Of a stretch of DNA of 64,000 nucleotides, positions 1-64,000 are shown piece by piece. Numbering within the stretch: position 1 is the first letter of the stretch; each line of letters opens with the position of its first letter. The notes beneath the pieces are model-generated. The model had not been told where the DNA came from and did not search any database. It saw nothing but the letters and a program-made list of their open reading frames with translations. A program made the position numbers and the translations under genes. The stretch lies in NCBI RefSeq assembly GCF_009914755.1, contig NC_060926.1; one strand, given 5' to 3'. The stretch is from the human T2T-CHM13v2.0 reference genome, Homo sapiens.

Positions 1-3000
1 TCTTCACATAAAAACTAGACAGAAGCATTCTCAGAAACTTCTTTGTGATGCTTGCATTCAACTCACAGAGTTGAACATTCCTTTTCATAGAGCAGTTTTG
101 AAAAACAGTTTTTGTAGAATCTGTAAATGGAAACTTTGAGTGCTTTGAGGCCTATGGTGAAAAAGGAAATATCTTCCCATAATAACTAGACAGAAGAATT
201 CTCAGACACTTCGTTGTGATGTGTGCACTCAAATCACAGAATTGAACTTCTCTTTTGATAGAGAAGTTTTTAAACACTCTTTTTGTAGGATCCGCAAGTG
301 GATATTTGGATAGCTTTGAGGATTTTGTTGCAGACGTGAATACCTTCACATAAAAACTAGACAGAAGCATTCTCAGAAACTTCTTTGTGATGTTTGCATT
401 CATCTCACAGAGTTGAACTTTCCCTTTCCTAGAGCAGTTTTGGAAAACTCTTTTTGTAGTATCTGCAAGTGGACATTTGGAGCGCTTTGAGGCCTATGGT
501 GAAAAAGGAAATATCTTCCCATAAAAACTACACAGAAGCATTCTCAGAAACTTCTTTGTGATGTGTGAACTCAACTCACAGAGCTAAAACTTTCTTTTGA
601 TACAGCAGTTTTTAAACACTGTTCTTGTAGAATTTACAACTGGATATTAGGGCAGCATTGAGGATTTCATGGGAAACGGGAATATCTTCACATAAAACTA
701 GACAGAAGCATTCTCAGAAGCTGCTTTTTGATGTGTGTTTTCAACTCAAAGAGTTGAATCTTTCTTTCGATAGAGCAGATTGGAAACAGTCTTTTTGTAC
801 AATTTGCAAGCGGATGTTTGGATAACTTTGAGGCCTTTGCTGTAAACGGGAATATCTTCACATAAAAACTAGACAGAAGCATTCTCAGAAACTTCTTTGT
901 GATGTTTGCATTCATCTCCTAGAGTTGAACATTAGCTTTTATACAGCAGATTGGAAACACTCTTTTTGGAGTATTTGGAATTGGACATTTGGAGCGCTTT
1001 GAGGCCTATGGAGAAAAAAGGAAATATCTTCACAGAAAAACTAGACAGAAGCATTCTCAGAAACTGCTTTGTGATGCTTGCAATCAACTCACAGAGTTGA
1101 ACATTCCTTTTCATAGAGCAGTTTTGAAACACTCTTTTTGTTGAATCTGTAAGTTGAAACTTGAAACACTTTGAGGCGTATGGTGAAAAAGGAGGTATCT
1201 TCCCATGAAAACTAGACACAAGAATTCTAAGAAACTGATTTCTGATGTGTGTACTCAACTCACAGAGTTGAACTTTTCTTTTAATAGAGCAGTTTTGAAA
1301 CACTCTTTTTTTGTAGAATCTGCAAGTGGATATTTGGATAGCTTTGAAGATTTCGTTGGAAAGGGGAATATCTTCACATAAAAACTAGACAGAAGCATTC
1401 TCAGAAACTTCTTTGTGATGTTTGCATTCATCTCCTAGAATTCAACATTCTCTTTTATAGAGCAATTGGAAACACTCTTTTTGGAGTATTTGAAATTGGA
1501 CATTTGGAGCACTTTGAGGCCTATGGTGAAAAAGGAAATATCTTCACAGCAAAACTAGACAGAAGCATTCTCAGAAACCTTTTGTGATGTGCGTACTCCA
1601 ACTCACAGAGTTGAACCTTTCTTTTGATACAGCAGTTTTGAAACACTCTTTTTATAGAATCTGCAAGTTGATATTTGGATAGATTGACGCTTTCCTTGGA
1701 AACGGGAATATCTTCACATAAAAACTACACAGAAGCATTCTCCGAAACTTCTTTGTGATGCTTTCATTCAACTCACTGAGTTGAACATTCCTTTTCATAG
1801 AGCAGTTTTGCAACACTCTTTTTGTAGAATCTATAAATGGAAACTTGGAGCGCTTTGAGGTGTACGGTGAAAAAGGAAATATCTTCCCATAAAAACTAGA
1901 CAGAAGAATTCTCAGAAACTTCATTGTGATTTGTGTACTCAACTCACAGAGTTGAACTTTTCTTTTGATGAGCAGTTTTGAGGCATGCTTTTTGTAGAAT
2001 TTACAAGTGGATATTGGACACCATTGAGTATTTCGTTGGAAATGGGAATATCTTCACATGAAACTAGACAGAACAATTTTCAGGAACTTCTTTGTGATGT
2101 GTGCATTCAACTCACAGAGTTGAAAGTTTCTTTTGATAGAGCAGATTGGAAACACTCTTTTTGTAGAATTTGCAAGTGGATATTTGGACAGCTTTGAGGC
2201 CTTCACTGGAAACGGGTATATCTTCACATAAAAACTAGAAAGAAACATTCTCAGAAACTTTTTTGTGATGCTTGCATTCAACTCACTGACTTGAACATTC
2301 TTTTTCATAGAATAGTTGTGAAACACTCCTTTTGTGGAATCTGTAATTGGAAATTTTGAGCTCTTTGAGGGCTATGGTGAAAAAGGAAATATCTTCCAAT
2401 AAAACTAGGCAGAAGAATTCTCAGAAACTTCTTAGTGATGTGTGTATTCATCTCACAGAGTTGAAACTTTCTTTTGATAGAGGAGTTTTGAAACACTCTT
2501 TTTGTAGTATCTGCAAGTGGATATTTGGATAGCTTTCAGGATTTCATTGGAAACGGGAACATCTTCACATAAAAATTAGACAGAAGCATTCTCAGAAACT
2601 TCTTTGTGATGTTTGCATTCATCTCACAGAGTTGAACATTCCCTTTCATGGAGCAGTTTTGAAACTCTCTTTTTGTAGAATCTGCAAGTGGACATTTGGA
2701 GCTCTTTGAGGCCTATGGTGAAAAAGGAAATATTTTCACATAAAAACTAGACAGAAGCATTCTAAGAAACTTCTTTGTGATGTCTGCATTCAACTCACAG
2801 AGTTGAACATTCCCTTTCATGGAGCAGTTTTGAAACTCTCTTTTTGTAGTATCTGGAAGTGGATATTTGGAGCGCTTTGAGGCCTATGGTCAAAAAGGAA
2901 ATATCTTCACATAAAAACTAGAGAGAAGCATTCTCAGAAACTTCTTTGTGATGTGTGTAATCAACTGATGGAGTTGAGCCTTTCCTTTGCTACAGCAGTT

Positions 3001-3006
3001 TTGAAA
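1..3006 (+). repeat. Alpha satellite block 1, ~171-bp monomers, irregular mix of A-type and B-type monomers
   Basis: AAAACTAGACAGAAGCATTCTCAGAAAC recurs every ~171 bp. A-box GGCCTATGGTGAAAAAGG alternates irregularly with degenerate B-box TTTCGTTGGAAACGGG variants. Confidence 0.98.
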
Positions 3007-5998
3007 TTTCCTATTTCAACAGAGGCATCATTGGGTTCAGAAATATCCTTTTGCAGGTTCTACAAAAGGATTGTTTCCAAACAGCTCAATGAAAAGAAAG
3101 GTTCAAATCCGTGTGATGAATGCACACATTACAAAGTTTTCAGAATGCTTATGTCTAGTTTTTATGTGATGATATTTCTTTATCTCCATAGGCCTCAAAA
3201 TGCTCAGATATATACCACTGCAGATACTACAAAAAGACTGTTTCCAATCTGCTAAATCAAAAGAAAAGTTCTACTCTGTGAGATGAAAGCACACATCATA
3301 AGGAAGTTTCCCAGAATGCTTCTGTATAGTTTTCTGTGAAGATATTTCCTTTTTCACCATAGGCCACAAACCACTCACAAATATCCCTATGCAGATAGTA
3401 CAAAAAGACTGTTTCTGAATTGTGCATTCATAAGAAAGTTTCTACACTGTGAGAGTAATACGCATGTCAGAAAGAAGTTTCTCAGAATGTTCTGTCTAGT
3501 TTTTATGTGAAGATATTTCCTATTTCACCTTAGTCCTCAAAGGGCTGACAAATATCCCTTTACAGATTCTACAATAAGACTTTTTCCAAACTGATCAACA
3601 AAAAGAAAGGTTCAACTCTGATCAAGGAATGGACATCACACAAAGAAGTTTCTCAGAGTGCATCTGTCTAGTTATTATGTGAAGACATTTGTTTTTCACC
3701 ATAGGCCTCAAACAGCTCAGAAATATCCCGTTGCAGATTGTACAAAAAGACAGTTTCCAAACTGCTCAATCAAAACAAAGGTTCGACACTGTGAGATGAA
3801 TACACTCATCACAAAGACGTTTCTCAGAATGCTTCTGTTTAGTTTTTATGTGAAGATATTTCCTTTTTCACCATAGGCCTCAAAGCACTCCAAACATCCA
3901 TTTGCAGATTCTACAAAAAGAGAGTTTCTAAACTGCTCAATCGAAAGAAAGATTCAACTCTGTGAGATGAATGCAAACATCATAAAGTAGTTTCTCAGAA
4001 TGCTTCTGTCTAGTTTTTATGTGAAGATATTTCCTTTTTCACCATACCTATCAAAGCGCTCAAAATATCCCTTTGCAGATTCTCTGAAAAGACTCTTTCC
4101 AAACTTCTCAATCAAAAGAATGGTTCAACTATGTGAGATGGATGCACATATCACAAAGAAGTTTCTCTGAAATCTTCTGTCTAGTTTTTATGTGAAGATA
4201 TTTCCTTTTTCACCACAGACCTCAAGCCGCTCACAAATATCCCTTTGCAGATTTTACAAGAACAGAGTTTCCAGACTCGTCAAAGAATAGAAACTTTTAT
4301 CTCTGTGAGATGAATGCACACCTTGCAAAACAGCTTCTCAGAAACATTCTTTATAGTTTTTATTGAAGATATTTCCTTTTTCACCATAGGCCTCAGAGAG
4401 CTGACAAATATACCTTTGCCAATTCTACAAAAATACTGTTTCCAAACTGCTCAATCAAAAGAATGGTTCAACTCTGTGAGATGAATGCACACATAGCCAT
4501 GAACTTTCTCAGAAACTTCTGTCAAGGTTTTATGTGATGATATTTCCTTTTTCACCATAGGCCTCAAACTGCTCACAAATATCCCTTTGCAGATTGCACA
4601 AGAAAAGAGTTTCCCATCTGCTCAATGAAAAGAAACGTTTACCTCTGTGAGATGAATGCACACATTACAAAGCAGTTTCTCAGAAACCTTCTGTCTAGTT
4701 TTTATGTGAAGATATTTCCTTTTTCACTATAGGCCTCAAAGTGTTCACAAATATCCCTTTGCATATTCTACAAAAAGACTGTTTCCAAATTGCTCAATCA
4801 AAGGAATGGCTCAACTCTGTGAGATGAGTGCACACACCACACAGATGTCTCTCAGAAAGCTTCTGTCTAGTTTTCATGTGAAGATATTTCCTTTTTCACC
4901 ATAAGCCTGAAAGTGTTCACAAATATCCATTTGCAGATTCTACAAAATACTGTTTCCAAAATGCTCAATCAATAGAAAGGTTCAACTCTGTGAAATGAAG
5001 TCACACATCACAAATCAGTTTCTCAGAAACCTTCTTTCTAGTTTTTATGTGAAGACATTTCCTTTTTCAACATAGGCTTCAAAGTGCTCACAAATATCCC
5101 TTTGCAGATTCTACAAGAAGACTGTTACCAAAGTGCTCAATCAGAAGAATGGTTCAACTCTGTGAGATGAATGTACACATCAAAAAAAAAGTTTCTCAGA
5201 AAGCTTCTGTCTAGTTTTTATGTGAAGATATTTCCTTTTTCACCATTGGCCTCCAAGTGCTTGCAAATATCCCTTTGCCGATTCTACAAAAATACTGTTT
5301 CCAAACTGCTCAATCAAAAGAATGGTTCAACTCTGTGAGATGAATGCACACACAACCAGGAATTTTCTCAGAAACTTCTGTCAAGTTTTTATGTGATGAT
5401 ATTTCCATTTTCACCACAGGCCTCAAACTGCTCACAAATATCCCTTTGCAGATCCTACAAGAACAGAGTTTCCAATCTGCTCAATGAAAAGAAACATTTA
5501 CCTCTGTGAGATGAACACACACATCACAAAGCAGTTTATCATAAATCTTCTTTCTAGTTTTTATGTGAAGATATTTCCTTTTTCACCATAGGCCTCAAAG
5601 CGCTCACAAATATCCCTCTGCACATTCTACAAAAACACCATTTCCAAGCTTTTCAATCAAAAGAATGGTTTAACTCTGTGAGATGAATCCACACATCACA
5701 AAGTAGTTTCTCAGAAAGCTTCTATCTAGTTTTTATGTGAAGCTATTTCCTTTTTCACCATAGACCTCAAAGCACTCACAAATATCACTTTGCAGATTGT
5801 ACAAGAACAGAGTTTCCAGACTGATCAAGGGAATGAAACGTTTAACTCTGTGAGATGAATGCAGACATCACAAAGCAGTTTCTCGGAAACATTCATTATA
5901 GTTTTTATGTGAAGGTATTTCCTTTTTCACCATGGCCTCAAAGCGCTCATAAATATCCCTTTGCAGATTGTACAACAACAGAATTTCCAAAGTGCTCA
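3007..5998 (-). repeat. Alpha satellite block 2, inverted relative to block 1, A-type monomers
   Basis: The reverse-complement motif GTTTCTCAGAA..CTTCTGTCTAGTTTTTATGTGAAGATATTTCCTTTTTCACCATAGGCC recurs every ~171 bp. Confidence 0.98.
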
Positions 5999-6719
5999 TA
6001 ATTAGTTTTTAGGACCAACATGAGCATTTAGAAACACTGCTTGTGGTGCAGCACACATGTGTTATCCACACTGAAATTAGGAATTCAACAGAAGTCCATG
6101 TAGAGCCGAAAATGTGAATATTTGGGGACCTCGGAGATGATCTAGCTCACTTTATTTTGTAGAAAAGAAAACAGATTCAGGGAAAGGGCATGCATTGCCT
6201 AAGGTGATTCTGCAGCTTTGGTGCAGAAACAAAACACAGCTAAGGTGATTCATCAGGTTTGGAGCAGAAATGCAATACAATCTCTGTTCTTTTGCTCCTC
6301 AGATCCAGAATTTTTTCACAATACTGAACTACTTATGTTTCTGATTCCTTATTTTTTCTTTTTAAATTTTGCCAGTATTGTCTTACAAAGATCCTATTCT
6401 TTACCCTAAATATTTAAATTGGTTACCACTATTGTCTCTTTATAAGTAAAATTACTAGTTGTTATTATAAATGATTATTCAATCACTTTTCATTTTTGGG
6501 GGTCCAGTACAAAGTTAGTAACAAATAAACACTATTGGCCTTGGCAATCCAAGAGGAGCTCAAGTCCTCCAGGGCACGTCAGGAAAAGGCTAAATGACAG
6601 CTGTGCTGCGAGTGGACAGAATACAGCTCTCATACAGACTATTGAATATTTGATGTTCTTCAACAATTTCATTAATCTTCAGTTTTTTTCCTCTTTGAAG
6701 TGAAAGTCTGCTATGACTT

Positions 6720-7150
6720 TCAACTTTCTTTTGAAATAATTATAGATTCACAGGAAGTTGCAAAAGGTACAGGGATGTCTTAGGTACTCTTCACTAATTC
6801 CAGTGGTGACATCTCGCATAGCCATAGAGCATTATCAAAACCTGGAAACTGACATAGGTACAATTCAGAAAGCTTACTCAGATTGCAACTGTTTTGCATG
6901 CATTCATTTTTGTACGTGTGTATGTGTGTCCATGTGTTCTGTTCATTTTTATGTGGTGTAGATCTCTGTAACTACCACTTCGACAGTCAAGATGCAGAAC
7001 TGTAGCCTCACCACCAGGCTCCAACTTGGGATCTTTGCTGACACTCTGACACGTTTTCCTCCACCCCTTCCCCTTGGCAACCCCATAGTCTGTTCTCCAT
7101 CTTTACAATTTTATTTCAATAATTTATATAAATGTAATTATACAACATCG
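6720..7150 (-). mobile_element. Old L1M (L1MC/MD-like) 3' end fragment
   Basis: TTTTGAAATAATTATAGATTCACAGGAAGTTGCAAAA and downstream motifs are typical of antisense L1M 3' UTRs. Boundaries approximate. Confidence 0.6.
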
Positions 7151-7879
7151 TATTTTTAAAGGGAAAAAACAAGCCACAGATAGTTTTGTTAGCACTGTAA
7201 AACAGTCTTTAACATTCATCTGTTTTATGTTCTATTTGTCTCAAAAAATGTGCTTTGTTCTTTCCCATACTTTCTGATATCAGGATAGGAAATCAATACC
7301 AAACAAAACAATTCCATTCATTTTTTTCCACAGCTTGGTTTTCACTGTTGTTGCCTAACATTTATTGTTGCATTCACTCTTTCTCTCTGTTTTCCATCAC
7401 CTAAAAGTAACTTTGTGTTCTTTATCTCTTCTAAGAAAACTTGGTAATGAGCCTTTAATGTGACGCCTGGACCACCCTTGTTTTGATTTTGTGTTATGGG
7501 TGTTCTTTTGTGTGATCGTTCTCATGGAGAGACCTTGTGAAGCTGGGCTTTTCCAGTGGTTTGTCAAAATGGAAATAGATATTTAACAAACCAAACACAA
7601 AATGACCTTGTTCCAGGAATGCATCATTTCTGAGAAAACACTACCTTTTCCAACTAGATATTGTGAATATTACTCATATTATCTTTTACTCCCTTTTATT
7701 AAAACTGTATTTTTTTTTACACTTTTGTGTAACTCGGGTAATGAAATGTGAAACTAAGTGATTGCCTACCAGTTACAATTGATGTTAACGATGCTACTGG
7801 GAGGCCACCCCTACAGTGGCTGCGCCAAGTCTAGGGACATGCTAGCTTTGCTAAGTTACATGAGATTGCCTACATACTA

Positions 7880-8736
7880 AACGGAGGTGGGGGACGGGTC
7901 CGAGGATGCAGCGGTGCTGCCCTGCCCCGACATGGAAGCTCCGGATGGGGCCCCAGGCACAGCCCAGAGCTGGCGGTGGGCACACGATGGTGGACGACAC
8001 CACAGCATCCAGTGGATCACCACCAGGGGCAAGCGAACCACGGGACCATGGCCATGAGCACTGCCAGATGGGCCGTGTGGCAGGCTTCCAGCCCCAGACA
8101 CACCGTGACGTGCCGGGCGGGTGGGGGGCAGGCAGGGGGTGGGTGGGCGAGGAGGACGGTGCCTCAGAGGAGTGTTGGGGAGGAGGGGCACTGGAGCTGT
8201 GGTCAGCCAGTCGCTGGGCCGCCTCCAGGGGTGGACGGCGAACTGCGGCGACTGTGACGTGCTCCCCCACCCTCTCCCCGGTGGACCCTTCCTATTTGCC
8301 TTCCTCCCAACCCCCAACAAGCCCCCACCACCGACGACGTGAGACGACGACGGCATGGGACCTTCCACCCCGCCAGGGCCAATGAACCCCACACCATGAG
8401 CTGCATGAGGCATGAGGGAGCCCCCAAGGGAGGAACCCAGACCGTGATGGTGGCCACAGGAACTCGGCTGCAGCCGGCTATCTTCCCTTTCTATTTTCAT
8501 GGGTGGCGGTGCTGCCCTCTCTCTCTTCCTCACAGCCGGGAGCCCCCCTTCCCCACGCCACCCAACGCGTGACTACACAGGGCCGCAGGGGGAGGGGGAA
8601 GGGGCGGGCACAGCAGGATAGGAGGGCGAATGTCACCGGTCTACACTTGGGGGGACAGAGGGCCCCGTGGGCCCTGCCAGGGAACAGTCATGCACCCCGA
8701 GGAGCCCAGAGGCAACCCTGGGGGATTTTGATTGGC
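7880..8736 (-). pseudogene. rDNA ITS2 fragment (truncated, decayed)
   Basis: GC-rich sequence contiguous with the 3' end of 5.8S, with ITS2-like motifs such as CGACGACGTGAGACGACGACG. No 28S 5' end follows. Confidence 0.85.
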
Positions 8737-8892
8737 AAGTGACGCTCAGACAGGCATAGCCCTGGGAGGAACCCGGGCCGCAAGTGCATTCGAAGAGTCG
8801 ATGATCAACGTGTCTTGCAGTTCACATTAATTCTCCCAGCTAGCTGTGTTGTTCATTGACACAGGAGCTGAGTGATCCACCACTAAAAGTCA
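8737..8892 (-). pseudogene. 5.8S rRNA pseudogene (probably RNA5-8SP5)
   Basis: The reverse complement matches 5.8S end to end (AAGTGACGCTCAGACAGGC...GTGATCCACCACTAAAAGTCA) with many CG>TG/CA changes. Confidence 0.97.
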
Positions 8893-9932
8893 TACAAGGT
8901 TGATTTGGCGAGGGCACTCCCAACAACGGGAGGCCCTCCTGGCACAGCACGTCACCCAGAGGGGTTACCTCAGGCTGGCCAGTCAGACAGCAACTGGACC
9001 AGACTCCAGAGAGGGGTTGGAAGGTTTCACAACACAGAGAGGTGGTGCCGACCACAGTGGGGGGCAAACGCTGACACCACCCCATGGGAGCCCAGGGGTT
9101 CCCGCCCCCACAGAGCGGGGTACAGGCCACACGTGCAGCATGCACGACAGCACGATGGCCACTGGGTAAAGCCCCCACCGACATCAGTGGCGACACGCAA
9201 GTGTGGCGTGGCCCCAGCTGGCCGGGGGGACGGAGTCGGCAGGGGAGGCGAGGGAGGGGCGGGCCCCTCCTGAACGGACTCCACTGTGGGCCCACTGCAC
9301 CTGACCCACAGGCAGACCGGCGACCCCTCAAGGGGTCCTTAAACCTCTGCACCAGAATGCGCTAGGTACCTGGATGGCGGGGGCGGATGAGGGGGGTGGG
9401 ACCAGCATCCGGCCCCCTACCCTCGAGACCCCCTAGCGGGAAGGCTGGGGAGAGCAAGCGGGCCGGGCCGGGCCAGTGGCATGGTTTGGCAGAGGTGACG
9501 ATGGTGGCAGCGGCAGCGATGGGAACCTGGCCAGCCCCAAAGGGAGTGGGCAGGATGGGGCTGGGACAGTGGGACAGGGCACGATGACAGCCCCAGTGGG
9601 GAGGGCACTGAGACCCCCACCCCACCGTGACGCCGAGAACCACCCCCGCGCCCACCGACACACACATGGGGGCCACAGCAGGGGACTGCTCCCCACTGCT
9701 CACCAGGCTGCGAGCCATCCAGCCCGCCCCACGACACGCACACACGGTTTCATCCCCACACGCATGTCTCTTTCTACCCCCTCTCTCCCTCCCGAGTTCT
9801 CTGGCTCTCGGGGCAGGTGGGGCCATGCAACGAACAAAGGGCACGACTCCGCCCATGCATGCGCCACAGGGGAACACGGTCAGCCAAGGAGGAAGGACAT
9901 GGCGGCGTCTCCGTGGCTTCGCTCTTCTCTGT
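8893..9932 (-). pseudogene. rDNA ITS1 (decayed)
   Basis: ~1.04 kb GC-rich spacer between the 18S 3' end and the 5.8S 5' end. Confidence 0.92.
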
Positions 9933-9966
9933 TAATGATCCCTCCGCAGGTTCACCTACCGAAACT

Positions 9967-10002
<36 letters not shown>

Positions 10003-11781
10003 CGACTGTCTTCTCAGCGTTCCGCCAGGGCAGTGGGCTGACCCAGCGGGCTGATCCGAGGGCCTCACTAAACCATCCAATCAGGAGTAGCGACTGCAGT
10101 GTGTACAAAGGGCAGGGACTTCATGCAAGCTTATGACCAGCACTTACTGGGAATTCCTCATTCATGGGGAAAAATTGCAATCCCTGATCACCATCGCCAA
10201 TGAGGTTCAACAGGTTACCCACATCTGCCACATAGGGTAGGCACACGCTGAGCCAGTCAGTGTAGCGCGCGTGCAGCCCTGGACATTTAAGGGCATCACA
10301 GACCTGTTATTGCTCAATCTCAGGTGGCTGAACGCCACTTGTCCCTCTAAGAAGTTGGGGGATGCCGACCGCTCCAGGGTCACATAACTAGTTGGCATGC
10401 CAGAGTCTCGTTCGTTATTGGAATTAGCCAGACAAATCACTCCAGCAACTAAGGCCATGCACCACCACCCGTGGAATCGAGAAAGAGCTATCAATCTGTC
10501 AATCCTGTCCGTGTCCAGGCTGGGTGAGTTTTCCCATGTTGAGTCAAATTAAGCTGCAGGCTCCACTCCTGGTGGTGCCCTTCTGTCAATTCCTTTAAGT
10601 TTCAGCTTTGCAACCATACTCCCCTCGGAACCCAAAAACCCAAAGACTGGTTTCTTGGAAGCTGCCCAGCGGGTCATGGGAATAACACCGCCACATCGCC
10701 AGTTGGCATCGTTTATGGTCGGAATTACAACGGTATCTGATCGTCTTCGAACCTCCGACTTTCGTTCTTGATTAATGAAAACATTCTTGGCAAATGCTTT
10801 CGCTCTGGTCTAAACTGCCAGTCCAAGAATTTCACCTCTAGCGGTGCAATATGAATGCCCCCGGCCGTCCCTCTTAATCATGGCCTCAGTTCCGAAAACC
10901 AACAAAATAGAACTGTGGTCCTATTCCATTATTCCAAGCTGCAGTATCCAGGCGGCTTGGGCCTGCTTTGAACACTCTAATTTTTTCAAAGTAAGTGCTT
11001 CGGGCCACAGGACACTCAGCTAAGAGCATCCAGGGGGCACCGAGAGGCAAGAAGCAGGGACGGGCTGTGGCTCGCTAGCCCACCCGCTCCCAAGATTCAA
11101 CTACGAGCTTTTTAACTGCAACAACTTTAATATACGCTATTGGAGCTGGAATTACCACGGCTGCTGGCACCAGACTTGCCCTCCAATTGATCCTCATTAA
11201 AAGATTTAAAGTGCACTCATTCCAATTACAGGGCCTAGAAAGAGTCCTGTATTGTTATTTTTCGTCACTACCTCCCCGTGTCAGGAGTGGGTAATTTGAG
11301 TGTCTGCTGCCTTCCTTGAATGTGGTAGCCATTTCTCAGGCTCCTTCTCCAGAATTGAACCCTGATTCCCTGTCACCCGTGGTCACCATGATAGGCACAG
11401 CGACTACCATAGAAAGTTGATAGGGCAGACATTCGAATGGGTCATCGCTGCCACGGGGGGCGTGCGATTGGCCCGAGGTTATCCAGAAGCACCAAAGCTG
11501 GCGGCACCCGACCCCCCGGCCGGGGACGGAGAGGGGCTGACTGGGTTGGTTTTGATCTGATAAATGCACGCATCTTCCCTGTGAAGGGGGTCAGTGCCCT
11601 TCGGCATGTAATAGCTCTAGAATTACCACAGTTTTCCAAGTAGGAGAGGAGCCAGCGACCAAAAGAACCATAACTGATTTAATGAGCCATTCGCAGTTTT
11701 ACTGTACCAGCCCTGCGTACTTAGACATGTATGGCTTAATCTTTGAGACAAGCATATGGTTCTGATAGGATCAACCAGGTA
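9933..11781 (-). pseudogene. 18S rRNA pseudogene, near full length
   Basis: 5' end TACCTGGTTGATCC at 11781 and 3' end GGTGAACCTGCGGAGGGATCATTA at 9933. Numerous substitutions and small deletions in conserved helices, e.g. near 10120, 10450 and 10810. Confidence 0.98.
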
Positions 11782-13810
11782 GGTAGAAAGCGGCCTCTGG
11801 GACTCGCGAGGATGAGCCCGGCGTCCCAGTTGCGAGATTGGGCGCGGCAGGGCGGGCGATGGGGCGTGGGGGAGGGAGGGAGCAGCTTGGGGTGGTGGGA
11901 GGGGGGTGGTGGGGCGGCGAACCGGACATCCCATCCACCCACAGGACACAAAACCCCCCGACGGGCTCACCACTCCCGACCCTTCGTGCCCATGTGCGAG
12001 GAGGCCGACCGCCCGACCCGTGTGCGGCAGCCGCGAGGGACCGGCGGCCACTCATGCGCGGAGGGCGCGGGGCGGCCCCGACGTTTGGGCAGCGAAGGAG
12101 AGGCGGACCGCGGTGCCTGGGGTCTCACCGCCAGTGGCCTCGGGGCATGAAGGCGGCCCCTCGCGGCACCTGGAGCGGCCGACTGGCCTTCGGCGGGCCT
12201 GCGGCTTCCCCACCGCCGCCACTGTCGCGGCCAGCCCCCTGAACCCTCTTCCCTGCACACACTGCTGGCCGACCCCAAACCCTCCGGGTGTCCACCAGGC
12301 CCACTCGGGGTGCCGCCGACCTGGTCCCGAAGGCGCACGCCCGGGGACACGGACAACGGGCCAACCAGTGGCTAGCGGCGGCGCCCCACCAGGCAGAGCC
12401 GGGTTTGGTCCCAGACGGGGCCACCACAGCCTAAGGCGGTGAGCCGCTCGGGGAGAGAGGATCCGCGGGCAGGGTGGGGGGCACAGACAGGCAAGGCCAG
12501 GGACCGCGAGGGCAAGGGCACCTGGGAGCCCGCAGAGGGGCGGCTCGGGGAGAAACCTCAGGCACGGCCGGGCCACCAGGAAAACACGGCCACGGGATCC
12601 CACCGCCACAGACAGGAGGGAGGTACCGCAGCGACCCGCCTAGGATGCCGGACGGCCCTCGGCACCACCGAGACCCGCCTCATGAGCCCCAGGTCCCGCC
12701 ATCAGGACCCCGAGGTGACCTCAGCCACAAACCTAACGCCAGGGCCACGTTGCTCGTTTCTCATCCATCCTCCAACCCGGTCAAGCTCCAGGAGACCGGC
12801 ATGCCCCCCACTTGGGACGCTTCCCAGGGCCAGGCGGCCCAACCCCGTGCCACGCAAACACGGTCGTCGGCACCGGTCGCTGCTCTGCAGGGGAGCGGGC
12901 AGAGAGCCGGCTCACAGCGGAACGGGTCACAAGCCGGACTGAACGCCAGGCACAGCCACCGCTCACGCAGCCTCCCAACCGCTAGGACGCCGGCCCGGCC
13001 CGGCGGGATTCTCCCCTGACTCGGAAGGGGAAGGCGCGGGCCACACAGTAGGCGACGAGCTTCCCTGGGTCCCCACCGCGGAGGCTGGCGGAACCCTTGC
13101 TTTCCCCCACTCACCTCATCAAGGGGGAAGTGGAGGAGGGTCCTCTGCAAGCCAGTCGCCACGGCAGCGCTACCATAACGCAAAGAGAGGCGGCAGGCCG
13201 GGGGATCCGGTACCCCAAAGGCACACCTCTCAGATCGCTAGAGAAGGCTTTCTCACCGAGGGTGGGTCACACTCCCCACACGCCAGTCGCCCCTCGTCGG
13301 GCCCGCAGAGGCGCTCAGGGACGCCTGGGGAAGGGAGGGGGCCTGCGGTACCAGGAAAAATCTGCGTGCGGCAACCTTGAGCCTTCGCGGTCTGGGCAGG
13401 GGGCCTGGCCGCTGCGCGTGCGCGCAATCCCCGAAGGGCCCCCTAGTCCACCAGCCTCCTTTCTCCCAGGCAAAGCACCTCCAAGTAAACCCACACACAA
13501 CCTGTCGGAGGCAGAACGGTAGCCCCTCGGCGGCCGGCCGGCGCACGCGTCATCTGCCCCAGCCCACCGCAATAGCTCACACGGCCGGTGCGCAGCCGCC
13601 AGAGGGGAGCACGGGACCTGCGCTCGCCAGATCAGGCGGCACCCTTCCCCGCGTGGGAGGGGCGCGTCTCACTCAACCGCCTCGACCCCCACACCAACGA
13701 GCTCCCTCAGGACCCACTGGTGGACATCGCGGCGGTGACCGGAGGAGGGGGCGCTGGGGGTGGGAACCACACACCACCACTCGACCTCGGGCACCTGAGG
13801 GATAAGCTGG
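11782..13810 (-). pseudogene. rDNA 5'ETS, 5'-truncated and internally deleted
   Basis: Contains 5'ETS motifs (GGTGAGAAAGCCTTCTCTAGCGATCTGAGAGG; CCCTCAGGTGCCCGAGG). It is only ~2.0 kb versus ~3.65 kb canonical, and the +1 sequence GCTGACACGC is absent. Confidence 0.93.
12552..12666 (-). ncRNA. MIR663B: miR-663b precursor (5'ETS-derived annotated miRNA); mature sequence at 12556-12577
   Basis: The reverse complement reads GGTGCCGAGGGCCGTCCGGCATCCTAGGCGGG...CCTGGTGGCCCGGCCGTGCCTGAGGTTTC (115 nt), matching the hsa-mir-663b hairpin as I recall it. Confidence 0.85.
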
Positions 13811-13825
13811 GGGGTGAAGGGGAGG

Positions 13826-14888
<1,063 letters not shown>

Positions 14889-15455
14889 GAGTTAATACAT
14901 CTGGTCTCACTACGTCTTAACCACACACCCATGAAGAACTCAAGTCAAGAGAGAGTCTGAGAGAGGCTCTCAGCATTCTCTCCCGAAAGCAGTGAGGTGG
15001 ATGGCGGCTGTGTGTCCCGAGCTCCTGTGGTTTTAGGTGGCCACGCATAGAGGAGAGATTTCCAATGTTTCCAGAGATGCGCGAGCCACAGTCTTTCGGG
15101 GCATCCGAGTGTGAGATGGGGTTTCTGACAGTGACTTAAGGGCCAGGAAGGGCCAGAATCTGCCAAGGCCCGTGTCCCAGGGTGGGGCCGATGGAACCCA
15201 AGGTAGAGGGAGTCAGCGGTCCACACAGAGAGAGCTCCAGCCTTAGGACCCACTGTGCAGACCGAATCAGAATGAAGAGAGTCCTTCGTCCTATATGCCA
15301 CATCCCTCCACTGAACTTGGGAGCGGATCTGTTTTCCAAACATGAGGTGACTCTCGCTTTGCAATGGATCACAAGGGGCTGGGCTTTCCAGAGTCGGCAG
15401 GCTAAAGAAGTCATTCTGGCTCAGCCTCCCCCATCCCCTGGTAACTGGTGAGTTT

Positions 15456-16668
<1,213 letters not shown>

Positions 16669-19368
16669 TGAGCTGAGGCTGGCAAGGCCGGAGCCGCTAT
16701 TGGCGGGGAGGGGGGTGGGCGGGGTGGTGGGGGGTGCCTGAGGCACTGCAGAAAGTGGGTCTGAGCCTCGAGGATGACGGTGTTGCAGGAACCCGTCTAG
16801 GCTGCTATATGGCAAGCACTAAACCACTATGCTTACTGAGATGGGGTTTTCCTCGCAGAACGCCTTTATGCAGAAGTACACTCAGAAGAAGCCTTGTTTT
16901 TACAGGCGACCTGTTCTTACCGCCCAGGAAAGGCCTATAAAACATATAGACTCTTGAAAGGACACAGTTGTCCTACACCACAATGCAAATACCTGCTTGC
17001 AAAATGTTGTGTTGATCTTAGCAAGCTTTCAGAAGGGGAACAAATCTTATCTGGTGGAGTGTTTCATAAGCAGAAAAGCCATGATGATATTGTTACTGAG
17101 TTTGGTGATTGAGCTTGCTTTCCCCTTCCATTGTTGGTACATGTATATTGCAAGACAGATTGGCTTGCCAAAGGATCAGAATGTTACCAAAAGAGCCTTA
17201 GTTTAAATCCTTTCCTCTGGTATCCCTTCGAATCATTATGTGAAATAGGTGAAAAGCCAGATCCTGACCAAACATTTAAATTCACATCTTCACAGAACTT
17301 TAGCAACTGTCTGCCCAACTCTTGCACAGCACAAGTACCTAATCATAGTTTATGTCACAGACAGCCTGAGACTGTTCTCACGGAAACACCACAGGACACA
17401 ACTGAATTAAACAGATTGAATTTAGAATCTTCCAATTCAAAGTACTCCTTGAATACAGATTCCCCAGTGTCTTCTATTGATTCAGCTGTAATTTCACCTG
17501 ATACTCTCCCACTGGGAACAGGAACTTCCATATTTTCTAAACAGGTTCAAAATAAACCAAAAACTGGTTGAAGTTTATTAGGAGGACCAGCAGCTCTTAG
17601 TCCATTAACCCCAAGTTTTGGGATTTTGCCATTAGAAACCCCAAGTCCTGGAGATGGATCCTATTTACAAAACTACACTAATACACCTTCTGAAATTGAT
17701 GTGCCATCCACCGGATCCCCTTAAAAAAAGTCTGTTGCCAGAATCGGCCAAACTGGAGCAAAGTCTGTCTTCTCACAGGGTGGAAATAGCCGAGAGGTAA
17801 CTCCAATTCTTGCACAAACACAAAGTTCTGGTCCATAAATAAGTTCAACACCTCAGGTATTGAGCCCCACTATGGCATCTCCCCCAAATGTGCTGCATTG
17901 AAGTTCACGACTCTACTAGTGACAGTTCCACAACCAAGGAGAATAGGAAGAAATTAAAAATGAAGTTTCCACCTAAAATCCCAAACAGAAAAACAAAAAG
18001 TAAAACTAATAAAGGAGGAATAACTCAACCTAACATAAATGATAGCCTGGAAATTACAAAATTGGACTCTTCCATCATTTCAGAAGGGAAAATATCCACA
18101 ATCACACCTCAGATTCAGGCTTTTAATCTACAAAAAGCAGCAGCAGAAGGCTTGATGAGCCTTTTTCGTGAAAGGGGGAAAGGTTATTTAGCTTTGTGTT
18201 CATACCACTGCAAAGAAGCTATAAATATTTTGAGCCATCTACCTTCTCACCACTACAATACTGGTTGGGTACTATGCCAAATTGGAAGGGTCTATTTTGA
18301 ACTTTCAGAGTACATGCAAGCTGAAAGAATATTCTCAGAGGTTAGAAGGATTGAGAATTATAGAGTCGAAGGCATGGAAATCTACTCTACAACACTTTGG
18401 CATCTTCAAAAAGATGTTGCTCTTTCAGTTCTGTCAAAAGACTTAACAGACATGGATAAAAATTTCCCAGAGGCCTGGTGTGCTGCAGGGAACGTTTCAG
18501 TCTGCAACAGGAACACGATATTGCAATTAAATTCTTCCAGAGAGCTATCCAAGTGGATCCAAATTATGCTTATGCCTATACTCTATTAGGGCGAGAGTTT
18601 GTCTTAACTGAGAATTGGACAAAGCATTAGCTAGTTTTTGAAATGCTGTCAGAGTCAATCCTAGACATTATAATGCATGGTAAGTGGCAATGATATGTAA
18701 AGACAAAGTCTTGTTGATGGTGCTGGTAGTCACTAACTTTTCTTGTTAGATAGCTCTTTATTGTCATGAATTTGGTTACTAATACTTAGGGATGGTACAT
18801 ACTGGTCAATAACTTCAAACTAACATGTTTTCTTATGAAATGTGTGTCTTTAACAAACTCTTAAGTTAACTAATGATAATAGAATACCAGATCCTTATAC
18901 TCAAGAGTTTCAGTCTTCTACCAAACTTTTGCAGATACTGTAGTTGTGTTTTGTTTGTTTGTTTGCTTGTTTAGTTTTGTTACTTCATTTGTTACTTTTT
19001 CTTTGAACACAGAAATGGTGATTGGGACAAAAAGTGCTTGGGAAATTGGAAAGGAATAGCATAATTCACTTATTGGATAATAGAAAAAAACACTGAAAAA
19101 ATTCACTAGTTGCTGCTTTTTGACAGTGTTCTAGTTTATTGAGTTACTATTAAGAAGTTAGTGTACCCTTTTACTTAGCAGTATCTCTGTTTTACTTTTT
19201 TGTACTTGTGTATAAGTAGACACATAGGAAATTACTACCCAGGTCACATTGTTATCAACTGAATAACATATGAAAATGTTTGGTCCTACTTCCGCCTCAA
19301 CACCATACTTACTGTTGACATGTATTGTATTTTTCTGGACTGACTTAAACGTTTAAATATCAAGAGAA

Positions 19369-19686
<318 letters not shown>

Positions 19687-20469
19687 CTACAATTCTGAAG
19701 TCATAACTCTGTGGAAGCTTTTTTGTCAGATACGGTTATCTTTGGGTTTAATTATTATAGCAGCTGAGTTTTAACCCTTGATTTGCTTCTAAATCTGAAG
19801 CATTATATTACTAAAACATTTTTTGATTTGTGAATATGTTGTTCAATGGATTATATCTCATTTTGCAGTAGTAGTTGCAGTGCCTGAAAGATTGACAAAA
19901 AAATAGTGCTAGCTTCTGCTGACAAATGTAACAATCAACTTACCAATACTGCCTTCTCTTCTGATAGCTATGTTATCCGTAATATTTTAAGAACTCAGTT
20001 CTTCATAAGACTTGTGTTGTTTTTGATTTTTTCCCAAGTCTGGTTGATCCTTGTGTTGTTCTTTTTCAATTGTGTATTGTCTGTTCAGCTATTCTGCAGG
20101 AGTCACATTCTTAAAAACCTTAACCATATCAAAAATTGTGTTTAAAGGAGGATTATTCAGATTAGCAAGCTTTTACTAGGAGGAGTTTAAATGCTGATGT
20201 ATTTCGGTAACTCTAAATACTGAGCAACTTTATTCTAACTATAAAATAGATAGCCTTTCTTTGTTTTCACTTTCACTATCATTAGCACCGTGTTTAATAC
20301 CTTTTCTTCATCTATAACACAATTATAACGATATACAAAGCCACTCAAATAAAGCAGATATATTGTGCTTTAAAAAAAAAAAAGAAAAAAAAAAGAAGTC
20401 ATTATGTGGCACACAATGAGGTGTGACTCGAATCTAGAATCTCCAGTGAAAACCAATGAAACAGGGTCA

Positions 20470-20619
<150 letters not shown>

Positions 20620-21924
20620 TCAGAAACAAACACACAAAGCCAATAAAGATGTTAAGGTGTTTAACTCAACGTGTCAGGCTCAGGTCTCTTGACAGGATAC
20701 ATCCAGCACCCGGGGAAACGTCGAGGGGTGGGGTGGAATCTATTTTGTGGCCTCAAGGAAGGGTTTGAAAGATAGTCCCGCAAATGTGACGGCCTAAGGA
20801 AGCCCCTCCGCCCAAGAAGCGATATTCATTTGTATCCTGTAGCCACCCACGAGGGAGAATCGGGCTCTCTACAGACCCCCAATCCCCACCCCACCCGAAC
20901 CCACCCCCCTGCCTCGTGAAATGAGCTCTCGCTCCGTCGGGCTCTATTCACGCCGTGTGGTTTTGTAACCTCCAGCGTGTGTGCGTGGGTTTCGGGGTGG
21001 GGTGGGGTGGGGTGGGGGCGGCTATGGACAGAGAAGGGGATAAAGCGGCGGTGCCCTGCTGGTGTCCGGGACGTGGGACGTGAGTGGGGTGGCCAGAGCC
21101 TAGGGAACTCATCGCCTGTCAAGACGTCTCCCCTCCTGGTCCCCTCTCTGACCTATGCTCCACATCTTCACAGTTCACTGGGGACCTTGTGGGTGGAAGT
21201 CACCATCCCTTTGGACTTTAGCCGAGGAAGGCCGGGCTCCCAAGAGTCTCCCCGGAGTTGGGGCCTTGGGCAGGCTCACAAGGATGCTGACGGTGATGGT
21301 CACAGTGATGTAAGTTGGAGGCCTCTGGCCAATGCAGAGGTATCCATTTGATCTCGGTGGGACAAGTCAGCTTTGCGGAGTCCCGCGCGTCCTTCCAGAG
21401 ACTCATCCAGCGCTAGCAAGCATGGTCTGGAGGATCCCAGCTCCCAGCAGAGGCACTTTTGTTCACACAGAATACTGGGCAGAAACGTTCTCAGCAGGTT
21501 TAGACCTCCTAGTCAAAAAGCCAAAGCCACTTCTGGGATTTTTTTTCAAAGAGCCAGTGGTTCCACAATGGGCCGTGGGTAGTTGTGGAAATGGAGAGAA
21601 GTGTTTGCAGATACATATTTGAGACAGAACAGACAGGGCTCGGTCACAGGTCATGAAGGACACGAGCAGATGCACATTGAGAAAACCCTCCCAGCATCCT
21701 AGGTGAACAGAGGTATGATTTTTTGAGACAGTCGAGGGAGATGCAACCCCAGATTTTAGGGCTGGATCTTTATTAATATGTAGTATCTATGAGGTATCCA
21801 AGTCCAGAAATTGACTCACCAGTTCTGTACAGCGTTCGGTAGGGAGATCAAATCTGGGATGTCTAAAGTTAAGAATTCAGGCTGTGGTAATGGATTAGAT
21901 TAGATGCACTTGAACTTATTTTGC

Positions 21925-23095
21925 AAAGAAAGAGAGGGTGGGAGACAGCGAGAGCCAGAGAGCGAGCGAGAGAGAGAGAGACAGAGACACAAAGATACAC
22001 AAAGAGAGAAAGACAGAAAGAGAGAGACAGACAGACAGATAAAGACACAGAGAAAGAGAGAGATGGACAGAGACAGAGAGAAACAGAAAGAGAGAGAGAG
22101 AGACAGACAGAGAGAGACAGACAGACAGGCAGACAGACAGGCAGAGAAAGAGAGTAAGACAGATGGCAGACACACACAGAGAGAGACAGAGACAGATGGA
22201 GAGACAGAGAGAAAGAAAGAGACAGACAGAGGGAAAGAGACAGAGAAAGAGACAGACAGAGGGAGAGAGAGAACCAGACAGAAAGAGAGAGACAGACAGA
22301 GACAGAGAGAGAAACAGACAAGGAGAGAGAGAGAGATAGACAGACAGGCAGAGAAAGACAGTAAGACAGAAGACAGACAAAGAGAGAGAGAGACAGGCAG
22401 AGAGAGAGAGAGACAGAGAGACAGAGACAGAGAAACATACAGGCAAAGAGAGAGAGAAAAAAACAGGGAGAGACAGACAGACAGACAGGGAGAGAGAGAG
22501 AGAGAGGCCGACAGACAGACAGACAGGCAGAGAAAGAGAATAAGACAGAAGACAGACACAGTGAGAGAGACAGAGAGAGAGATAGACAGAGACAGCGAGA
22601 CAGAGAAAGAAAGAGAGATACAGACAGACAGACAAAGAGACAGAGAAAGACAGAGACGGACAGAGAGAAACAAAGAGAGAGAGACAGAGAGAGAAAGAGA
22701 GAGACAGGCAGGCAGAGAAAGACAGAAGACAGACACAGTGAGACAGGCAGAGAGAGAGAGAGACACAGAGAGAGAGAGACAGAGAGAAAGAAAGAGACAG
22801 AAAGAGATGGACAGAGAGAAACAGAGAGAGGGACAGCGAGAAACAGAGAGAGAGACAGAGACAGAGACAGACAGAAACAGACAGACAAACAGGGAGAGAG
22901 AGAGAGAGACAGACAGGCATAGAGAGAGAGACAGGCAGGCAGAGAAAGGGAGTAAGACAGAAGACACACACAGTGAGAAAGACAGGCAGAGAGAGAGAGA
23001 AATAGGCAGAGAGAGAGAGACAGAGAGAGTGAGAGAGAAAACAGAGAAAGAGAGAGACAGAGACAGACAGAGAGACAGAGAGAGGAGCAGGAAGG
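21925..23095. repeat. GA/GACA-rich (CT-rich on the rDNA sense strand) IGS repeat block 1
   Basis: Near-continuous AGAG/AGAC runs with the recurring anchor GAGAGTAAGACAGAAGACAGACACAGTGAG. Confidence 0.95.
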
Positions 23096-24417
23096 GCGTG
23101 CTCAGGAAATAATTACACATATTTTATAACGCTTTTGATCCCGTAAACGGTGGCCGAGGTGTGCTTTGAAAACAACAACAACAGCAACAAGAGCAGCAGC
23201 AGCATTCGCTTACGGGTTTCTAGAACATAAGATGTTCTGAAGTCTAGTAAACATCAACGGGCTCTCACTACACGTTGAGAGATTCACAAAAGCTCTAGTT
23301 AACAGGAGAAAACAGCAGCTAATGTGTCTTGGGGAAAATATACGTCTTCCTGAAAATTGCGGATTTCTACTTCACCTGAAAAGAAATACATACGAAAAAG
23401 GAAAAACACGAACAAAACAAAACAAGCCAACGAACACGGGCCAATGCACCGTCCCTGGAAATCTTAAGTGAGCAAAGTATTAGTTTTCAGAAACCGTTTC
23501 TATTTTGGGCAAATGCTAAGAAGGCCCAGATTAGAGCTGTGACGCCCTTCCCATTGTGAAACTATGTTGGCCGGAGGGAGGAGAAACTAAAACATCATGA
23601 TAAAAGGTGATTGAGACCCAGCCAGAGTGAAGCTTTCCTAGGGAGGGAGGCCTGAGGAGGGAAGCGGGGGAAGAAACCCACAACTGCAGACCCGCCCGCT
23701 TGCCCACGCGGGTCAAGGGCTATGCCATCGGCCCAAGCTGCCTCTGGGGAAGTGGGACCGTGCCACCCCCATCTTCAAAAACGGTGACCACTGAGTGAGG
23801 CCTGACGCCCACCGATGCAAATGTCAGCCTGGCAAGAATGAGATCGCCGGCAAGGGGTGGGGGAAGGGGAGAGAAGACGGAGGCACACCGGGGTGGCTCC
23901 GGAAGGTTTCCAAGCAGGGTGTTGGGAGGCGGGGGGTGGGGGTTTGGGGGGAACCCACCTAACTGACTCACTAAATGAAGGTAAAGGGACGTGGGTAGTG
24001 GGGGGAGCCGAGGGGCGACTTGAAAATTAAACTGACCCCTCCTAAATCCCAAGTAGAAGAGTCTATGCACACGAAAGAAACCAACACACAAAGAAAACTA
24101 AAGCTCTGATCAAAGAACAATAGGGCCCCAGCCAGGGCAGAGGTTCCCTAGGCAACGAGGGAGAGAGGGAGGGGCCTCCAGAAGGGAGAGAGAGAAACCG
24201 GTTGCCCCAGGTTCGGTGAAGTCTGGGAGACCTCCCTCTGTGTCACCTCGACTTTCAATAACAGTGGCCGCTAGGTGATGCCCGAAGACAACCGATGCCT
24301 GCAAATGTCAGTCAGCACGGAAAAGAATGTATGTATGTATGTATGTATGTATGTATGTATGTATGTATGTATTTATTTATAGACAGAGTCTCACTCACTC
24401 TACAGCCTGGGCTGTAG

Positions 24418-24546
<129 letters not shown>

Positions 24547-24924
24547 TAGTAGAGACGGGGTTTCGCTGTGTTGGCAAGGTTGGTCTCGAACTCCCAACCT
24601 CAGGTGATCCACCCGCCTCGGCGTCCCAAAGTGCTGGGATGACAGATGTGAGCCACCACGCCCGGCCTTAACCGTTTACTTTTAAGTTGAGGAACTTATC
24701 AGGGAAATATGAGAAGTACAGACGCCACACGTGACAGACAGAAAAGTCTGAAAATGCCCCTTGCATCCAAGTGGGGACCCGGCCTCGACCTCCCGAAATC
24801 ATACACCGAGTGGGGAAGCCCAGCAAGGCCCGTCTGTCTAGATTCTTCTCAGCCTCTCTAAGCACCTAAGCATGCACTTCTCACTTTCGTGGAAGGGGCA
24901 GAGCCCTCCCCGTCATGAGGTGTC

Positions 24925-27900
24925 TGACAGACTGACACAGAAAGAGACAGACATAGAAAGACAGAGACGGACAGAGAGAGATAGAGAGAAACAGACAGAA
25001 AGAGAGAGAGATGGAGAGTGAGTGAGAGAGAGAGAGACATGGAGGGAGAGAGACAGAAAGGCAGAGAAAAAGAGTAAGACAGAAGACACAGTGAGAGAGA
25101 CAGGCAGAGAGAGAGAGAGACAGAGACAAAGACAAAGAAAGAGAGAGAAAGAGACGGACAGAGAGAGACAGAAACAGAAAGAGAGAGAGAGAGAAACAGA
25201 AAGGGAGGGAGAGAGACAGAGACAGAGAGACTGACAGACAGATAGGCAGAGAAAGAGAGTAAGACAGAAGACAGATACAGTGAGAGAGACAGGCAGAGAG
25301 AGACAGAGGGAGAGACAGACAGAGAAAGAGACAGAGAGAGAAAGCAGAGATGGAGAGAGAGAGACAGACAGAAACAGAAAGAGAGAGAGACAGAGACAGA
25401 GAGAAGCAGACAGACAGGGAGGGAGGGAGACAGACAGAGAGAGGGAGACAGACAGAGAATGGGAGACAGACAGACAGGCAGAGAAAGAGAGTAAGACAGA
25501 AGATAGGCACAGACAGAGAGACAGGCACAGAGAGAGAGACAGACAGATAGAGAAAAAGAAAGAGACAAGCCGGGCACGATGGCTCATGCTTGTCATCCCA
25601 GCACTTTGGGAGGCCGAGGCGGGCGGATCACGAGGTCAGGAGATCAAGACCATCCTGGCTAACACGGTGAAACCCCGTCTATACTAAAAATACAAAAAAT
25701 ATAGCCAGGCGTGGTGGCGGGTGCCTGTAGTCCCAGCTACTCGGGAGGCTGAGGCAGGAGAATGGCATGAATCTGGGAGGTGGAGGTTGCAGTGAGCCGA
25801 GATCGTGCCACAGAAAAAGAAAGAGAGAGACAGACAGACAGAGGAAGACAGAGACAGACAGAGAGAGACAGAGAGAAACAGAGATAGAGAGAGACAGAGA
25901 GAAACAGACAGAAATTGAGAGAGACAGAGAGAGAGAAACAGAAAGGCAGGGAGGGAGAGAGAGACAGATAAACAAAGAAAGAGAGTAACACAGAAGAGAG
26001 ACACAGTGAGAGAGACAGGCAGAGAGAGAGAGACAGAGACAGAGAGAAAGACAAAGAGAGAGAAAGAGACGGACAGAGAGAGACAAAGAGAAAGAGAGAC
26101 AGAGAGAGAAACAGAAAGGGAGGGGGACAGACAGACAGAGAGAGAGAGACTGACAGATAGGCAGAGAAAGAGAGTAAGACAGAAGACAGACACAGTGAGA
26201 GAGACAGAGACAGAGAGACAGACAGAGAAAGAAAGGGAGGGACAGAGAAAGAGACAGAGAGAGAAAGACAGAGATGGACAAAGAGAGACAGACAGAAACA
26301 GAAAGAGAGAGAGACAGACAGAGAGAAACAGAGAGGGAGGGAGGGAGACAGACAGAGAAAGAGAGACAGACAGACAGGCAGAGAAAGAGAGTAAGACAGA
26401 AGACAGGCACAGACAGAGAGACAGGCACAGAGAGAGAGAGACAGAGAGAGAGAGAAAAAGAAAGAGAGAGACAGACAGACAGAGACAGACACAGAGAGAA
26501 AGAAACACAAAGAGAGAGAGAGAAACAGACAGGAAGAGAGAGAGAGAGACAGACAGGCAGAGAAGGAGAGTAAGAGAGAAGACAGACACAGTGAGACAGG
26601 CAGAGAGAGAGACAGAGACAGAGAGAAAGAAAGAGACAGACAGAGAAAGAGACAGACAAAGACAGAGACAGACAGAGAGAGAAAGAGAGAAACAGACAGA
26701 CAGAGAGAGAAAGAGAGAAACAGACAGAAAGAGAGAGAGAGAGAGAAACAGAAAGGGAGGGAGAGAGAGAGACAGACAGATGGACAGGCAGAGAAGGAGA
26801 GTAAGACAGAAGACAGACACAGTGAGAGAGACAGGCAGAGAGAGAGACAGAGAGAGAGAAAGAAAGAGAGAGACAGACAGAGAAAGACAGAGATGGACAG
26901 AGAGAGACAGAGAGAAACAGAAAGAGAGAGACAGAAAGAGAAACAGAAAGGCAGGGAGAGAGAGACAGACAGGCAGAGAAGGAGAGTAAGACAGAAGACA
27001 GACACAGTGAGAGAGACAGGCAGAGAGAGAGAGAGACAGAGACAGAGAGAAAGAGATGGACAGAGAGAGACAGAGAGAAACAGACAGAGGGAGTGAGAGA
27101 AAGAGAGACAAACAGAAAGAGAGGAAGAGACAGAGAGAGAGACAGACAGGCAGAGAAAGAGAGTAAGACAGAAGATAGGCACAGAGAGAGAGAGAGAGAC
27201 AGACAGAGAGACACAGAAAAAGAAAGAGAGAGGCAGACAGACAGAGAAAGACACAGACAGAGAAAAACAGAGATGGACAGAGAGAGACAGAGAGAAACAG
27301 ACAGAGAGAGACAGACAGATGGGCAGAGAAAGAGAGTAAGACAGAAGACAGACACAGTGAGACAGGCAGAGAGAGAGAGAGAGAAAGACAGAAGTCAGAC
27401 ACAGTGAGACAGGCAGAGAGAGAGAGAGAGAGACAGACAGACAAAGAGACAGAGAGAGACAGACAGAGAGAGAGAAACAGGAAACAGAGAAACAGAGAGA
27501 AACAGGAAACAGAGAAACAGAGAGAAACAGAAAGGGAGGGAGAGAGAGAGACAGACAGATGGACAGGCAGAGGAGAGTAAGACAGAAGACAGACATAGTG
27601 AGAGAGACAGGCAGAGAGACAGAGAGACAGAGACAGAAAGAGACAGAGAAAGACAGGGATGGACAGAGAGAGACACTGAGAAACAGAAAGAGAGAGAGAC
27701 AGAGAGAAACAGACAGAGAGAAAGTGAGAGAGAGAGAGAGAGAAACAGAAAGGGAGGGAGAGACAGAGACAGGCAGAGAAAGTAAGACAGAAGATAGGCA
27801 CAGAGAGCAAGAGACAGAGAGAGAGAGACAGACAGAGACACAGAGAAATAAAGAGAGAAGCAGACAGACAGAGAAAGAGACAGACAGAGAAAAACAGAGA

Positions 27901-28130
27901 CAGAGAGAGACACAGAGAAACAGACAGCGAGGGAGAGAGAGAGACAGACGGGCAGAGAAAGTGAGTAAGGCAGAAGACAGACACAGTGAGAGAGGCAGAG
28001 AGAGAGAGAGACAGAGAGACAGAGAGACAGAGACAGAGAGAAAGAAAGAGACAGACAGACAGAGAAAGAGACACAGAGAGAAAGACAGAGACGAACAGAG
28101 AGAGACAGAGAGAAACAGATAGAAAGAGAG
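24925..28130. repeat. GA/GACA-rich IGS repeat block 2, interrupted by a 3'-truncated AluY-like element at 25568-25811
   Basis: The same anchor recurs every ~190-230 bp. The Alu ends abruptly at GAGATCGTGCCAC. Confidence 0.95.
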
Positions 28131-30195
28131 AAGGTCCTAGCCCAGTAGCGATACAGTGCCTTTTCTTTTATTTTCTCTTTCTTTTCTTTTCTTTTTTTCT
28201 TTCTTTCATTTATTTATTTATTTATTTATTTGGAGACTGAGTCTCGCTCTGTCGCCCAGGCTGTAGTGCAGTGGCGCAACCTTGGGTCACTGCAACCTCC
28301 GCCTGCCAAGTTCAAGCGATTCTTCTGCCACAGCCTCCCATGTAGCTGGGATTTCAGGTGCCTGCCCCACCGTGCCTGACTCAGTTTCGTATTTTCAGTA
28401 GAGACAGGGTTTCACAATGTTGGCGAGGCTGGTCTCCAACTCCTGACCTCGGGATGACAGACGTGAGCCACTGCGTTCAGTTTACAGTGCCATTTCTTAG
28501 ACATCACTCTTGGGAACACACCTAGAGATTTTATTTATTTATTTATTTATTTTTTGCGCGGGAAGGTGGGGGGACGGAGTTTCGCTCTTGCTGCCCAGGC
28601 TAGAGTGCAATGGCATAGGGGACTCAAGGAGTCAACCTATGGCAGGGAGGACACGTCATTCTGAGTGTAAGGGCCACAGGGAAAGGTGGCAGGGCCCGTG
28701 CTTTTAAAGGCTGAAATCCCGGTGGTTCAGGCCGGTCGTCCCAGCACTTTGGGAGGCCCAGGAGGGCGGGTCACTTGAGGTCAAGGGTATGATACCAGTG
28801 TGGCCAACATGGAGAAACCCCGTCTCTACTAAAAATAGAAATATTAGCCGGCTGTGGTGGTGTGCGCCCGTAATCCCAGCTACTGAAGAAGAATCACTGG
28901 AACCCAGGAAGCAGTGGTTTCAGTGAGTCGAGAGAGCGCCACTGCACTGCAGCCTGGGTGACAGAGCGAGAGAGACTCAGTCCAAAAAAAAGAAAAGAAG
29001 AAAAAAAAAAAACAAAACAGACCCAAATATTGCATTGTCGCTGAACTTTCCCCCGAAAGGCCAGAAACCCCCTGACTCAGGTCAAGGAGGTGGTGTTTCA
29101 TTTTACTTCTCTCTCTCTCTCTCCCCTCCTCCCCGCCTCCCCCCAACTTTTATTTCTTGTCCAAGCATACATGTGCAAGATTGTTACATAAGTAAACTTC
29201 TGACGGGGGGGTTCAGTGTGCAGATGATTTCATCACGCGGATACTCAGCGCTGTGTCCGACAGTTTTCGTGTTTTGTTTTTCCCTGAAGCTGTCTCTCCT
29301 TCCACTCCTCCCTCAAGTAGGCTCCCGCGTCTCTGGTCCCCCTCGTTCTGCCCATGCAAGAACTCTCATCTATAAGTTCCCACTTGTAGATGAGAACACG
29401 CGGTATTTAGCTGATTGTTGCTTTCATCTTCGGTAGTGGCGGTGAAAGAGGCATGACACTAAATCGACCCTTAGGACGCTCCCCTCCGTCCCCACCCCTC
29501 ACCCCCTTCCCACACACACCCTCATTCCTGCACCCCCTCCTCAAACGCAAGAAAGGGAGAAAGACAGAAATTAAAGTAACAGGTGAGCCTCCAAGGCGGT
29601 GGAGGCGGGGGATCTCAAAGGGTGAGCAAGCGATGGGGGTCGGGGGATGTCTTGGCTGAGCTATCAAAAATAGGGGACCCACTTTCCAGCCCCATCACAC
29701 CCCGTAATCCTCAGCCTCAGCCAGCCTCTGGGTGGGGTTGCCCCTGTCAAAGCTTCTGAATGGAGAGAAGCCCAAGGCTATGGAAGGCATCAGCTCCAAC
29801 TCCAGGAAGGGAATAGGGCTTTGTGCTTATGAATGGGGCTTTACAAGGCGGTGCCGTGGCTTCCAAAGCGACGCCCCTCCTCGCCTCGCCCAGAGCAAGA
29901 CTCGGTCTGAAAATAAATAAACAAATATAAATAAGAAAATAATTCATCAATAAATAAGAAAGAACGAATCAGTACAGCGGTAGTGGTCGTGAATCATTCT
30001 CTGGAGTCCAGGCGTAGTGGCTCACGCCCGTCACGCCAGCACTTTGAGACGCCGGGTCAGGAGGGTTGCAACAAAATGATGAGACCCTGTCTGTGGAAAA
30101 ACATTTAAAAATGAAGGCCGGGCGCAGTGGCTCACGCCTGCCATCCCAGCACTTCGGGAGGCCGGGGAGGGCGAATCATCTGAGGTCGGGAGTTA

Positions 30196-30395
<200 letters not shown>

Positions 30396-30787
30396 TCAGG
30401 AAAATAAAATAAAATAAAAATGGTCTGGGCACAGTGGCGCATGCCTGTTGTTCCAGGTACTGTACTCTGGAGGCTGAGGTGGAAGGATCCCTGGAGTCCA
30501 GGAACGTCCACGCTGCAGTGAGTGAGTTACGATGGCACCACTGCCGGGGTGACAGAGTGAGATGTTGTGTCTAAATCAGTCAATCAGATCACTGGAAGTC
30601 GCTCTCTGTGTCTTACTTTCAAAGGGTGTCTCTTTAGGCCAAGCAGGCACGGTGCCTCACGCCAGTCATCCCAGCAATTTGGCAGGCCAAGGCAGGAGGA
30701 AAGAAGGAAGGGAGGAAGTGAGGAAAGAAGAAAAGCAGAACGGCAGTAAGGCAGGAAAGAAGAAAGAAGGAAAGAAGGAAAGAAGGA

Positions 30788-30823
<36 letters not shown>

Positions 30824-31520
30824 AGAAAGAGAGAAAGAAAGAAGAAAAACAAAGAAAGAAAGAAAGAAAGAAAGAAGAAAAGAGAAGAAAAAAAAAGAAA
30901 AGAGAAGGGAAGAGAAAAAAAGAAAACGGGGAGGGGGCATATCTCCTTGACTGGTGATGGCCCAGGATACAGTGGGTCACGGCTTACTGAAGCCTCGACC
31001 TGTGGGACCACAAGTGATCTTCTCCTTATCTCAACCTCCCGAGTAGCTGTGACTACAGGCGGCCATCACCACACGCAACTCATCTTATAATGATATTAAG
31101 ATTCTATTGGGACAGGGTCTCGCTCTGTCATCCAGGCTGGATTGCCCTGGCATGATCTCAGCTCATTGCAACCTCAGCCTCCCTGGTTGGAGCAACTCGC
31201 CCATCCCAGTCTCCTGAGCAGTTGGGATTACAAGCCCACGCCACCAGGCCTGGCTAATTGTTTTATTTTTCAGAGAGACGGGGTTTTGCCATGTTGGCCA
31301 GCCTGGTCTTGAACTCCTGGCCTCAAGTGATCCACCCGCCTCGGCCTCCCAAAGTGCTGGAATGACAGGCATGAGCTACAGTGCCCAGCCCAGATAATCT
31401 TTTTAATAAATTGTAGAGAAGGGGTTTCGTCAGCCGACGGGTGGAGGGTGGGGTGGGTTTTACTCAGCCTGCGTACTGTGAAAAGAGTGAGTGAGTGTGG
31501 TTTGTGAACTAGATGTGGAA

Positions 31521-31565
<45 letters not shown>

Positions 31566-32627
31566 GAGAGAGAGAGAGAGAGACCAATCCCACCATGAGG
31601 ACCTGGAAATGGTGTTTGATTTGGGTCCTTGTCTAGTCACCTGTCTGTCTGTAGATGACTGAGGATTCCACAAATGAAGGTCAGCAGTATCTATTGAGCT
31701 GTTTCTCCCTCTCATGCGTCTCATGTGTGTGGTGGAGAAAGGGAAGAAAAGAGGTTCTGATGTGAAGTTGTCTTCAGGCCTGAGGAAGCTGAAGTCAGCC
31801 TGATGGGAAGGAGGGCATCCTATGTGACATTTCCATACCTGCGCACCCTTTACAATGCTGGGGCTGCCAGCTCACCCTGTACCTCAACCCACCCCCAAGA
31901 ACAGCACGGTCCGGGGTGGTCCAGTCTCATCCCATCCGGCCCACGCGGGGCATCTGGTGGAAGTCTTTGCCGGAGGATTCGAAAGCAGCGTCAACGCGCT
32001 TCCCCTGCCGTTGCCTGGCAAAGGCCAGCTGTGGGAGGGTAGCGGGACGTGATGGGGGCTTCCGCCTCAGAGCTCCCTGAAAGGTGGCAGGTGGCCAGTG
32101 GGGGACGCTGAGGCAGAGACGTCTGGAAGGATATAGATCTGGAAGCCGCGTCAGTCCTCTCCCATACCTCTCCTATGGAAAATGCCATGGCCGTGGTGGG
32201 AGCCTTGGCTGGGGGAGAAGCGAGGACAAGGGGGAGAGGGAAGGAGGCCCTCAGGAGGATTTAGCCCTGAAAACCCACTCAGCCAAGCTCCCGCTGTCTT
32301 TTTGGGTCCAAGGTACACCCTGGGAGACGGCAAGAGAAACGTTCACTCCGTGCTTTTTCTCTCTTTATTTTTTTCATCTTTTCCATTTTACAAGAGATGC
32401 TCATTTCAACAACCAGACAGTGGATGTGACAGGAGAAGTGTCAAGGCCAGGAGTTTGAGACCAGCGTGAGCAACCGAGCAATACAAGTAAGAGAGCCCAG
32501 CTGAAGGAAATGAAAAAGGAGGAGGAGGAGGACCTGGGAGGCTGGGGGTGGGGGTGGGGGGGAGGAGAAGGAAAGAAAAAAAAGAAAAGAAAAGAAAAAA
32601 AAAGAAAAACAACCACCAAGAAAGTTA

Positions 32628-32834
<207 letters not shown>

Positions 32835-34758
32835 TCAAGAGTGAAACTCCGTCTAAAGAAAAAAAAGAAAGAAAGAAAGAAAGAAAAGGCAGATTGGTGA
32901 GATGCGTTTCAAAATTTCCTTTCCAGTCCCTATACTAAAAACGGAAAGAACCGACACATGAGAAATATGACCAGAGCATACTGTGCCCAAGAGTGTCATC
33001 ACAGCACTCTGGGAGGCCGATGTGGGAGGATCGCTGGAGCCTTAAAGTTTGACATCACCTCGACATGTGAGATGACACCTGCAATAATAATAATCATAGA
33101 AGTTTAAAAATAGATTATGTGTGACAGAGCATGGAAAACAAAGCGAGAGTGCATCCGTACTAAAAACAAGATGATTGATAGACAGGCAGGCAGGCAGGCA
33201 AATATAGAATGAGCCAGGTGCAGTGTCTCACGCCTGTAATAGCAGCAGTGTGGGCGGCTGAGGCAGGCAGGTGGATTGCTTGAGAACAGGAGATAGAGAC
33301 CAGCCTGGGCAAGATGATAGAACCCCGAACCCCATCTCACTCACATATATACATACATACATACCTACATACCTACCTACCTACGGAAAACATGAGAAAC
33401 AACATAAAAGTCAACCGGTGTTGTGGTGCATGCCTGTAGTCCCAAGTAATGGGGATGGGAGAGATCAGAGGCAGGACAACTGCTTGGTCGGTCCAAAGCG
33501 TTGAGGCTGGGGTGATCCTGGGCGACAGAGACAGAGGAAGACCCTGCCAGTAAGGAAGGAAAGAAGGAAGGAAGGAAGGAAGGAAGGCAGGAAGGAAGGA
33601 AGGAAGGAAGGAAGGAAGGAAATAAGCAAGCAAGCAAGCAAATGATGAACATGACAATGACATAGAATAACCCATGACAATAAACAAGCAAATAAGAGGG
33701 TATGAATAAAGCTAAAAGGTAATTAAGATCACAATCAATTGTTTTCTCCCCACCCCACCCCACTCCTCCTCACCCCACCTCACCCCACCTCACGTAAGCT
33801 GGAGTGGAGGTGCGCGATCACAGCCCACGTTAGCCTCTGCCTCCCGGGCTTAAGAGATCCCTGTAGTCCCAGCTACTTGGGAGGCTGTCACCAGGGCCCA
33901 GAGTGAGAAGACCAGGCAGGCCCAAAAAGGAAAGAAAATAAGCGAAAATAAAAAATAATAAATGAAAGAAGGAAGGAAGGAAGGAAGGAAGGATATACAT
34001 ACACATGTATATGTAAATGAAATGGGTTTTCATTTAATACATATTCATACATTAAAATTAACATTTATAATATAAACAAGTATTAATTATGGAAATATCT
34101 ATATAGTTTTATCACTACATATTTATGTGTGTGTATGTATGTATGTGTGTATGTGTGTGTGTATATATATATATAAATGTATGTTTATACACAACAGCGT
34201 GCAGAAAATAAGATTGAAGAAAAAAAGGAATTGGCCGAGCTTGGTGGCTCACGCCTGTACTACTCCCAGCACTATTTGGGAGGCCGAGGCGGGTGGAAGG
34301 TCAAGAGTTCGAGACCAGCCTGGCCAATATGGTGAAATTCCATCTTTACTCAAAATACAAAAATTGCTGTTCGCTTGAACCCTGGAGGCAGAGGCAGCGG
34401 CAGCAGTGAGAAGAGAAGGCACCACTGCACTCCAGCTCCAGCTTCAGCCTGGGCGTCAGAGCGAGACTCCATCCCCAGAAAAAGGAAAGAAAGAAAGGAA
34501 AAAAAAAAAACACACACAAGACAAAACCAAAAAAACCAAAGGAGGAAGTATTACTGACTGACAGCAACAGTGACTCCCTCTGAAAAGTACGGCGGAAGCA
34601 AACAAAGTGGGCCTGAAAAAAATGTAGGAGAGGGAGTTCCACGTGGTCCCAGCTCCACCAAAGGCTGAGGCTGGTGAGGGCCACCCGCGCGTGAACGGGG
34701 ATAGGTGCCCTCACATGGGTGCGCTGCACCATCCAGTGGGACCGCCACTGGCCGCCTG

Positions 34759-34977
34759 CTGGTCAATCTGGGACACAGGAAGCCGCCGGCTAAGTCCGGA
34801 GCTCGCTGGCAGCAGCTGATCGACCCTGGAGGTTCCGACTGAGATGCGGACGCTCCAGATCCGGCTCATCCCAACAGGCACCCCTGCACACCTCTCGGTC
34901 CAGAGGGCCTGCCGGTCGACCTGGGACATGGCTAGCTGCCAGCTGTTTCACACCCTCAGGCAGCAGCTGGTCGACCC
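34759..34977 (-). terminator. Remnant Pol I terminator (Sal box/TTF-I site) cluster
   Basis: Perfect GGGTCGACCAG at 34967-34977 (minus strand), variants at 34912-34922 and 34816-34826, and a degenerate copy at 34759-34769. Confidence 0.85.
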
Positions 34978-35029
34978 CAGAGGCCCGACCGAGGAGCAGC
35001 CACAAGTGGAGGTTGGCCATGTGTGGCCA

Positions 35030-36187
35030 AATTCTGACCCAGAAGCAGGTCGTCTACAAATGGTTTAGCACCAGGTTCCCCACGAACGTGTGTTGCATGA
35101 CGGGCAAGGAGGCCACCTTTCCAGCCACACCCTTCCCAGGAGGAAGGGCACTCTGCACCGGACCCAGTCCTAGCACATGGTGGGGCACACCCCACCAAGG
35201 GTGAGGCAGCCCACCAGCGGGGGTGGGGAACCGGCTAGCCAAGGCCAGCCAAGGCCAGCCAAGGCCAACCAAGGCTCCACGGTGCTGCTGTATCCTTCCG
35301 CCTGGGCAGGATTCTGACTTAGAGGCGTTCAGTCACAATCCAACAGACCGTAGCTTCACCCCATTGGCTCCTCAACCAAGCACATGTCTGAACTTGCCAT
35401 TCCTCTCATGCTGAGCAGGATTACCATTGCAACAACACACATCACGGAGGGTAAAACTAACCTGTCTCACTACGATCTAAATCCAGCTCACATGCCCTAT
35501 TAGTGGGTGAACAATCCAATGCTTGGTGAATTCTACTTCACAATGATAGGAAGAACCAACATTACAGGATCAAAAAACATCCCTATGAATGCTTGGCCGC
35601 AACGAACCAGTTATCCCCTGTGGTAACTTCTGATACCTCCTGCTTAAAAACGTCAGAATGATCGTCAAAGCCCAGCTTTCAGTCTGTATTCGCACTGAAA
35701 ATCACGATCAAGCGAGCTTTTGCCCTTCTGCTCCACAAGAGGTTTCTGTCCTCCCTGAGCTCTCCTTAGGACACCTGCATTACCGTTTGACAGGTGTACT
35801 ATCCCAAACTCCCCACCTGGCACTGTCCTCGGGACGGGTCAACACCCGGCCGGCGTGCAGCTGGGCACTTGGCGCCAGAAGGGAGGGCCCCTAGGGGCTC
35901 ACCCCCTGCCTCACCAGGTCAGTGAAAAAACGATCAGAGTAGTAGTATTCCATGGGCAGCCCACAGGACCCCACCCCACCCCCTCACGGGGATAGGGGGG
36001 CACTGGGGACCTCCCACTTATTCTACACCTCTCATGTCTCTTCACCATGCCAGACTACAGTCAAGCTCAACAGGTTCTTCTTTCCCCACTGATTCCACCA
36101 ACCCCATTCCCTTGGCTGTGGTTTCACTGGATAGTAAGTAGGTAGGGACAGTGGGAATCTCATTCATCCATTCACGCACGTCACTAG

Positions 36188-36221
<34 letters not shown>

Positions 36222-38014
36222 CCATAGTTACTTCCGCCATTTACCCATACTTCATTGAATTTCTTCATTTTGACATTCAGAGCACTGGGCAGAAATCACT
36301 TTGCAACACCCCCCGAGGGCCTTCGCGATGCTTTGTTTAAACAGTTGGATTCCCCTGGTGCACACAGTTCTATAAGTCGGCTGCTAAGCACCGGCGGAGG
36401 TGCTGCATGGAACCGTGGCCCCTGTGGCGGGGACCAGCCCGCGGCCCGCCACCTCCACGGAGGGGGGGACAGGAGACAGATGGGGCTGCGGGGGAGGTGG
36501 GGGAATGAACCACCCCGCCTGCCACCCACTGACCCAATCACTCCCTGCCCACGCTGACACGCATGACAGCGCAGAGCGAGACAGGACACGCCAGCACCCA
36601 CTGGGCTCCCCATGGGTGGCCACAACTGGGGCAATCCATGGGAAGGGCCCAGCTTGTGTCCAGAGTCACCACCACCACCAGCACCCCCTCACGGGAGATC
36701 ATGCCCTGCCACTGGGGCTGTATGGCCACTGCCACCCCTCCGCCCCCACACACCACCTCCATAGAGGGGGAGGACAGAGAGAGAGGGGGCGGGGGAGGGA
36801 GTGAGCAGCACGCAGGTTGGGGCAGGGGAGGGCCACAACAGGCATTCCTGGGGCTTGGGGGGGGCAGCGGGGCCTCGTCGAGCGGCGGCACGCACCCAGC
36901 CCAACCGACCCAGCCCTTACAGCCAATACTTATCCCGAAGTTATGGATCCGGCTTGAGGACTTCCTTTACCTACATTGTTCCAACATGCCAGAGTCTGCT
37001 CATCTCGGAGACCTGCTGCAGACATGGGTATGGCCCTGCGTGAGACTTACACCGTCTACCCTGGATTTTCAAGGGCCAGCCAGAGCTCACCAGATGCCAC
37101 CAGAACCACGATGCTTTCCAAGGTACAGTCCCCTCTCTCGGGGTGAACCCATTCCAGGGCGCCCTGCCCTTCACAAAGAAAAAGAGAACCCTCCCCAGGG
37201 CTCCCACATGCTTCTCCAGGGTCAGTCACATTACCGCACTGGACGCCTCATGGTGCCCATCTCCGCCATTCTGGATTCGGGGATCTGAACCCAACTCCCT
37301 TTCAATCAGCTGAGGGCAACAGAGGACATCACCCATCCCTTCGGAATGGCACTCACCCATCTCTCAGGACCAAATGAACCATGTTCAACTGCTGTTCACC
37401 TGGGACCCATGTTCAACTGCTGTTCACATGGAACCCTTCTCCACTTCGGCCTTCAAAGTTCTCATTTGAAAATTTGCTACTACCACCAAGATCTGCACCT
37501 GTGGCCGATCCACCTGGGCCCATACCCTAGGCTTCAAAGCTTACCGCAGCGGCCCTCCTACTCCTCCCGGCGTAGACTCCGTGGGGCTGCAGGGGAGGGG
37601 GGGGAGGAGGGGACGGGAGGACCCCCACTGCACTCACACGGGTGTACTGCCCCTGCCGCTCCCGTCCACTCTCAACTGCTGTCAACGGCCGGGTATGGGC
37701 CCAACGCTCCAGCTCCATCCATTCTCAGGAGTAGTTGATTTGGCAGCTGAGTTGTTACACTCCTTAGCGGATTCCAACTTCCATGGCCACCATCCTGCTG
37801 TCTATATCAACCAACACCTTTTCTGAGGTCTGATGAGCATTGGCATCGGGCATCTTAACCCGGCATTTGGTTCATCCCACAGTGCCAGTTCTGCTTACCA
37901 AAAGTAGCCTACGAAGCACTCGCATTCCACGCCTGGCTCCACGTCAGCCAGCCAGGCTTCTTACCCATTTAAAGTTACAGAATAGACTGAGATCGTTTCG
38001 GCCCCAAGACCTCT
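35030..38014 (-). pseudogene. 28S rRNA pseudogene fragment (3' ~3 kb; 5' portion and extreme 3' end missing)
   Basis: Conserved 28S cores present (GACCCAGAAGCAGGTCGTCTAC; GGCATTTGGCTACCTTAAGAGAG; GAGATCGTTTCGGCCCCAAGACCTCT), with heavy CpG decay and indels. Confidence 0.97.
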
Positions 38015-39180
38015 TCCCGCTGAAATGTGGGTGTAGTTGGAGAGTAGCTGGGACAGACAGGAGGGTCCGTAAGTGGTGGGGGTGAAGAGGTGAGAGAGAC
38101 TGGTGAGGGTCTCACTGAGGTCTGTGAGTTTGTAGGTGTTTCTGGGGTGTGAGAGACCTACTCCCGCTGAAATCTGGGCATAGTTGGAGAGTAGCTGGGA
38201 CAGACAGGAGAGTCATTGATGGCTGGGGGTGAGCTGCTGGATGATGGCAGTAAGAACATATGGTATATTATTCATGAATGAGGTGACTGTGAAGAATCTC
38301 CAGAGGAGGACACGGGAGAGCACAATGACATGAGTGATTGTCCTGCTTGGCTAGGAAAGGGAAATGTAAAGTTATGAAATTCTGTTGATGAGGGATGTGA
38401 GAGTGGTGAAGCCCTGCGGGATGATGTAGAGTACTTCCACATCCCTGGTGAGGAGCTGCCTCTTGGGTCTGAGTTTCTGGGAGGGGAGAGGGAGAAGCTG
38501 GGTGAGACAGGTATGAATCTTGAGGAGTCAGGGCTGGGGGACTGCTCATATTCTCCCGAGACTTGTGAGTCTCTGGGGGACTCCTGGGTGCATGGGGCTG
38601 ACTCCCGCAGAAACCTCTGGATGGCTGGAGAGTAACTGGGAGACACAGGAGAGTCCCTGAGGCCTGGGGGGGAAGAGATGAAAGACATAGGGGAGGAGCA
38701 CCACAAGGCTCGTGAGTTTGTAGGCGATTCCTGGGTGTGGGGGGCTGATGCCAGATGAAATCTGGGGTTGTTTGGAGAGTAGCTGGGAGACACGGGAGAC
38801 TCCCCGAGAGCTGGGGGTGAGCTGCTGGGTGATGGCAGTAAGAACATGTGGTATATTATTGATGAACGTGGTGACTCTAAAGAATCCCCAGAGGAGGACA
38901 CTGGAGAACCCAATGGCTTCACTGATTGCCCATCACGGTGAAGAAAGGGAAATGGGAGCTTGTGGGATTCTGCTGATGACAGAGGTGAGTGTGGTGAAGC
39001 CCTAGGGGATGGTGAATGGTAGCTCCGGATCCCTGGTGAGGAGCTTCCTCTTAAGTCTGAGTTTCTGAGAGGGGAGAGGGAAAAGCTGGGTGAAGCTAGC
39101 ATGGCTCTTGGGGAGTCCGGGCTAGGGGACCATTCATAAGAAGAGCCAGACAAGATCCTACTTTTCTTAGGTGCAGACAT
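38015..39180 (-). pseudogene. ACRO1-repeat Ser/Pro ORF copy 1: premature stop at codon 303, truncated by the 28S junction
   Basis: ORF 38272-39180 is colinear with 42846-45083 at offset 5903. TCA>TGA at 38272-38274, and the intron donor is mutated (GT>CT at 39351). Confidence 0.8.
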
Positions 39181-39714
39181 GATTAGGAAACCTGCAGCTC
39201 CTGGGGACCCCTACAAATTTTCTAACCCGCAGAATGAAGGAGTCTGTGTGTATGTGTGTGTATGTGTGTGTGTGGTGTGAGGTATGTGCTCCTTAAGAAA
39301 ATGGAAATAAACCAACCAATGAGACAGACAGACAGACACAGATTCACTTAGCCAAGTGTTCTGTCCTGTCCTCTGAATCCACTTCCAAGTCACAAGATGC
39401 TGTAAGCTCCAAGTCCACGCAGAGCCCGCAAAACGCTCCGGCCGCTGCTACGCTGGGCGAAGATCTGAGTACAGCCCTGCCAGGGTGGGTTTAAATAGCC
39501 TCGGGCACAGCCTAGCAGCGGAAAGGGCAGAGCTTCACTCTTCCTTCCTATCAGTCACCCCCAACTTTCCCAGGCTACACCTAGTAGGAAACTGTTCTCC
39601 TGATTTGATTTCATGTGCCACATTTGGGACAATCTAAGAATTTACAAGTTTTCTTGGCCAAATACATTATGAATTAAATGCACTGAAACACTGAAAACCA
39701 TCTAGTGGTTCTGT

Positions 39715-41020
39715 GGTTCTCACGCTGTGGTTCTGACACCAGCAGCATCCTTGCAACCCTCAAACCCCGGAGATCCACAGATTTGTGTTGTAACAAGCCC
39801 TCCCACTGACCCTGATGCATGGCAGTTTAAGAATTACCCGTGTAAGCGAAAAGACTTTGAAGAAAAAGTGGAGATATGCGTTGTATAAACTTTTTTTTGC
39901 TCTGGAACCACATAGAGACTTGGGAGCCAGTTGGGTGGAGCATTCGTTGGATGAGGGTGCTTGGGTTAGGAATATCAAGGTGTGGCTCCAGATAATTCAA
40001 TCATCTCATTAAGTTTCCAGTTATGCTAATCTGTTTTAAAATTCAGTTTGTGTAAATTCTTTTACTCAGACTGAGAATGGCAAATCCTCAACCCCAATTT
40101 CCAGGGAGGGTTGAGAGCCTCAGGTTGAGTTGATCACCAATAGCCTATGGTTTAACCCATCATGCCTATAGAATGAGGTCTCCATAAAAACCCAAAAGGA
40201 CTGGGTTTAGAGAGCTTCTGGATAACACTTCCTGGATGGTAGTGCTCCCCTCCCCACATGGTGGGCCCAAAATCTTTTTTCTGAATTTTTTGCAATATCC
40301 ACTATAATAAAATGGTAAATGGAAGTCTTTCCCTGAGTGCCGTGAGCTCTTCCAGCAAATTAATGCAACTAAAACTGGGAGTGGTGGAAACCTGATTTAT
40401 AGCCAGTTGCTAAGAAGCACAGGTAAAATAACGTAGGGCTTCCCATTGTTGTTAGAGTGGGAGGCCAGTCTTGAGGGACTGAGCCCTTTGGAATCTCATG
40501 CTATGTCCCAGTAGATAGCGTCATCATTGAATTAGAAGACACACATATGTTGAGAATAATTTTTCTAGTCATTTGCTGTATGTCTTATTTACAATATGTA
40601 ATCAAATTCTTCATCCTGACCTTATGGCACCTGGGTTGAGAACCATGATTTGAACAAAAAATTGGTCTGTCACTTTCTCAGTTTGAAACTTTATTTTGCC
40701 ACTAGCGTTTTGTTATAGTTTTTTCGTTTTGTTTTGTTTCCTTTTGTTTCTAAGTTCTGGGGTATATGTGCAGGATGTGCAGATTTGTTACAAAGGTAAA
40801 CGTGTGTCACGGTAGTTTGCTGAACCTGTCAACCCATCACCTAGGTATTAAGCCCAGCATGCATTAGCTGTTTTTCTTAGTGCTCTGCCTCCCGAAAGGC
40901 CCCAGTGTGTGTTATTCCCCTTCCTGTGTCCATGTGATCTCCTTTTTCAGCTCCCATTATAAGTGAGAATGTGGTGTTTGGTTTTCTTTTCCTGGATTAG
41001 TTTGCTGAAGATAATGACTT
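39715..41020. mobile_element. Composite-unit TE tract copy 1: MER5A-like ~39715-39840, MER21-like LTR ~40080-40540, L1PA 3' end (-) ~40745-41020
   Basis: Recognisable motifs: AACAAGCCCTCCC..TGATGCA; GGTTGAGTTGATCACCAAT...CTCCATAAAAACCCAAAAGGAC; GTGCAGGATGTGCAG..TTGTTAC. Family names and boundaries are approximate. Confidence 0.7.
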
Positions 41021-41849
41021 CACATCACCAGTGTTTTTTTTTTTTTTTAAAGAACAGTATTTTATTGAATAAGATTTATTCACAGAAAAATAAGCTTTAA
41101 TCTACAATGAATGCCAGACTCTACCGCAGAAAGCAATTTTCTCAGTTTTCCACACACAAAGGTTCCTACTAAGTGAAAAAAGCCATAAAATTTCATTCAC
41201 AAATGAACTACTCTGTCTCAAAACATTTCCCATAATCATTCATTGTGCTAAAACAATTAGATCAGTTACTCAGTCAAGTTAAAGTATCCCTCTGATAACT
41301 GATTTTTAAAATGCTATCAATATCCACTCCCTGTCAGTCTGCCATTGTTAATGGTATACAGCATTATGGAATACAATGGAATTGATGAAGCCGATATCCA
41401 CGGACAAACCGTGACTTATGATGGTTTGATTTATGATTTTCAACTTTATGATGGGTTTATTGGGATATTAGATGCGTTTTTGAGTTACACTGGGTTTATG
41501 AGTATGTGACCGTATACTCCAGAAATAGCTGTATAAAGAAAAAGAAGTGTACCTAATTAAAATATACTGAGTGACTTGGGAGAAACCAATAGATGTTTAC
41601 AACTGATGGAGAACCAAGAAAGAGAGATAGCGGTAAATAATAACAATAACACAATTTTCCTGCAACTGTCGAGGATTTCCCCAAAATTCACAGAATGTAG
41701 GATGCACCTAAGGCATATGAATGGGAGAAGGCAGAAGGAGTAAGAGAGAAATAGGAAGCAAGGAAGGAAGGAAGGAAGGACGGAAGGAAGGAGAAAACAC
41801 CCGGTGGATACTAAAACCAAAAAAAAAAAAAAATGGTTTCCCACTGTGG

Positions 41850-42170
41850 GTAAGACTATAATGTGGATGAATCTTGAAAATATTGTGCTAAGTGTAAAGT
41901 CAGTCATAAAGTCTCACATACTGTGCAATTCTGTTTATAGGAAATGTCCACAATATGGAAATCTATGGATATGGGGTTGATCGCTCTATGTAGTTGTTAC
42001 CTAGGGCTGAGGGTCAGGGAGAGGGTTTGAGACAGAATGAGGAGTGAATAATGTTTACAGGGTTTTTCTCTGGTCGGGGGTGATAAAATGTTCTAAAATG
42101 GATTGCGAATTAAAACTGAATATGCACAACCACAAATATACTAAAATCCACTGAATTCATGACTTTTAAT
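41850..42170 (+). mobile_element. L1MB-like 3' end fragment
   Basis: TGGATGAATCTTGAAAATATTGTGCTAAGTG...AATATACTAAAATCCACTGAATT is typical of L1MB 3' ends. Confidence 0.7.
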
Positions 42171-42845
42171 GGGGGAAACTTACGTGGCACACTCTCATCG
42201 AGACCACGGCAGACATAGTGAATGAGAAAAAGGTGAGTAAATATCTGAAAGGGAGGCAGAAACAGAAAGAATGAAAAGCCCTGTGAATGGAGAGAGAGAG
42301 AAAAGGGAAAATGGTCCTATTTACAAATGACAGATCTGAAACTGGGGCTCACATCAACAGTGTCACTGCCAGGGAGGAGGGGCATGCTAGCCATGTCACC
42401 GGTAGTGTCACCCGCAGGGACGCTGACATGCTGGAGGTTCGTGTCAGCATGGGCTCTGGCAGCCATGTGGGCCAGCAGGAGGGTCCCGCTGCACAGCTGT
42501 GGGGTGAGGATAGCCTGGGTGGTGATATCAGCCATTACAGGGGCCTCTTCTGCTGGCAACAGTGTGACAGTAGCAAGTAGATGGACAGGCCTGTGTGTGA
42601 GGATGGAATGCAGGAGGGGCTCTTCTGCGGCTGGGTGTGGGGCCCTCACCAGAAATGTGGAGAAATGGCCAGGTAACTGTGTCATGTTGGCTAGTAGATT
42701 GGCCAGGGCTTCGAACTGAAGGACAATAACGGGGAGTAGCTGTCAGGCCCTGGGAGTGTCTGAGTGTAAGTGGAGATGGGTTTGGGGTCACTGAGGGATA
42801 CGTGGGAGCCATCCCTGTATAGATACAGGTCATAGGGAGATAGTC

Positions 42846-45083
42846 TCATGAGGCCTGTGAGTGTCTAGGGTTCTCCTGGGTGCCTGGGGCTGACTGCGGC
42901 AGAAATCTGGGGAAGGCTGGAGAGAAGCTGGGAGACACAGGAGAGTCCCTGAAGGCTGGGGGTGAAGAGGTGAAAGAAATGGGGGAGGGGTGCAGTAAGG
43001 TCCGTGAGTTTGTAGGTGATTCCTGGGTGTGGGAAGCTGACCCCAGGTGAAATCTGGAGATGGTTGGAGAGTAGGTGAGAGAGACAGAAGAGTCCCTGAG
43101 GGCTGGGGGTGACAACATGAGCGAGACTGGGGAGTAAGTCAGTGAAATTGGTGAGTTTGGTGGTGTGCCCTGGGTGCCTGGAACTGACTCCAGCTGGAAT
43201 CTAGAGAAGTTTTGAGAGTAGCTGAAAGAGACACAAGAGTCCCTGTGGGCTGAGGGCAAAGAACTGAGAGAGACCAGGGAGGATCTCAGTGAGGTCTGTG
43301 AGTCTGTAGGTGATTCCGGAGTGTAGGAGGCTGACTCCGGCTGAAATCTGGGCGTGGCGGGAGAGTAGCTGGGACAGACAGGAGAGTCCCAGGGGGCTGG
43401 GGGTGAAGACGTGAGAGAGACTGGGGAGTAACTCAGTGAAACTGGTGAGTTTGATGGTGACTCCGGGGTGCCTGGAACTGACTCCCGCTGAAATCTGGGC
43501 ATGGTTGGAGAGTAGCTGGGACAGACAGGAGAGTCCCTGAGGGATGGTGAAGACATGACAGAGACTGGAGAGTAATTGAGTGGAATTGGTGAGTTTGGTG
43601 GTGATTTCTGGGTGCCTGGAACTGACACCAGCTGAAATCTGGGCGTGGTTGGAGAGTAGCTGGGACAGACAGGAGAGTCCATGAGGGCTGGTGAAGACAT
43701 GAGAGAGACTGGGGAGTAACGCAGTGAAATTGGTGAGTTCGGTGGTGATTTCTGGGTGCCTGCAACTGACTCCCGCTGAAACGCGGGCGTGGTTGGAGAG
43801 TAGCTGGGACAGACAGGAGAGTCCCTGAGGGTTGGGGATAAAGGCGTGCTAGAGACTGAGGAGTAATTCAGTGAAAGTGGTGAGCTTGGTGGTGATCCCT
43901 TGGTTCCTGGAACTGACTCCCGCTGAAATGTGGGCATGTTTGGAGAGTAGCTGGGACAGACAGGAGGGTCCGTAAGGGCTGGGGGTGAGGACGTGAGAGA
44001 GACTGGCCAGGATCTCACTGAGGTCTGTGAGTTTGTAGGTGTTTCTGGGGTGTGGGAGACCGACTCCCGCTGAAATCTGGGCGTAGTTGGAGAGTAGCTG
44101 GGACAGACAGGAGAGTCATTGATGGCTGGGGGTGAGCTGCTGGATGATGGCAGTAAGAACACATGATATATTATTGATGAATGAGGTGACTGTGAAGAAT
44201 CTCCAGAGGAGGACAAGGAAGAGCATAATGACATGAGTGATTGTCCTGCTTGGTTAGGAAAGGGAAATGTAAAGTTGTGAAATTCTGTTGATGAGGGATG
44301 TGAGAGTGGTGAAGTCCTGCGGGATGATGTAGAGTACTTCCACATCCCTGGTGAGGAGCTGCCCCTTGGGTCTGAATTTCTGGGAGGGGAGAGGGAGAAG
44401 CTGGGTGAGGCAGGCATGAATCTTGAGGAGTCAGGGCTGAGGGACCGCTCATAATCTCCCGAGACCTGTGAGTCTCTGGGAGACTCATAGGTACATGGGG
44501 CTGACTCCCGCAGAAACCTGGGGATGGTTGGAGAGTAACTGGGAGACACAGGAGAGTCCATGACGGCTGGGGGTGAAGAGAGGAAAGACATAGGCGAGGA
44601 GCACCGTGAGGCTCGTGAGTTTGTAGGTGATTCCTGGGTGTTGGGGGCTGACTCCAGATGAAATCTGGAGTTTTTTGGAGAGTAGCTGGGAGACACGGGA
44701 GACTCCCCGAGAGCTGGGGGTGAGCTGCTGGGTGATGGCAGTAAGAACATGTGGTATATTATTGATGAACGTGGTGACTCTAAAGAATCCCCAGAGGAGG
44801 ACACGGGAGAGCCCAATGGCTTCATTGGTTGCCCATCACGGTGAGGAAAGGGAAATGGGAGCTTGTGGGATTCTGCTGATGACAGAGGTGAGTGTGGTGA
44901 AGCCCTAGAGGATGGTGAATGGTAGCTCCAGGTCCCTGGTGAGGAGCTTCCTCTTAAGTCTGAGTTTCTGGGAGGGGAGAAGGAGAAGCTGGGTGAGGCT
45001 AGCATGGATTTTGGGGAGTCCGGGCTGGGGGACCGTTCATAAGAAGAGCCAGACAAGACCCCACTGTTCTTAGACGCAGACAT
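42846..45083 (-). CDS. Putative 745-aa Ser/Pro-rich repeat protein encoded by ACRO1 satellite (CTD-like SPSYSPT motifs); may be a truncated pseudogene
   Basis: Uninterrupted 2238-bp ATG-initiated ORF with 11 SPVxPSYSP-type repeats. Monomer spacings are 147 or 144 bp. Upstream promoter and intron signals are present. Expression cannot be shown from sequence. Confidence 0.5.
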   Translation of the reverse strand: MSASKNSGVLSGSSYERSPSPDSPKSMLASPSFSFSPPRNSDLRGSSSPGTWSYHSPSSRASPHSPLSSAESHKLPFPFPHRDGQPMKPLGSPVSSSGDSLESPRSSIIYHMFLLPSPSSSPPALGESPVSPSYSPKNSRFHLESAPNTQESPTNSRASRCSSPMSFLSSPPAVMDSPVSPSYSPTIPRFLRESAPCTYESPRDSQVSGDYERSLSPDSSRFMPASPSFSLSPPRNSDPRGSSSPGMWKYSTSSRRTSPLSHPSSTEFHNFTFPFPNQAGQSLMSLCSSLSSSGDSSQSPHSSIIYHVFLLPSSSSSPPAINDSPVCPSYSPTTPRFQRESVSHTPETPTNSQTSVRSWPVSLTSSPPALTDPPVCPSYSPNMPTFQRESVPGTKGSPPSSPLSLNYSSVSSTPLSPTLRDSPVCPSYSPTTPAFQRESVAGTQKSPPNSPISLRYSPVSLMSSPALMDSPVCPSYSPTTPRFQLVSVPGTQKSPPNSPIPLNYSPVSVMSSPSLRDSPVCPSYSPTMPRFQRESVPGTPESPSNSPVSLSYSPVSLTSSPPAPWDSPVCPSYSPATPRFQPESASYTPESPTDSQTSLRSSLVSLSSLPSAHRDSCVSFSYSQNFSRFQLESVPGTQGTPPNSPISLTYSPVSLMLSPPALRDSSVSLTYSPTISRFHLGSASHTQESPTNSRTLLHPSPISFTSSPPAFRDSPVSPSFSPAFPRFLPQSAPGTQENPRHSQAS
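42860..44740. repeat. ACRO1 147-bp satellite array (copy 2); partial copy 1 at 38015-38840
   Basis: GGAGAGTAGCTGGGACAGACAGGAG recurs at ~43360, 43507, 43651, 43795, 43942 and 44089 (147/144/144/147/147 bp). The 147-bp period and rDNA-adjacent context match ACRO1. Confidence 0.88.
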
Positions 45084-45359
45084 GATTAGGAAACCTGCAG
45101 CTCCCAGGGACCCCTACCAATTTTCTAACCCCCAGAATGAAGGAGTTTGTGTGTGTGTTTATGTGTGTGTGTGTTTTTGTCTGTTGTGACATATGTGCTC
45201 CTTAAGAAAATGGAAATGAACAAACCAATGTGACAGACAGAGATTTACTTACCCAAGTGTACTGTCCTATCCTCTGAATCTACTTCCAAGTCGTAAGACG
45301 CTGTAAGCTCCAGGTCCACGCTGAGCCGGCAGAACGCTCCAGCCGCTGCTCTGCTCTGC

Positions 45360-45465
45360 GAAGATCTGAGCTCGAGGCCCCCCAACAGGGCGGGTTTAAA
45401 TAGCCTTGGGCGCAGCCTGGCAGCGGAAAGGGCGGAGCTTCACTCCTCCTTTCCATGAGTCACCC
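45360..45465 (-). promoter_or_regulatory. Putative Pol II core promoter of the ACRO1 ORF (paralogue at ~39460-39560)
   Basis: TATTTAAA at 45402-45395, GC box GGGCGGAGC 45430-45438, AP-1 site TGAGTCA 45456-45462, Inr-like TCAGATC with A at 45367. In copy 1 the TATA-to-Inr distance is 31 nt (39497 to 39466). Confidence 0.55.
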
Positions 45466-45614
45466 CCAACTTTCCCAGGCTACACCTCGTAGGAAACTGT
45501 TCCCCTGATTTGATGTCTTGTGACACATTTGGGACAATCTGAGAACTTATAAGCTTTGTTGCTCAACTACATTATGAATTAAATGCACTTAAACACTGAA
45601 AACCATGTAGTGGT

Positions 45615-47820
<2,206 letters not shown>

Positions 47821-48121
47821 CACATCGCTAGTGTTTTCTTAAATGTCAGCATATTTCTGGGACTTCATTTCTCTTTTTGCTAATGCAAATTACATGCATG
47901 TTTAAGATAATATTTGCTTATGTTTTAATTTTTTTAAGTTAAAATGAAAGTCCCCATTGCTATATCAACCTCCTCTCTCTTGTTACTTTCATTTCCCTCC
48001 CAAAATTACCGTTATTAAAAATTTCACCTTAGTTGTTTCAGATCGGTTTCTATATATTTACACAGATATTTGTGTATAGTTAGGAATAGAGTTTGGGGTT
48101 TGTGTGTTTGTTTTTGCTTAA

Positions 48122-50555
<2,434 letters not shown>

Positions 50556-51044
50556 CCTACTATGTGTTTAACTCATGATTCTATAAATCAGTAGTTTGAG
50601 TGTGCCTCAGCCAGGCTCACGCTTGCATCTGAGTCAACTTCTAAGTTCACACTGCATATAATAGAACTCACGCATCCTTGTCAACTGCACCAGCTGGGTC
50701 CTGGGGTGGGGTGGGGCCCTCAACTGGGATCTCTGCCCCACTTGGTCTTATACTTCAGCAGGTCACACACTCACGAAGTCATAGCAGTCACAATGGCCCC
50801 AGAGACTGAACAGAGTTGTGCATTCTGTCAGATAAAATAAGTCACAATGCCAGCATTCCAGGGATGGGGGAATAGACTTCAGCTCTTGAAGAAATAAGGG
50901 GCTACAATGTCACATTGTCAAGAGTGAAGGATTTGGTCACTTCTGCCATCTCCCACAGAAAATAATTCTTGAGCTGTCATATGTAGTCTATATTTTGTTC
51001 TTCATCTTAGTTTCTCAGTGCTTTTTAATGCATGTTTCAAAACT

Positions 51045-51502
51045 ATATTAGTTTCCTCAGGCTGCTGTAACAAAGTACCAGAAACTGGGTAGCTTCAAAC
51101 AACAGAGATTAATTCTCTCACACTTCTGGAGAATAGAAATCTGAAATCAAGGTGTCAGCAGGGCCATGCTCTCCCTAAAAGCTCTAGAGAAGAATTCTTC
51201 CTTGTCTCTTCCTAGACTCAGTTTCCAGCAATCTTTGGCATCCCCTGGCTTGTATCATTCCACTTTTTGCCTCCATCTTAACATGGCATTTTCCCTCTGG
51301 GTGTGTCTGTGTCCAAAGTTTCTTCTGTTTTTTAGGACAGAAATCATTGCATTAAGGCCCACCCTAATCTAATGTGGTCTCATTTTAACTTGGTTATATC
51401 TGCAAAGATCCTGTTGGTCAATAAAGTTATGTTCATAGGTACTGGGTGTTAGGACTTGAACATATTTTTGGGATGGGGGGGCACACGATTCAACCCACAA
51501 CA
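51045..51502. mobile_element. MLT1 (MaLR) solo LTR
   Basis: TATATTAGTTTCCT..GGCTGCTGTAACAAAGTACCA...GAAATCAAGGTGTCAGCAGGGCCATGCTC...ATTCAACCCACAACA. Confidence 0.85.
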
Positions 51503-51935
51503 AAAGCCATGCATTTTTTTCTGGTCTTTGTGATATAAAAATTATGTATACATGAATATTTACAGCATTTTGTACTTCAAAACCTTTGTATCTTTTCATT
51601 TTATGTCAATGTCTCTGTCACTTTTGGAAAGCAAATGATGTTCTTCATCCTATCTCATTCATCCTCCTCCATGACTATTCACTAGTCCTTATTTAAAAAA
51701 AATCAAAACCTCAGTTTCCATGATCAATCTGCAACCCCATCCCTGAAGTTTATGCATCCTTCCCTCTAGTATCCCAACTCCAGCAATACCTTGTCCTGAG
51801 GGAAACTTCAATTCATAAACCCATGAATTTCTATGACTTTATCACACATCTCATGTTCCCATTTTTTTCTCCATACCCAATCCATAGTGCATTATGACCA
51901 CAACCTTTTATATATCCTGAGTTCCCATTCCATTA

Positions 51936-52290
<355 letters not shown>

Positions 52291-54605
52291 TAAACAACAA
52301 CAGCAAGAAAATGTATCACAAACTTACCTGAGCAGTGGCTGGAGAAAAAAACACACAATTGTGCTACCAGGTCTTCCTCTAAATTTCAGGCCACAGACAA
52401 TGAGCCAGTGCTCACTGCTTCCAGGCAATCCTACTCTATTTCTCTAGACTATTCAGCCTCCCATTTGCCAGAATGACCATTTCCCACTTTTCCATCTCTT
52501 CCCAAACATCACTCCCTGCCCTCTTCCTCCTTCTTCCCTTCTAGCTCATGACCTTGCTTCTCCTTTCACTGAGAAAATAAAATCAATCAGGAAAAATATG
52601 CCACCTTCTACTATGATATCTAGCAAATTTCTTGCACTGAATCCCCATATGCCTTCATGTCACCATGGCTGGGCTGTGCCTGCTTCTAACTGTAATCCCC
52701 TCAGCTTGTGCCCAAGATCCCATCTCTTCTTGACTAGTCAAGTACTCTGTTCCTGCTGCTGCCCCTTCAATTCTCCAGCACCACCAGCATCACTCTCTTT
52801 CAGTGCATTTCCATCAACTTAGGAACTTGGTTAACATCTCCAGTCTTGGTAGGCATGGGATGGTATTTGATTCCATTAGCCTTCCTAGCTACCCTCCCTC
52901 CTTTCACTGCTGTTCTTGACCACAAGTTGTCAAGAGACACTGCCTCAGTTTCTCCAATTCTTTTAAAACTCACTCCATTCATGCTTCCCACAACCTCCAC
53001 ATCATCCTGTCTGGCACACACATTTCCCCATAGCTGCTCTAGTTAAGATTACATCGCCAAATCCAGCAGTCAGTTTTCAGCCTCTCTCATCTTACTTGAC
53101 CTACCAATAGCATATGACACCACTTGTATCATTAGTGTGGATGATTGTTTCCATTAGTATAATGCAGCATTGTCTCAATTAGTATAATTATATTAATATG
53201 CATTAATATAAATTCTATTAATATTATTCACTATAAAGCCATGTGGGAGGTTATGATTCTACTACCACTCATACAGTTTTTGTTTTCCTGGTGTTTCTAA
53301 GTGCTTTTTTGGTACATTATATGTAGTTATTATTTCTCCAAGTTTTCAGTGTCTCAAATATGTTCTATAATGTATGGAGTCTACTTTTTCCAGATTCCAC
53401 CTTCCTGGATCCCCCCATCTTTATCCTTCCTTGAGGGCTGATTACCATCTTGGCCTGATTACAGTCTGGTTCAGTCTCCTGGGACTTCCTTTCGCTGTGA
53501 TCCAGCAAAAAATCCAGGGTTGAATTTCCTACTCCCTAGATGCTAATCTTCCTCTTTCTTAAATTATTACCTCATTTGCTGCAGCACGTAATCAAGTAAC
53601 AGCATGAGGGTTACTTCTCCTGCACTTAAGAGTACATAAAGAGTACATAGGAAGTACATTTTCTGAATCCCAGTATTTTTCCATTTAGGCAATTTATAGT
53701 TTGCATAACTATTACTGGGTCTAAGTTGACAATCATTTTATTTCAGAATTTTAAACAAAAATATGAATTGATGGGCAGAATAATGGATGCAATTGCTGAA
53801 GGTGCAAATTAGTGAGCTGGAAGATTAGGCAAGGGATTATTCCAGAGAGTAATGCAAGCAGATGGCACATTAGGATATGTGATGGGTATATGATGGATAT
53901 TAGGAGACATGAAAGAAGGAACCAACATATGGATAATAAGAGTATCACAAAGGGAGGGAATATACAATAATGGGGAGGAAAACCTCAAAAGAAAAAAATA
54001 AAATAAAATATCCCAGAGCTGGAGGAGAGATTTGAGATTCTAATTGAAAGGTCCTGCTGAGTGCTTAACAGGAAGAAGCAAAAATCTCGTCAAATTAAAT
54101 TATGGTAAACTTTCAGCTGATAAAGAAAAAAATCCTAAATGCCTCAAGAAAAAAAGTAAAACCCAAATATTACCTATTAGAGATTGAAGAATTAATTTGG
54201 TATCATAGTATTCTTCAGTAATAAAAACTAAAAGAGAGAGAGATAATGTTTCAAAGTTATGAAGAACTGTAACTTGTGTCTAAGTATTATATGCCCAGGC
54301 AAGCCAACATTTGCTGTGAGAGAAGAATGAAGACATAAGACAAAAGGACACAAGGAACTTACCAACTTCAGACTGTCTGAAAAAACTTCTTAAGAATACA
54401 GTCCAGCAAAATAAATAAATTCAAGATAGAGGAAGATGTACAGTATGTACAACAAGCAAGAATATACAGTAAATCTTAAGGTTAAATCTAAATAATTGTT
54501 TATATGTGAGGAAAAAAGAAAATTTAGTGTTCAGATTCTAGAAGACATAAATATGGGAGATGAGAGGAGAAGAAAGGAAGAAAGCTTGTTAAAAACATTC
54601 TTGTG

Positions 54606-55200
54606 GGCCGGGCCTGGTGGCTCACGCCTGTAATCGCAGGACTTTGGGAGGTCAAGGCGGGCAGATCACAAGGTCAGGAGATCGAAACCATCCTGGCTAA
54701 CACGGTGAAACCCCGTCTCTACTAAAAATACAAAAAAATTAGCCGGGCGTGGTGGCGGGCACCTGTAGTCCCAGCTACTCGGGAGGCTGAGACAGGAGAA
54801 TGGTGTGATCCTGGGAGTCAGAGCTTGCAGTGAGCCAAGATTGTGCCATTGCACTCCAGCCTGGGCAAAAAAGTAAGAGACTCCGTCTCAAAAAAAAAAA
54901 AAAAAAAAAAAGGAAAGAAAAAAATAAGAAAAAAACATTTCTGACCAGACATGATGGCTTGTGCCTGTAATCTCAACATTTTTTCAGTCCAAGGTGGGAG
55001 GATTGTTTGAACACAGATGTATCAGACCAGCCTAGGCAACACAGTGAGACTCTATAAGAAAATTTCTAAAAATCAATTAGGCATGGTGGTGCATACCTGT
55101 AGTTCCAGTTACTTGGGACACTGAAGTGGGAGGATTACTCATGCCCAGGAAGCTGAGGCTACAGTAAGCAACAGAGCAAGACCATGCATCAAAACAAACA
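54606..55200 (+). mobile_element. Two tandem Alus (AluY-like 54606-54935; older Alu 54943-55200)
   Basis: Alu consensus motifs and A-tails. Confidence 0.9.
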
Positions 55201-55329
55201 AACGAAAACCAAAACAACGAACAGAAAACATTTTTTTAATTTGGAAAGATGATATCAACACTGATGAACTCTAATAAACTTTTAATAGAGGAATTTTATA
55301 ACTTATATTTATAAAACATCTTATTATGT

Positions 55330-57145
<1,816 letters not shown>

Positions 57146-57929
57146 CGATCGTTTCTTTCCCTCCTTTTGTTTGATTGAGGTTGTTGTTGTTCATTTTCTT
57201 TCCTTTAGAGCAGTGATTTTCAAGGTGTTACTGTTGGGTGTTTTGAATGGATGACTTCTTTGTTGAGATAATTAATTTACAGATGCAATATGTTTAGCAT
57301 TCCTTACCTCTGCATACTAAACTCATACCCCAGTCACTGGAGCAAGCAAAGATCACCCACACAATTCAAAAGAGTCTTAGGGGGGCTATTTCCTTCCTCT
57401 TTGAGGGTCCCTGTTCTACTTTTTCATTTTCTTTTTCTTTTTTTAGACATAAAATCTCATGCTGTCACCCAAGCTGGAGTACAGTGGCACCATCATTGTC
57501 CACTGCACCCTGAACCTTCCAGGCTCAAGCCATCCTCCCACCACAGCTGCTTGATCAACTAGGATTACAGGCCAGAGTCACTGTTCTATAGTTGGGAATT
57601 AGAAGCAGCTCCTAGATCAATTATTCCAGCACTTTGTCTTTTGTTCCTAACACACCCATTTAAGTGTGTATTTTCAGACTAAAGACAAGCTCTTAGATTA
57701 GGTAAAAGTAACATTTAAAAATAACTATAATAATAAAGAGTATATAAATAATAAGATAAAAAATGCTAATTTTAAGAGAAAGTGAAAAAATAAATACTAG
57801 AGGAAATCTAATGAAAAGAAAGCAGGTACAGTCGGCACTGAAAAGTAAACTCAAGGTGAAAATACAAAGTACTTAAAATGTTAATGACATTTTTGGTCCA
57901 TCAAGAAGATATGACCATTATGAAACTTA

Positions 57930-58345
57930 CACAGGGTCAGCATCACTAAATTTTAAAATCCAAAATGTTCCACAATCCGAAACTTTTGGAATGTGAACAT
58001 GACACCACAAAAGAAAATTTCCACACCTGAAATATTTGCTTTCTTTCTCTTCTTTTCATTAATTGATTTTTCTTTGGTCATCTGACGAAGGCAATCTTTG
58101 CTTCTGATGGTTCAATGCACACAAACATTGTATACAAACCTTGTGAACAAAATTAATCAAATAATTCTATAAAATTAATTTCAGGGTACGTGTATAAGGT
58201 GTATAGGAAACGCAAATGAATTTTGCGTTTAGACTTGGGTCTCATCCTCAAGATATCTCATTATGCATATGCAAATATTGCAAAATCTGAAAAAAATAAA
58301 AAATCTGAAACACTTCTGGTCCCAAGTGTTTCAGATAAGGAACAG
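57930..58345. mobile_element. Tigger4/MER46-like DNA transposon fragment
   Basis: AATCCAAAATGTTCCACAATCCGAAACTTTT...AAATCTGAAACACTTCTGGTCCCAAG..TTTCAGATAAGG. Confidence 0.75.
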
Positions 58346-58428
58346 ACCACTTCCATACCTAATAACACAACTTTTAAAATGTAAAGCCGCTTGTATACCT
58401 AATAACACGACTTTTGAAAAATGAAGTA

Positions 58429-59119
<691 letters not shown>

Positions 59120-59815
59120 TGCGAGCCTTTTTGACATGAACTTTTCAATCATTGACAGATGCATAATGAAAAAATCTAAGTAAGCATAAATAAGCATGTA
59201 GGAAATTTAAATAGCACAATTAACAAGTCTGGTGAAAATATAAATGTATGCATATCCCTCTGATAGAGAAAACGCATTGTTTTCCAATAGACACAGATGT
59301 CACAAAAATTAACATTGTATTAGGTCAAAAATAAAAATGTTCCTGAACTCGCTTTTTAAAATTCAAGTATGTCAAATTAAATCAAGTAATCCTTCAACTT
59401 AGAGCAATATATAAGAACATCAAACATGTAAACATCAAAAGACAGAAATAAGCCAAAAGAATTGCACTGTCCCTTTATGTGCCCTAAGTTGCAATGTCAA
59501 GCTATAGTTGGATATTATTCAACCATTTCCTGCCCATTGCCTAGAGGTAGGGGTCTTCACTTCTCTGTCTAATCTAGGACTGGAACTGCCTCACGACCCC
59601 TACAGCTTGAGGGTGCATGGAAAACGGAATGCCAGCCAGATATTCCAAACAGAGCCTCTACCAGCAGGACCAGGTGACCATTCCTAGGAGAGAGATTGTT
59701 CTCACCCATTATCAGGGCTTTCCTCCAGGCTAAAACTGTGGGTCTCTAATGGAATTCTTATTCAATTTTCCCACCCCATTAGAGTACACAAAATTGTCTT
59801 TAATAGAAATCTTAA

Positions 59816-60496
59816 TTTTTTTTAATTTTATTATTATTATACTTTAAGTTGTAGGGTACATGTGCACAACGTGCAGGTTCGTTACATATGTATACATGTA
59901 CCATGTTGGTGTGCTGCACGCATTTAGCATTAGGTATATCTCCTAATGCTATCCCTCCCCCCTCCCCCCACCCCACAACAGGCCCCGGTGTGTGATGTTC
60001 TCCCTCATGTGTCCATGTGTTCTCATTGTTCAATTCCCACCTATGAGTGAGAACATGCGGTGTTTGGTTTTTTGTCCTTGCTATAGTTTGCTGAGAATGA
60101 TGGTTTCCAGTTTCATCTCTGTCCCTACAAAGGACATGAACTCATCATTTTTATGGCTGCATAGTATTCCATGGTGTATATGTGCCACATTTTCTTAATC
60201 CAGTCTATCGTTGTTGGACATTTGGGTTGGTTCCAAGTCTTTGCTATTGTGAATAGAGCCACAATAAACATACATGTGCATGTGTCTTTATAGCAGCATG
60301 ATTTAAAATCCTTTGGGTATATACCCAGTAATGGGATTGCTGGGTTAAATGGTATTTCTAGTTCTAGATCCCTGAGGAATCGCCACACTGACTTCCAAAA
60401 TGGTTGAACTAGTTTACAGTCCCACCAACAGTGTAAAAGTGTTCCTATTTCTCCACATCCTCTCCAGCACCTGTTGTTTCCTGACTTTTTAATGAT
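59816..60496 (-). mobile_element. 5'-truncated L1PA 3' end
   Basis: T-rich tail, L1 3'UTR and ORF2 C-terminus ([19 protein letters not shown]). Possible TSD AAATCTTAA. Confidence 0.95.
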
Positions 60497-60999
60497 CTTA
60501 AATCTTAAATGCAATAACATAAAGTAAAATAAAGCCTAAGTCCCAACAAGGGGAAATTTTCAAAAATAATCTGAAAACTTCCCGCGTTTTCTTGTTATGT
60601 TGTAATGAGTACTCCTGCAATTCCCCTATTAAGGATTCAGTCAATGGTTGTTAATTCATTCTGCTTCTTCTGAGACTAGGAAAAAAATTACAGGGCTATG
60701 TTATATCGCAAGTGTAGATTATGCAGTGTCTTCATCAACAGAAACAAAACATGGTGTGGGGCGGGGATGGAACTATTTAAGTGAATTTTAATTGAAAAGT
60801 TTCGTGGTTTTAACATTAAAAGACATGCCTATAAAATAAGAACCTGTAAAAGTCTTCACTAAAATGGTAAAGTGCTCATTTCCAAGTAGTAAAATATTGA
60901 AACTTTTTCTTTTCATCGTTGATAGTGATTTAACATTTCATTACTTTATCGTTATTATGATTGTCATTATTTTAGACGAATGCACGAAGTCAAAGGACT

Positions 61000-61460
61000 T
61001 CCAAATGCACGGACGTCAAAGGCTACCTTCACCCGGGTAGCCTTGCGAATGGCCACTGCTGCGAGTGGGGCTTTCTGGGGATTGTAGTCCATAGGCCTCC
61101 TTGCGCAAGCGCGTGGTACCAGACGCAAGCTAGGGGCGACATTGTTTGGAATGCTGGGTTGAGTCCCGGCTGGACCGCGCCCCTCTCGGAAGTGTAGCCA
61201 GGAGTAGGGGTGTAGGATGTGCAGCTGTGACCCGTCCCTGTGGACTGAAGTAGGAGGAGTGGAGGAGGGGACTGGTGACCAATGAAAAGGCCTCGTGGGT
61301 GGGGTAGGCTGGGGAAGTTCAGCGGCCCCTATCTACCCGGGATGGAATGGGAAGCGCTTGGGCTCAGTTTGGGGAGCAGCCCTGGGTTTGACAAAACGTG
61401 CATCTTCACGTTTCGTGACAGCGACTTGCGCTGTGCCACCTTGGGTCGAGGCTTAGGGTC
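61000..61460. promoter_or_regulatory. CpG-enriched promoter-like region with ZNF143/ACTACA, NRF1-like and ETS motifs
   Basis: GCTTTCTGGGGATTGTAGTCC at 61070-61090 (reverse GGACTACAATCCCCAGAAAGC), TGCGCAAGCGC at ~61102, CGGAAG at 61187; local CpG rise. Confidence 0.65.
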
Positions 61461-61826
61461 AGTCTTGGAATGTGCATCCCTGGATGAGGGCAGAGGGGCG
61501 CTGGCTCAGGGTTTGGGAGTAATGGCTGGGGCTGTGCCTCCCTGAATGGGATGAGGGATTTGCTTAAGCAGCTTGTCTCTGGAGATAGAGGATGGCTTGG
61601 GCTATTCTCGCTCAGTTTGGTGGGGGCGATTCTGGCTCAGCACCCCTAGGTTCTTGGATGGGGAGTTGTCTTGGGTCTGAACTCTGGATTTTGGCAGCTC
61701 TGACTCCACTGGGGCATTTCTGACTTCAGGGCAGAGGTTCCGGCTTCTGGCAATAAAGAAACAACTCAGACTGTAAAAACTCTGGAGTTTAATGTCACCG
61801 AACACATTTTGAAAAGAACTGCCCCA

Positions 61827-62397
<571 letters not shown>

Positions 62398-64000
62398 TTA
62401 CACTCACCAAATTTGAAGTTTGAATGCTCTCTGTATATTTGATAAAGTTAGAGATTTAGTGTTAATTATTTTAGGTGTAATAGCAGCATTTATTACATTT
62501 CTGATCGTGTTTCTGGACAATTGCAGTTCCAGATTCAGCTGCACTTTTCCTCTAGGTCTTCATTCCCTGAAGAGGTTGATATGGGCATCTGGTCTCATTC
62601 CTGATGTATTCCTCAGATCAGAGTAGTTGTCAGTTTGAGGGATGAGAAAGGCATTTGTGTGAGAGAGCTGTGTGGACTTTGGCAGATAGGGAAAAAACAA
62701 GAGTCCTGAGGTGCTATGTGTCCCATGCCTTTGGCTCCCCACCTTTTCCACCCTGCTGTCTGCCCTGAAAGGCCACCATTGCCTTCTGGCCTTGCTTGTC
62801 TTTGGCCAGTGGGAAGTCTCAACAGGAAAGTTTGGAGAGAGGAAGAAGTGTGAGTTGGAGGATCTTGTCCCCCAGTTCTCTCTCTGCAGGATTGTCACAG
62901 ATTAGCTGCCCTTCTAAACAACAGGTCATGGTTTGGGTGGCCCTGGCCACACAGTCCTCTCAGTTCCAGGCTCCAGGGACTGCTCCCTCCCCTTACCTCT
63001 TAAGGCCCAGGTATTATAATGGCACCTCCTGTCACTTCCCAGGATAGAGCCTTATCCACTCTGATTTCCTTACCCCCAGCCAACACCATCGTAAGCCGTC
63101 TGTTTATTAAACTCCCCTCAAATTTGAATGTGCCATCTGGTTCCTGCCATGGCCCATAGTTGATACAGGCAGGGAGTGTCTGAAGCCAGAAATTCAGGAA
63201 ACCAAACCCTCAACTATATATGTGTGACTGCATGTGTGTAGATGTGTGCTTGAAAATAAACCTGTCCCATCATTGGCTCTTAAGTGAGAACAGGTACTAG
63301 AAGTAGAGGGCGAGTTTATGTCTTTGTGTGTGCGTATAATGTATAATATCCAAGCCAATTCTATTTGTTCATTTGTTAATATTAAGAAACATTGATTGAG
63401 TGCTTGTTAAATGATAAGATCCTTAGCAAGTACAGTGGATAAAAGACTACAGCTTGTTTTTTTTTTGTTTGTTTTTTTTTTAGGATTTGTAGTTTTTTGA
63501 CAGGGGAAAGGAGGAGTGTTTCCTTGGTAGGTTTTAACTATTGTAAAATGATGTAATTCATGCTGTATTAATAAGTTGAACATTCCTTATTTTGGCCTTT
63601 GTTGGAGCCCAAAATAAGAAGTGATTAATGATGTCTCTTAAAGGTATTAAAGGAGAGAAAAAGAGTCCGAGGATTTACCAAAAAGACATTTCATATTCTA
63701 TTAACCTGATTCTATAACCCTGTAAGCTGCAATTCAAAGGGTAACCAACAGACCAGTGCCAATAAATGATATTGGTCTGTGACCAGATAATTTGAGAACT
63801 TGATTGTAGATGTTTAAAATTTTGTCTTATTGATTAATATAATAATAACAATTGGGCTTTAATTTGCATACCTTCTTTATTTCCTTTTTCCAGTAATTTC
63901 TTTTTACTGTATCTTACCAAAATATCAGTCTGTGACAGACTGAAAGTAACGGTAATAATAATATAAAAACTAGTCCTTTATCACAGATAGTGTGAGAAGC

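What the first reader, a model, noticed from the sequence alone, without database searches (positions are those of the whole stretch)
42846..45465. The ACRO1 'satellite' unit reads as a spliced Pol II gene encoding an RPB1-CTD-like repeat protein
Seen on the minus strand: AP-1 site, GC box, TATTTAAA (45402), Inr-like site (45367), a ~115-nt non-coding exon ending at GG|GTAAGT (donor 45252), a 158-bp intron ending CTGCAG| (45095), and ATG at 45083. This is followed by 745 open codons with 11 repeats of SPV(C/S)PSYSP(T), including the permuted CTD heptad SPSYSPT, plus secondary (N/R/S/T)YSP motifs. Measured monomer length variants (147 vs 144 bp) keep the frame, and copy 1 has no frameshift over 302 codons. 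Established: the RPB1 CTD consensus is YSPTSPS, and S/T-P motifs are CDK/MAPK/DYRK substrates. I recall ACRO1 being noted for CTD-mRNA similarity, so that resemblance itself may not be new. Inference: ACRO1 arrays are the coding exon of a multicopy primate gene family producing a disordered CTD-mimic phosphoprotein. Caveat: the polypyrimidine tract is weak and the TATA-Inr spacing in this copy is 35 nt.
Basis: partly seen in the sequence, partly recalled or inferred. Interest (0 to 1): 0.85.

Follow-up and report, generated by a model that had tools for sequence, protein, structure and literature searches.

The report
Long protein frame inside ACRO1 satellite
The so-called ACRO1 satellite is the repeated middle of a long serine/proline-rich reading frame that sits behind its own promoter in about 200 human repeat units and is also kept open in marmoset and whales, but the copy in this window is a truncated relic.

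Summary
The stretch is one unit of the ~6-kb ACRO/ACRE macrosatellite. A 30-mer spanning the acceptor and ATG occurs at 224 places in CHM13.

This copy's 745 codons are a truncated version. Other copies hold 945-1090 codons from the same ATG. Here a CGA>TGA change removes the tail.

TATA box, Inr, a DUX4-type motif and an ATG-free leader are conserved across copies. The GT donor and AP-1 site are not.

Among human copies, amino-acid changes match neutral expectation. Stop-creating changes in the first 340 codons are fourfold too few (3 vs 12.0), and small indels are scarce.

The whole frame is colinear with an 832-aa marmoset protein. Its N-terminal part matches whale proteins, so it is not primate-only.

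The CTD likeness is real but local, already published, and poorly kept in marmoset. ACRO1 RNA in cleavage embryos and after DUX4 is also published, and one 2025 preprint calls the array a putative gene.

Best reading (0.55): a fast-evolving, disordered protein gene amplified as a macrosatellite, with this copy probably dead. Translation is unproven.

The parts
45898..45908 (+). DUX4-type motif TAATTCAATCA, antisense to the gene, about 825 nt upstream of the ATG and about 500 nt upstream of the TATA box
   Evidence: the window has 3 matches to TAAYBBAATCA against 0.46 expected, and two of them lie at the same place in the two ACRE copies. The motif sits at the equivalent position in 16 of 17 and 5 of 5 paralogues. 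The motif itself is recalled, not taken from a call.
45456..45462 (-). AP-1-like TGACTCA, specific to this copy
   Evidence: One search gives the position. In one search it is present only in this copy and chr20_29.992M among 16 homologous copies. The others read TGACTCG or TGACTGA.
45430..45438 (-). GC box GCTCCGCCC
   Evidence: One search gives the position. It is unchanged in most of the 16 homologous copies aligned, with single-base changes in four.
45395..45402 (-). TATA box TATTTAAA
   Evidence: The exact string is present in 15 of 17 and 5 of 5 copies.
45363..45370 (-). Inr-like CTCAGATC, with A(+1) at 45367
   Evidence: It lies 35 nt from the TATA box here. Most copies lack 4 G in between, which gives them 31 nt.
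45253..45367 (-). Putative 115-nt non-coding first exon, or the 5' part of an unspliced leader
   Evidence: In 12 of the 15 copies tested there is no ATG anywhere between the TATA box and the frame's ATG.
45095..45252 (-). Putative 158-nt intron, GT...AG in this copy. It holds (TGTC)n and (CA)n runs and this copy's only upstream ATG.
   Evidence: The donor is GT in only 3 of 21 copies. The acceptor has 40% pyrimidines. The upstream ATG is at -109.
42846..45083 (-). 745-codon frame from the conserved ATG to a premature TGA. Layout: 14 aa, then two ~195-codon units each made of a 113-aa head plus ACRO1 monomers, then the 49/48-codon array.
42874..44135 (-). ACRO1 147-bp tandem array, which is the middle of the frame
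   Evidence: period 147, 8.6 copies. The name ACRO1 comes from the finding and the papers. It was not tested against a repeat library.
42846..42848 (-). Premature stop TGA where intact paralogues read CGA (Arg)
   Evidence: One search places the CGA>TGA change on the branch shared with chr20_29.992M. Searches show the others read ...SQASRDYLPM...
42402..42845 (-). Remnant of the conserved C-terminal tail, still in frame and broken by three further stops. It holds the ACPSTCYCHT motif.
   Evidence: read-through translation; 101-aa ORF at 42528..42833; tail conserved across species.
38272..40003 (-). Second, truncated ACRE copy in the window. DUX4-type motif at 39993-40003, TATA at 39490-39497, ATG at 39178-39180, and a 302-codon frame.
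   Evidence: Homology to full units ends about 1.1 kb into the frame, beside the annotated 28S pseudogene in the hub table.

Best explanation
The stretch is one unit of the ~6-kb ACRO/ACRE macrosatellite.

Each unit is built like a Pol II gene. It has a DUX4-type site, a GC box, a TATA box and an Inr. These are followed by a leader of about 300-350 nt that usually holds no ATG. Next comes a single long frame whose repeated middle is what repeat libraries call ACRO1, and a conserved ATTAAA lies about 300 nt after the stop.

The frame encodes a fully disordered, Ser/Pro-rich protein of about 950-1090 aa in array copies. The family is uncharacterised and older than primates. Selection has kept the frame open and in register, while hardly constraining which residues it holds.

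The likely mode of action is inferred, not shown. DUX4 switches the units on at the 4-8-cell stage, and aberrantly in FSHD muscle or tumours. The first AUG is then translated into a heavily phosphorylatable S/T-P polymer.

The window copy is a relic in the 2q21 duplication. A CGA>TGA change removes the conserved tail, which carries three more stops, so this copy is probably a pseudogene. Its GT donor and AP-1 site are private mutations, and the intron is not a family feature.
For: Copy number and frame length:
- The acceptor+ATG 30-mer occurs at 224 places, in tandem units 6.2-7.4 kb apart.
- 16 of 29 distinct copies keep 828 or more open codons from the same ATG. Seven reach the same final stop.

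Promoter and leader:
- TATA box in 20 of 22 copies and DUX4-type motif in 21 of 22.
- TATA-Inr spacing is 31 nt in most copies.
- 12 of 15 copies have no ATG in a leader of about 310-360 nt, where shuffles average about 3.
- ATTAAA after the stop is present in 12 of 12.

Frame-specific constraint among the 29 human copies, first 340 codons:
- Nonsense changes are 3 against 12.0+-3.3 expected (1 of 500 simulations as low).
- The other two frames show 4 vs 7.7 and 7 vs 8.5.

Indels:
- The frame has 4 small indels in 2985 columns. By my reading of the list, the flanks have about 32 in 4093 columns outside microsatellites (Fisher p=7e-5 per column, p=0.004 per substitution).
- The two head units align over 555 nt at about 78% identity with no indel.

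Cross-species:
- A marmoset protein of 832 aa is colinear with the human frame. It is 70% identical over residues 1-420 with one gap, and 74% in the tail.
- A neutral walk to that divergence gave 0 stop-free outcomes in 200 trials at each of five levels.
- Whale proteins share the N-terminus, the head and the first monomer.
- Unnamed homologues P0040, P0043, P0094 and P0027 share the IIYHMF head and/or the ACPSTCYCHTLA..RR tail.

Expression:
- ACRO1 RNA peaks at the 4-cell stage (PMC6545021, passages).
- It is reported as DUX4-induced (PMC8990217, PMC12776069 and PMC11467316, passages citing Hendrickson 2017).
Against: - No direct evidence of capped, full-length mRNA or of translation was available here.
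- Amino-acid change is neutral. Over 12 full units, synonymous/nonsynonymous counts are 164/407 against 162/401 simulated. Over 29 copies they are 83/215 against 82/208. Inside the acrocentric clade they are 53/144.
- Human-marmoset identity of 70% is at or below what I expect for neutral change (plus a recalled divergence of about 0.11).
- In the array, the stop deficit is not frame-specific (4 vs 9.8 in frame 0, 3 vs 8.2 in frame 1). In the tail, stops are in excess (8 vs 3.5).
- Other frames can also stay open for hundreds of codons. Examples are P0026, P0021 and the 68-aa frame +1 stretch in the marmoset model.
- The proteins from other species are gene predictions. Some may have been seeded by likeness to RPB1, and I could not see their DNA. 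The species of P0040, P0043 and P0094 are unknown.
- No Pfam family matched, and AlphaFold gave no fold for the tail (pLDDT 51).
- Boots et al. found that sense ACRO1 inserts of 1.1-1.4 kb almost abolish reporter RNA. They also found no stable ACRO1 transcripts in HeLa cells.
- RefSeq annotates no gene here (hub table).
Confidence: 0.55

Rival explanations
1. Non-coding satellite RNA. The unit is transcribed, induced by DUX4, but acts only as RNA. One example is the Pol II-binding, self-attenuating aptamers described by Boots et al. On this reading the long frame is a by-product. A stop-free, C/A-rich 147-bp monomer, possibly descended from CTD-coding DNA, was amplified and repeatedly re-amplified in each lineage.
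For: - The sense strand is stop-poor in all three frames (11-17 stops per 967 codons against about 45 for random sequence).
- Few new stops have arisen in any frame inside the young central array.
- Residue change is neutral.
- Acrocentric copies are 3% or less apart in the first 1,020 nt of the frame. Their 2 nonsense changes against 6.7 expected is only marginal (p=0.04).
- Dispersed copies decay at about the neutral rate (10 nonsense in 385 events).
- RNA aptamer and cis-silencing data are published.
- The monomer aligns ungapped and in frame with 7 heptads of POLR2A CTD DNA. Identity is 82 of 147 nt, against 77.1+-1.9 for a synonymous-shuffled CTD. That would explain an inherited open frame.
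Against: - It does not explain the frame-0-specific lack of stops in the non-array N-terminal third across 29 copies.
- It does not explain the indel deficit.
- It does not explain the ATG-free leader.
- It does not explain why the head and the non-repetitive tail stay in the same frame in marmoset and in the unnamed distant homologues.
- It does not explain the 0 of 200 stop-free outcomes in neutral simulations.
Confidence: 0.33
2. On this view it is a spliced gene whose product works as a mimic of the RNA polymerase II CTD, for example as a decoy substrate or scaffold for CTD kinases, phosphatases and readers.
For: - A search of the PDB sequences found 13 RPB1 chains and only one other, insignificant match (an ATP synthase chain, E 1.6). 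The RPB1 E-values run from 4e-10 to 0.08, with high compositional bias.
- 49 aa equals 7 heptads, and the monomer aligns in frame with CTD DNA.
- This copy has 78 S/T-P sites.
- Boots et al. reported 23 of 49 identical residues.
Against: - The Pfam CTD-repeat model does not match at E<=1.
- Only about two heptads per 49-aa monomer are CTD-like. Exact SPSYSPT occurs once in this copy.
- Most marmoset and whale monomers lack the PSYSPT core.
- The GT donor is not conserved.
- This copy lacks the family's conserved tail.
Confidence: 0.08
3. The frame belongs to a transposable element, for example an ERV-derived ORF behind the MER21B LTR. On this view, likeness between species reflects the same element family and not a host gene.
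For: The composite unit is described as ACRO1 plus L1PA10, MER21B and L1MB8 pieces (preprint 10.64898/2025.12.22.696095, passages). A TATA box, a leader and a splice donor ahead of a first ORF resembles the layout of a retroviral 5' end. That resemblance is my own recollection.
Against: - No Gag or any other Pfam family matched.
- In the human genome the promoter plus 5' frame occurs only within ACRE units, not as a dispersed high-copy element.
- The big protein library holds only 88 relatives.
Confidence: 0.04

Closest known systems
D4Z4 macrosatellite with the DUX4 gene, and other gene-bearing macrosatellites
   Same: These are tandem units of several kb, each carrying its own promoter and one long frame. 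They sit on acrocentric short arms and in pericentromeres, are hypomethylated in the germline, and are expressed at the cleavage stage (for ACRO; the D4Z4 side is recalled).
   Different: The ACRO frame has no recognisable domain and evolves neutrally at the residue level. Its product is unproven. It appears to be a DUX4 target, not a DUX gene. No DUXC-like sequence is detectable in the unit.
RPB1 (POLR2A) C-terminal heptad repeat domain
   Same: Both have S/P/T/Y-rich repeats. The 49-aa monomer equals 7 heptads and aligns in frame with CTD-coding DNA. RPB1 chains account for 13 of the 14 PDB matches listed, and the one other match is insignificant at E 1.6.
   Different: The Pfam model does not match. 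Only part of each monomer is heptad-like. There is no polymerase body. The motif is not kept in marmoset or whale monomers.
ACRO1 RNA aptamers that bind Pol II (RAPs; Boots et al. 2020, PMC7714431)
   Same: This is the same DNA, and by inference the same strand. Their paper already noted the CTD-like in-silico translation and the 6-kb 'ACRE' unit.
   Different: They treat it as RNA and call ACRO1 primate-only. In the passages I read, they do not describe a start codon, a promoter, a full-length frame or homologues in other orders.
Predicted proteins named 'DNA-directed RNA polymerase II subunit RPB1' in marmoset and Rice's whale, and a gray-whale hypothetical protein
   Same: The marmoset model shares the human frame's layout along its whole length. 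The whale models share only the N-terminus, the head and the first monomer.
   Different: These are machine names given by likeness, and nothing is known about the proteins. The whale models run on into the C-terminal exon of a DUX4-like (DUXC) gene. The human unit does not.

Membership tests
ACRO1 satellite / ACRO (ACRE) composite macrosatellite | 147-bp tandem monomers embedded in a ~6-kb higher-order unit that is itself tandemly repeated on acrocentric short arms and a few other sites | tested here: met
   TRF gives period 147. Units are 6.2-7.4 kb apart on chr13, 14, 15, 21, 22, 3 and 4, with single copies on chr1, 2, 19 and 20. This matches the descriptions.
ACRO1 satellite / ACRO (ACRE) composite macrosatellite | Match to the Dfam/Repbase ACRO1 consensus | not testable with these tools
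   No repeat library was on hand. The name rests on the finding and on the papers.
RPB1 CTD heptad repeats (Pfam RNA_pol_Rpb1_R) | Match to the curated heptad-repeat model | tested here: not met
   No Pfam family matched at E<=1 for the window frame or the 1044-aa chr22 frame, nor at E<=0.1 for six homologues.
RPB1 CTD heptad repeats (Pfam RNA_pol_Rpb1_R) | Descent from CTD-coding DNA, shown by nucleotide likeness beyond what the shared residues explain | tested here: inconclusive
   In-frame identity is 82 of 147 nt. It is 77.1+-1.85 for a synonymous-shuffled CTD (maximum 85), 62.4+-0.9 for codon-order shuffles, and 58-61 off frame.
Protein-coding gene | Frame kept open and in register between species | tested here: met
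   The marmoset 832-aa model is colinear with one gap in 420 residues. Whale and unnamed homologues are also found. Caveat: these are predicted proteins and their DNA was not seen.
Protein-coding gene | Deficit of frame-breaking changes among copies | tested here: met
   N-terminal third: nonsense 3 vs 12.0 expected in frame 0 only. Small indels are scarce. This was not met in the tail (8 vs 3.5) and was not frame-specific in the array.
Protein-coding gene | Fewer amino-acid-changing than silent changes (dN/dS below 1) | tested here: not met
   Synonymous/nonsynonymous counts equal the simulated neutral values. Only the two head units within one chr3 copy show a weak synonymous excess, 42 vs 33.3+-3.4.
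Protein-coding gene | Evidence of mRNA and translation | not testable with these tools
   No expression data were on hand. Papers report ACRO1 RNA, not protein. Searches for ACRO1 with 'open reading frame', 'Ribo-seq' and 'coding gene' turned up only the one-line preprint remark read.
DUX4 target | DUX4 double-homeobox motif near the start site | tested here: met
   An exact TAAYBBAATCA lies at a fixed place in 21 of 22 copies. It is about 500 nt upstream of the TATA box, so a different start site is possible.
DUX4 target | Binding and induction by DUX4 | not testable with these tools
   This is reported second-hand for ACRO1 RNA. The primary paper (Hendrickson 2017) is not held.
   The donor reads GT in 3, GC in 13 and AC or CT in 4 of 21 copies. 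One further copy gave no match. The acceptor AG is conserved but purine-rich.

The most novel reading that the evidence does not exclude
ACRO1 is not a satellite in the usual sense. It is the expanded coding repeat of an old placental-mammal gene that has been overlooked because it sits in unassembled repeats.

The gene is tied to the DUX system in two ways. It is physically joined to DUXC in baleen whales. In humans it carries a DUX4 site and is induced by DUX4.

About 200 human copies would together produce, at genome activation, a burst of a CTD-like, heavily phosphorylatable disordered protein. That protein could affect Pol II regulation or nucleolar and acrocentric chromatin. It could also be made wrongly in FSHD muscle and some tumours.
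Probability: 0.2. Interest if true: 0.85.

Novelty: new member of a known kind. Interest (0 to 1): 0.6.

Why it matters
If the frame is translated, one of the most acrocentric-specific human repeats is a gene family of about 200 copies. It would be switched on at embryonic genome activation and by DUX4. That adds an unstudied product to both the zygotic genome activation and FSHD programmes. It could also be a source of tumour-restricted peptides, since ACRO1 RNA is reported in plasma vesicles of Ewing sarcoma patients.

The finding also changes how copy-number changes in ACRO arrays should be read. These changes are seen between generations.

Homologues outside primates contradict the published view that ACRO1 is primate-only. 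They also give a way to test constraint.

For this window alone the result is modest: it holds a decayed, truncated copy.

Tried and rejected
- **Census of all 224 units.** The survey therefore rests on 29 copies. The share of intact units genome-wide is unknown.
- **ACRE as a relic of the DUXC array.** tblastn of the whale DUX4-like protein against 22 units and the window gave nothing below E=4. Rejected at this sensitivity.
- **Pfam.** Scans of the human frames and six homologues found no family.
- **ESM Atlas.** No usable hit.
- **AlphaFold on the tail.** With a 10-row alignment, pLDDT was 51 and there was no secondary structure. No fold search was made.
- **Pairwise Nei-Gojobori dN/dS.** Values were too noisy (0.5-3), and off-frame controls were equally scattered. 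I replaced this with event counts on a tree tested against simulations.
- **First 29-copy run.** It was spoiled by one wrongly cut copy and by unmasked rearranged ends. It was redone.
- **Hendrickson 2017.** Not held.
- **Supplements of PMC12746033.** They hold no text on ACRO1. The gene name behind 'putative protein coding gene' could not be seen. Boots' supplementary figures were also not seen.
- **The 2026 DUX-family paper.** Term searches of it found nothing on a second ORF in DUXC arrays.
- **Long-read DUX4 isoform paper (PMC12057663).** The term search found no mention of T2T, and the passages cite GENCODE v39. It does not mention ACRO1.
- **Bacterial promoter scan.** Irrelevant to a human locus.


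Full report
**Observation**

- AP-1-like TGACTCA at 45462-45456
- GC box at 45438-45430
- TATTTAAA at 45402-45395
- Inr-like CTCAGATC with its A at 45367
- TTGG|GTAAGT with the donor at 45252
- CTGCAG| ending at 45095
- ATG at 45083

The frame 42846..45083 has 745 codons. TRF finds a 147-bp array at 42874-44135.

Small corrections apply to the motif counts. Exact SPV[CS]PSYSP occurs 7 times, not 11, and SPSYSPT occurs once. The acceptor is purine-rich.

**What the stretch belongs to**

The promoter plus the first 980 nt of the frame recur at 88-96% identity on chr20, 19, 22, 3, 14, 15, 4 and 21. A second copy lies in the window itself at about 38197-39560.

A 30-mer spanning the acceptor and the ATG has 224 places in the genome with up to 2 mismatches, and none in the reversed control. 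Most lie in tandem arrays with periods of 6.2-7.4 kb.

This is the unit that papers call ACRE or ACRO. It is a 6-kb composite of ACRO1 with L1 and MER21B pieces, and it is highly specific to acrocentric short arms (passages).

**The frame in other copies**

I read 29 distinct copies from the homologous ATG.
- 16 stay open for 828 or more codons. Ten were seen whole at 863-1090 codons, and six run off the end of the fetched locus.
- Seven reach the same final stop.
- One of these, at chr2:161.74 Mb, is a 358-codon version with an in-frame loss of the whole central array.
- The rest are broken at 156-745 codons.

The window copy is among the broken ones. Its TGA at 42846-42848 is CGA in the intact copies, and the change is shared with a chr20 copy. 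The tail continues in frame behind it but carries three more stops.

The protein layout is as follows:
- 14 residues at the N-terminus
- two ~195-residue units, each a 113-residue head followed by about 1.7 ACRO1 monomers
- an array of 49- or 48-residue monomers
- three degenerate monomers
- a non-repetitive tail of about 160 residues

**Signals around the frame**

Conserved features:
- The exact TATA box is in 20 of 22 copies.
- The Inr, the acceptor AG and the ATG are conserved in the aligned copies, and the GC box in most, with single-base changes in four.
- Most copies lack four G residues present here, so their TATA-Inr spacing is 31 nt, not 35.
- In 12 of 15 copies no ATG lies between the TATA box and the frame's ATG. 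The leader is about 310-360 nt, and shuffles average about 3 ATGs, with 1-5% of them at zero. The window copy has one upstream ATG, inside the putative intron.
- A match to the DUX4 motif (recalled as TAAYBBAATCA) sits at -823 to -879 from the ATG in 21 of 22 copies. The window has 3 matches against 0.46 expected.
- An ATTAAA about 300 nt after the stop is present in 12 of 12 full units.

Features that are not conserved:
- The AP-1-like site is present in 2 of 16 copies.
- The GT donor is present in 3 of 21 copies. It reads GC in 13, including the copies with intact frames, and AC or CT in 4. One further copy gave no match.

The intron is therefore not a family feature. It is also not needed to reach the start codon.

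**Is the frame kept by selection? Human copies**

Stop counts by frame. Over ATG..+2900, copies whose frame is intact there have 0 stops in frame 0. The other sense frames have 11-17 and the antisense frames 42-99. The strand is stop-poor in general. In the young central array, new stops are rare in every frame.

Substitution counts on 12 full units. I counted changes on a tree and compared them with the same changes placed at random.
- Synonymous 164, nonsynonymous 407 and nonsense 12.
- Simulated: 162, 401 and 19.7+-4.4.
- Residue change is thus neutral. It is also neutral inside the acrocentric/chr3/chr4 clade, with 53 synonymous, 144 nonsynonymous and 2 nonsense against about 6.7 expected.

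Split by region:
- The N-terminal third has 0 nonsense against 6.8 expected.
- The array has 4 against 9.8, but frame 1 shows a similar 3 against 8.2.
- The tail has an excess, 8 against 3.5.

All 29 copies, first 340 codons. This set was not chosen by frame status.
- 302 changes were counted.
- Synonymous 83 vs 81.9 and nonsynonymous 215 vs 207.9.
- Nonsense 3 vs 12.0+-3.3, matched or beaten by 1 of 500 simulations.
- The other two frames show 4 vs 7.7 and 7 vs 8.5.

Indels:
- The frame has 4 small indels in 2985 columns (two of 3 bp and two of 1 bp).
- Seven large length differences are of about one or two monomers: 144, three of 147, 288 and 291 bp are in frame, and one of 149 bp is not.
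- By my reading of the list, the flanks have about 32 small indels in 4093 columns outside microsatellite and homopolymer runs. Fisher p is 7e-5 per column and 0.004 per substitution.
- Substitutions are also about 30% sparser in the frame.
- The two head units align over 555 nt at about 78% identity with no indel. They show only a weak synonymous excess in one copy.

Taken together, there is a frame-specific shortage of frame-breaking changes in the N-terminal part and no constraint on residues. The dispersed copies, including this one, decay roughly neutrally.

**Other species**

Marmoset:
- The word-indexed protein search returned an 832-aa marmoset protein, which its source names 'DNA-directed RNA polymerase II subunit RPB1'.
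- It is colinear with the human frame from the first Met to the tail. It is 70.2% identical over residues 1-420 with a single gap, and 74% over the tail.
- About 68 residues match the human +1 frame, so the register is lost and regained there.
- I mutated the human frame neutrally at five levels from 0.08 to 0.16 hits per site, with 200 trials at each level. Each level gave 6.6-12.3 stops on average, and none of the trials was stop-free. Reaching about 72-75% residue identity needed 0.14-0.16 hits per site. The model is simple and has no CpG term.

Wider search:
- The exhaustive search of 1.84 billion representatives found 88 relatives.
- Many are near-identical to the human frame and come from short contigs in non-human records. 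This fits the human contamination reported for ACRO1.
- Several are translations of other frames.

Whales:
- The most distant relative, by its source's name, is a gray-whale hypothetical protein of 598 aa. A 633-aa Rice's whale relative is again named RPB1.
- They share the start, the head (FPFP.H..GQS ... SI[IM]YHMF ... PAL.DSP...SYSP) and the first monomer with the human frame. The phmmer E-value is 4.9e-4 against the whole library. BLASTP gives 4e-7.
- They then carry their own repeat array.
- They end in sequence 94% identical to the C-terminus of a whale DUX4-like protein.

Unnamed homologues:
- P0040 (355 aa), P0043 (575 aa) and P0094 (540 aa, from a 2675-bp contig) combine head-like sequence, monomers and the Cys/His tail motif. 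P0027 (191 aa) covers only the last monomer and the tail. The motif reads ACPSTCYCHTLA..RR..NGR.
- tblastn E-values against human units are 3e-46, 2e-39 and about 5e-5 for the first three.

These are predicted proteins and I could not see their DNA. With that caveat, the same frame persists far beyond primates, contrary to the statement.

**The CTD likeness**

- Pfam's heptad model does not match.
- The PDB sequence search listed 13 RPB1 chains, with E-values from 4e-10 to 0.08 and heavy compositional bias. The only other match was an insignificant ATP synthase chain at E 1.6.
- I located POLR2A's CTD exon on chr17. A 147-nt monomer aligns to it ungapped and in frame across seven heptads at 82 of 147 nt.
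- The controls gave 62.4+-0.9 for codon-order shuffles, 58-61 off frame, and 77.1+-1.85 for a CTD with synonymous codons shuffled.
- Descent from CTD-coding DNA is therefore possible but not shown.
- The likeness, and that idea, were published by Boots et al. in 2020 (abstract and passages).
- Most marmoset and whale monomers lack the PSYSPT core. This argues against CTD mimicry as the conserved role.

**Structure**

AlphaFold on the tail with ten homologues gave pLDDT 51 and no secondary structure. The product would be disordered throughout.

**What is already in print**

- The 147-bp monomer, the 6-kb unit, Pol II-binding RNA aptamers, cis-silencing by sense arrays and the absence of stable HeLa transcripts are in PMC7714431.
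- A 4-cell expression peak is in PMC6545021.
- Hypomethylation in spermatogonial stem cells and sperm, with RNA rising in embryos, is in PMC5832720.
- DUX4 induction is reported second-hand in PMC8990217, PMC12776069 and PMC11467316.
- Acrocentric specificity is in preprint 10.64898/2025.12.22.696095.
- ACRO1 RNA in Ewing sarcoma plasma vesicles is in PMC11060741.
- Searches for ACRO1 with 'open reading frame', 'Ribo-seq' and 'coding gene' found nothing further on a start codon, promoter, full-length frame, translation or non-primate homologues.

**Verdict**

ACRO1 is the repeated middle of a promoter-equipped, cross-species frame whose integrity, though not its residues, appears to be preserved. 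I put a real, fast-evolving disordered-protein gene family at 0.55. A purely RNA-level element with an incidental frame is at about 0.33.

The splicing model and the CTD-mimic function are not supported. The window's own copy is a truncated relic.

Noticed in passing
window 35785-40003, compared with L032 (chr20:29.98 Mb): The window's first ACRE copy loses homology to full units about 1.1 kb into the frame, next to the annotated 28S pseudogene. A chr20 copy breaks at the same alignment column and is 96% identical over the first 1,020 nt of the frame. The chr2 and chr20 loci therefore look like duplicates of one two-unit block of ACRE plus an rDNA fragment (hub table).
   Followed up: partly
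whole window: The window holds rDNA pseudogenes (5.8S, 18S, 28S), ACRE units, CDC27P1 and ANKRD30BL together. This looks like a relic of an acrocentric short arm or pericentromere at 2q21. It fits the preprint's remark that off-acrocentric ACRO copies mark formerly acrocentric chromosomes. The ZNF285CP pseudogene beside it (hub table) suggests this segment may share ancestry with the chr19 copy, since ZNF285 is a chr19 gene as I recall it (for the chr19 copy).
   Followed up: no
L039 (chr2:161,738,900-161,743,500): This lone copy on the long arm of chr2 keeps the promoter, the DUX4-type motif, the start and the canonical stop. It has lost the whole central array in frame, leaving 358 codons. 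That is the same compact layout as the unnamed distant homologue P0040 at 355 aa.
   Followed up: partly
P0090, P0092, P0093 (whale proteins): Two independent whale gene models join the Ser/Pro-rich frame to the C-terminal activation-domain exon of a DUX4-like (DUXC) gene. The two must therefore lie next to each other on the same strand. Whether this is a real isoform or a prediction artefact is open.
   Followed up: partly
P0001-P0003 and many of P0005-P0091: Public non-human records (sources 'ena' and 'lgn', contigs of 2-5 kb where shown for P0001-P0003) hold ORFs 86-100% identical to the human ACRE frame. Others are translations of its other frames. This is most simply human DNA contamination, as described for ACRO1 in PMC6581058.
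   Followed up: no
full ACRE units, about 0.9-1.0 kb downstream of the stop (alignment columns 7177-7284): A (TTCC)n run of variable length lies on the gene strand, which is (GGAA)n on the other strand. This is the kind of repeat bound by ETS fusion proteins. The Ewing sarcoma paper found ACRO1 RNA raised in patients' plasma vesicles but not induced by EWS:FLI1 in HeLa cells.
   Followed up: no
ACRE units, substitution spectrum: Transitions and transversions are nearly equal among inferred changes. Summing the twelve change types printed gives 892 to 860. Within the frame the ratio is 107:74 in the N-terminal third and 160:149 in the array. This is unusual for primate point mutation. It may reflect gene conversion between monomers or alignment noise.
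   Followed up: no
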